From positions 150,997-214,996 of the forward strand of contig JAQGDQ010000395.1 in NCBI GenBank assembly GCA_030141605.1: DNA of 64,000 nt, written 5' to 3'. The translations under genes were made by a program, and so were the position numbers. Shown here piece by piece: positions 1 to 64,000 of the stretch. Origin of the DNA: Tubiluchus corallicola (Eukaryota; Animalia; Priapulida). Numbering within the stretch: position 1 is the stretch's first letter; the number at the start of each line of letters is the position of its first letter. Under the pieces are notes generated by a model. The model saw only the letters and a list, made by a program, of their open reading frames with translations, ran no database searches and was not told the DNA's origin.

Positions 1-839
1 AAACTTGTAACTGTTATCTGCAGACTGCTATCTCAATTCAGATCATTTGATATTTTGTTATCTCTAGATGGCGTTTTCTTATTGTTCTTATTCTCTAAAA
101 CACTTGTCAACTTAATGAAGGATTCCTGTTGGTTATCAGGGCACTTTTGACGTTCAGGAGTAGGACTAGTCCCAAGGTTTTCGATAGACATTCGAGCAAT
201 CGTACGCTTAACTTCACCGCGCGATAAATACGACGCTGGCGAGTCGATCTGGCTTCCAAGCAGGAGAGATAAAGGCTTCAAAAACTGAGAAATCGCAACT
301 TGAAGGAAGCCACAGATTATCCCCCCGGTAGACGCTTATCTGATGGAGAAAAGTATCCGCTTTTTGTTCAGAGCAACCGCCACCGGCGACACGTCGTAGC
401 GTCGGAACTACAAATATGATTGATGACTTATCCATTGTTGCTACACACAGCACTCAAAGATCTACTGATTCTTGAATTGCACACGCCACGCTGATAAGGC
501 AAAAGTTATTTATATGTAAATAAAGTGGCATCATATGTCCCGAGAGCGTGTCTTCAAGTAAACTTTAGTTGGTTTCCATGCGAATGTAATAGATTATGTA
601 CAACATGCTAACAGGCGTGAAGATGCCGTCTATTTAAAATTATACTACACTACAGACACAGAGTGGAACGAAAACCTACACATAGTCATAAACAAGCAAA
701 TTAGTACCAATAAAAGCAATAGCTATGTCAGTTGTTACAGATAAATAAAAGCATAATGATTTCTGTGGACTGCTCTGCGATCAACTTAGCAAAACTGCGC
801 ACAACGTTTTGTAATATACGATATAAGCAGATTCATTAA

Positions 840-1539
840 AATGATGATTGTGCGTCTTGGTTGATGAAATGTCAAGCGTATGTTAAATACGAGAAAGTTC
901 TGACAAGTTGGAGATGTATAACAGCAATCAGCTATGAAATGATGCTCTTCATACGTATTATCTTATAAATATTTAAGACTAGCATGAGTGCTTGCATGTC
1001 ATTGGCACAAAAATTTGAAAACAATTGAACGTATCTGGAAAAAAAGATAGACCATATTTACATATTTTTAGACCATATTTACATGCAGCTCCAGTCAAGT
1101 GTAGGCTGAGTTCAGACCAGATGAGCTATTCTTAAAACAAAACCGGAACCCAATCTTAAACTCTAGGTCAAAACAATCTACTCCTTAAAACATTGAAAGC
1201 AAACATACTTTTTCAAAAACTGACTTTCTTGAAAGAATTATTACCACACAAACACGATTTTGCGTTCGCGCCATTAGTTTCTCGCTGTTACATGCATTTC
1301 GGAAACGCATTGTACAAAAAATAGGCGCTGTACCTCTCAGTTCAGCTGTGTTAGTTTGTGATGAAATTATGTTAGCTTGTGATGTCATCAATAGTTATGC
1401 TCGCCCGCCGTTAATTAAGTTTTTAATCTATAATTTAATTATCAGAAATGCATTTGCAGTATTAATTCCGTTAAAATGTACACTTTTATCGGATTTGAAA
1501 ATGGGGTAGTATATGAAAAATCATCCTGTCTTCCTTTAA
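840..1539 (+). repeat. Left arm of long inverted duplication (partner 11444-12362)
   Basis: 840-1135 is the near-identical reverse complement of 12067-12362 and continues into the shared TTAA MITE. Confidence 0.85.
1136..1535 (+). mobile_element. Non-autonomous TTAA-flanked DNA transposon (Kolobok-like MITE family A), internally deleted copy
   Basis: TTAA at 1132-1135 and 1536-1539; termini A(A/G)CAAAACCGGA...TCCTGTCTTCCT form imperfect TIRs; homologous copies at 11448, 16175, 18106, 52990. Confidence 0.75.
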
Positions 1540-1595
1540 CTTAAAGATTCGGGTTTGTTTCTAAGAATACTGTATTATAATTACAAGTATTTAAT

Positions 1596-1901
1596 ATTGT
1601 TTCAGTATAGCACAGTGGTTTGCATTTATAAAGCAGCTTGCCAACTATTGTTTCAGTATAGCACAGTGGTTTGCATTTATAAAGCAGCTTGCCAACTATT
1701 GTTTCAGTATAGCACAGTGGTTTGCATTTATAATGCAGCTTGCCAACTATTGTTTCAGTATAGCACAGTGGTTTGCATTTATAAAGCAGCTTGCCAACTA
1801 TTTTTTCAGTATAGCACAGTGGTTTGCATTTATAAAGCAGCTTGCCAACTATTGTTTCAGTATATCACAGTGGTTTGCATTTATAAAGCAGCTTGCCAAC
1901 T
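1596..1901. repeat. Minisatellite, 51-bp unit x6
   Basis: Unit TATTGTTTCAGTATAGCACAGTGGTTTGCATTTATAAAGCAGCTTGCCAAC; explains repetitive ORF 1555..2070. Confidence 0.95.
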
Positions 1902-3487
1902 AATAAAATGTTATAGAAGACCTCTGCGATATTCAGTCATGCAAATGTCATTTTTAATTGCTTCACCTGACCCGCAGAAAGAAACTCTACCTTGCTTTCG
2001 AATTTTACAAAAATTACGTCTGCTTAAACTTCTGACATTTTGTCTCACTTTGCAGACTGCTGATGGATGATGGTAAAGTTAAGTGACTTGAAGATGGTAT
2101 AATTTCCATTTTCTTTTATACCTAAGTTATGTGTTTTTTGTCAAAGTGGTAAACACTGTCACCATTGATTTTAGCTATGTGCGATTGTAAGAAAAAGATG
2201 AAAAATTAAGTTACATATTGCCACTGAGAAGAGAACTGCCAATAGACCCAACTTGTGAAAGTAACGTGCAACTGCAACTACATCACTAAGATGAAGAAAA
2301 TAGCTGAGTGGTTACGATACTGCTTTGTGATCAAAGCAACACTGGATCTGCAAGCAAATGAATAGACGACCAGATGACTCGGTTTGGGGTGATTTTACTT
2401 AACGTATTACTTCTTACAATTCTTTCGATGAAGATGATGTATATGCCTGCAGACATGACTAAGACATTTCTCCCGGTTCATTATTTCACGTTATGCAATT
2501 AATTTTGATAATAATCTATGGTCCAGTCCTGCCACATTAATTAATATAATGTGTAGGGTGTAGTCCGTGTCCCACGTGATGCGAATGTTGAAAACTTAAG
2601 TGCTGAATACGGGCTTGCAGAGTGGATGCTGAATGGCATATCGAAACAGTAACTAGGAACTATACTAATTATTTTCAAAAAGTAATTAGTATAATATTAA
2701 TTAACTGGTTCTAAGATATTTAATACTTGAATGTCTGTGTTAATGCACTCATTATAATGCGAGCCTCGAGAATCTACGTTATTGATTTTCGAGTTTTCAA
2801 ATACTATTGCCATTTCAGAGGCTTTATAGCATTTTAACTGTGTGCGTGCCTTGCAAAAACACTCTCGTGTAAAGCTTGGAAATCCATACACACATTGTCA
2901 TATATTTCACATTATTTTAAAAGAATTGACAGATTATTCAATGGGAAAAAATTGCTGGCTTTCCGAAAGGGCGGATGAAGGCGGAACGCGCGCCCCCGCG
3001 ACAGACAACCTCCAACCTCCGAGACTTTCAGCGAGCGCACAAACCTGGTTCACATTTGAGCGTGTAAATTACTTGGCCAAGAACATGTTTTACCTTTTCT
3101 GTTAAACCAGAGATACGTTTTTTCGAAAAAAGTCACACATAATGGACATGCCGCTGAATCGTCTGAAAATAAACGACTTACTTATACAGCAGCTAATAAA
3201 CCAAATTGACTTCATCTAGAGAGTTGAGTCTGAGCAATTTATCTTTTTAATTTGCATTCGGCTCATTGAAACGCATCTTTTGGCAGATGGGTGAGTGGTT
3301 ATTCTCCACTCATTAGTAAGCTAACGTTTGAGTCAACTAACTGCAATTCTATGACCTGAGCTATAATACTAAAGCTAAGAGGCATTTTTGTAACAATGTT
3401 TAGATGAATTCCTTGTTCCTCTTTTCACTCAAATTAAAAGACTACCACGAATCTCTGGAACAATAGGGATAGCAGCTGTGGATTTAA

Positions 3488-4115
3488 AGGACCAGAAAAG
3501 AGGGACCCGAAGTAGGTTTCAGAAAAATCGCCTTAAAAATTATGTTACTTTACAGCAATTTTATGCGTATATCTTTGTTTTTCTTTGTTTTCATTTTAAA
3601 TCTCCCGAAATATTGTTCCGACCGCGCCATTCGTGACGTCATATACGCACAACGTAAATCAGGGGAAGAAAGGAAATGTTAAACTATGACCCAGAAAAAC
3701 TTTCCATGCGAAATTATATTATCTAGAAAAGAAAATTATTGTTTTTTTAAATGTTTTCACCAATTTGTAAAATGTCACTGACTCACCTCCAGGATGCACC
3801 ACTCAGTAACCAAAAAATGTATTTTTAATCTTATTGACAAGATACAGTAAATTAAAATTTCACTTAGTTAGTGACGTTTGCGAAACGAATGCCCTGATTA
3901 TTTTTAAAACTTTACACCGTGTTATCTAAACTTGTTTCAAACGACTTACGGTCAAAATGGCTGCGTCTATTGGATATCGCGGAAGTTTAATTTACATGTC
4001 TTATGCAGTGTTACTGCCGATGCAAGCCCTGTATACAAAAAGGCAGTGTGAAAGTGGTATAAAAATTCAAAACGAATTTTTTAAGCATTGTGAAAGTGAA
4101 GGGTATTCTTGTCCT
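3488..4115 (+). mobile_element. TTAA-flanked MITE (Kolobok-like family B)
   Basis: TTAA|AGGACCAGAA...TTCTTGTCCT|TTAA; internal segment 3590-3740 recurs at about 33130-33320. Confidence 0.7.
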
Positions 4116-4635
4116 TTAACTTGTAAATGAAAAATAATACATTCCTGTCTGGATCCAATACGCAGTTTTGTGGATCTATTTGCAATACGGATCGAATTTC
4201 GTACGCATTTCCGGTATATGAAGATAGCCCTTGTACATTTCATGAAAAAACACATTTTGCAAGTTTTACAATTTCGTCAAGCCGTGTCAAATGAAATGCA
4301 ACCTGCCTTCTCGTGAATTGACCGAATTTGACATACCAACCATAAGTCACGGCGAGAATTCTTCCAGAGAAACCAGATCGCGCAACATTTCCTTCTAAGT
4401 TTGAGAAGTTAAGCTGTCTGTGTTCCATGCAGTAACCTACCATTAGCAGTGACCTGACAGACGTTTTGTTCGTAATTCGAGACGTTTGACTGCATGTAAA
4501 TTTACTGATGCTCCTAGAGCACGTGGAAATGTTCTAGAACATGTTTTGATGATCAGCCTTTATTTAATAATATATCTTTGGTGATTCCTCTAAAAAAGTT
4601 AGCCCATGTACTGACAATGCGCAATGGCGTATGTG

Positions 4636-4775
4636 CAGCTGAGATGAACAACAGGTGCTTAGCGTAAGCACAGCAACCTCCAGCTGAGATGAACAACAGG
4701 TGCTTAGCGTAAGCACAGCAACCTCCAGCTGAGATGAACAACAGGTGCTTAGCGTAAGCACAGCTGGCTGAGATG
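4636..4775. repeat. Minisatellite, about 46-bp unit x3
   Basis: CAGCTGAGATGAACAACAGGTGCTTAGCGTAAGCACAGCAACCTC repeated. Confidence 0.9.
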
Positions 4776-4873
4776 AAATGTCAAACAAGCATGCACGCAA
4801 CAAGCTTCAGGTGCATGTACCACTTGAGGAGACGCCAATCATATCTTCGTTAACTGAATTATGACAAAGCTGT

Positions 4874-4950
4874 ATATGCCATGATCATCAACGATATTTC
4901 CTCTTTCTGCCTAATGAGCGTCGTTAAGTACCTAGTCATACAGTACTTAC

Positions 4951-4991
<41 letters not shown>

Positions 4992-4992
4992 C

Positions 4993-5027
<35 letters not shown>

Positions 5028-5043
5028 CGATGATGATGACGAT

Positions 5044-5084
<41 letters not shown>

Positions 5085-5166
5085 TGACGATGATAATGAT
5101 GATAAATCATTATTTGCACAATATATACATTATGTAAAATTATTAAAAATTAAAAAATTAATTATT

Positions 5167-5222
<56 letters not shown>

Positions 5223-5491
5223 GCAACGCCTCTATTTGCAGACCGATAATTCTGCACTGTATCATATATACAACACAGTCAATTAGAATTATGTCCCTAA
5301 TACATGTACCACAAACTTGCTTATGAAACGTTTTAGCAATTAGATATAGATCCAGAGTGCATTCACTGGGATTATTTAGATTATACAATTATGAAAGTAT
5401 TAAAAATTAAGAACTTTTCTACAAGCACACTTTACTTACAAATATATAAAAACAAGGAGTTTTGCTCAAATTTAGGATAAAACCAGGATAA
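4874..5491 (+). repeat. Diverged direct duplicate A (partner 7464-8077) carrying (GAT/GAC)n and (TA)n microsatellites
   Basis: Shared flanks ATATGCCATGATCATCA, AAGTACCTAGTCATA, CATTCACTGGGATTATTTAGATTATAC, ACCAGGATAA; (GAT)n 4951-5104, (TA)n 5171-5219. Confidence 0.85.
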
Positions 5492-5611
5492 AAGAATTAC
5501 AAGAATTTGTGTAAAGGTCATTCATTATGGCAGACTTTTGCACAATAAGGACTAACCAGATAAGGCATCTTCTGTTAATTCTGTAGACTTCTTGGCGTCT
5601 GATATACAATA

Positions 5612-6167
5612 GCTGATGTTGTTGTTGGCATCCTTCTGTCTCGGAAGACAATGGAGTGTGTGCCAAGAGAGTCAGTTATTGATCACATTGATGGAGCTGC
5701 AGCGTCGACTGTGGCTGAGCAATCCGATCCTTGAAACGTCTCCAGGGCGCACGCCTGGGCAAGGTGTATGGAGTTCCTGAGTTGCCCAGACAACAGGAAC
5801 CCCCTCTCTTCTTCCCTGGTGTAGTCCAAAGGAAAGCAGAGCGATACGTTTGGCACCAGGTTGGCTGCAGGAGCTGCCGGAGTCAGTGAGCATGCTGGAC
5901 TGGTCCGCCTTCGGGGCTCCACTCCTGATTTGGAAGGTTTACTCCTCTACGCATGGCCGTTGGGTCACTTGACCTCCTCCGCCCTCTATCCATTGACTGC
6001 TTGTGCAGCTCCTCCGCCTAGTGTCAAGATACAGTGTGGGCATTCCGCAGGCCTAGAGCACCTGGTATTCCTAGGCGGTCACCCATCCAAGTACTAACCA
6101 GGCTCTACGTTGCTTAACTTCGGTGATTAGACGAGAACCGGTGTTTTCAACGTGATTTGGCCGTAGT
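5612..6167 (-). mobile_element. 5S rRNA-derived SINE (SINE3-type), apparently full length
   Basis: Minus strand starts with a 5S rRNA-like head, then a GC-rich body of about 430 nt and a (CAA)n tail; flanked by TGATATACAATA (5600-5611) and TGATACACAATA (6168-6179), a TSD with one mismatch. Confidence 0.85.
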
Positions 6168-6168
6168 T
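6051..6168 (-). pseudogene. 5S rRNA-derived sequence (SINE head; Pol III internal promoter)
   Basis: Reverse complement reads CTACGGCCAAATCACGTTGAAAACACCGGTTCTCGTC...GAAGTTAAGCAAC...GGTTAGTACTTGGATGGGTGACCGCCTAGGAATACCAGGTGCTCTAGGC, colinear with metazoan 5S rRNA. No oligo-T terminator follows, so this is not a free 5S gene. Confidence 0.9.
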
Positions 6169-7463
6169 GATACACAATAACAATATACAATACTGGTAAT
6201 TATACATTTTTAATAGTAATTTTTAGTAATCTTCGAACCAAGTAATATGTAAAAATTCAACGCTCCTTATCAATAGACTACGGTGGCAATTTTTTCAACG
6301 TGTTTTTGAGCCTGCTGTTTAAACCTTGACTAACCAAGGTTTGCAATCTCGCTTTAATTAACGTCATAACTATGAATAATAGTTAGTATGCCAGTTAATT
6401 AAAGTTAAATATTTTCTACTTACTTGCTCTAACGATAAAAAAGAAACATAAAAAAGGTTCATAAAATTTGAAAAAAAAACGGCTGATTTTGAACCTGTTC
6501 TGATATTTTGTGGCTGTGAAAAAAAGAGCAAAGCGCATCCTTCACTTCCGTTATGCACCTTCACGTTTCCCTACCTGTTAAATTTGGTCTTGCCCCTTTA
6601 ACTGTCATCTGTCATGTGACCAGGTAGTTGGCCAGGTAGACATTACCTGGTATGCATTCAAGTTGATCTGATGTGAATGTTGTGAATTGATTTCTATTGC
6701 TTTTTTGCAAGTTATAAGCGTCAAAACTCAGGGAGACCACGTGTAAGTGTCTAATTATCTTTACTGAACTGCTTTATACAATTAGGGCTATTGCACTGTG
6801 ATTTTTTTGTACAATTATAGACGAAAATCACGTAACCTAATTTAGTAATTTACCTGCATCAAACTTATGTTTTTCGCTAAAAACTTATTGCTGTAATTTA
6901 TTATTATTACAGACAATTTCTGCATATTAAACATATTTGGATGTTCTGGAGTTTAAATGTAGTACAACTTCTCCTGTTATTATTGTGTTAATGGCAGCAT
7001 CCCGTGTAACATTTGCAAACACGACAACGTCATAAGTTTGCATTCGCTACCCCAAATTGGATTGCTATTACGGCGAGCAAATATTTAAAATAAAGTGATA
7101 AACCGAGTTTTATAGACGTGTAAATAGCTGAAACTGGCTAAAAGTTTGCTGACGGTGTCTGTGAATTGGATTTGAGCGTCATTTAGATATTTAAACTTGA
7201 TTTGAAACAGGAGCAACATGAGATTAAAAGCAAAAAGGCAAATCTTGAAACTGAGGTATTGTATCCGAATCCTGGTTAAAGCATCAGGCTCACTGATCAT
7301 AGTAATTAATCAATAAAATAACACTGCCGGATACACATTCTCGTTCCAAACTGATTTAGAGAGGGTGGAGGGGGGTCAAGCGATACACTACAATGAAATC
7401 ACCAGAGTTAGAGGGCAGGTCTGCATGTGTTGTATTAGCGCTAGGAAAAATGCTGCTCAAGCG

Positions 7464-8077
<614 letters not shown>

Positions 8078-8384
8078 TTTTTTCCTGAGTTATACATATA
8101 TGTATATAAATGTATATAAATGTATAAATATAGCGTGAGCTAAAATTTATATTGTATTGCACGTTTGACCCTTTTACATCCCTTTACAAACTGATAGGAT
8201 AAAACAAACTACCTAGTAAAAAATGAAAGTACCTTGATGCTTTAGCTGACGTTGTCTTCTTCACACGTCAGGATTCTGGAGACACAAGCTGTGCCATCCA
8301 TCCACATGTCTTGGAGCAAGGGTCCATTTTGCTTAATTCCAACATTTGGGAATATGCGCACATTGTTCCCTTCAATATTAATTG

Positions 8385-8715
8385 TGGGAGTAACAAGAAG
8401 GGATAAAATCAGGAATAGTAATATTAGAGGAACAGTGAAAGTAGTGGAAGCCTCGAAAAAGATACAAGAGGCAAGATTGCGATGGTATGGGCACCTGAGA
8501 AGAAGAGTCGGGGAAGATCACGTGGGAAGGGAGGTCATGGAAATGGAAGTGCTGGGAAATAGAAGAAGAGGACGACCCAAGCTGAGATGGTTTGAATGTA
8601 TTAACGGAGACCTTAGAGAGAAGGACATAAATGAAGAGATGGTCAACAACAGGAATGCATGGAGACGACTTATTCACAACGGCGACCCCGCATAGGGAAA
8701 AGCTTGGAAGAAGAA
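8385..8715 (+). mobile_element. 5'-truncated RTE-clade LINE (ORF C-terminus plus (GAA)n tail)
   Basis: Encodes GVTRRDKIRN...RLRWYGHLRRR...RRRGRPKLRW...WRRLI, a typical RTE C-terminus; 20-bp TSD GTTCCCTTCAATATTAATTG at 8365-8384 and 8716-8735. Confidence 0.93.
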
Positions 8716-10449
8716 GTTCCCTTCAATATTAATTGCAGAGTAACAGAAACATGAGAGACACCTCTGCAGGCGCAGGTCTGCTGGTAGTACGATGCTTAAT
8801 TCTCACAGTGCCCTGGTGTTCAAAATTTAATGTGTTTCCTTCAAACATTTACTGCTCGACTTATAAGGTCTACGCAGCATAAGCTTTAATTTTTGTCATG
8901 AACTTCCACTTTGCGACTCGGATGGGACTCTCTACATGGAAAAACACATAGCATCTATCTTATTTAGTGAAATGGATACAAAACACCAATTTAACGTGTT
9001 GACCAAAAGTGTCTTTATTCTGAAAGACAATTATTAACATTTAGTTTAACTTGCATTGAATAGAAGAAAATTAGTTGCATGATTAAATGTATTGCTATAA
9101 CTAAGAACTGATATAAAAATTATGTAGACTATATTGAAATTAATTAACAATAACTTACGTTGTTAGAGCCTTTAACAGTTACAAAGACAGGAATGAGAAC
9201 TCCAAGTAGCCTTAAGAACAACAATGTCACAACAATAAATTCGTAAGAAATTTACAGTCATAATGCTCATCACAGCCAGAAAAATAGAGCAATGGCGGAG
9301 AGAACCAAAAGACGGGTAAAATGTCATACAACTACTACAGCTATAGCTCACGAAAGGCCAAAATGCTAATGTATTGAAGGATATTAGGTGCTTCAATTTT
9401 AAAAGAGTGACTACTGTAAAAAGCTAAATGCCTACTAAATAAACAAACAGGTGGCAGCATCGTGGCAGTAATTGAGAACTAAACTAAAACCAAAAAAAAG
9501 GGGGGTATGCACCCACTACGTTTACCCTGTATCCCAAAGGTTCATTCATAATTTTCTGTTTATTTACGCAGAACACTCGTGGGCATAGACTCACTTTCTG
9601 AAGTATGAAAACTTCTCTTACACTGACTCAAGCTTTTTATCCTGGAATGGTAGGACTCATAAGACCGGATACATCATCCCATTTTACTTCAGATGCATGC
9701 TTAGTTACATTTCATAGGGCTGTGACATTCAGGATAGGCAAGCAAGCGCTGATACCAACTCCCAGAAGACAGGTGAACATCTAGTTCTTTTAACAAACGC
9801 ACTTCGTTACTGCTTGTTTGCAGTAACAGCGCGTCATTGACTTCAGTTTGTGGAATAGGTCGAGAAGGATGGGTTAAAAATATGGATAAACACGAATTTC
9901 TCGCGAAGTAAGCAAAAGATCACCGGAAATTCTAATTTGAAGACAGAATTCCGTTGAGTTTCAGCGTTCTCAAGGATTTTCATCTTAGTTAGCAAACATT
10001 GTAACTCGCGTATCACTACAATAATCTACACTATATGAATAGAAAGTAACAGCTAGACAGGGCATATCCTATCTAAGATCTTATCTTAGATCCCATCTAA
10101 GTAATCGATACGGAGATGTCGAGCACATAATGTGGGGATGAGCAGATTACTCATTTTGCACTATGAAACGGTTCACTCAGAAGGCTCTTTGCACTTTATA
10201 GCAACCATTTTTGCTATTATGTCCTGCTTATATTGCAAATTGAGGCTGCTTGTTTTTCTACTAAAATTTCGTCTACTAAATTTTCATCTAACTTCTGCAC
10301 TGTCGCGTTTACTACACAAACAAGAACAGGTTCATAACTGATCTCGCATGTGGATTTTTTTTGGGCCACATCTTCGTGTACTCGCAGACATTTTCTGACT
10401 AGTGTTAATGGGCTTATGGTTACAGTTTTACAGACCATTAAATCACCCC

Positions 10450-10507
10450 ATGCAAAAATATGTGTATTCTGATTATTCTGATGATAATGATGACGATGAC
10501 GATGACG

Positions 10508-10539
<32 letters not shown>

Positions 10540-10900
10540 GATGATGATATGCAAAAACATGTGTATTCTCATTATTCTGATGATAATAATGACGTTGATA
10601 ATGATAATGATGACGATGACGATGACGACGACGACGATGATGACGATGATGATAGTGGTGATGATGATGATGATGAGGATGATGATGATGATGATATGCA
10701 AAAACATGTGTATTCTGATTATTCTGATGATAATAATGACGATGATGATGATAATGATGACGATGATGATAGTGGTGATGATTATGATGATGATGATGAT
10801 GATGATGATGATAATGATGATGATGATGAGGATGATGATGATGATGATATGCAAAACACATATTCTCATTATTCTGATGATAATGATGACGATGATGATA

Positions 10901-10932
<32 letters not shown>

Positions 10933-10974
10933 GACGATATGCAAAAATATGTGTATTCTGATTATTCTGATGAT

Positions 10975-11005
<31 letters not shown>

Positions 11006-11180
11006 ACGACGGCGACGACGATGATGATGGTGATGACGATGATGGTGATGATGATGATGATATGTAAAATATGTGTATGCTGATTATTCTGATGATAATG
11101 ATGACGATGATGATGATGATGATGACGACGACGACGACGATGATGATGATGATGATATGCAAAAATATGTGTATTCTGAT
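10450..11180. repeat. Higher-order microsatellite: (GAT/GAC)n blocks separated by spacer ATGCAAAAAYATGTGTATTCTSATTATTCTGAT
   Basis: Seven spacer copies (about 10450, 10548, 10696, 10848, 10938, 11062, 11157) separated by variable GAT runs. Confidence 0.92.
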
Positions 11181-11447
11181 TAGCACACAATTATCTTTGA
11201 CGTTCGCAGAAACACAAAGTTAAGTTGAAGTGATAACTCTTCATAAAGCAATTCCCTTTTGTCATCTGCATTTTCCTTTATCTTACTACGAATCATTTCC
11301 CTGCCCTAATGTAACTTTTTTGGACTTTCAGAAATTCTTCATTTTGGAGTTCTTCCTTATATATCCATTAAAACAACCCGAACGTGAATTTTCTTCTGTT
11401 TTTTGTTACGTGGACAATATCGATACAGGTATGAAAACAATCTTTAA

Positions 11448-12066
11448 GGGAAGACAGGATGATTATTCATGTACTACCCCATTTTCAAATGAAATAAAAG
11501 TATGCATTTTAACGCAATTAATACTGCAAAAGCGTTTCTGGATATTAAATTACAGACTAAAAACTTATTTAACGGCGGACGAGCCCAACTATTGATGACA
11601 TCACAAACTAACATAAGTTTCAACAGCAAAAACATTCCACTATCGTGTTGCACGTGTTTGTGAAAGCGAAAATTGAAGTACAGTGCTACTGTAAGATATT
11701 CAGTGTGTTGTACTAAAACTTGGCAGGTTTTGAGATAAAAAAATTTCAAATTTACCGCTGTGCTCACGCATGACGAACGTGTGTTGTTCGTCACAAACTA
11801 AGACATCTGAACTGAGAGGTACAGCACTTTCTTTTTGTGCAATGCGCTTCCGAAATGCAGGCGCTAGTGCCGATATTTAATAATCGAAATAACGAATGGC
11901 GAAATACGTGTAACAGTGAGGAACTAGTGGCTTGAACATGAAATAGTGTTTGTGTGGTAATAATTCTTTCGCGTAAGTAATTTTTGAAAAAAAAGTATGT
12001 TTCTTTTCAATATTTTAAAGAGTAGATTGTTTTGACCTACAGTTTAAGATTGGGTCCGGTTTTGCT
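11448..12066 (-). mobile_element. TTAA-flanked MITE family A, full-length copy
   Basis: TTAA at 11444-11447 and 12067-12070; reverse complement of copies at 1136 and 52990. Confidence 0.8.
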
Positions 12067-12362
12067 TTAAGAATAGCTCATCTGGTCTGAACTCAGCCTA
12101 CACTTGACAAAAGCTGCATGTAAATATGGTCTAAAAATATGTAAATATGGCCTATCTTTTTTCCAGATACGTTCAATTGTTTTCAAATCTTTATGGCAAT
12201 GACATGCAAGCACTCATGCTAGTCTTAAATATTTATAAGATAATACGTATGAAGAGCATCATTTCATAGCTGATTGCTGGTTATATATCTCCAACTTGTC
12301 AGAAGTTTCTCGTATTTAACATACGCTTGACATTTCATCAACCAAGACGCACAATCATCATT
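12067..12362 (-). repeat. Right arm of inverted duplication (partner 840-1135)
   Basis: Direct reverse-complement match read by eye over about 300 bp. Confidence 0.85.
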
Positions 12363-13535
12363 ATCATTATTTTGCTTTAAGAACGTAGATTTCTATATAG
12401 GCGCAATTTGTCCTATTGAAATAAAAATCTGGAGTTCTTAATTCGTTTCTTGAGTTCTCGTACACTGACTCTGCTTCGGTATAAAGTTTTAGTGACAACG
12501 CAAAAATCTCACGTTTCAGTTTTACCGTCAAGAAATAGCGAGTATAAGCTGACATTAAACGGTTTTTATTGCACCGTGAGCCGCTTATAACTCAGATTTA
12601 TGCGTACAGCGTGACATGGCATTACGAGCCTGAAATTATACACTTTATGATCAATGAAAACACGCTAATTATTCACATAACGAGAAAAACGCGAGCGACC
12701 ATAAAATAGTCGACGTGCGAAGATTTTATTTTGCATTAAAAATTAAAATTTTCTGTCCTATTACATCGTTTTTTCCTTATTGAAAGAGGTAAATTACCAG
12801 AGATTGCATTTTAAAACACAGTAGGCTTCGAAGTTCATCATGAATTTTATTGCAGCTCAGGCGTTTTTCAAATAATTTGAAGGAAGCTGTAACGAGCTGA
12901 CAATTAACCCAATAAGAATGTTTGTCATCAACTGAGATGACCCAATGCCTGGTTCTCGAGGCAGTCAACAAGCTGACCCGTTCCTTTCCATAACCTCAAT
13001 CATAAATGAAAATCATGAAGTTATAACGCTGTTCACTCCTTGAGGGTTTAGTCTCACAACTGTAAAATTGCAAAGCTGTGAAAGTAAAGCGAGCTCTTTC
13101 CCTAATACTACTCAACTAAACCGTGAAACCATTTCATAGATGTGCACTAAATCGGCGATAAGTCCCTAACAAAGGACTGGGTGTTATGTTTAGGATACCT
13201 GAAATGCGTTAGGGGAACAAGCAAAAGTAAACAAACGCAGAAATTTCGATAAACATAAAACATCTAAGCATTTGTTATGGCGCTCAATAAAGACATAGAC
13301 TTACGAAGCCTAAATTTTACGAAAATAAATAAAATACGCCCACAATTCATAACAAAAAGTTTATTGATTTAAAGTCAGAAAATGTCAATTATATATTACA
13401 GGATGATATTTTAGAATGAACATTATAGGAAGTTCGAAGAAATAATCAGAACATTTGTAGCGTACATTTCACTAACTAAGTAAAAGTATGAATCACTTTG
13501 TCAAGAAGACTGACAACATATTTTCTGCTCAGCTA

Positions 13536-14347
13536 GTGACGTTTTGAGGTTCACACTGTAATAGTGAAACGGTGACGTTTTGAGGTTCACACTGTAATAG
13601 TGAAACAGTGACGTTTAAGGTGCACAATGTAATAGTGAAACAGTGACGTTTAAAGTGCACACTGTAATAGTGAAACGGTGACGTTTAAGGTTCACACTGT
13701 GATAGTGAAACAGTGACGTTTAAGGAGCACATTGTGACAGTGAAACAATGACGTTTAAGGTGCACACTGTGATAGTGAAGCAGTGACGTTTAAGGTGCAC
13801 ACTGTGTAGTGAAACAGTGACGTTTAAGGTACACATTGTGACAGTGAAACAATGACGTTTAAGGTGCACACTGTGATAGTGAAACAGTGACGTTTAAGGT
13901 GCACACTGTGATAGTGAAACAGTGACGTTTAAGGTTCACACTGTGACAGTGAAGCAGTGACGTTTAAGGTGCACACTGTGTAGTGAAACAGTGACGTTTA
14001 AGGTTCGCACTGTGATACTGAAACAGCGACGTTTAAGGTGCACATTGTGACAGTGAAACAATGACGTTTAAGGTGCACACTGTGATAGTGAAGCAGAGAC
14101 GTTTAAGGTGCACACTGTGATAGTGAAACAGTGACGTTTAAGGTACACATTGTGACAGTGAAACAATGACGTTTAAGGTGCACACTGTGATAGTGAAACA
14201 GTGACGTTTAATGTGCACACTGTGATAGTGAAACAGTGACGTTTAAGGTTCACACTGTGATAGTGAAACAGTCACTTTAAGGTGCACACTGTGATAGTTA
14301 AACAGTGACTTTAAGATGCACACTGTGTTAGTGAAACAGTGACGTTT
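13536..14347. repeat. Minisatellite, 35-bp unit x about 23
   Basis: Unit GTGACGTTTAAGGTGCACACTGTGATAGTGAAACA. Confidence 0.95.
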
Positions 14348-14994
14348 TATGAGCTGGCACGAACATTTTAAGTTAAAAAAACTTCCTTTTCAATTTCTTC
14401 AAACAGGTAAGCGTAATATGCTAATTAATATAACTTCGTACCGAAAGTTTTTTTGAGACATACTTTAAAATCCTTTCCACTTTAATATTAAGTCTTTTGT
14501 TATTAATACCATCTAAAACTACTATAGTACTATGGGGTTTGTGGCAGCATAGTGCTGTTCGGGTTTGAATATTTTGCTCAGCTTCATTTTGACAATTATG
14601 TCAAGCTAAATTTCTATTTTCTTCATAGCACAAAAACAGTATTTGTTTCCATAAATTTGTTTTATTATTTTTTTATTTTTACCCGATTTTGTGAAAGCGC
14701 CTTAAGTTTTCAGGCCTTGGGTATAATACCTCACCAAGAAATCCGGGTAATTGGATTTCTGAAAGAACAAATTGCAATAAAAATAATATTTTCCGCCGCA
14801 AAACACTTTGCTCAGGAAACAAGCGGAAAGCAACGTCAAGTTTCACACACATGTCAGGCGCAAATGTGCAAAATGTGCCATTGTCAGATTTGAAACTGAA
14901 AGAAACGAGTTAAACCAGTTGGCTAGAAGGTAGAAATAGTAAAAGCAATAGGCCTTGTACGGCGTCATTTAGCCAGCAGATTTTCTGAGTCTTA

Positions 14995-16152
14995 AGGTAC
15001 GATTCCGTGTGTACGTAATGCGTGATGCGTAATGCGTATATAACAGTTTGTGTTTAAACATGTAGAAGTGTTCAAATGTGTACTTAATGCGTTATCCATA
15101 ATGCGTAATGCGTATACGACAGTTTGTATTTAAACATGTAAAATGTTTCCATGTGTACTTAAAGCGAAATGCGTGATCCGTTATGCGTATACAACAGTTT
15201 GTATTTAAACATGTAGAAGTGTTCCCATGTGGTCTTAATGCGTAATCCATAATGCCTGATGCGTAATCCGTAATGCGTATGCAACAGTTTGTATTTAAAC
15301 ATATAGAAGTGTTTCCATGTGTACTTAATGCGTAATACGTAATGCGTGATGCGTGATCCGTTATGCGTATACAACAGTTTGTATTTAAACATATAGAAGT
15401 GTTTCCATGTGTACTTAATGCGTAATCTGTAATGCGTGATGCGTAATGCGTAAATAACAGTTTGTATTTAAACATGTAGTATTGTTTCAATGTGTACTTA
15501 ATGCGTAATGCGTAAAACGTAATGCGTGATGCGTAATTCGTAATGCGTATACAACAGTTTGTATTTAAACATGTAGAAGTGTTTCCATGTGTACTTAAAG
15601 CGTAATCCGTAATGCGTGATGCGCGATCCGTATTCATTCGAGCGTGATCGCTGTCGTACGAATACGCATTACGCAACAATACACAGACGGGAAACCGCCG
15701 TTACCTAGGTGATTGTAGCGAGGTTTCAAGTTTCCGGTGACAATTTTCACTGTTTAATCGTCTGAAAATTCTGGTTAGGCGAGTTTTGGTCACTTTAGGA
15801 TGTACAAACAATAATATTTTTTTCTATTTGAGTTTGTGAGAGGCTAAAGAAGCATGTAGTTATGTGTTGTGCATCTGACTGCAGTTCTTATACTAAATGA
15901 TGATACCTGCCATATTGTTCTCTCCCCTGCAAAATGTTGCGCACCCAAAACCTCAGTCTAGTAGTACAATAATAAGCTAATGCCGCTTGAATTTCGACAG
16001 AAACGTGGTTTCCAAAAACTATCGCTTGCAATTTTCACGAATAGCAACCAAAAATGGCGGAATGAGCATTTATACGTATAGCATTTACAGACACATGGAA
16101 ACAGTCAATACGCATCACGCATTACGCATTATGTGCACAGAGAGTCGTAGCT
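14995..16152. mobile_element. PIF/Harbinger-like MITE with internal tandem array
   Basis: TTA|AGGTACGATTCCGTGTGTACGTAATGCG...CGCATTATGTGCACAGAGAGTCGTAGCT|TTA: imperfect TIR of about 45 bp and 3-bp TTA TSD; internal array 15015-15625 built on TAATGCG heptamers. Confidence 0.6.
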
Positions 16153-16174
16153 TTAGGTCTTCGCTGTTTAAGCG

Positions 16175-16638
16175 GGCACTAGCACCTGCATTTCGGAAAC
16201 GCATTGCACAAAAACAGGTGCTGTACCTCTCAGTTCATATGTGTTAGTTTGTGACGAACTACACGCGTTCGACAGGTCTCGCGTGAGCACAGCGGCAATC
16301 GAAATTTGTATTTATATCTTAAACTTGCCTAGTTTTAATACAACACACTGAATCTCTTACAGTAGCACTGTACTTTAATTTTCGCTTTTGCAAACCCGTG
16401 CAACACGCTCGTGGTATGTTTTTGCCAGTTAGACGGACATTTCAGAAACGCATTGCACAAAAAACAGGTGCTGAACCTCTCAGTTCATATGTGTTAGTTT
16501 TCAATGTCGTGAATAGTTAATTAAGCTTTTAATCTATTAATTATCAGAAATGCTTTTGCAGTATTAATCGTGTTAAAATGTATACTTTTTATCGAACTTG
16601 AAAATAGGGTAGTGTATGAAAAATCATCCTGTCTTCCT
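16175..16638 (+). mobile_element. MITE family A, right-end fragment with internal duplication
   Basis: Matches the 52990-53581 copy; ends CATCCTGTCTTCCT|TTAA. Confidence 0.75.
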
Positions 16639-17285
16639 TTAAGAGAAGGAACCAATTTCAGACGTTGCACTAGTAACACCATTCAAATACACCAATAATT
16701 AAGTGATTAATCCCGAAAATTAAAGATATTTTTCCTGTCCAAATTGAACTTACTAATTACACAGCATACACGCATAATAATATCTTGTTAAAAAGAGAGT
16801 TTGCCATTTTCTTCTCTTAGTTTGGCTGAGTTGCCGACCGCCTCTATATTGCTGCCACGTTAATTGACAGTTGTCGAATACATATCATTGAGTAAAATAG
16901 ATTAGAGTAATATTAGAAATCTAATCCATTTAAACTGACGCAAAGCATGATGAATTACAGTATTAACATTGACCATAGCAATAAGCGTGGCTTTTCACTG
17001 TCAAGACGCCATTAATTCCTCAACTGTTCCGTTAATCCACAATTCCAAAGTCTTGAACGTAATCCCTCTCCAGTGATCAACAATTAATTTGCTTTTTTAA
17101 CTCCTGCAAGGCGAAATCCAGCACGCAAAAGCAGGGTCTACTCGAAACGGTGTTTGTGGCATGACCGGAGACTGGCTCGTCAAGAATAACTCTTTGCGAT
17201 GAGCAGTAAATCTGTAGAGGGCTCAGCATTTGTGCACGATGTCCCTATATACAGTAAACAGCTAAGACAAATATGGCAAAATCAT

Positions 17286-17354
17286 CCATAACAAGTATCG
17301 AACCCAGTCAGTCGGGCAAAACACGCTGCCGTATCAACTCGGCCATGAATCCCT
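17286..17354 (-). mobile_element. Degraded tRNA-derived SINE head
   Basis: Minus strand TGGCCGAGTTGA (A-box-like) and GGTTCGATAC (B-box-like) at tRNA-like spacing; no full cloverleaf. Confidence 0.35.
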
Positions 17355-17899
17355 ACCTTGACTAGTTATGTCTAAACAATTAGAAGCGATCCATCTCTAT
17401 TTCCCAATTTAGGCAAAGGTCACTGTTTGCTTAAGATTAAGGAAGGGTTTGCAATGAATCCTTCAGTTTTAACTGTTACTCGATGACTTCTAAAACACTG
17501 GGCTTCTAAAACACTGGGCTTCTGTTTTGCAACTGCTTCAGCAACGCAAGCACTTTAGCTTGAATGCTCAGATGAGGGCTAGCTTGAAAGTTATTACCGC
17601 AGGTGTCGATAATTAACGTCTAATGGCTTATTGCTTTTGTGAAGCTTAGGCGCACACTCTCACGGAAGAAATCGATTTTCAGCGGCACCATTACTTTCTT
17701 TCGACTCTTTCGACTCTTTTTTTATAAGAATTTTTTTCCGTTCATTCACAACAACTGAATGAGTTAAGCATACTGTAGAAGTTGCAGTGTTAAAACACTT
17801 TGGGGGTGAAATTTGTTGAGGTTTTGAGGGACAGAATCCAATGATGCAGAGAAGTGTGGTCTACATTAAAGTGTTCACCAGGAAAGAAATGCGATCAGA

Positions 17900-18105
<206 letters not shown>

Positions 18106-18265
18106 GCATGTAACAGCAAAGAACTAGTGGCGCGAACGTGAAATTGTGTGTGTGTGATAAGAATTCTTTCACATAAGTCATTTTTGAAAAATAGCATGTT
18201 TCCTTTCAATATTTTACAGAGTTGATTGTTTTGAACTACAGTTTAAGATTGGATCCGGTTTTGCT
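18106..18265 (-). mobile_element. MITE family A, left-end fragment
   Basis: Ends GGATCCGGTTTTGCT|TTAA; matches 11905-12066. Confidence 0.75.
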
Positions 18266-18509
18266 TTAAACGCGGGAACAATGTCAGCTAATCAACATTT
18301 TCAAAACAGGCACTGTGAATGCGACAGTATATCCCTACTATACATTAAAAGTTAAAATGAATCACCACACGCCTGTATGCTCTATTGTTTATACTCTGTA
18401 GTCTTGTCGTTCTCATTTTCGTACGCACTCCGTCACAAGTGAACATGTAGTTCTGGTTTTCAACTTACATTTTCCTTTACTTCTTAATGACAAATGTGAT
18501 GTTTAAATA

Positions 18510-18908
18510 AGGCCACTAAACTCGTAGGTAAATGATTCTTCTTTTAGTACAAATTACCATATAGTGACCATACAGTCAACATAGCGCAATCTATCTATCT
18601 ATCTTTCTTCCTATAATTTCCACTAACACATCCTTCTACCCTTCCTGTGTGATCTAACCTTTCTCCCAGTTCTTTTTTGTTCACTCATCCATTCTTTTTT
18701 TATCGGGTTCACATGACAGTGGGCTTATACAAGCCTTTGCTTCTCTAGCCCGACTGCAGTTCAATTATTCTTTTATGATAACGATAGTGTATGAAACATA
18801 ACAATTTAATACAGTAGATGTAATAATTTTGATGTCACTGTGTGCTTAATGTCATAATAGTGTACTGAATGTGATAATAATAATAAATAAAAAATAAAAA
18901 TAAAAAAA
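18510..18908 (+). mobile_element. Old LINE 3' tail (CR1/L2 group)
   Basis: GTGGGCTTATACAAGCC...GCCCGAC stem-like motif followed by a T-rich UTR and an AATAAA-rich tail; no ORF left. Confidence 0.35.
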
Positions 18909-19309
18909 TTAATTTCATATGCGATCTATTGCTATTATTTTGTATATCAATAATTGTGTATTTTTCCTTTAATTTTGATTTTAGATGTGTAATACTAAAT
19001 CTACCTACAGTCGTTTTTGCTCAACACATTTGCTTACTTGTTACTCACAACTGTTTGTTAATTATTTTTTCGCTAAATTTTTGCAGTTACTATTTTCTTC
19101 TTCCTTTTCGATGACGTAATCATGACGAAACTGGGAGACTTCATGAGTTTTTGTAAGCGCATCATGGCTTTCCGTAAAAGCGTGCTGCTAAAACTAGTTC
19201 AAACTTCTGCAGCTGTTTCAGGCAAACATATTACAAAATTACCTTTCTATTTTTTATGTAAAAACCTAATACTTCTGGTAAAGATTGACAGTGCGCTGCT
19301 TTTCTTCAA

Positions 19310-19481
19310 GACGGCGTGACGTCATTGGAAGAAGAATGGGCATTGAAAATAGGAGCGCCCAAGCATGAAGTGATTTTACTAATTACACGAGGCGCTTATT
19401 GTAGTTTTATTACTAAATTCTTCTAACATTTTTTGCAAACATTAAAATGAACCTGACCTCCTAGAAGTGTTGACCTTTCCT
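19310..19481 (+). mobile_element. Right end of TTAA-flanked MITE family C
   Basis: GCGCCCAAGCATGAAGTGA...ACACGAGGCGCTTAT...CCTTTTCCT|TTAA, shared with 34690-34855 and (inverted) 63549-63712. Confidence 0.6.
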
Positions 19482-20418
19482 TTAAAACACACAATAGATT
19501 CGTGCCGGAAGGCAAGCACAAGGCCAAAAAATGAAAAATCAGCGGGATATGTCAGAAGAGGAAAAACAGACAATTACTGCATATGACGTATACGTGATGC
19601 TGACATTCGTAAAATGACATATTTCGTTTAGTTCATGTTGCAAAAATGAAACGTATTTTTCAAGCTTAGATCATCTACACAATTCTTATTAAGGCACTTC
19701 AAAGGGAGATGGAAAATGATATTGAAGCCGGTTCTTCCAGACTTGCAACTCTGACGTTTCTACACTTTATTGAGATTCTGGTTTCTTTAGCCTTTTTCAT
19801 ACTGAAACGACATTAGTGCTTATTTACTTTTGCTCTTTAATGCTGCGGCCCTAGATTTGGGCTTGCCAAGTGACAAAACATGGCACTCAAAATAAGTAGT
19901 CTATCCTTAGTAACTTGGCATCTAACTTTAGTAATCTAGCCTAAAATTAATTATTATATGGGCAATGTCAGTTTGAAAATAGACAGTATGAATGGGGTGC
20001 TGTCCAAACTGAAGAGCATGCTCTATCCACTTGCCCCAAAAACTGAAAATCTTAGAAATGATTAATATTGTTGATGTATTTGAAAACGAACTCAGGTTTA
20101 AAATTTGATATGACGTATTGAAGTTATTTTACCGATAGACTAATGCTATTATGAGTCCTTCGTTAAGCAAAAATTAATCATTCTTGGAGATTAGAAGATT
20201 AGAGATTATTCACAGACTTATTATTTATAGTATATTCTTTTTTTATGACAGTAATACCTAGGCTTAGAATTTGTGTACTTAACTATATAGCACATTGCAT
20301 TTATTTTATCTTTGTTGCTCTTGATGTGTCATTTTGGTGACGTCTTTTTGAGCTATAGTTTTTTTTCTGGTTACCCAAACATTAGCGTTTTTGTCTCGAA
20401 TTATGTAGAATTATAGTC

Positions 20419-20760
<342 letters not shown>

Positions 20761-21329
20761 CCATACGATATAGCTACCAGGAGTAATTTTAGTCTGAGAT
20801 ACTAATTTTCACTATTGCACTTAGTCCTGTGGGCTGAACACGACTTAGCTAGCTGCTGAAAAGGTCATTTCATAGAAATAAAAAGGCGCTATGTAGCAGT
20901 TGCATGTAAAAGATATGTGCTGTTATATACACACAACACAAGTTGCACACATTTTTTTATTTATAAACCAAAAATCATGAATTATTCCTTTAATTTTTTC
21001 ATTAAAACCTTGTAAAATTCGCGTTAACACCGCAAATCTTTATGCGCAATTATTTGTTAATTCTGTCAGTGCGCGTGGTGCTAATAAATTCAAACGAAAT
21101 TCATCCTGCTAAATTTGATTGCTTTTCTACGAGGAAACACGCAGCACGACAGAATAATTCAATGAAATTGTCCCCGAAAACGGCAGTATTTATGATGTAA
21201 AGGCTCAGCGTAATTAAGATGTCAAACCTGTTTATTTTCATGTGCGCTTTACTTAAACAAGGGAAAGAAATTAAACTAAATTAAATTGCACGTCATTAGT
21301 AAGTGTGGAAAGAGGTTGGTATATCTGCT

Positions 21330-22057
21330 AACGTATTTAGCAGATATATCAACCTATTTATATCAACGTATTTAGCAGATACATCAACCTATTATATTAA
21401 CGTATTTAGCAGATATATCCACCTATTATATTAACGTATTTAGCAGATATATCAACCTATTTATATCAACGTATTTAGCAGATATATCAACCTATTTATA
21501 CCAACGTATTTAGCAGATATATCACCCTATTATATCAACGTATTTAGCAGATATATCAACCTATTTATATCAACGTATTTAGCAGATATATCAACCTATT
21601 TATATCAACGTATTTAGCAGATATATCAACCTATTTATATCAACGTATTTAGCAGATATATCAACCTATTTATATCAACGTATTTAGCAGATATATCAAC
21701 CTATTTATATCAACGTATTTAGCAGATATATCAACCTATTATATTAACGTATTTAGCAGACATATCAACCTATTATATTAACGTATTTAGAGGATATATC
21801 AACCTATTTATATTAACGTATTTAGCAGCTACATCAACCTATTTATATCAACGTATTTAGCAGATATATCAACCTATTATATCAAAGTATTTATCAGATA
21901 TATTAACCTATTTATATCAACGTATTTAGCAGAGATATCAACCAATTTATATTAACGTATTTAGCAGATACCTCAACCTATTTATATCAACGTATTTAGC
22001 AGATACATCAACCTATTTATATCAACGTATTTAGCAGATATATTAACCTATTTATAT
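21330..22057. repeat. Minisatellite, 34-35-bp unit x about 21
   Basis: Unit AACGTATTTAGCAGATATATCAACCTATTTATATC. Confidence 0.95.
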
Positions 22058-22475
22058 GAGTTAATATAGATGGAAGTAAGTTCAATCTTGTCTGTCGAGC
22101 AAAAAAATGTCGGAGCAGATTTATATATTAAAAAGTCAATTGACAGTAATGTCTCTACACACTAAATAGGTAACGAAATGAATTATGATTAAAATAGAAA
22201 CATTATGGCAACAATCAGATTGAGCAAAAGACCACAAATTTACATTGCATCTTCGTATTGCTTGTGACGATAGCAAAACTGGGTGGCTTCTGTTAAGGTG
22301 GGTGGTTGGTGACAGTTTTGCTGTAATCTCGAAATTTATCGTCCCCTTGAACACGAAAGAGAGCCTTTTCTCTGAATGCCAAGTGACTTGAATGGAGCAA
22401 AGAGTAGCTTAAAGAAGAAAAGATAATGTTCATTAACAAAAATATGCAGTATTAATCTTCACTGAATCTGACAAT

Positions 22476-22554
22476 TATGAATGTTGACGTAGCGTCAATG
22501 TTATGAATGTTGACGTACCGTCAATGTTATGAATGTTGACATACAGTCAATGTT
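22476..22554. repeat. 26-bp unit x3
   Basis: TTATGAATGTTGACGTACCGTCAATG repeated. Confidence 0.85.
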
Positions 22555-23385
22555 CTAAAACAAACGCTGTTTTAGTTTGCTTTGTTTTGTTTTTAACTTA
22601 GGAGATGCTGATCAAAATGACGAACGGTGTTTTTGTTTTAAACAGAAAGCCTGCTGTTGTTCAACTCAGTCTATCCCTTCATGCAGGTGGAATGATCATA
22701 GACCTTGATATCAAAATAACAAAAAACAAATTCCGTCTAATTTTTAAGTTTGAGATGTTCACGCTTGAGTAGAAGCAAAACCGCTCGTTAAATGAGAGCG
22801 TGAACCATCAAATTCTAACTTGGGAAAAACAGCAAACTATATGAGTAATGGCGTCCATTTCGCGAGCAAACGATACGAGATAAAAATTCAATCTAGCAAC
22901 TTTATCAGCTGAAAAAAATGGCGATCGAAGAGATGACCAATGCCCTATGAGATAAATTGTTCATTTATTTGTTTTCAGAGCCACCTATGGGACACTTTCC
23001 TAATCTCTTCGGAAACATTTTGCTTTGATATATAACGGGAAAATATCGACCAACGTGTCAACCCAAATTCTAAAATAATATTAAGAATTTCAGTTGATTC
23101 AGATGAGACAAAGCTTTTCTGAGATATGTGCATCCACGTAACTTTGAGAGATAACGAGAAAATAATGAGAAAGAACGATTAGTGTCTCAGGAACGGATTT
23201 TCCACATCAAAGAAATATCATTGCAGGGTGAATCGAACGGAAAGCAGCTTAATTAAGAATTTCCGGATGACTTTTGATATTAATTCTCACGGCTGAGACG
23301 AGAGTAGACAAAGAAAGAGCAAAAACAAAGAGAGGAATACAATCGAAAAGGCAAACAGAAGAAACCCGGGATTTATAACTGAATA

Positions 23386-24000
23386 AGACCTTTCACAGTT
23401 TCAGCGATTGATGATGATCGTGAAAGGTCAAAGGTTAAGCCTACCAGACAACGCATTTGTGAACACTTGACAGCGACTCGTAGCCCATGCTGTTGTAATA
23501 GTAACAGTTTTATCAGCTACCTAGTACCTTACCTAGTTCATTTTTTCTTGTTCTCTAACAAAATCTTGCTACTAAATACTCTATGCACAGACTAAAACAT
23601 AATTAAGTAAAGTCCACGTAAAACAACTGACGTTACCGAGCGGAAGAATCAGACAGCTTTGCTTTACCCACATGTCACAGTCAAAGTCAAAGATTAAGTA
23701 TACCAGACAACGCATTTGTGTATACTTGACAACGCCTCGCAGCCTTAGCTGTTGTAATAGTGACAGTTTTAACAGCTACCTAGTACCTTACCTAGTTCAT
23801 TTTTTCTTGTTACCAGGCAATATCCCGCTATTAAATCACTCTATGCACAAACTAATGCATAATTATGAACTGAGGCGGCAGACGGATTTGCTTTACACAC
23901 ATGTCACGTGACGGTCCTAGTTAAGACGCGTTGCTGTGGTACACTTAACCTTTGACCTACAGCAACTGCGCGTGCGCAAAGCGAAACTGCAAAAAATGCT
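23386..24000 (+). mobile_element. TIR MITE family D with internal tandem duplication
   Basis: Termini AGACCTTTCACAGTTT...AAACTGCAAAAAATGCT; segment 23435-23680 repeated at 23690-23905; homologues at 56750, 61500, 62081. Confidence 0.7.
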
Positions 24001-24794
24001 TATTGAAGATTCGCTGCAGACAGACGGACAGCTAAATAACGGGACGAATGGACAGATGATAAAGGAAGAGAGAGATAGATGGATAAAGGGACGAATGCAG
24101 AGAAGAATAAAGGAAAGAATGGTGAGAATCGCCGCTCTAATGGTCTCGGGCAGCAGTCAGTAAAACAGCTAAAATCAAAACTCCTTCTAGCGGTCTTCAA
24201 GAAACCCGAACGAAATTTAATCCCAGCTAAATCCAGCCGCAATTTAATGCACTCAGCGAAGCTGCATACAGCGCTGTCTTTCTACATTTAATTATGACGC
24301 AATAGAGTTAGAGCAAGAGAAGCCACAGACGTCCCTCTTGACGAGTTGCGAGCGAGGAACTCTTCCTGAAAAATTGCTCAACGCTTTCCCGTTTTAAACA
24401 GGAGACAAACATGCATTAGCTGGAAACTCGTCCGCCTAATTAAAATCCGTTTTCACACTGAAGATTGCTCGCGTTTTGCGTAATGACGTTTTATTAAGTT
24501 TCGCGCCGCGTACATTTATATTATTATATTCAATCACGAATTACGTCTGCTCGCATGAGTAAAAGGCGTATTATGTGAAAGCAAACACGGCAACCGATTA
24601 CGGATTAATTAATTTACTTCAAAATAATAATTAACAGCAGGAGTATGCTTCCGCCACTCGGGTTGTTATATGCGGACGGACGGGTAGAGGTATTTATTTT
24701 TCACCCTCGTACTTAGCATAGATTTCACTTCCTGAACAGAAACAGCAGAAAATAAATGATTTTGCACAAATATGATAAGTACGTCACAGAATAT

Positions 24795-25448
24795 TGTTAC
24801 GGAGGCACCTGTGTCGGGTCAGGTGTAGGGCCCTCTACACGCCCTGCTTTACACGCCCTGCTTCCACGTCAGCAGCGACTCACCCCTTTCTTGTAGGTCC
24901 AGACGTTTTGTTTGGGCCTACACGTGGTGTGAGAAGCCAGCTGACCTGGAATGCCAGTATAAAAGCGTGTAGAGGTCACTACAGCCTTGATTTCTGACAC
25001 AGGTGCTCCTCGGGTGTAGTGCTGTTACTGAGTTAGTTATTTTTTTGTGCACGTGTATTTTGGTTCCTAATTTTTATTAGTGCTGTTAATAAACTCCGTA
25101 CAGTGTAGTTTTTGTGTATTTTATTTTATGAGAGTTAAATGACATGCTATAACAGGTTTATGCTATTAGTTTACAGACATTAACTTAGTTAATTAGCATA
25201 ACATTTGTAATTAACATTAACATTTGTAGTTAAGTAATCAGTTACGCAACGACAGTAAAATGGATCTTCATGATGCGCAATATCAAGACCACCATGCCAT
25301 CTTGGAGTTCGACCCCCTGAGTCGAATTCAGTCGAATATCAAGACCGCCATGCCATCTTGGAGTTCGACCCCCCTGAGTCGAATTCAGTCCAATATCAAG
25401 ACCACCATGCCATCTTGGAGTTCGACCCCCTGAGTCGAATTCAGTCCA
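24795..25448 (+). mobile_element. Solo-LTR-like element with 3' array of three 56/57-bp repeats
   Basis: TGTTAC...GTCCA termini, TATAAAA (about 24958) and AATAAA (about 25088), flanks ATAT/AAAT; near-identical copy at 58468-59280. Confidence 0.7.
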
Positions 25449-25461
25449 AAATTATACGATC

Positions 25462-25795
25462 TACTCATTTACGCATTTAAAATTGCGATCCACCTGCAGC
25501 TACAGCGACCATCTTGTAAGAATAATTCATTAGTTTTATCTTCATTATAGCGTAATGTAAAATTTATTTACATAGCCCACTACTCCATTTAAAATCTCAG
25601 CACGCTGAACAATGAAACGCCTTTAAAATTGATGAGAAACATAAAGTTTAAAAGACATTAAAAATTGAAAACAATTCAACACAAAAAGCACAATTTAAAC
25701 AAATGTGTCTTAAGATATTGTTTAACACAATCTAATGAATTTTTAGAACGTATAGCAATTTTCCCTTCAGTTTTCATTTTAAATGCGTAATAGTA
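25462..25795. mobile_element. Small AT-rich MITE
   Basis: TACTCATTTACGCATTTAAAA ... TTTTAAATGCGTAATAGTA inverted repeats. Confidence 0.4.
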
Positions 25796-27289
25796 AATCT
25801 ACCTGCAGTCGATTTTCTCAACTGCTTACCTGTTAATCACTTCTGTTTGTTAATTATTATTATTTTATTTCGCCAAATTTTTGCAGTTACTATTTTCTTG
25901 TTGTTTTTCGATTTTTTTGTACTTTATAAAATAAATTTAATTCAGGTTTATCGCACCACATCAAAGCCGTTTTTGTTAATATCGGTTTGGGTGCATCCAC
26001 AAATGCTAAGACTCAGCCACAACAGTATATAGTTATCACCTGCTGAACCAAGTATATAAGACGAATCCGTTCAATATGACGTAAGTTTTTCTCTGTTGCC
26101 CCCCTCTTGTTAAAGCCTCCATGCAACGGGTACAGTTATCAAAGCAAAATTTAATATCGATCACTCCTCTCAAACAATGCCTCCTAATTAATATTTCAAA
26201 CGCAAACTCTTGTCGTGATTATTCTGTTAAACTAATTATGAAGCGACTTATTAATGCTCGTGTCATCATTAGCAGTCGTTATTTTATGCAACAAGTTGGG
26301 AAGACTTCACTGGGAGGGAGAAGCCAAGATTAATGACGTGTCGATTACTCGTTAACGAACCGGTCGAATTCGATCATTGACGATAAAGGAAACAATACTT
26401 ATTTAACCTACAACGTAACATTTTCCACAATAGAGATAAAGAGCCTTTCATCTTACGTCGTGAGTTTTTTAATCGCATTTTTCATATTAATTTTGGCTTT
26501 CAATTTTTCGGAATAAGTCATCTTGTTTTTTTTCGATAAAAATAATTTAGATTTGTCCCAGATTCGTTCGCCTAATCATTTTCCTTTTACATCTTACCTC
26601 ATTTCATATTCTCTGGTTTAATTATACGTTTATACGTTTAAACTAGACATTTATTGTATTCTTTGTATCCATGCTGCTTATTTTGCACACAACCTTAAAA
26701 ACTTCTGGTTAGTCTGTACCTTTACCAATAGATGAACTTGTATTACCTTGTATCTGTGAACATTTCACTAGGTGAGAAGTAGATGTTCCACTGAGAGAAA
26801 TTATTTTTTCTGCTTTGTAATATTAATCTAGTTTTTAATTATATTAGTTCCAACATCGTTTGTTTAGTCACACTGTTATAATTTAATTTTTTATTTGAAT
26901 TTGCAGAGAATGAATTAACTTATTTTGAAGACCTGTGATATTTGTTAAATGTAAATTTATTTTACCACAGGTTTTGTTTATTCTTGTTCAGTTTCGACAG
27001 GTTATTGTTGTTTATTGTTTGAACGTTGGGGCATGTTATTGTCATTTATTTGTTCCTGTTTCTCTTTACATTTCTGCTATATTACAGTGCCGTTCACGTT
27101 ACAATTCAGATTTGCGTGGAACGAAGAAGAAACGAAAATAAATCCATTAATAAATTTATTTCTTTTACATAGGCAACGTGCCTCAGTTCTGTGTTCTCCC
27201 ACGTTGCTTTCTTCAATCGATTTTTACGACCAAAGGACACCAGTTCAAATCTCACAGCAAACGTTTTTTACAGACATTATAATTGCAGC

Positions 27290-27372
27290 AACTCTCCCAC
27301 ACATGTTGCGGCGTTCGACGCCACGGAATTCGAATCCAAAATTTAACGCTGACCACTCGACTACCGAGTCCA
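27290..27372 (-). mobile_element. Degraded tRNA-derived SINE head
   Basis: Minus strand TAGTCGAGTGG (A-box-like) and GATTCGAATT (B-box-like). Confidence 0.3.
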
Positions 27373-27615
27373 TTACTTAACGCTGCCAAATTAACCCACG
27401 CTGATCAGTTTCACGTGAAACTAACATGAACCAAATTGATTGCTGCCCACTGAGCAGGTCAATCATTCAATGATGTGATAGATGAGAATGCATACAAGCA
27501 ATACACTAATACTATCTATTGTGTAAAATTAAAATCTGCTAACTAATTTAGCTAGATTTCTTACTTTCACTAGATAGTTTAGTGAAATCGTATCAAGCCA
27601 AAGGTTGATTTTGCT

Positions 27616-28040
27616 GGGTATTGCGTGACCGGTTGACTTTTTGGTATTGCATGACCAGTTGGCTTCTTGGTATTGCATGACCGGCTGACTTCTTGGTATT
27701 GCATGACCGGCTGACTTCTTGGTATTGCATAACCAGCTGACTTCTTGGTATTGCATGACCGGCTGATTTCTTGGTATTGCGTGACCCGTTGTCTTGTTGG
27801 TATTGCATGACTGGCTGCTTCTTTGCATTGCATGACCAGTGACCAGTGGACTTCTTGGCATTGCATGACCAGTGGACTTCTTGGCATTGCGTGACCAGTG
27901 GACTTCTTGGCATTGCGTGACCAGCTGACTTCTTGATATTGCATGACTGGCTGACTTCTTTGCATTGCATGACCAGTTGACTTTTTGGTATTGCGTGACC
28001 AGTGGACTTCTTGGCATTGCGTGACCGGTGGGCTTCTTCT
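27616..28040. repeat. Minisatellite, 26-bp unit x about 16
   Basis: Unit GGTATTGCATGACCGGCTGACTTCTT; explains three overlapping repetitive ORFs. Confidence 0.95.
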
Positions 28041-31000
28041 TGTCAACACAACCGAGCGCATATAGCGACGGCTTTATCCACCAAAATACATTAACATGAG
28101 AGTTTGCAGCTGAGGTTTCGCTATTAGCTCAGCATTAAACAGTATTACCATAGCGTGAGGCACTAAATCCATCCTATATACTTGATTACCGCGCTAGTTG
28201 ATTAGCTGAGATTATATCTCATGTGATGCAAGCTGATGACTTCAGTTACCTAGGTTACAACTGATGTCGAAATCGCTTCAGCGTGACAATACAAATAATG
28301 CGTCTTTTGACAATTTCCTTCGTCCAAAAAGTAGTACTATGGCACAAACTTATATGTGACTGCTTTGTGATTGCTTAAAATGAACTTGTGTGGGTAAGTT
28401 AGAACAATATCGCGCCGAAGTGAGGTACTGTCGATAGATCACCACGATAAAGAATTATTTTTTAAGAACTTTTCAAATTTACGCTGTAGTGGTAGAATCG
28501 AATTTTCGAAGTTAGACAGCTTCAGCACGATAAGTTTTTTGTGCTAAAGGAAGTAACTTTCATTTAGCATTCTCGTATTAGCGTATAACCTGATTGCATT
28601 TACAAAAATTCACAGAATAGCAGGTTCAACAGACCATCGAATTGATATTAAAGGCCGCGAAATGGTTGTACCGTTGTACCGAAATGCTGGTACATCGCAG
28701 TTTATAAACGTTATCGAATTGAAAATCTAAAATAGAAATTTAATTGTCTGTAACTATAACAATAGTTATTAAAAATAAGCCTTTTGCACATGTTTTAGTG
28801 AAAGAGTTTGTAAGTTTAGCATTGAAGTGACATTGGGGAGGTGATACGACATTTCGTAATTAGTCAATATTGAACATATGCTGCATCTACGTTTTAAGAT
28901 GACAATTCGTCATCTTTCACCCAGCAACAGCTGTTAATTGACCAAAAGAGATCTTACATAGAACGTTAGTAAGTTTTGTTTGCCTTCCAATTTCGTACAA
29001 ACAGCAAACTGTTGAGCAAAAAATGAATCAATAATGCGCAGCTCTCTTGCAGCTGTTAGCAAAACACACAAATCAGCATGATTGACCATAGCAGAAATTG
29101 CACAATTACCATTAGTGTATGGCACTCTGGTAGATGACAGTGAGGGGGCGACCGGAAACCGCGATTCACAACACGGAAGTATCGAAAATCTTCACGAATA
29201 CGCGCAGATGGGAAGCAGCGAAAACAAAAGGGGCTCTCTACACTAACTTCAAGACAATTGCCAAGCTGCAGGTAACGCGCATGTTTACTTCGGGGCTGCC
29301 TCAAGGCAAACCTTTGCGTCCGCCGTTGATTACAGCGAAGATCTGACTACAATATCTTTGCAAATTATACCCAGATACAACGTGCACTCGTACTAAGATG
29401 AAATCAACATGCACATTAGGAATATATTGCCAGCGAGTAATTTAGCTAGCCTGCTTATTTACTTTGATGTTTTGCTCTTCAGTGTGGTGTATGTGCGAGG
29501 ATTGTCTGATTGGATTTTTGTCATTGTAGGCAAGCACATTGCAAGCGTTGTTGACCTACATGTTAAAAATTGTTACTTGAGGGCACTGCTAGGGTGCTGA
29601 AATAACAAAATTGAAAAGAACAAAAGAATAAATTCGAGTGAGAAAAATTATCAGTTCATTTTTTATTTTTGGACAAGTCGTGTTTAGGTAAAATTGGAAG
29701 AATGAAACGCTGCAAATTTCGTTTTAGTGCTCGAACTGCGACAGGTTTTTTTTTCAAGTTGCCCAGGAATCTTTAAAATTTCCGACTTTTACATTTAGTG
29801 CATCAAAATTAATTGCTTGTAGTGTGTTAATATTTTTTACATATATTTTAAACTTTTTCAGCCCAAAATTGTTAAGTTCTTATCCTCTGAAATTGTCATT
29901 TTTCTTTATTGGTTGTTTCTCGTCACATTTTCTCTCTTCAATATGCATTTATGAATAGAAGCCATGCACTGTGCGTGTTCGATTAACCTCCTTTTTATCT
30001 AGGCTCTTGAGGCAAATATTTTGCTTGAAATGGTTCGAATTTGGTGTTTATTAAACGTTATCTACTCCCATTTTTCATATTTGACGTGATTATGTTTTTC
30101 AGGTAACTACTAGTGTGCCTGATATTGCTATTCAATTTTTCAGAGTTTGATGTTTATTGTTTAAAAAATCCGTTTCACGTGTCATTTGGTTGTTCTCAGT
30201 TTAATTTTCCTCTCGCTGCAGCTTGTTTTATCTTACCACTCACAACAATACGACAGCCAGCTTACATTTACTTTTAGGTTAAACGACCTCAGTGTTGGAG
30301 AAGCTGTTCTTTTTTGCTTAAGTTGCTTTCCCGATTTTCGTAATTTATTGAATAAAATACATCAGAAATCATATTCCAATCCACAAAATTTACTCAAGTT
30401 TATTTTATAACACAGCTTAGCCAAACAAGATGGCTGTTATGTTGAATTTCTTATAGGCTGTAATATTTTTTAAATTGTTTGGGGACGCAAGAATTGATGT
30501 CGATAGTGCATGAACACTTCATATTTCCCCAGTTTCTCTCCTCCGTCGAACCAATAAGTTTCACCTGAAACCTTGCTTTTGTTTCAGAGAAGCTCAATTT
30601 GTGTAAATTCTGGTCGATTAGTGATCGAGGTTGATCTTGTCAAAAAAGAACTTATTTTGCTTCTGGAACCTGACGCTGCTGCCAAACCTTTGGCTCAAGG
30701 GCTCAGACAGAGGAAATCCACTTTGGCATTCTTTACGATAAAAACATGGCATTCTTTACGATAAAAAACAATCTACAGCCACAATGCTACGTTTCTTCTA
30801 AAACGATGTAATAAAATTGACGTTAATATACTGGACTACCATATTTGTCAATGAGACTGCAATCATTACACAGACAACTTTCATTTACCTGCAGACCCTT
30901 TATTGTTATTATTTTAAACTCGAAATACGAACACGATGTGCGTCATGAAAAAGGCTGATAAGCTTGATAAAAGCCAGGTGGAAGTATGAATCTCAAAACT

Positions 31001-32654
31001 TATTCTTGGGGATTTTTACTTAGGCACTAGAGGATGTTACTCGTTTCTCGATGGTATAAATGTAAATTAAAAATAAATATCTCACGACTGTTGTTATGAC
31101 AAAATGTTAAACTTTTATAATAAAAATGTGGTGCCTCTGTCATAGCCTGAGACTGCCTCCTTTGTTTTTTAATTCAGAATTGCTGCTGTAATCGGCTTGT
31201 TCGACTGATTAAACGGGAAATCACGAGATCACAATAGAGGAAATCTTCTCCCAAATCCTGTTCCTATTTAATTACATTCAGCATTTACTTGATAGCTGTG
31301 AAAGTCATGCATGAGGTTGAAGTTGCACACTTTGTAGAAAACGAATAAACACTATATTACATATGTGCACAAAAACTGAAACACGTTTATTACACTGCAT
31401 AGACATATGTAAAATGACTGCTAAACTACACACTGAGAACCAGAGTGTCCTGCACTGATCACTAAGATTTAGACAGTGGCTAGAAGTAAAATCCAGCCAG
31501 TATATACAGGTAGAGAACTATGCAAAACTTGGCTTCACAAATACCATTACAGTAAAAATAGGGGGAGATCCAGTGAGTATGCATATTCACTGGACCGAGC
31601 AATTGTACTAGGGGTGAGTTTAACTAGTAAAATGTAAAGTGATTAGTCAATAGCAGCATCTAAAATATGCAGTTACAACTTTTACAATAGCCACGTACGC
31701 CAAAGTCTGCGAATACGAATAAATATGACTACTCCTGCTGTTTGTTTTGAACCTCTTAAAGTACACAGAAAATGTCAGCCATGTCTATGTAAAATTTATG
31801 GTACAGCTTTTACTTAAGGTCTGTAATGAGATTGCCAGATATTGATCTAATAACCTTTGGCAGGTGCAATCTCAGCTGTATGACGCATTGTAGATGCCGC
31901 AAACACAAACGGAAATTGTGCTTATCACGAGTCATGTAACCGGATACAGACACTTTTATTAGTAGCCTTTCAACTCTAAAAAGAGCTGACGCCCGAGCAC
32001 TAGAACTAATTAAGAAAATGGAAAATTGGAATAAATGTTCAATCTTGTGAAATCTTGATCTGTCTAACCTGACAAGCAAACAATATAACAACACTTTTCT
32101 GCACCGGGCAGATAGTTTCTCATACTTTTTACAGTTTTGTTTTAGCTTTCTTCGGGTGGTTATTCGATGTTGTGTTAATACGAAAATAATGATGTTCAGA
32201 TCGCATGCGTGTCAATTTCACGCATGCGCAATACAACTACACTTCTTAAAGGTCGCTCTCAATAATGCATTTCGTAGGTTGTTGCGGAGATCGCTGGCAT
32301 CTATTAGAATTAAATAGAACATTGTAGAATGTTCCATTAGAATAATCGTCTTACCTTGTAGAATGTTGTAGAAAGAAACTTCTGGAATGTTCCCTGGCAC
32401 GCTATCTAAGGCAAAGCAGGCCGCTGAGACACACACAGATTCACACGGACGCCACTTACACATTCTCTTCTATACTTGTATTTTCAGATACACTCAAACG
32501 TTTTCCAGATTTTCACGTTTACTGTAAACATTTCGCGTTCCTTCATACTTTTGCGTTGTAGAATTCTCGTTTAATAAACTAGTTTAATTTGACGAAGTGT
32601 GTTCTGGTTTTCTCTACGAGCCTTCCGAGAGAAACAAAACACAACATAGGTTCT

Positions 32655-33105
32655 TCAACATTTTGGGAAGATGCAGCATAAGTGAAAAATTTGGAAATTA
32701 TAATTTTCCTACTTATGATGTTATTAGACGAAAGATAACAGGATCCTTTATATATGGGCTGTCAGAAATAACTAATAATATAATTGATAAATTGTATGTT
32801 CACTCTGCATGTCACAATACAGTTGGACGGACGAATTGGTACAAACTTTGTTGCATTATGAAATCAACATCTTTTACCATTTAAAGGTGATTTTTAATGG
32901 GTTTTATGCCTCTGTATGTTGTATTTTTAGTGATTTGTCTTGTGTTTTTATGTTTTGTGTCTGGGTACATATGTATGTATATATGTAAATATTTTACTAG
33001 TTTCTATCGTAACTTTACAGTATAGTTGAGTGTTTTTTAATTTTTATACATTGCTATGTACTTTTAAACGAATGAAGTAAATTTAAAATAAATAAATAAA
33101 TAAAT
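32655..33105 (+). mobile_element. Degraded non-LTR retrotransposon 3' end
   Basis: Residual peptide RCSISEKFGNYNFPTYDVIRRKITGSFIYGLSEITNNII resembles a LINE ORF2 C-terminus (recalled, not searched); T-rich UTR and (TAAA)n tail. Confidence 0.45.
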
Positions 33106-33383
33106 CGTACTCGCGTTGAAAAGATTTTCTTTCATTTTAAATCTCCCACCATGCTGATCCGACCGCGCCATTACATGACGTCATATACGCACAACGTAAA
33201 TCAGGAGGAGAAAAGGAAATGTTAAACTGTGTCCCGAAAAACTTTCCATTCAAAGTTATGTTACTTAGCTTTTCGTTCACCTGCTTAAAAGACTTATGTA
33301 ACTAGAAAAGAAAATTATTAATTATTTAATACTTTATTTCTGAGCCAATTAAAAATCGTCAGCATGCAAGTTTATAATTTAAT

Positions 33384-33400
33384 AATTATAATGATGATGT

Positions 33401-33433
<33 letters not shown>

Positions 33434-33498
33434 CGATGATAATAATGATAATGATGATAATGATGATGATAATAATGATAATAATAATAATGATGATA

Positions 33499-33533
<35 letters not shown>

Positions 33534-33644
33534 AATGATGATGATGATAATAATGATAATAATAATAATGATGATAATAATGATGATGATGATGATGACG
33601 ATGATGATGATGATGATGATGATGATAATGATGATAATAATGAC

Positions 33645-33739
<95 letters not shown>

Positions 33740-33797
33740 TTATGATGATGATGATGACGACGACGACAACAACAACAACAACAACAACAACAATAAT
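33384..33797. repeat. (GAT/AAT/GAC/AAC)n compound microsatellite
   Basis: Directly visible. Confidence 0.97.
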
Positions 33798-34130
33798 AGT
33801 AAACTGGGTTGGCAAAGAAAACCAACCTTGCAACCCATAGTCGCACGGTACCGGTCTGTCTTCACCTCACCTGATACCTTTTGCTTACTGATCCTTCTAT
33901 AATTTCTGACGTTTGTGGCAATCTAGGCACACACATAGGTGCAAAGTTCATACACTTTAATAAAATGACAAGGCGTAGATAAATATTAATGATAAGAATA
34001 GGCGCAATTAGTAAATAATCGACAATAAAGAAGAAAAGGAAGAAGAAAACGATGTGCATCTTTAATTTATTTATCATTAATTTAATTAGTTAATTAATTA
34101 ATTAACTATCAATGGTCTTGATCCTCTTAA

Positions 34131-34855
34131 AGGAAAAACTAACCCTCGAACAGCACATGAAATATTAACATTAAAAATATTGAAATCACCACACAATATA
34201 TGCGCGTAAAATGTTTTGCTTAAAATGTAAAAGAAATTTAAATACTTTTTATCTCCCACCAAACGAACGTCGCTGCCGGCATGTTTGAAAAAAAATGACG
34301 TAAGCTGGTGTCTGCTGGGCAGCGTGAATGTTGTGAAGGCAAGCTGTGTGAAGCTACGCGTTGAGAAATTTCTACAGTTCACTCAGAAGTTCTGTTATTC
34401 TAGCTTTGTATTTAACTGTGTTTATGTAAAAATTAGTCATTTGATCAATTATAACCAAGTTTAAAGTGGTTACATACCTTTAACCCACAGGATTATACCG
34501 TAAAATATGTAAGTAGTATACATTAATTGCGTAAATGTAATTAATTTACAGATTTTTGTTGACTTTCAGATAAGCATGTAAACTTGCGAGCATACAGTAG
34601 GTGCCGGGTGGTTTACTTAGTTTATAGAGTTCGCTAATTGCTGAAGCATTTGGCAGATTAACTGTTTATATTGCACGGTAACCAGATGACGTCATTTTCA
34701 CTAAAATGAGCGCGCCCAAGCGTGAAGTGATCGCCATTTTAATTTGAAATTATTAACTACACGAGGCGCTTATCACAATTTCATTGCTGAAACTTTCCAA
34801 CATTTTTCTCAAATATTAGAATCAGCTCAACTTCCCCAGAGACTTGACTTTTGCT
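34131..34855 (+). mobile_element. TTAA-flanked MITE (Kolobok-like family C)
   Basis: TTAA|AGGAAAAACTAACC...CTTGACTTTTGCT|TTAA; right end shared with 19310-19481 and 63549-63712. Confidence 0.6.
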
Positions 34856-37039
34856 TTAAACGTTTTTAAGTGGTTATGCGGCTTTTGCTTTAAGCAAAGA
34901 TAAATAGTCATTTAGAAACAATGGTCGCTTAAATCACGTCGCCAATGCTAGACTGCACACATAAAAAGGTATGTTCTTTCCATTCAGAACATCAAGACCT
35001 GCCAAATTCTTGTTCACATCGAAGTCACAGTGCTAACGTTATTTCAATTTTAGTAGACAAAGGAAGAAAAACAGCTCTAGAAGCGGCAGTAGTAGCCACT
35101 CGTGAAGCTTTATAAAGTTTTTCGTACCTGTATAAGCATAAATAACGAAAAACAATAAAAAGAATGGTTGAATCTACACATTCAGCAAAAACTGCATGGA
35201 GAAAATACCACGAATTTCTGCCCGCAAAGAGAAAGTGAAACAAAAATATTTCACTGCAGCAGGATTTGTTTAAGAAAGCAATCTTCCAGCCGCCTTACTT
35301 TAAAACTATTTAAACTTGTGCAAGATTGAATTGAGCAGACAAAGGAGTCCTTGGCGAACGCCGTCTTGAGTCTGACAGAGAGTTTCGTCTCGCTGAGCTG
35401 TTCAAACAATTGGTGAGGATAGATAACGTTAAATCACGCACACGATTTCCCAAGTTATTACTTAACTATTTGACTTACTACTCATTCAGTGGGTCCATAA
35501 CACACGCTTACTTGTCTGTTAATCGGTTCGTCCGACTGCAACTCGTCGGGCAGGTGCCCTGAAATGAAGACGAGACGACAGCAGACCAGTAATGACTGAT
35601 TTTTGGTCAAGAGGTCAGCATCTAATGATATCAGCCCTGCGACAATCGTTAACCTGCCTGACTTTTTCAGGTGTTTTGCACGAGTACAAATCTAATGTGG
35701 ATTGAGTCTACGCTGGTTGTTACTCTGAGCTGAGTTGTGACATGATAGCAGATATCTTCATGTTTCTCAGATACGTACATTGCTAATGCAATTCATGTAA
35801 AATTGCTATTTATGGCTTTTAAAAGAAAAACGTTGCAGACTTTTTCACAACGACATAGTTATTGTTGCAGGTACAAATGTTTTGGTCCATTACCCCTTCC
35901 AAAGGTAATATATGCATTAGAAGCCACAATATATTAGACTGTAGTTCAACAAGCTAGACTACTTTTTCTACTCTGACATTGCATAGGTGGAACTTGTTAT
36001 GTACACACGTCTCTGTTACATTTAAAATTTGATTTATAATTATACTGCTGCCTTTTACTGACATTCTGGCTTTTTCTCGACTCAATATTGGACCAACAAT
36101 GTATGTATGCATTTTAGCTTTTTAGTGTAACGTAGTAATCTGTAGCACTTATTTTCTAGCACTTATTTCAGTAGTTTTGTAGAGGTAGTAATTGTAGACT
36201 ACAGAAAATTTGAACTTTTTGCAGAATAAACTAACAATGGGAACACAACTTTGGTTTGAGCGTATACATTACAGTTATCAATGTACAGGGTAGGGCAAAA
36301 CTTGTGGCTTACTCTATTGATCAAATATTCATCTGCCAAAAAACAGATACAAAATGTCACAAATTTTTGCATGCCCACAGGACAGTGCACAAAAACTTAA
36401 TTTGGAGTTTTTTTTGTATACAAGCATAAATAAAAAATCATACTTTCTAAATTTGCGTTATAGTGTCATCGATTTTTTTGTATCAATGAAAGGCTTTATC
36501 TATATAGTTGCTATAATATCGTTGCCAAATGTTACCAAACACCTATGCTATTGCCTAAACAGGCTAATTCTCAAAATTGCCCTCACGTATATTGTTCTCA
36601 TAAAATTCGAGTTCAAAAAACGCCTACAAACTATAAAGGCAAAAATTATTGGTCAGATATTTTTCGTCTACTCACTTGACAATTCATTAGCAACAGCGGA
36701 AATCAATACACCGGACGTATTATAGCCGGCGGTTGTTTAACGTTTGAAATGCAGTTTCAACTTCGTTTGAAAGTCAAGAGGCAGCAACGAATGGAAGTCG
36801 CCACGTTTTATGTACAACAAAACAGTAAGTTGAGAACATTAAACGAATTTTGTGAGCAAAACGCACGGCAACAATGAATATTAACGAATATAAACCGCGC
36901 ATGCACAGAAATAAAAGTTCATCGCATTTTACTTCGAAACAATAACTGATGCATCAACAGATATAATTGATACATTAACAGGGTGGTTTGCATGAGGAGG
37001 AGAAACTGCGAACGGAGAATGATTGTCACTATCTGTTAA

Positions 37040-37118
37040 TGATGAGATGATGATGATGACGATGGCGATGACGGTGATGATGATGATGACGCTGCTGCTG
37101 CTGCTGATGATGATGACG

Positions 37119-37150
<32 letters not shown>

Positions 37151-37241
37151 GATAACGATGAGGATGACGATGATGATGATGACGGCGATGACAGTGATGA
37201 TGATGATGACGCTACTGCTGCTGCTGCTGATGATGATGATG

Positions 37242-37311
<70 letters not shown>

Positions 37312-37515
37312 GGATGATATGATGATGATGACGATAACGATGAGGATGACGATGATGATGATATGATGATGATGAGATGAAAAAAAAAAAAAAGCGATGA
37401 CGATAATGATGATGATGACGATGATGATGCTGATGATGATGACGACGACGACGACGACGATGATGACGACGACGACGGCGACGGTGACGACGTTGATGAT
37501 GGATAATGATGGTAA
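37040..37515. repeat. (GAT/GAC/GCT)n compound microsatellite
   Basis: Directly visible. Confidence 0.95.
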
Positions 37516-38080
37516 TGAGAAGGAGGGGAGGAGTGGAAGGAAGGAGCACGATGGTGGCAATGGCAATGATCTTGACTTGGCAACAACATCGATGAAGATG
37601 ACATTGACAGTGACGCTGATAACATTATTGTTGTCATTCGTTATTATCTCTTACGCATAATACGTTGACCTGCAATATTACAAGCCTCCCCTCTGAATTT
37701 CTCCTGCCATCGTTATGATCATCATTGAAACTAAATTACTTTTCGTCTTCAAGCTCAACATCACTTAGACGTTTAGGCGTTGTGTTGCGGGATTTGGCTG
37801 ACAATGAACGATTGAGTACAGCGCGCGTACAGCTGCTGCTGCTGCTGCTTCATCAGGACCACAGTCCATTTGGCTCTAAGCGGGTGATCTTCGGGGATTA
37901 CGTCCTTGATGAAGACAGATGGGACGTTGCGACTTTGCAAAAATACAAACCGAGCATCAGGATCAGCACTACGAGTCCGTCAGGAGCCATGAACTTGATA
38001 AAGATGGATAACAAGGAGAGCTAAGTTGTGTAGTTTAGAATAAAATGGTTTCATGATCCCACTAACAATTAGTATCCATC

Positions 38081-38493
38081 CATGGGAAATATGAAAATTT
38101 GAAACGTAATAGAATAAGTTATATTATTAACTATTAATGATCATGACAATGTTAAGCTCTGACATGGGAAATATGAAAATTTGAAAGGTAATAGAATAAG
38201 TTATATTATTAACTATTAATGATCATGACAATGTTACGCTATGCCATGGCAAATATGAAAATTTGAAATGTAATAGAATAAGTTATATTATTAACTATTA
38301 ATGATCATGACAATGTTAAGCTATGCCATGGGAAATATGAAAATATGAAGCGTAATAGAATAAGTTATATTATTAACTATTAATGATCATGACAATGTTA
38401 AGCTATGCCATGGCAAATATGAAAATTTGAGACGTAATAGAGTAAGTTATATTATTAACTATTAATGATCATGACAATGTTAAGCTATGTCAT
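38081..38493. repeat. Minisatellite, 82-bp unit x5
   Basis: Unit CATGGGAAATATGAAAATTTGAAACGTAATAGAATAAGTTATATTATTAACTATTAATGATCATGACAATGTTAAGCTATGC. Confidence 0.95.
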
Positions 38494-38498
38494 AGATT

Positions 38499-38970
38499 TG
38501 TAATGTGGTATAAGGAAGCCCAGATCAAAATTAGATAAAGGTGTAATAGGTTAAAGGAATTTTTCAATCAATTGTGTACTTGTTGCATCAAAGCTATAGT
38601 AAAGAGAACCTGTTAAAATATGCTAAATGTCAAATCACTGTGCTAAGAAGAGTATTCCTGAAGCCAAGCCAAATAAGTGAAACTTAAGGAGTGGTGTCGT
38701 CACTAGAGTTGACCCACTTCTCAGAGCGCACGCAGCTCATATATAGGCCGTGACACCAGCTAGCAGGAGAGCTTGGTCACACTTCACACTTACATGCAGG
38801 ACGTCTCTTGTAGATCAGGGGCCTTGGCATTGCTATCCATTTATTATATTTATCGTGATGTTATTTAATAAATATGTTATTTCGCAAACAAAGTCTTGAT
38901 AGCTTTGCCATTACTCAAACGTTCATAAACAGCTACACACAGCTCACACACGTACTGCCACTATACAACA
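38499..38970 (+). mobile_element. Solo LTR (472 bp), probably Gypsy-type
   Basis: TGTAATG...TACAACA termini, 4-bp TSD GATT (38495-38498, 38971-38974), TATATAGG at about 38740, AATAAA at about 38867. Confidence 0.6.
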
Positions 38971-39307
38971 GATTTAACAATTTTACTGCTATATTTAACC
39001 CTTTTAGTCCCAAATTATTTTTTTAATAAGAAATATTGGTTCTTTTCTTCAATATGTCCATTTTGTTTACACATAATAATTATTTTTTTCTACCTGTGCC
39101 CGCGTGCTAAATATAGCCTGTATCCCACGGGATTCAATGGTTGCTAAACATGATAAAAAGCAAATGCTTTATATTTGGAAATCTGAAGTTTATTCAATAC
39201 ATTCAATAAAGTCCTGGAATTCTTTGTTATGTTCAAAAAAAATAAAGTCCGACTTTTTTAAAAACACAACAAAAGCAAAAAATGTGCTTCATTTTGCAAC
39301 TGCTGAT

Positions 39308-39735
39308 TGTAACGGCAATATGCATAACGACACCTATGTATTGGAAGGTGCTGCCCTCTACGAGTGAGGAGGAAAGGACAGGAGGGGAACAATGGTGGTC
39401 GTGTTTTTTGATCACAGCAATGTTTTTGTCGTTATTGTGTTACATTTAATAACATCGTTTAGTCATAACCGAATTTTGCACCTTGAGAAATTTTAAATCT
39501 TGACGAAGAGCCAACGATGTGAGTTACATCAATTTAAGTAATTTAATTAAGTTGTGAATTCAATCTCTCAAGTTTGAGAAAGTACTTTGCCAATAAGTTG
39601 ACTTCTTTGTAATTACTGAGCTTCAGTTTATCATTTTATTCATTTTCTTACTTGTTAATGTTCTTTTTATTATTCTGTTTAGAATAAACGACTTTGGAGC
39701 ATGAATCAAATAGTGAAGGCTTTCTGTTCACAACA
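39308..39735 (+). repeat. 5' LTR (428 bp)
   Basis: Matches 46954-47380 apart from about 4 differences; AATAAA at 39683. Confidence 0.98.
39519..39682 (+). other. Predicted GT-AG intron inside the LTR (164 nt; second copy 47165-47327)
   Basis: Donor GAT|GTGAGT; pyrimidine tract TTCTTTTTATTATTCTGTTTAG| acceptor directly before AATAAA. Splicing is predicted, not observed. Confidence 0.7.
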
Positions 39736-39753
39736 GTTTATTATCGGCTCTTC
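39736..39753 (+). promoter_or_regulatory. Non-tRNA primer-binding site candidate GTTTATTATCGGCTCTTC
   Basis: Occupies the PBS position, lacks TGG, and is complementary to the predicted spliced LTR junction (see findings). Confidence 0.65.
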
Positions 39754-41051
39754 CACCATGGCTGTAGTACACTTCAATATTCTATCATTATTTGCGAATA
39801 AATCTATTTGTTATGCCAGTGTTACGAGAAACAGTATTATAGTCGACGAAGAGGCCAGATACCAGAGAACCTGGTGGCATAATTTTGGACAATAGATCAT
39901 TGCCTGAAAAGACAATAATCGTCAGTAAAAAGCTGTCTAAGCCTTGAAAATTACTCTTCCAGCAACATTTTACAGGCAGTCCTAGTAACCTGCTTCACTG
40001 TCCAGACGAACAGCCAATCAGCATCTTACACACCGGTGCGACGTAGTAAATGTAGTGAATGCCGTACAGCGAGCAACCAATCAATATCGAACACAAGCCT
40101 GTGACGCAGGCGACCTTGCAGAGGTCAGGAAGAAACGTACTCTGGGCGAACCTGACTCCCAGTGAACCTTCATCGAGCTACAGCGCACGCGATTGTCTTC
40201 GAATGATATACAGCTTCAACTAAGGAGCCCTGGGAACTAGTAACATGAACCGCAACAGATACGGCGAATGTAAACAGACCTGCTGGAATCCAGCCAAGTA
40301 GTAAACTCCCACGCTGCCGTGCATCAGCTGATCTAATCGAAGCAAGTTAAAGATATGGTACTTATTGTGTACAGTTTATTGAAGTTCGAAAATATGATAT
40401 TATGCAATGTTTGCGTTGTGTCAAATGTTTTCAGTGAACAACTCTGAATCGACTGCTCATTTTGACAAAATTTACACCGTGCTGTACCTGCTTAAAAAAT
40501 TCGAAAATCTACTAAGTTACCCAACATAATCTACAATGCGTAATCAAGCATTATCCTAAGCCTGTGAAAGCTCAACAGAAAGCATGGTTGAATGTTGAAC
40601 TAATTTGCAATATGGGGTTTAATTTAATAATTACGTTTTCTTTAATCGGTATAACATTAATACATGGTAAGTGAACTGCTGCTATACCAAGCCACGATTT
40701 ATGTTAAAGTGTGAGATCTGTGGTAAAGTTCTTGTCTACATATTAAGGCCATAGGTTTGCTGATACACGGTGTCTGTATGTATGTATGTTTACCGGCACG
40801 TAGAATCCGGGTATTTAATGACAGTTTGAATAATTTTGGTGAAACTTAGTATTTATGCCTCATATTTAAGCGTCTGATAAGTTTTAAGTACAAATAGCAA
40901 CTATAGCTTTAGAATGATACATATACATTTAAGTACAATAGGATTGTAATTTTAATGCTTATGTAGTGTGTATCATATAGCTTATGTTAATGTTGCTTGG
41001 TAACAAAGCAGAATGAGCAGGTTTTAAGTGCACAACGTCAACAGACAAAAT

Positions 41052-41933
41052 ATGGAAAAGGATCTCTTCAAGCCAAAAGCTGATCTCTCAGCCGAGGCAA
41101 TTGGCTTCGAAAAGTCAGTTGAACAAGGCGACAAGGAGCAAACATTAGCGGGTGACGATTGCCCAGCATATTTACAGGAATGCAAAAAAAGACTAAGTAC
41201 GCAGCAGGGTCGATTAACAAAAAAGATAAATTACTTGATGAAAAATCTACACGAATGGAAGCAAGATGAGCTCCTTTTAAAGCAAGCTGAATTAGAAAAT
41301 ATCGTTACAGACTACAAAAATTTCTTTGAAGATTGTTACGCAGCTGTTAGGGAATGTAATGGAACCCCTGATGAGATTGCTAAGATGCGAGAGGGATATA
41401 AATTTGTCATGGGAAACGTTAATGAAATGCACGCAAAAATAAATTCTTGTCTAAAACCCATCCAGGATGAACACGACCAGTCACATAGTAAAGACAACCA
41501 TTCCATTGCTGGGAGTAGCGAAAAGCTCAGCTATAAAAGCATAAGCAGTGTTGCCAGTGCACGGGCCATGGTAGCAGCAAAAAGAGCCGCTTTACAAGCA
41601 AAGGCATCCATCATGGAAAAGATGAGAAACCTTGAGCTTTGTGAATATCAGAGAAGAGCAAAGGCAGAAAAGGAGCAGCGATTGTATCAAATGAAAATGA
41701 GCGAATTGGAAGAACAAGCTGAAATTAAAATGCTGGAAGCTGAAGAAAGGGTGCTCGCCAAGTTTGAAGTCGATGAGAAAGTAGAAGAAGAAGAAAAGAA
41801 GGAACTCCCATCTTTGCTTGCATATAAAAGGGATGAGACAAAGCGGTGGGTTGAAATGTGTGAAGAAGCAGTGAGACAGCCAAATCATTCATCTCAAGGA
41901 AGTGCACCAATCTCAACACGATGTTGTGGTTGA
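41052..41933 (+). CDS. gag: BEL/Pao Gag N-terminal region (separated from the rest by a frameshift)
   Basis: ORF from first ATG 41052 (track start 41028 is GTG); helical, coiled-coil-like SSVASARAMVAAKRAALQAKA segment typical of BEL Gag N-termini; overlaps the downstream ORF. Confidence 0.8.
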   Translation: MEKDLFKPKADLSAEAIGFEKSVEQGDKEQTLAGDDCPAYLQECKKRLSTQQGRLTKKINYLMKNLHEWKQDELLLKQAELENIVTDYKNFFEDCYAAVRECNGTPDEIAKMREGYKFVMGNVNEMHAKINSCLKPIQDEHDQSHSKDNHSIAGSSEKLSYKSISSVASARAMVAAKRAALQAKASIMEKMRNLELCEYQRRAKAEKEQRLYQMKMSELEEQAEIKMLEAEERVLAKFEVDEKVEEEEKKELPSLLAYKRDETKRWVEMCEEAVRQPNHSSQGSAPISTRCCG

Positions 41934-44900
41934 CAATAGATGTGACGATGTATGTCATGCTCACAGCGAAGGAAACAAAACACACACAGGAGAAATAAGT
42001 CGGCAAATAAATTCTGAAAGTGCAAGCTTGCCTAAGGTGGAGATGATGTATTTTGATGGAGACCCATTAAAGTTTCATCTGTTTATGAAGACTTTTGAAC
42101 ATGCAGTAGAGAGAGTTTCTGTAGATAGTCATGCCAATCTTCTGCGCTTACTACTTTATTGTACAGGAAGAGCAAGAAAGGTGGTGGAAAGCTGCTTGCT
42201 CATGCCTCCTAATGAGGCCTACGCAAAGGCGAAGAAGATGCTTTATGAGCGGTTTGGGAATTCTTACAACATAGTTGAATCTTGGCTAACACAGATTAGA
42301 GAAACGAAGGCTGTTAAGGGCCGAGAAGAATTAATGCATTTTGCAGATGACTTGAGAATGGCTCAAGGAATACTGGCCAGTATTAACAAAAGAGAAGAAA
42401 TAAATAACCAAACAAATCTTTTGTGTATACTTGAGAAACTCCCAATTTATCTCCAAACAAGGTGGAAGACAGAGGCATATAAAATTAGAATGAGCCAAGA
42501 AAGGAGTCCAACGATTGATGATGTAGTTCATTTTGTGGAAACAGCAGCTTTAGAGGCAAATGATCCAGTTTTTGGGAATTTAGGATATATCGACCGAGAA
42601 AGAAAGGAAACCCAGAAACTCACAACAAGAAAGGATGCTAAAGCAAGTTACCAAACAAGTTTTTTATCTAAAATAGCAGGCGAATCGAAGAGATCTACGT
42701 GTAGCATTTGCACTGGTGAACACTTTATAACTGAATGTGCAGACTTTAATGCCATAAAGCCTGAAGAAAGACTGGAGCTAGCCAGAGAGAAGAGACTTTG
42801 CTTTAAATGTTTAAAGCCCAATCATAGCAGCTATGAGTGTCGTATGAGCAAAAGATGCAATGTCTGTCAAAGAAGCCATTCCACTTTCTTACACCTGAGT
42901 AAATTTAAGCAAGGCAGGCAGGATGATGAAGATAGCGATATGAGAGAAGCTAGCAGCAAGTGTTCTGTCCAAAATGGTTATGTTGAAAGATATACAGTGC
43001 GCAAAAGGATTATTTTACCCGTTGTAAAGGTTCTTGTACAATCTCAAAAACAAAGAATGCCACTCGAGACTCTGGCTTTCTTGGATTCAGGTAGCACAAA
43101 TACATTTTGCACTGAGGAGCTAGCCGCTAAATTGGGCGTAGATGGAAAGGATGTTGCCTTATCACTGACTACTTTGGAAAGGGAAAATAGCGAATTTACA
43201 GCCAAGGTGGTGAGTTTGCAAGTGATGAGCATGGAAAAAGATGAATGCATAACGCTTCCTGAAGTGTACACCAGACCTTCGCTAAGATTAAAGGGAGAAA
43301 CTCTGCCAGAATTGAAAGACCTAAAAAAATGGCCACACTTGCAGGACATACCATTGACCTCTGGCAGTTTTGGAGAACCTGAAGTGGGGCTTTTGATTGG
43401 TCAGGATGTGCCTATCGCGATGATTCCATTAGAGGTCAGAACAGGGCCACGAGGAGCTCCTTGGGCATCCAGGACTATACTAGGGTGGGCTCTTAATGGG
43501 CCAATAGGGTACACAAGCAGCAAAGCAATCATCAGTAACTATGTCCAAGCCACTGCTGATCTTGACAGCATTGTCGCCCAGTTTTGGCAGATGGAAATGT
43601 GTGAAGACGAAAATCATTATTCCAAAGAAGATGTCAAGGTGATCAAATTGTGGGAGGATTCAGTAACCCTAACTGAGGATAATCACTATCAATTGCCTAT
43701 ACCATTCCGAAGTGAGAATCCTGAGCTTCCAAACAATTTACCTGTGGTACAGTCTATGCTGCAGGGGCTCAAGAACAAGTTACAAAGGGACAATGCATTG
43801 CTAGAGAAGTATACTGCAGAAATCTCAAATATGCTGAATAAGGGTTATGCTGAGGAAATAAATGCCAAAGGTGTTAATGGAAGACCTGGAAAGATATGGT
43901 ATTTGCCCCATTTTGCAGTCAGAAATACAAACAAACCAGATAAAACGAGAATCGTCTTTAATTGTGCAGTTCAATTCGCAGGTACTACTCTAAATAGGAA
44001 CGTTATGCAGGGTCCTGTTTTAACAAATAAACTGATCGGTGTTTTGCTTAGATTTAGAGAAAACCAAATAGCTTTGATGGCTGATATTGAATGCATGTTT
44101 CACCAAGTGAAGGTGCCTGCAGAGGATCGCGATGTCCTTAGATTTTTATGGTGGGAAAATGGTTGTTTAAACACGGAACCAAAGGTCTACAGAATGACTG
44201 TTCACACATTCGGTGGAATATGGTGTCCAAGTGTTGCAGCCTTTGCACTCCAAAGCGTTGCAAAGCATAACCGGCATTTGTATGATGAAAACATAATTCA
44301 GACACTGCTGAAAGACTTCTATGTTGACGATTACCTAACCTCAATTGTAAATGAAGAGAAAGCCAAGCACATGCGTCAAAAACTGACTGATCTATTGGCT
44401 CGAGGTGGCTTTCGTTTAACTAAGTGGTGCAGCAACAGTAGAAGTGTCCTTGAGTTCATCCCAGAAGAGGAGCGGGGCAAAGGTGTTAAGAATCTGGATC
44501 TAGAAGCACATACTTTGCCAGTAGAAAGGGCCTTAGGAATTTTCTGGGACATGGAAATTGATCAGTTCAAAATCCATGTAAACCAAAGACAAAAACCATT
44601 GACTCGCCGTGGCCTACTAAGTGTGGTGTCATCAGTTTATGATCCTGCAGGCATAATTTCTCCCTTTGTTCTACGTGCCAAGCTTATGTTCCAGGAAGAA
44701 ACCCGCCTAAGAAAGGCATGGGATGAACCCCTGGAAGAGCACACTGCCAGAAAATGGAAAGTTTGGCAAGAAGAGCTTATGACACTGGAAAACATGAAGG
44801 TAGCTCGTTGCTTGAAACCAGAGCATTTTGGGACCGTAAATAACACTCAATTGCATCATTTTAGTGATGCATCAGAAGTTGCCTTTGGAACAGTGTCCTA

Positions 44901-46896
44901 CGTGCGATTCGAGAACAACGATGGAAAAGTACATGTCTCCTTCATCTTGGGCAAATCACGCTTGGCACCTATGAGGGGTATGACAATTCCCAGACTGGAG
45001 CTTTCTGCAGCCATGCTATCAGCTAGAGTAGATCACATGTTACGACAGGAATTTAACATGCACATTGATGAATCCATATTCTGGACGGACAGCTCAATAG
45101 TATTAGGCTACTTGAATAATGAAGTTGCAAGGTATAAAACCTTTGTTGCCAATCGTTTGGCTGTCATTCAGGAACTAACTTCACCACAACAATGGCATCA
45201 CCTACCAGGAGCAGACAATCCAGCAGATGATGCAACAAGGGGAATTGCAGCATTAGATCTGGTGAAGGAAAGCAGGTGGATAAATGGCCCCACATTTCTG
45301 AAAGGCAAGCGAGAGCAATGGCCAAAGATCGGTGATAGTATCAAAGGCAAAGATGTCTCAGATGATTCTGAAATTAAGAAAAGTCCTATGGTGGTCTACA
45401 CGTCTAAAGCAGTAGAAAAGGATGATAATGTCATCGACAAGTTGTGTGAGCATTATTCAAATCTGCATCGGCTAAAAAGATGTGTAGCTTATCTCCTACG
45501 TCTGAAACGATTGTTGAGAGACAAAGTACTTAAGAGAGTCCGTACTATGTCAAAGCACGCTGCCCTTTCTTTGAAGGAACTAATGGAGGCTGAGGAAGAA
45601 ATCATTAGACATGTGCAGTACATACACTTCAAAGAAGAGCTCACGGGACAGAATGTACTCAAAACCAGTCATTTGTATCAATTGGACCCTCAGAAATCAG
45701 ATAAAGGCATATTGGTAGTTGGAGGCAGACTAGCCAAAGCTCCTTTAGCTGAACAAGCTAAGCACCCAATAATACTGCCAAAAGACCATGTTTTTTCTCG
45801 CCTAGTTGTCCGACACTACCATGAGGAAAACTGCCATGCTGGATGCAATTACACTATGTCTGTAGTCAGAGGCAAGTTTTGGATCATTGGACTGAGAACT
45901 ATCGCAAGAAAGGTTATAAAGGACTGTCGCAGGTGCAGACATTTGTATGCACCCACGCTGGGCCAAAAGATGGCTGACTTACCCAGCGATAGGGTTTCAA
46001 GAGATTCAGTATTCTCAGTGGGGGTAGATTGTTTTGGGCCCTTTTGGGTAAAGAGAGGGCGCACATCTGCTAAGAGATATGGATGTTTATTTACGTGCAT
46101 GGCAGTGCGATCTATTCATCTAGAAGTTCTTTTTGACATGACCACTGATAGCTTTGTTAATGCCCTCTTCCGATTTATTAGCAGGAGGGGAAAGCCAAAT
46201 GTGATCAGGTCGGACCATGGGACAAACATAGTTGGAGCAGACAGGGAGCTTCAAAAAGCTATGTTAGGCTGGAACCATCAGAACATCACTAGTCAGCTAC
46301 ATCAACGTAACATAGAGTGGGAGTACAATCCACCAGCTGCTTCACACATGGGAGGTTGTTGGGAAAGGATGATAAGATCAGTCAGAAGGATATTGGTCCA
46401 CCTTTTAGATGGACAGACCCTTGATGATGAAGGATTATCCACTGTATTCTGTTTAACGGAGGCAATAATTAATGGAAGGCCGTTAACGCCGATTTCAGAT
46501 GATCCAAAGGATGCAGAACCATTGACACCAAATCATCTGCTTTTAGCTCACAATGCTGCCTCACTGCCACAAGGAGTGTTTTCTGACTCTGATCGTTACA
46601 GACGCAACTGGCGACACATTCAACACTTAGTGAATGTCTTTTGGAGCAGATGGACCAGAGAGTACTTGTCATCCTTACAGCAACGGAACAAGTGGACTGT
46701 GCCAAAAAGAAATCTCAAAGTCAATGATGTGGTGCTTGTGAAGGAGACCACACCCAGAAATCTGTGGCCACTGGGCAAGGTAGAGCAAGTTCATGTAGGC
46801 GAAGATGGGTTAGTGAGAAGTGCTACACTTAAAGTGAAAGCTGGATTTTTAGAGCGCCCCATTCACAAGCTCTGTCTTCTAGAGGGTGCCGACTAA
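41902..46896 (+). CDS. pol: BEL/Pao Gag-Pol polyprotein (Gag core, 3 zinc knuckles, aspartic protease, RT, RNase H, integrase)
   Basis: 1664 aa; FDGDPLKF Gag core; CSICTGEH..C, CFKCLKPNH....C, CNVCQRSH....H; LDSGS; FYVDD; HHFSDASE and RLEL; HYH...H..CRRC; VDCFGP / SDHGTN / WERM (DDE). Confidence 0.97.
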   Translation: MHQSQHDVVVDNRCDDVCHAHSEGNKTHTGEISRQINSESASLPKVEMMYFDGDPLKFHLFMKTFEHAVERVSVDSHANLLRLLLYCTGRARKVVESCLLMPPNEAYAKAKKMLYERFGNSYNIVESWLTQIRETKAVKGREELMHFADDLRMAQGILASINKREEINNQTNLLCILEKLPIYLQTRWKTEAYKIRMSQERSPTIDDVVHFVETAALEANDPVFGNLGYIDRERKETQKLTTRKDAKASYQTSFLSKIAGESKRSTCSICTGEHFITECADFNAIKPEERLELAREKRLCFKCLKPNHSSYECRMSKRCNVCQRSHSTFLHLSKFKQGRQDDEDSDMREASSKCSVQNGYVERYTVRKRIILPVVKVLVQSQKQRMPLETLAFLDSGSTNTFCTEELAAKLGVDGKDVALSLTTLERENSEFTAKVVSLQVMSMEKDECITLPEVYTRPSLRLKGETLPELKDLKKWPHLQDIPLTSGSFGEPEVGLLIGQDVPIAMIPLEVRTGPRGAPWASRTILGWALNGPIGYTSSKAIISNYVQATADLDSIVAQFWQMEMCEDENHYSKEDVKVIKLWEDSVTLTEDNHYQLPIPFRSENPELPNNLPVVQSMLQGLKNKLQRDNALLEKYTAEISNMLNKGYAEEINAKGVNGRPGKIWYLPHFAVRNTNKPDKTRIVFNCAVQFAGTTLNRNVMQGPVLTNKLIGVLLRFRENQIALMADIECMFHQVKVPAEDRDVLRFLWWENGCLNTEPKVYRMTVHTFGGIWCPSVAAFALQSVAKHNRHLYDENIIQTLLKDFYVDDYLTSIVNEEKAKHMRQKLTDLLARGGFRLTKWCSNSRSVLEFIPEEERGKGVKNLDLEAHTLPVERALGIFWDMEIDQFKIHVNQRQKPLTRRGLLSVVSSVYDPAGIISPFVLRAKLMFQEETRLRKAWDEPLEEHTARKWKVWQEELMTLENMKVARCLKPEHFGTVNNTQLHHFSDASEVAFGTVSYVRFENNDGKVHVSFILGKSRLAPMRGMTIPRLELSAAMLSARVDHMLRQEFNMHIDESIFWTDSSIVLGYLNNEVARYKTFVANRLAVIQELTSPQQWHHLPGADNPADDATRGIAALDLVKESRWINGPTFLKGKREQWPKIGDSIKGKDVSDDSEIKKSPMVVYTSKAVEKDDNVIDKLCEHYSNLHRLKRCVAYLLRLKRLLRDKVLKRVRTMSKHAALSLKELMEAEEEIIRHVQYIHFKEELTGQNVLKTSHLYQLDPQKSDKGILVVGGRLAKAPLAEQAKHPIILPKDHVFSRLVVRHYHEENCHAGCNYTMSVVRGKFWIIGLRTIARKVIKDCRRCRHLYAPTLGQKMADLPSDRVSRDSVFSVGVDCFGPFWVKRGRTSAKRYGCLFTCMAVRSIHLEVLFDMTTDSFVNALFRFISRRGKPNVIRSDHGTNIVGADRELQKAMLGWNHQNITSQLHQRNIEWEYNPPAASHMGGCWERMIRSVRRILVHLLDGQTLDDEGLSTVFCLTEAIINGRPLTPISDDPKDAEPLTPNHLLLAHNAASLPQGVFSDSDRYRRNWRHIQHLVNVFWSRWTREYLSSLQQRNKWTVPKRNLKVNDVVLVKETTPRNLWPLGKVEQVHVGEDGLVRSATLKVKAGFLERPIHKLCLLEGAD

Positions 46897-46943
46897 CTGC
46901 TTACTGGAAATTTTTGGTAAAATGCTTTGTGACTTCGCATTTT

Positions 46944-46953
46944 AGAGGGGGAG
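46944..46953 (+). promoter_or_regulatory. Polypurine tract
   Basis: AGAGGGGGAG immediately before the 3' LTR. Confidence 0.92.
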
Positions 46954-47380
46954 TGTAACGGCAATATGCATAACGACACCTATGTATTGGAAGGTGCTGC
47001 CCTCTACGAGTGAGGAGGAAAGGACAGGAGGGGAACAATGGTGGTCGTGTTTTTTTATCACAGCAATGTTTTTGTCGTTATTGTGTTACATTTAATAACA
47101 TCGTTTAGTCATAACCGAATTTTGTACCTTGAGAAATTTTAAATCTTGACGAAGAGCCAACGATGTGAGTTACATCAATTTAAGTAATTTAATTAAGTTG
47201 TGAATTCAATCTCTCAAGTTTGAGAAAGTTTTTGCCAATAAGTTGACTTCTTTGTAATTACTGAGCTTCAGTTTATCATTTTATTCATTTTCTTACTTGT
47301 TAATGTTCTTTTTATTATTCTGTTTAGAATAAACGACTTTGGAGCATGAATCAAATAGTGAAGGCTTTCTGTTCACAACA
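46954..47380 (+). repeat. 3' LTR (427 bp)
   Basis: Direct repeat of 39308-39735. Confidence 0.98.
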
Positions 47381-47804
47381 CTGATAATTTTTTAAAGTAT
47401 TTAAGACATTTAGTATGCATGCTATACTGATCTGTACAAAGTCGTCTCTAAACTACTGTACCTTGCGCAGTTTTTTATGCTATGTAGATTTTCTAGTTTG
47501 CCATTTTATCACCATTTTTAGTCTATTGTTATTGGCTTAAATCAAAATAACTATTAACAGATCAAATAACTCTCAGTTTTAAAATTTTATTAATTTTAAA
47601 GGCAGAAAATATTCTTGTATCCCATGGGATACAACGGGTATGAAAGGGTTAAGAATAAAATGCTATAATTCGCATTTCATATTGTGCATTATTTTGTTTG
47701 TTATCAGTTTGAATTCCTATAAATCTTGTTGTTTGTTAATCTAATCCTATTATCTTTAGTCTTACTGCATCAGCCGCGTTCATGACTTGTTTGAGGTGTT
47801 TAAC

Positions 47805-48401
47805 CACCGGCAGATTATGATTTTATGGGCCTTAGGCTTGAGCTTGGAACGGGCCTTTTAAATGTTGCTACACTGCTGAGCTGACGTGTTTTTGTGGAGC
47901 TCTCGTCGTTTGTAAGTTTGTTTAATTTTGTGAGTTTTTGCCCACCGATTGTGATAAAAATTATATCTTCTTGATCCTTGAGTTGTATACTAGGACTATA
48001 TATAGCGCCAAGCTGCTCGAAATCTTTTGGACACGTATCCTAACGATTTAGAGACACCTTTTGTAGAAAAGTTAGTACACTTCCAATCGTTTATCCAGAA
48101 ATGTGACCAAACTTGCAACGGCAGCATTGAACTACAGATGTATCGGCAAATTGTTTCCAATAACCTTCTGTCAAATTCGGAAACTGAAATTTTGAACTTA
48201 AACTTAAACTGTGTAAACGTGAATTGTGTAAACTTAAATTGTGTAAACTTGAATTGTGTAAATTTGATCTGTGTAAACCCGATTTGAAATATAGTGACTG
48301 ACTTTTGAAAAAAAAAATTTTTTCGTTTTATCTTGCGGGGCCCCTTTTGATCCCGGGCCTTAGGCTTCAGCCTATTCAGCCTATAGGGCTATCCGCTACA
48401 G
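47805..48401 (+). mobile_element. hAT-superfamily deletion derivative with transposase remnant
   Basis: 8-bp TSD TGTTTAAC (47797-47804, 48402-48409); degenerate TIRs CACCGGCAGAT/ATCCGCTACAG; subterminal GGGCCTTAGGCTT repeats; peptide YPNDLETPFVEKLVHF...LQMYRQIVSNNL resembles the region before the hAT dimerisation domain. Confidence 0.75.
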
Positions 48402-48889
48402 TGTTTAACAGTAGGTTTTAGTAGTATAAAACATGTTCCTACATGCACGTTTTACATTTCCTGGTTGACTGGTTCTTGTTAAACTTTTACTGCCACATTG
48501 CATGTGTACTTCAACTGATTACTTAGATGAACACTGAATCCCTGCATCAGAGTTAATTACATTATAATTACATAGCAAGATCCATAAATCAACAAGCCCA
48601 GAGCTTTGCATGCGGGAATCATAACGGAGCAACAAAATCCCCCCGTATTACACTCGCATGCCGTCTGCGGATTAGCCTAATATTATGACTGCTCAGGAAA
48701 TCATTATGGACAGGCAGTTAGGAACGAAAACGACCATCGAGCTTGTCAAAACTTGGCAAGCAGGTTTGCTTAATAACCGCCAATTTATCAAAAAAGGTGT
48801 GGAATCGTCTGAGCGAGGCGATTTGTCAACGCGCTTAGCGACAAAATGTCACATACAGCGAAAATTTCATAACAGAATTTTAACAACCG

Positions 48890-48966
48890 CGCAGCCCGTA
48901 AGAAGTTGCAGTTACTGCTAGTCAAGAAACGCAGCCCGTAAGAAGTTGCAGTTACTGCTAGTCAAG
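48890..48966. repeat. About 40-bp tandem duplication
   Basis: CGCAGCCCGTAAGAAGTTGCAGTTACTGCTAGTCAAG twice. Confidence 0.9.
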
Positions 48967-49329
48967 TAAGCTGTTCTATCGAATTGGTTGTTTGATAAGC
49001 TTTATGACATTTTTGTAGCCGTTTAGTTTAATTTCTGTTGACGTCGACAAGCGTTGAAACATGTTAAACGTTTCCACACGCCCACGTTTGATCGAGTTCA
49101 CAAATTTACAAAAAATACCTTTGCTAAAGGTCACACAGTCAACGTGCGTAATGAAGAATGGTGGGGGGGGGGGACAAAATGAGATTAACGGATCTTGAAT
49201 TTAACAAAAAAAGACATGCCGACGTGCATTTTTGAGCATAAGCAACTCTTAACATATCTCTTCATTCTCATCTGGAAATCAGGTGATCTTGGTGTCAGCT
49301 GATAGCATCCACCCCCCCCCCCCCTTATA

Positions 49330-51580
49330 TTTACCTGCAGAATTCCTTTTACGCCTATCTTATACCACCTGACTAATATAAGTTTAAGCAGAAGTCTGCA
49401 TCCTCTCATTCCACTGTCTTTACCTGCAGAATTCTTTTACACCTATCTTATACCACCTGACTAATATAAGTGTAAGGAAAGGTCTGCATCCTCTCATTCC
49501 ACTGTCTTTACCTGCAGAATTCCTTTTACATTTATCTTATACCACCTGACTAATATAAGTGTAAGCAGAAGTCTGCATCTTCTCATTCCACTGTCTTTAC
49601 CTGCAGAATTCCTTTTACACCTATCTTATACCACCTGACTAATATAAGTTTAAGCAAAAGTCTGCATCCTCTCATTCCACTGTCTTTACCTGCAGAATTC
49701 CTTTTACGTTTACCTTATACCACCTGACGAATATAAGTTTAAGCAAAAGTCTGCATCCTCTCATTCCACTGTCTTTACCTGCAGAATTCCTTTTACGACT
49801 ATCTTATACCACCTGACTAATATAAGTGTAAGCAAAAGTCTGCATCCTCTCATTCCACTGTCTTTACCTGCAGAATTCCTTTTACGCCTATCTTATACCA
49901 CCTGACTAATATAAGTGTAAGCAAAAGTCTGCATCCTCTCATTCCACTGTCTTTACCTGCAGAATTCCTTTTACGCCTATCTTATACCACCTGACTAATA
50001 TAAGTGTAAGCAAAAGTCTGCATCCTCTCATTCCACTGTCTTTACCTGCAGAATTCCTTTTACGCCTATCTTATACCACCTGACTAATATAAGTGTAAGC
50101 AAAAGTCTGCATCCTCTCATTCCACTGTCTTTACCTGCAGAATTCCTTTTACGCCTATCTTATACCACCTGACTAATATAAGTGTAAGCAAAAGTCTGCA
50201 TCCTCTCATTCCACTGTCTTTACCTGCAGAATTCCTTTTACGCCTATCTTATACCACCTGACTAATATAAGTGTAAGCAAAAGTCTGCATCCTCTCATTC
50301 CACTGTCTTTACCTGCAGAATTCCTTTTACGCCTATCTTATACCACCTGACTAATATAAGTGTAAGCAAAAGTCTGCATCCTCTCATTCCACTGTCTTTA
50401 CCTGCAGAATTCCTTTTACGCCTATCTTATACCACCTGACTAATATAAGTGTAAGCAAAAGTCTGCATCCTCTCATTGCACTGTCTTTACCTGCAGAATT
50501 CCTTTTACGCCTATCTTATACCACCTGACTAATATAAGTGTAAGGAAAGGTCTGCATCCTCTCATTCCTCTGTCTTTATCTACAGAATTCTTTGTACGCC
50601 TATCTTATACCACCTGACTAAATATAAGTGTAAGCAAAAGTCTGCATCCTCTCATTCCACTGTCTTTACCTGCAGAATTCCTTTTACGCCTATCTTATAC
50701 CACCTGACTAATATAAGTGTAAGCAAAAGTCTGCATCCTCTCATTCCGCTGTCTTTACCTGCAGAATTCCTTTTACGACTATCTTATACCACCTGACTAA
50801 TATAAGTGTAAGGAAAGGTCTGCATCCTCTCATTCCTCTGTCTTTATCTACAGAATTCTTTGTACGCCTATCTTATACCACCTGACTAATATATAAGTGT
50901 AAGCAAAAGTCTGCATCCTCTCATTCCACTGTCTTTACCTGCAGAATTCCTTTTACGACTGTCTTATACCACTTGACTAATATAAGTGTAAGCAAAAGTC
51001 TGCATCCTCTCATTCCTCTGTCTTTACCTGCAGAATTCCTTTTACGACTATCTTATACCACCTGACTAATATAAGTGTAAGGAAAGGTCTGCATCCTCTC
51101 ATTCCTCTGTCTTTATCTACAGAATTCTTTGTACGCCTATCTTATACCACCTGACTAATATATAAGTGTAAGCAAAAGTCTGCATCCTCTCATTCCACTG
51201 TCTTTACCTGCAGAATTCCTTTTACGACTGTCTTATACCACTTGACTAATATAAGTGTAAGCAAAAGTCTGCATCCTCTCATTCCTCTGTCTTTACCTGC
51301 AGAATTCCTTTTACGACTATCTTATACCACCTGACTAATATAAGTGTAAGGAAAGGTCTGCATCCTCTCATTCCTCTGTCTTTATCTACAGAATTCTTTT
51401 TACGCTTATCTTATACCAACTGACTAATATAAGTTTAAGCAAAGGTCTGCGTCCTCTCATTCCACTGTCTTTACCTACAGAATTCCGTTTACGCTTATCT
51501 TATACCACTTGACTAATATACAAGTGTAAGCAGAAGTCTCATTCCACTGTCTTTATCTGCAGAATTCTTTTTACGCTTAT
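49330..51580. repeat. Satellite, 89-bp unit x about 25
   Basis: Unit TTTACCTGCAGAATTCCTTTTACGCCTATCTTATACCACCTGACTAATATAAGTGTAAGCAAAAGTCTGCATCCTCTCATTCCACTGTC. Confidence 0.97.
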
Positions 51581-51959
51581 ATTTCACCGCCTTCAAAGCG
51601 TTTGACGTGTCTTGTCTACCCGAGGCCATCATGTGGTCCACGTGTAGGTAAAAATAATAAATTGTGCACAAGGCGCCATTAATTATTTTGTTAGGTTTGT
51701 TAAGTAGGCTAAAAGAACGAAAGATATGTTGGATCATTTATCAATCACGCTCGGCTGGTACATAAAACTGTCGTCAATACTTGAGCTTAATGTTAACTCG
51801 TGCATATATAAAATTTATTACAATCCTGGAGACTTGAAGTAATTTTACTAACTTCAAGAGTTGCCATGTTGACCAGGTACTAATTGTTTCTGTCTGAGTT
51901 TAGCGGGATCTGAAATGATTACTAAATTGTGGGCATATTGATCGCATTTTGCTAGTATA

Positions 51960-52370
51960 GATCAAAATCAATAAATTTGTCTGATACTGATATGGAAATC
52001 AGTTGCTCCAGCTATTAAAAATGCCAACTCGCTGTCCATATTTAAAAAAATATAAATTAAACTTTCTCGAAACATATAACTGATCACTCAATCATGATTT
52101 GTTGTTTTTCATTTTCAAAAACTTCCCCTCTAGTATAATAATATTTTTATTACTTCCCACCCGTATTTATATTTGTATATATTGTAATATTGTATCTGTA
52201 TGTATTGTAATTTTTTTCGTAAGTAATTCTAGTGGCCTACCATAAGCTAGCTTCTTAGGTCTCTAGCGCAGAATTGATGAATTGTATCATATTTTTGTAT
52301 TAACAAAAACTGATTATCGATGCACATGTAATGTATATGTATATGTTTATTGCGAAATAAATCTATTAAC
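51960..52370 (+). mobile_element. Degraded CR1/L2-group LINE 3' end
   Basis: Residual WKSVAPAIKNANSLSIFKK resembles the WN.LP..IK...SL..FK ORF2 terminus; followed by a T-rich UTR and AATAAA. Confidence 0.55.
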
Positions 52371-52989
52371 TCTAATCTAAAAAATCATTAAGTCTGCATG
52401 TTGCTGGTTTCGAGAAACGAGGCACTTTAAAATGCGAGTTTATTTATTGAGCTGATTATAAAATGACTTAATTTGACTTAAATGTTTCCTGACCACTAGA
52501 TGTCGACTGAAAAGAGCAGGTGCTTGACCATTGACCAAAGATTTCTCTGCACGCCATGCTCCTTCTGTCCATCGGATGTCTAACAATCTATACTCATCTG
52601 GATTGCTTAAAGTGCACAAATAAATTTCAGCGAACGTTCCGAGGCAACAGAGTTGGGGTGTTTTAATTGGTGATTTAAAACATGATGCTAGGCAGCTGTT
52701 TACTAGGGAAGATGCTCTTTTCAAAGCAAAATGATACAATAACGTGCAAATAGACTTGCTTATCTTCACATGCGGGTACAGTTAGCAAAAATAGGTAAAA
52801 AAGTTAAGTATTTTCACTACATAAGCAACTAATTCATACGAAAAGTTCCGAAACAGCCGCATGCAAGAAGCATAAACGAATATACTAACAGAAAGCATAA
52901 ATCATGGGTTGCTAAACTGACAAAAACTTGTCGTTTTTCACACTAAATGCTATGTGCAAAGCCCTGTTTAACAGCAGATCATACGTCAA

Positions 52990-53581
52990 AACAAAACCGG
53001 ATCCAATCTTAAACTGTAGGTAAAAGCAATCAACTCTTTTAAATACTGAAAGAAAACATACGATTTTTTAAAGAATGACTTATGCAAAACAATTATTACC
53101 ACACAAACACAATGTCACGTTCGCGCCATTAGTTCTTCGCTGTTACATGCCATTCGCTAGGTAGACACAAGCGGAAAGTGTTGCACAAAAACTGGCGCTG
53201 TACCTCTCAGTTCAGATGTGTTAGTTTGTGACGAACTACACACGTTCGACGGCTCATGCGTGAGTACAGTGGTAATTTTAATTTGAATTTTTATCTTAAA
53301 ACTTGCCCAGTCTTATTACAGCACACTGAATATCTTACAGTAGCACTGTACTTCAATTTTCTCTTTTGCAAACACGTACAACACGCTCAGAGAATGTTTT
53401 TGCTGTTGAAAATTATGTTAGTTTGTGATGTCATCAATAGTTGGGCTTGCTCTCCGTTAATTAAGTTATTAATCCATTAATTAATTATCAGAAACGCTTT
53501 TACAGTATTAATTGTGTTAAAATGTATATTCTTTACCCTACTTGAAAATGGGTAGTATATGAAAAATCATCCTGCCTTCCT
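52990..53581 (+). mobile_element. MITE family A, full-length copy
   Basis: TCAA|AACAAAACCGGATCC...CATCCTGCCTTCCT|TTAA. Confidence 0.8.
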
Positions 53582-53731
53582 TTAACAGGAAAGAAGCAGG
53601 GATAATGTCAAACAATTAAAAGAACATCTATAGAGTATTTCATTTGACAAACGCACTAGAAGGCACCATTACGAGAAAAACAACAACTATTGGTGCTTTA
53701 AGAAGGAGAGGTTGGTTGAAATATCATATCC

Positions 53732-54266
53732 TTCTTCTTCTTCTTCTTCTTCTTCTTCTTCTTCTTCTTCTTCTTCTTTTTTCCAGCTTTTCCCTATGCG
53801 GGGTCGCCGTTGTGAATGAGTCTTCTCCACGCATTCCTGTTGTTGACCATCTCTTCATTTATGTCTTCCCTTCCCACAAGATCTTCACCGACTCTTCTTT
53901 TCAGGTGTCCATACCATCGCAATCTTGCGAGGCTTCCACTAATTTTCCTGTTCCTCTGATATTATTATTTCTATTTTTATCTCTTCTTGTTATTCCCACC
54001 ATCCATCTCAACATCCTCATCTCCACCACACCCATTTTCTTCTCTTCGGTCTTCTTTAGAGAAGCTGCTTCCAGCCCATAGATTAGAGTGGGTCTGACCA
54101 CATCTTTGTGGACTTTCCCTTTAAGTCACACCGACTCATTCATAGAAGGTTTTGGCGCAGTTTTTGCAGGCGGATGCCCTTCCTGACCCTAACCCTCCCT
54201 ATTGATCCGGGCTTGGGACCGGTACTGAGTTGGGCTGGCTTGCCCCCCTCCCCCCAGTGGCTAGGT
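53732..54266 (-). mobile_element. Bipartite non-autonomous RTE element (probable 5' UTR fused to 3' end)
   Basis: 16-bp TSD TTGAAATATCATATCC (53716-53731, 54267-54282); (GAA)n tail; 53780-54123 matches RTE copy 59567-60240 with a deletion; 54124-54266 is non-ORF GC-rich sequence. Confidence 0.88.
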
Positions 54267-55194
54267 TTGAAATATCATATCCAAACTTTATAAAATATGC
54301 TGTATTTTTAACTACCTCCTGTTGTATTCAATTCGTATTACAATAGAAAATGTGAGGTACACATTGGAAAAACAAAACAGTTTTTATACACGTAACGGAA
54401 TGACATTAATCACGTAACGGAATGACATTAAGCGCAGATGATTTACAACGGAAGAGCTTTCGATCTTTTATTACCTGTAGTCAAGAAACCTGAAATATTG
54501 TTTGCGCATTGAAACCCCAGACGCTTTACGATATTTGGTCGCAGCAGGTTCGAGTTTCATTTCATTAAATCACGTTTTATTAATGTTAAAACAAAGGCTT
54601 AGATAGCAGGTTGTTTCACGGAGAAAAGCGTCCATGTTTAGCGTGACGGCGGTGGTGTTCGTTTTGTAGGCTCGTTTATAAAACTGCCTCATTTTATGAA
54701 ATTTTACGCGTTTCCGTAACAGACGATTTAACGACATTTTCGGCTTATGAAAAGCGAAGGTAATAGGTGTGCATGATTAAAGCGGCATCTAAAGCTGTTT
54801 TGTATGAATAGTGGGTACATTTATTACACCACAGCGGTAGGCAACGCACGCGAGATTAGTAAAATGTCATTAAGACTATTAAAATTGCACATTTTCAGGC
54901 TGAATAAAATCTTAATTGTTATTAAATTGTTATTTTCGTCGCTGTCAATTAATTTTCTTCATATTTGTTTACTTGCTTCCTGTTTATTCTGTTGACTGAT
55001 TGACTGACTGGTTGGTTGGTTGGACAAAGTACTAGAAGGCTATTGTTTGGCCAGGAGGCTGGCCGTGTGGTTGGTGCGTTGATTGTTTGATTGGCTGACG
55101 CACTGGCTAGCTAGCTGATGAATTGATTGGATAGTTGGTCACTTGAGCGGTTAGCTTCCATCCGGTTGGCTGGATAGCTGGCTGACATGTCTTG

Positions 55195-55280
55195 ATGGTT
55201 GGTTGGTTGGTTGGTTGGTTGATTGGTGGTTAGTTGGTTTGGCGGTTGGTTGGTTAGTTTTTGTTGGTTGGTTGGTTGGT
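55195..55280. repeat. (TGGT)n microsatellite within a degenerate tetranucleotide tract
   Basis: Directly visible. Confidence 0.9.
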
Positions 55281-56017
55281 TAACGCGTTGGTTAGCTCGC
55301 TAGTTTTATCAACTTGTTCATTTTTACGAAATTTTCTTTAAAGTAATCCGTTTAGTTTAATTGATGGTTTTTAGTTGTTTACGCTACTTGCTACTGTTAC
55401 TCATATTTACTAATACAGGTAATATACGTGGTAGTCCTTAATCTAGTAATACAAATGATTGATGATACAAGCCTATTAGTGTCAATATATAATAACATTA
55501 TACTTTCTGCAACGTCACAAATGGCAGAGAAAGCGAGACACCCTCATGCATAAATTAACTGCTACAGTAACAAGTCTGCAATACCGTAAATTTGCATTAA
55601 AACAAAAATAAACAAAAACTTTAAATTGTCGAATATTATTAAGCAGTAATTAATTTTAAAAAAATTCGAAAATCTTAGAAACTGGGCTAATAAATTCTGA
55701 TGCTCGTCGGACGACAAATGAACAAGCCGACATTCCTACGAATAAAACGTCATTAAAACTAAAAATGCGTATTTTTTTTATTTGATGGCTAGTAACTTTA
55801 TACTCTGTTCTAGTATACTTTACACTTATATAGCATTTACAAAGCATATGACTAGTAACATCATTATCTCACAGAAATTTATTTTAAACCTAGCAGTAGA
55901 TGAACAGACACAAGACACCATTAGGAGGCTCTTTATAATTCCTTCGCTGAATATTGAATTCTGGAAATTTTCAATTAGGCTGCACAACACGTCTAAGCAT
56001 CCGTTAATTCTTTCAAC

Positions 56018-56520
56018 CACTCATTCATTCATGCATTTGTTCACTCATCCGTCTATTCGTTCATTTGTTCGTTCGTTCATTCGTTCGTTCGTTCGTTCAT
56101 TCATTCATTCATTCATTCATTTGTTCGTTCGTTCGTTCATTCATTCATTCGTTCGTTCGTTCGTTCGTTCATTCATTCATTCATTCATTCATTTATTCGT
56201 TCATTCATTCATTCATTCATTCATTTATTCGTTCATTCATTCATTCATTCATTTATTCGTTCATTCATTCATTTATTCGTTCGTTCATTCATTCATTTGT
56301 TTGATCGTTTGTTCCTTCGTTCTTCCGGTCACTCATTCATTCGCTCATTTATCATCATTCATTTAAACACTAACTCACACATTCATTCATTGAAAAAGAT
56401 AAAATTGAATTTCTTCACTCATTCATTTGATTTTTCGCTCACTCATTCCTATATTCATTCGTTCACGCTTTTCAGTAACACATTTATTCATTCATTCATT
56501 CATTTATTCATTCATTCATT
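56018..56520. repeat. (TTCA/TTCG)n microsatellite
   Basis: Directly visible. Confidence 0.95.
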
Positions 56521-56749
56521 AGTAAATACTCGTCCTGTTACTTATATTTCATACATCTTTACCGGTTTAACCACTCCAGTAAGTTTTTATGACATTAGTA
56601 ACAAAAGTAAGTTTAAATCCAGCAAAAGAATCTTCGATCCGTCTACGTCTGCAGCTGTAATCGTTTTATAAACATCAGTGTAATTATGTCTTATGATTAC
56701 TGCAGTAGGATAAATCTCATGAAAATAATAATTGTAATTCTTATCAAAA

Positions 56750-57137
56750 AGCCTTTCACGGTCTCGTTGTGCGCACGCGCAGTTGCTATACGTCATATGT
56801 TAAGCGTACCACAGCAACGCGCCTTAATTACAACCGTCATGTGACGTGTAGGTAAGGTAAAGCCGTCTGCCGCATCGGTTCAGTAAATTCGGTCGTTTTA
56901 TGTAGACATTACTTTGTTATGCATTAGTCTACGCATTGAGTGATTTACTAGCAGGATCTTGCTTGGGAACAATAAAAAATGAACGAGGTAAGGTCCTAGC
57001 TAGCTGTTAAAACCGTTGCTACCAGAATAGCTTGGGCTGCGAGGCGTTGTCAAGTGTACACAAATACATTGTTTGGCACATTTGACCTTTGACCTTTGAC
57101 CTTGATCATCATCAATCGCTGGAACTGTGAAAAGACT
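56750..57137 (-). mobile_element. TIR MITE family D
   Basis: AGCCTTTCACGGTCTCG...GAACTGTGAAAAGACT; reverse complement of the 23386-24000 family. Confidence 0.7.
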
Positions 57138-57215
57138 TATTTAATATTGTACAAACGTAAAACAAAAAAGCAACATTATCTTCTGGCTTCATGAATATAA
57201 TGGAGACGATATATA

Positions 57216-58071
57216 TATATATACGTACAATACACAGGCACACATAATATATATGCAGTTTGTTTAATAAATTCGTTATGTAAACTCACTAGACCAGCCG
57301 TTAAATTCAGTGCTGAATAGTTTCACGATGCCTCACATTAATTATACGTACAATAATATACGTACAATAATACACGTACAATAATATACGTACAATAATA
57401 CACGTACAATAATATACGTACAATAATATACGTACAATAATATACGTACAATAATATACGTACAATAATACACGTACAATAATATACGTACAATAATACA
57501 CGTACAATAATATACGTACAATAATATACGTACAATAATATACGTACAATAATATACGTACAATAATACACGTACAATAATATACGTACAATAATACACA
57601 CGCACATATAATATATATGCAGTTTGTTTGATAAATCCGTTACATAAACTCACTAGACCAGCCGTTAAATTCAGTGCTGAATAGTTTCACGATGCCTCAC
57701 ATTAATTATACGTACAATAATATACGTACAATAATATACGTACAATAATATACGTACAATAATACACACGCACATATAATGTATATGTAGTTTGTTTAAT
57801 AAATTCGTTATGTAAACTCACTAGACCAGCCGTTAAATTCAGTGCTGAATAGTTTCACGATGCCTCACATTAATTATACGTACAATAATATACGTACAAT
57901 AATATACGTACAATAATATACGTACAATAATACACGTACAATAATATACGTACAATAATACACACGCACATATAATGTATATGTAGTTTGTTTGATAAAT
58001 CCGTTATGTAAACTCACTAGACCAGCCGTTAAATTCAGTGCTGAATAGTTTCACGATGCCTCACATTAATT
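57216..58071. repeat. Two-level tandem repeat: about 110-bp unit x4 separated by variable runs of 14-bp TACGTACAATAATA
   Basis: AAACTCACTAGACCAGCCGTTAAATTCAGTGCTGAATAGTTTCACGATGCCTCACATTAATT occurs four times. Confidence 0.95.
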
Positions 58072-58467
58072 GTACTTCTCGTTGTTTCCAATTTGCCCAT
58101 TAATTTTGTTTTTGTGGCTTTGTTGATTGTCGGCCAGCTGTGTGTTTTTTGTCAACCCAGGAAATTTTCTTTCCAGGAAATGATAATTAAACGAGGATAA
58201 TACATCCGCAAATTCAACTGCACCATCTACAAACATCTCACTGCACTTTTCTCAAAGGACGCGTACTTTGCGATTCCACAAATTGACAGTAAAAGACACA
58301 ATACAGTCACTGTGCACAGCTGCTGCTCCACTGGAGGAAAAATTTCAAGTTGAATTATAGACGTACATAAAAACGTTTCAACATTTTAAATCAACGTGTA
58401 TTGATGTTTAAAAATCCAGTGTCAATGTCAATGCAATTTGAACTGCAAAGTGCATTTTTTAAACTAT

Positions 58468-59280
58468 TGTTACGGAAGCACCTGTATCGGATCAGGTATA
58501 GGGCCCTCTATACGCCCTGCCTCCACGTCAGCAGCGACTCACCCCTTTCTTGTAGGTCCAGACGTCTTGTTTGGGCCTACACGTGGTGTGAGAAGCCAGC
58601 TGACCTGGAATGCCAGTATAAAAGCGTGTAGAGGTCACTACAGCCTTGATTTCTGACACAGGTGCTCCTCGGGTGTAGTGCTGTTACTGAGTTAGTTAGT
58701 TATTTTTTGTGCACGTGTATTTTGGTTCCCTATTTTTATTAGTGCTGATAATAAACTCCGTACAGTGTAGTTTTTGTGTATTTTATTTTATGAGAGTTAA
58801 ATGACATGCTATAACAGGTATATGGTACTAGTTTACAGACATTAACTTAGTTAATTAGCATAACATTTGTAATTAAAATTAACATTTGTAGTTAAGTAAT
58901 CAGTTACACAACGATAGTAAAATGGATCTTCATGATGCGCAATATCAAGACCGCCATGCCATCTTGGAGTTCGACCCCCTGAGTCGAATTCAGTCCAATA
59001 TCAAGACCGCCATGCCATCTTGGAGTTCGACCCCCCTGAGTCGAATTCAGTCCAATATCAAGACCACCATGCCATCTTGGAGTTCGACCCCCTGAGTCGA
59101 ATTCAGTCGAATATCAAGACCGCCATGCCATCTTGGAGTTCGACCCCCCTGAGTCGAATTCAGTCCAATATCAAGACCGTCATGCCATTTTGGAGTTCGA
59201 CCCCCTGAGTCGAATTCAGTCGAATATCAAGACCGCCATGCCATCTTGGAGTTCGACCCCCCTGAGTCGAATTCAGTCCA
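58468..59280 (+). mobile_element. Solo-LTR-like element with 3' array of six 56/57-bp repeats
   Basis: TG...CA termini with 4-bp TSD CTAT (58464-58467, 59281-59284); paralogue of 24795-25448. Confidence 0.75.
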
Positions 59281-59566
59281 CTATTTTCCTATTCGCTAAA
59301 AGATGTCGGAAATTTCCATCATATCTGTGTCCATTGCCTTCAGCCTATTTCTTGCACTTTCTCCTCCTGCTAAATAATATTTTTCTTCTGTTCGTAAATG
59401 ATCTATCAGCCAATGTGCGCCTATAAAACTCCTTCAACAAAGTAGCATCCAATTTTGATCAAATGAAATCCTAATTAAAACCCTCAAAGACCCTAATAAA
59501 AACCCTCAAAGACCCTAATTGCTGCTCCTGCTGTATTATTTAACTTGATCAGTATATACTAGCATT

Positions 59567-60240
59567 ATCTTACGACAGACATGAATGGGGACCAACGAGA
59601 AACAATAACATTGAATGGGGCAGAGTTGAAAAGAGTAAAGACCTTTAAGTATCTGGGTTCAATGATAGACGAGACTGCAGGAATGGAAAAGGAGGTGAAT
59701 TTCATTATTCAGTGTGGTTGGAATAACTGGCGAAAAGTTTCGAGTTTGATATGCGATAAGAGGATTCCAGCGAGACTTAAAGGTAAAGTCCGCAAAGCAG
59801 TGGTTAGACCCGCTCTAATCTATGGGCTGGAAGCAGCTTCTCTAAAGAAGACCGAAGAGAAGAAAATGGATGTGGTGGAGATGAGGATGTTGAGATGGAT
59901 GGTGGGAATAACAAGAAGAGATAAAATTAGAAATAATAATATAAGAGGAACAGTGAAAGTAGTGGAAGCCTCGAAAAAGATAAAAGAGGCAAGATTGCGA
60001 TGGTATGGACACCTGAAAAGAAGAGTCGGTGAAGATCATGTGGGAAGGGAGGTCATGGAAATGGAAGTGCTGGGAAATAGAAGAAGAGGACGACCCAAGC
60101 TGAGATGGTTTGAATGTATTAACGGAGACCTTAGAGAGAAGAACATAAATAAAGAGATGGTCAACAACATGAGTGCATGGAGAAGACTCATTCACAACGG
60201 CGACCCCGCATGGGAAAAGCTTGGAAGAAGAAGAAGAAGA
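59567..60240 (+). mobile_element. 5'-truncated RTE-clade LINE (ORF C-terminal about 210 aa open)
   Basis: FKYLGS...W.NWRKVS...VRPALIYGLE...RLRWYGH...GRPK motifs; (GAA)n tail; TSD AGTATATAC(T/G)AGCATT at 59551-59566 and 60241-60256. Confidence 0.95.
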
Positions 60241-60569
60241 AGTATATACGAGCATTGCAGGACTAGGGACAAAAACGAGTCACAGTGCAAAAAAAACTAC
60301 GCTGAGCTGATATAACTCTTTCAGTTCACATAACCAACAAATGAGTTTTAGATGCTGAATCTAGAAAAGCTCGTCGTGAGAGCCAGTTTCTTTCTAGGCG
60401 TCGTAAGAGCCTTTAAAACGAAGCTAACGGTGTCCGTCTGATAAAGAATGACTCAGATACATTTATGAACGGGTGGGTCACGGTGGGACAGTTGCTGTGA
60501 TTTACTTAAGTACTTATAATTTTTTAAGCATTTTGAGAAACGCTAAAGCTCATTCAATTTACTATAGAC

Positions 60570-61221
60570 CAGTGGCTTTTAAGGTGGTGTACGAGTGCCA
60601 CTTGGACTCGCAACAGCGACAATACGTAACAGCTAATCCAGGGGTACGCAAAAGTTCTGTCGTGTAGCACGTCAGAATGTTATTTTTTGCCGTACAGTGT
60701 ACAAGTACGGAGTGCGAATTTTACAGGAGTAACGGTCTCGTGGTGTGAGGAAAGAGTTACAAGATTTAAATCCTTGAATATCATGATTGTTTGTATTTTA
60801 AAAAGTCGTTGTTTTTGCAACACAATAACGTTTTTCAGGTAATTCACTGCGCACTGCCTGGCGTTATAACGAGGTTAATTTATTATGTAAAATAAAACGT
60901 TTAGCACAGCAAATTCATTGACAGATGGCAGTAGAGGCGAGGTTGATGGTTTTCGGAAAAGCTGAGGGACAACGAGACGGTCATTGATACGACTTCACAG
61001 TTCGACACCAAGTTCCTCTTCTGATTTGACATCCGATCGTCTTTTTTCTCCCCTTTTGTTCTTGAATTTGGTGTCTCATTTATCGATTTTGCTTGTATAA
61101 TTAAATCACAGTAGTAAAAATGATTTCTTGAAACTCATATTGCTAAAAAATGGTTAAGGGGTGCGCGACAGATCAGTGAATTTCCAAAGGTACTTGGCTA
61201 GTAAAAGGTTAGGAACCACTG
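60570..61221. mobile_element. Old hAT (Charlie-like) MITE
   Basis: CAGTGGCTTTTAAGGTGG...AAAGGTTAGGAACCACTG termini, GGGGTRCGC subterminal motifs; TSD decayed (CTATAGAC/GCTTGGAC). Confidence 0.5.
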
Positions 61222-61499
61222 GCTTGGACGTACACCCCAAGACCACTCAATCAAAGCCTTGCAGAGAATGTGGTCAGTTTATTGATCAGTGTTATGCACG
61301 TTAAGGATCTGAATTATTAAAAACACTATTAATAATATAACCAAGCTTTCAGCACTCATGATAAAGTAATACATAAACTTGCCAACACCATTTAGCTAAG
61401 CAAACAGTTTTCAAGGACAAACGGAGAAAGGAACAGTTGTGACTGTAAATTTTCTGAATTTGCGTTACTGTCACAAAATGTCTTCTTCTTCTGCTATTT

Positions 61500-61720
61500 C
61501 TTCTGAAAGAAATGTTTTAAATTCAAAATTCCTCGCACAGATTTATGCATAATTAAGCAAAGTCAATGTAAAATAACTGAAGTTACTGAACTGATATGGT
61601 AGACGGCTTAGCTTTATCCGCATGTCACGTGGCGACTGTAATTAGGACGCGTTGCTGTGGTACACGTAACCTTTGACCTACAACAACTGCGCGTGCGCAC
61701 AGCGAAACTGTGAAAAGGAG
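61500..61720 (+). mobile_element. MITE family D fragment (inverted partner of 62081-62300)
   Basis: Reverse-complement match over about 220 bp. Confidence 0.7.
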
Positions 61721-62080
61721 CAACAATTTATGTTTAATTAAGTAGTTAACTAAATGTTGTTGCATAATGCCTGCAAAGGTTGCGTAACTTCTAACAAGAT
61801 AGGAGGTAATTTGGGGAAGGCGAATCTCCACAGACGTGGCAGCTGCAGGTTTACATGGCCCTCTCACGGTCAGAGTAAGTCCAATGTAAGAATCAATTGC
61901 GACTGAATAGCAACAATAATAGCCAGCGTCTTACGATCACCGACGTAGTGAAAATGGCAGTTACAATATTATGACTAAAAGTAGATAATATACTGAAAGT
62001 ACAGCAGGCAAACATTAACACAATAATAATGAAAATTTGAGCATAAGGTACAGCAGAGAATGACGACGTTAATAGCAATA

Positions 62081-62768
62081 AGCCTTTTCGCAGTTTCGTT
62101 GTGCGCACGCGCAGTTGTTGTAGGTCAAAAGGTTAAGTGTACTACAGTAACGCGTCTTAATTACAATCGCCACGTGACATGTGAATAAACCTAAGCCGTC
62201 TGCCACATCGGTTCAGTAACTTCAGTTGTTTTACATTGACTTTGCTTAATAATGCATAAATCTGTGCGTAGAATTTTGAATTTAAACCATTTCTTGCAGA
62301 ATTTCTTCCAGATACAAAACAGGAGTGAAAAACATAAAAACAGCATTGTACAACCCCCCCCCCTGCAAATTTCGTTCGCAATTGCATTATATACAATAAA
62401 ACATCGGTAATTTAAAAGTAATGCTAAAAACAGAGTATGTAAATACAATAAAAAGTCTACAATAAAAATATAAGAAAGTCATAATAGCCCGTTTGATATG
62501 TATAAAATTTTGAATTTATATATGTATAGAATTTTAGATTTATAGCTGCAGTCACTATTCCTTATAGTAAAGTGATTTACTAGCAGGATCTTGCTTGAGA
62601 ACAAGGAAAAAATGAACTAGGTAAGGTTCTAGCTAGATGTTAAAACTGTTACAATTACAATAGCTTGGGCTGCGAGGCGTTCTCAAGTGTACACAAAAGC
62701 GTTGTCTGCTACACTTAACCTTTGACCTTTCCACGATCATCATCAATCGCTAGAATTGTGAAAAGGCT
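62081..62768 (-). mobile_element. MITE family D with internal insertion
   Basis: AGCCTTTTCGCAGTTT...AATTGTGAAAAGGCT TIRs; extra sequence at about 62270-62565 relative to 56750-57137. Confidence 0.7.
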
Positions 62769-62785
62769 TCTTGAGTCTCTGTGGA

Positions 62786-62956
62786 TTTCATTTACGACTG
62801 CCATTGTTTCATTTACGACTGCCATTGTTTCGTTTACAACTGCCATTGTTTCATTTACGACTGCCATTGTTTCATTTACAACTGCCATTGTTTCATTTAC
62901 GACTGCCATTGTTTCATTTACGACTGCCATTGTTTCGTTCGCGACTGCCATTGTTT
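62786..62956. repeat. Minisatellite, 21-bp unit x8
   Basis: Unit TTTACGACTGCCATTGTTTCA. Confidence 0.95.
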
Positions 62957-63548
62957 AAATAAGCCCCGCCTTCTATACTTTATTGTGCAGAGAATGTCTG
63001 CTGCATTCGTAACAATAAAATATTATACAATTTTGCTAAAAAACGACAGAGGGCAATTGGAATGATGATGCTCAGCTTCCTCATCTCTTTCCGCTTATCA
63101 ATCAGCAAGTGTTGGTGGACGAGCGTGATGCCCCGCTTGCCGTTTGCCCAGTCAATCAAGCTTGATGGTGTTTGCCTCCATGTCATAATGAAAACATTCT
63201 CATTCAATCAATACTCGTTGCTCTCATGTGCCTTGCGATGACCAGATGAGCTCTCCATAATCAATGCCTTAGCCGGCCTTGTCAAGCCAGCTTCTTCGGG
63301 GGCAAAAAGTGGGGATCAGTATGGGTAGCGTGTCACGCAATTACACTCCAGCTTGAACTAAGCCTCCAGTTTCCCACAATAGCTGTATACGCCCGAGGAT
63401 AGGACTCAACTAGCAATTAGGACTACAAATGACGTTATGAAGTTTGTTTCTTTTGAGACACCACGGAGAAACACGTGCAAAAAACCGAATGTCGGTCTTT
63501 GAGCCTTCGCATCGACTTGGTGTTAGCATTACATTTCCCAGGCATTAA

Positions 63549-63712
63549 AGGAAAAGGCAACCCTTATTTAGACTTATTTCAATGTTGGCAGAAAATGTTA
63601 GAAGAATTTAGTAATAAAGTTGCGATCAACGCCTCGTGTAACCAGTAAGATCACTTTAAAGCCGCGATCACTTCATGCTTGGACGATCCCATTTTCAAAG
63701 CCCAGCTTCTTC
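63549..63712 (-). mobile_element. End of TTAA MITE family C
   Basis: TTAA|AGGAAAAGGCAACC...; reverse complement of 19310-19481. Confidence 0.6.
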
Positions 63713-63979
63713 TAATTATTATTATTAATTATTAAAAATATTTATTGAAAATGATATAATAAGCCCTCTATTTGCAGGGCACATAAGTACAAGAATGTTA
63801 AATAAATCTGTACATTATGTACATTAAATAAATTTTTACATTAAATTCTTCACGGTTACCAGTTTCATACTAAACAAGCTAACAATACTGCATTATGATT
63901 TATTAATTCTAAATACATGTCTAATATTTCCGAATAATATTTATACATGTTATACTTTATGTACAACTAGTATACAGAA

Positions 63980-64000
63980 AGAGAGCGAGAGAGAGAGAGA
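63980..64000. repeat. (GA)n microsatellite, runs off the window
   Basis: Directly visible. Confidence 0.85.

Follow-up and report, generated by a model that had tools for sequence, protein, structure and literature searches.

Predicted splice-assembled self-priming in a BEL/Pao-type retrotransposon of Tubiluchus corallicola and related families

A BEL/Pao-type LTR retrotransposon of the priapulid Tubiluchus corallicola likely primes its own reverse transcription in a Tf1-like manner, using a piece of its own 5′ RNA that is predicted to be assembled by splicing; BEL/Pao elements are described as tRNA-primed, and their replication is assumed to proceed in that way (PMC8742986). The comparison of related families points further, to a broad animal BEL/Pao lineage that has probably dropped tRNA priming for self-priming and in most families of which the host spliceosome would build the primer at an exon-exon junction of the LTR. 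Splicing of the 5′ LTR would thereby license reverse transcription, and the unspliced 3′ LTR would pass the intron on. As judged from sequence comparison, the match between primer site and LTR is conserved by covariation across distant families. If this reading is true, a third LTR superfamily joins those with self-priming, and the priming reaction comes to include a step of host RNA processing. It would also explain primer sites that annotation tools cannot assign, provide hosts and elements with a new control point at which tissue-specific splicing could switch retrotransposition on or off, and offer a natural system with an intron that is carried through reverse transcription and repeatedly lost.

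Structure of the element and its primer site

The element occupies positions 39308-47380 (8073 bp) on the forward strand of the analysed stretch of 64,000 nt, referred to below as the window, and is flanked by the target-site duplication CTGAT (39303..39307 on the left and 47381..47385 on the right). The 5′ LTR (39308..39735, 428 bp) has TG...CA ends, and the 3′ LTR (46954..47380, 427 bp) is 99.07% identical to it, the 4 differences being 3 substitutions and 1 indel. A leader of 1.3 kb (39754..41027) is followed by open frame 1 (41028..41933, 301 aa), probably the N-terminal part of Gag, for which neither a Pfam match nor a significant match to the relative P0004 was found. Open frame 2 (41875..46896, 1673 aa) contains the Pfam domains DUF1759, RVT_1, Peptidase_A17 (Pao), Integrase_H2C2, and DUF5641, in that order, and the polyprotein is, by this domain content, of BEL/Pao type. 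A polypurine tract (46944..46953) adjoins the 3′ LTR, which holds a copy of the predicted intron (47165-47327) and has its only AATAAA at 47328. The best 120 protein matches to the element show 47-55% identity, and the named ones among them, from echinoderms, molluscs, and other marine invertebrates, are uncharacterised.

Frames 1 and 2 lie in different phases and overlap by 59 nt (41875-41933), and many relatives have a single frame of ~2000 aa. The overlap is either a break in this copy or a programmed shift, and the copy may be inactive, its coding region being in two overlapping frames. As for the leader, it has five short ATG frames, namely a 45-codon frame opened by a strong-context ATG 4 nt past the primer site and four more, as well as a second AATAAA (39797) and a donor-like GTAAGT (40667) that possibly marks a second intron. 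On either side of the element lie tandem arrays (37007-37524, 38080-38575, and 49330-51592; units of about 9, 82, and 89 nt), dispersed repeats are abundant in the remainder of the window, and 10 other long frames in the window have no Pfam match above the cut-off.

No TGG, the tRNA-type primer start, occurs in the 18 bases that follow the 5′ LTR. The putative primer-binding site that they form (39736..39753) is complementary to a predicted exon junction of the LTR. The end of predicted exon 1 (39505..39518) would form the 5′ part of the primer and pairs with 39743-39753 around a 3-nt bulge, and the start of predicted exon 2 (39683..39689), which contains the only AATAAA of the LTR, would supply the seven bases at the 3′ end. 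U2-type introns have a GTRAG donor, a pyrimidine tract, and a YAG acceptor. The predicted spliceosomal intron between the two exon parts (39519..39682, 164 nt) fits this consensus with a GTGAGT donor, 14 pyrimidines among the 17 nt before the acceptor, and a TAG acceptor, and has a branch-like motif 28 nt upstream of the acceptor. When joined, 39515-39518 and 39683-39689 are the exact complement of 39736-39746 (11 bases). The LTR allows 332 GT-AG joins, of which this one yields the longest match that starts on the first post-LTR base (11 bases vs 9 for the next best), and the longest anchored match of the unspliced LTR is only 7 bases. No window out of 300 control windows inside the element reached 11 bases (mean 6.1, maximum 10).

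The initial annotation had reported the coordinates of the LTR, donor, acceptor, and 3′ copy (47165, 47327) along with the lack of a TGG, all of which hold on re-check, and the count of joins bears out its claim that the 11-nt complement exists only across the 39519/39682 join. It had also described an 18-bp duplex with one 3-nt bulge. The further 7 pairs on which this depends, 39505-39511 with 39747-39753, are indeed present; a second bulge register (8 bp, 3-nt bulge, and 10 bp) is, however, also possible and is preferred by the folding program. At all 8 folding settings (four starts combined with two ends), the seven exon-2 pairs have P 0.99 in the spliced leader vs 0.00 without splicing. 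The fold of the spliced leader also contains a predicted stem-loop inside the primer helix, within 39690..39735 (46 nt), the predicted template of minus-strand strong-stop DNA; its role would be that given under the mechanism below. Upstream of the donor, the LTR of the T. corallicola element has no match to TATA[AT]A.

Regarding run X1, which is of unrecorded type and whose contigs drop rare variants, the 39518/39683 joint was found in neither of two comparisons, one with 348 and one with 70 aligned contigs. The joined, intron-removed form is also absent from the window and from all 68 relative loci among the matches listed. All 10 LTR substitutions listed for the X1 contigs are intronic, and the paired stretches have none; since the list omits differences within ~31 nt of contig ends, this distribution is given no weight, and neither is the summed contig depth, which is higher over the LTR. 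A second, diverged contig over 39708-39999 (depth 21 vs 71) has the same LTR end and primer site, its first listed difference being at 39755, and represents a related subfamily in the same run.

Covariation and predicted introns in related families

Metagenome contigs were searched with a protein alignment of 46 sequences, that of the T. corallicola element and 45 of its best 120 matches, and at least 68 loci with relatives were found; two scans of viral contigs revealed no relative. From these loci 24 relative families were scored, which are 44-54% identical to the T. corallicola element over the RT region and make 25 families together with it. The unscored 44 of the at least 68 loci comprise 23 without a 5′ region, 7 that repeat a scored family, and 14 with an incomplete LTR or primer site. 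For each family, the 25 nt after the 5′ LTR were searched for the longest exact complement to the LTR with a start at offset 0-5 from the LTR end, the LTR being read either as it stands or joined at any GT-AG pair. The pass mark of at least 10 nt at an offset of 0-5 is the self-primer criterion given in the available part of PMC6317226, with the joins added here. The LTR end follows from two compared LTR copies in 10 of the 25 families, and for L013 its position, 10 nt inside an alignment that drifts, was chosen by eye. In the other 15 families the end was put at a CA by eye after the match had been seen, so they support the covariation but do not test it.

Self-complementarity of 10-16 nt was found in 24 of the 25 families, across a splice-type junction in 18 and contiguously in 6 intron-less ones. 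The remaining family, L006, has a match of 12 nt that misses the pass mark because it lies at offset 6, one base too far. A TGG is absent from the first 8 post-LTR nucleotides of all 25 families. The initial annotation had put the 3′ end of the primer exactly on the first post-LTR base, which is correct for the T. corallicola element but fails as a general rule, since the helix starts there in only 5 of the 24 passing families and the other 19 have a spacer of 2-5 nt.

According to the match lengths, primer sites fit the LTRs of their own families (average 11.5 nt) better than those of other families (average 6.7 nt over 600 cross-family pairs, 32 of which reach 10 nt and 18 of which reach 11). 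The initial annotation had proposed as a test that, in related families, the sequence after the LTR should covary with the splice junction inside it; this decisive comparative prediction is borne out, and its interpretation is thereby supported. In the 10 families with two LTR copies, the observed match sum was reached by none of 200,000 label shuffles; without L005 and L026, which are close relatives of L004, only the true order (1 of 40,320) reaches the observed sum. The eleven-base primer sites are distinct in 22 of 24 cases and have T at position 2 in all 24, a loose common motif. As for the 15 families with eye-placed ends, the entire 5′ region had been scanned blind, with a restricted list of donors, and the same site ranked first in 6 of their 10 intron families and tied first in one more. 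In the unscored L047, whose donor is off the contig, the exon-2 side of the acceptor, read by eye, has a mismatch to the apparent primer site.

Several further features of individual families were observed. At 82-133, L001, which is 53% identical to the T. corallicola element over RT, begins its exon 2 with the identical seven bases, AATAAA included; its exon 1 ends differently, and its primer site differs accordingly, giving a match of 16 nt. The U5 of L005, L015, L045, and L056 contains a copy of the first 8-9 nt of the primer site, 44-76 nt before the LTR end; the summed match of this kind over 18 families was reached by 39 of 20,000 shuffles, and the T. corallicola element has no such copy (3 nt). 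This U5 copy could be an alternative partner for the primer. The LTR apparently ends in TA, not CA, in L013 (near 91) and L034 (at 911).

The junctions selected by the match resemble introns. With any GT allowed, 16 of the 18 intron families have a GTRAG donor at their best join (GTAAGT in 13), against a background of 33 among the 805 GTs of these LTRs, as do 8 of the 8 intron families with an LTR end from two copies. Non-GTRAG donors occur in L025 and L066, and the GTRAG donor of L039 ties with another GT. Acceptors are TAG or CAG in 17 of the 18, the 17 nt before them contain 9-15 pyrimidines, and the predicted introns, where measurable, span 71-478 nt. In all 18 intron families the duplex energy is more favourable for the joined form, although this is not independent evidence, the junctions having been chosen by match. 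TATA-like motifs lie 49-171 nt upstream in 6 of the 25 families. The poly(A) hexamer, for which the standard motif was used, is found 12-105 nt beyond the acceptor in 11 of the 18 intron families and inside the paired stretch in 3; occlusion of the poly(A) signal is thus ruled out as the general purpose of the helix.

In 7 of the 25 families, the 6 that pass and L006, the LTR is intron-less and the primer-like sequence contiguous, and the intron is thus not the requirement of the mechanism that the initial annotation had taken it for. These families are scattered on the RT-RNase H tree (25 rows, no outgroup and no named reference elements), in which well-supported branches force at least 5 changes. 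L039, with an intron, and L007, with none, are sisters (support 99/95); their sequences can be aligned through the junction, where 9 bases on the exon-2 side are identical. L007, L034, and L067 lack the intron in either LTR copy, and L067 also has a target duplication, which means that these three at least are DNA; L006, L046, L051, and L059 could in principle be RNA-derived contigs. On the sequences compared, the joined primer appears as the constant unit kept by the lineages, and the intron as a common but dispensable way of building it. On this tree without an outgroup the changes may be gains or losses; the reading preferred here is repeated loss, which would come about by copying of spliced RNA.

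Proposed mechanism and rival explanations

In the proposed mechanism, transcription would start upstream of 39505, the spliceosome would join 39518 to 39683, and the joined RNA would pair with 39736-39753, enclosing the U5 stem-loop. A cut near 39689/39690, made by the RNase H of the element on analogy with Tf1, would free a 3′-OH. Strong-stop DNA would then copy 39735-39690 (46 nt) and jump to the 3′ end, where it would land in the short interval that separates the end of the primer from the poly(A) site in the 3′ LTR. The 3′ LTR copy would mostly stay unspliced, the minus strand would run through the 3′ intron copy, and both progeny LTRs would inherit its state, with occasional copying of fully spliced RNA giving rise to intron-less lineages. 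Intron retention needs the 3′ copy to be mostly unspliced, yet the poly(A) hexamer lies beyond the acceptor in 11 of 18 families, which we count against the proposal. A primer copied back into the primer site would hold ~11 bases perfectly matched, and in the T. corallicola element the same helix would hide the only AATAAA of the LTR in the 5′ copy. The primer is probably a longer 5′ fragment rather than the extreme 5′ end, as suggested by the pairing, which runs 7-8 bp further upstream past the bulge, and by the position of the TATA-like motifs in the 6 families mentioned above.

Several other readings of the same helix were weighed. It may depend on splicing and yet serve a regulatory or structural function, such as hiding of the 5′ poly(A) signal, packaging, dimerisation, or translation control, with priming by another RNA or route. 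The T. corallicola helix, which covers the only AATAAA of its LTR, favours this reading; we nevertheless regard it as unlikely, as the hexamer is paired in only 3 of the 18 intron families, the helix begins 0-5 nt after the LTR end, where the 3′ end of a primer must sit, and a tRNA-type site occurs in none of the 25 families. Self-priming might also do without exon joining, if the unspliced RNA loops the intron out or if the first splicing step alone frees the 3′-OH of exon 1. The 5′ part of the helix, formed by 39505-39512 and 39746-39753, is indeed predicted even in unspliced RNA (P 0.91-1.00), but there the probability of the seven pairs adjoining the LTR end is 0.00. Moreover, the intron-less families have the same helix without splice sites at that place, and their 3′-OH is therefore not made by the spliceosome, and priming from exon 1 leaves the exon-2 match of 4-7 nt in 18 of 18 families unexplained. 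This makes self-priming without exon joining very improbable.

Hardly more credible, and if anything slightly less so, is a host tRNA half, tRNA fragment, or other small RNA as the primer, the LTR match being secondary. The description of Belpaoviridae as tRNA-primed (PMC8742986) and the half-tRNA priming known in Ty1/copia lineages, according to the available part of PMC6317226, speak for it, as does the loose motif common to the primer sites (T at position 2 in 24 of 24). However, the 22 distinct sites in 24 families each follow their own LTR and not a fixed host sequence. In addition, a tRNA gene search of the 64-kb window found none, and an Rfam search of 39250-40100 gave no meaningful match (one at E 4.1). 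The match could also be a chance product of A+T-rich sequence, for which speak the control windows that now and then reach 11-15 nt with any GT and AG and the 18 of 600 cross-family pairs that reach 11 nt; the cross-family permutation results and the enrichment of the donor consensus contradict this reading, which reduces its probability to a negligible level. Self-priming by a splice-assembled piece of the 5′ RNA is accordingly the explanation that we prefer for the T. corallicola element.

Comparison with known self-priming and BEL/Pao elements

A U5 stem-loop is reported to lie beside the primer duplex in the Tf1/sushi group. According to the available parts of PMC7175516 and PMC4600332, Tf1 and Tf2 of Schizosaccharomyces pombe, Tj1, and the Tf1/sushi group of Ty3/gypsy elements use no tRNA primer; ~11 bases of their own LTR RNA are complementary to the site just after the 5′ LTR, and a cut frees the primer. 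Bases 1-11 of Tf1 anneal to the primer site, and RNase H cleavage separates base 11 from base 12 (PMC7175516, same part). About half of the Tf1 cDNA carries a copied primer site, as stated in the available part of PMC11042837, which offers a way to keep site and primer matched. The T. corallicola element resembles this group in the lack of a tRNA-type primer site and in the complement of ~11 bases from its own LTR just after the 5′ LTR. Unlike the Tf1/sushi elements with their Ty3/gypsy polyprotein, however, it has Pao-type domains, the primer is split by a predicted intron in 18 of the 25 families, and in the T. corallicola element pairing continues upstream past the bulge. A contiguous Tf1-type match of at least 10 nt at 0-5 nt is found in the 6 passing intron-less relatives, whereas the T. 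corallicola LTR has 7 nt, and 11 only across the predicted junction. As proposed here, the element works like Tf1 but is not a member of the Tf1/sushi group.

Regarding Tf2, the available part of PMC5341516 reports that an alternative transcription start decides whether the RNA contains the self-primer and can be reverse-transcribed. The form of the RNA would thus set the presence of the self-primer in both cases, by start-site choice in Tf2 and by splicing in the present proposal. In plants, self-priming has been predicted for the lineages Tcn1 (gypsy) and TAR/Houba/Osr-1 (copia) from an LTR match of at least 10 bp located 0-5 bp after the 5′ LTR (PMC6317226, available part). The match criterion is the same as ours, and self-priming has there been proposed in more than one superfamily; the matches were, however, sought as contiguous BLAST hits, and an intron-split primer would be missed. 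Among the known or predicted self-primers in the available parts of these sources (Tf1/sushi, Tcn1, and TAR), none belongs to BEL/Pao, and none is intron-split. Literature searches, with subscription journals, Repbase reports, and supplements outside their scope, found no description of self-priming or LTR introns in BEL/Pao elements, and the available parts of PMC554778, PMC3118150, PMC6238403, PMC8556966, PMC8220671, and PMC3286476 have no passage on either subject.

The ICTV profile of Belpaoviridae (PMC8742986) gives LTRs of 0.2-1.2 kb, a genome of 4.2-10 kb, a polypurine tract of ~10 nt, and Gag and Pol in one frame or two overlapping frames with RT before integrase; replication is described there as poorly understood, and the primer site is given as 18 nt that pair with the 3′ end of tRNA-Arg or tRNA-Gly. 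The T. corallicola element agrees with this profile in its LTRs (428/427 bp), total length (8073 bp), domain content and order, two overlapping frames, and polypurine tract (46944-46953). It departs from it in the tRNA-Arg/tRNA-Gly primer site, since no TGG start is present in any of the 25 families. For this reason the element is filed as BEL/Pao-type by its polyprotein and not as a typical tRNA-primed member.
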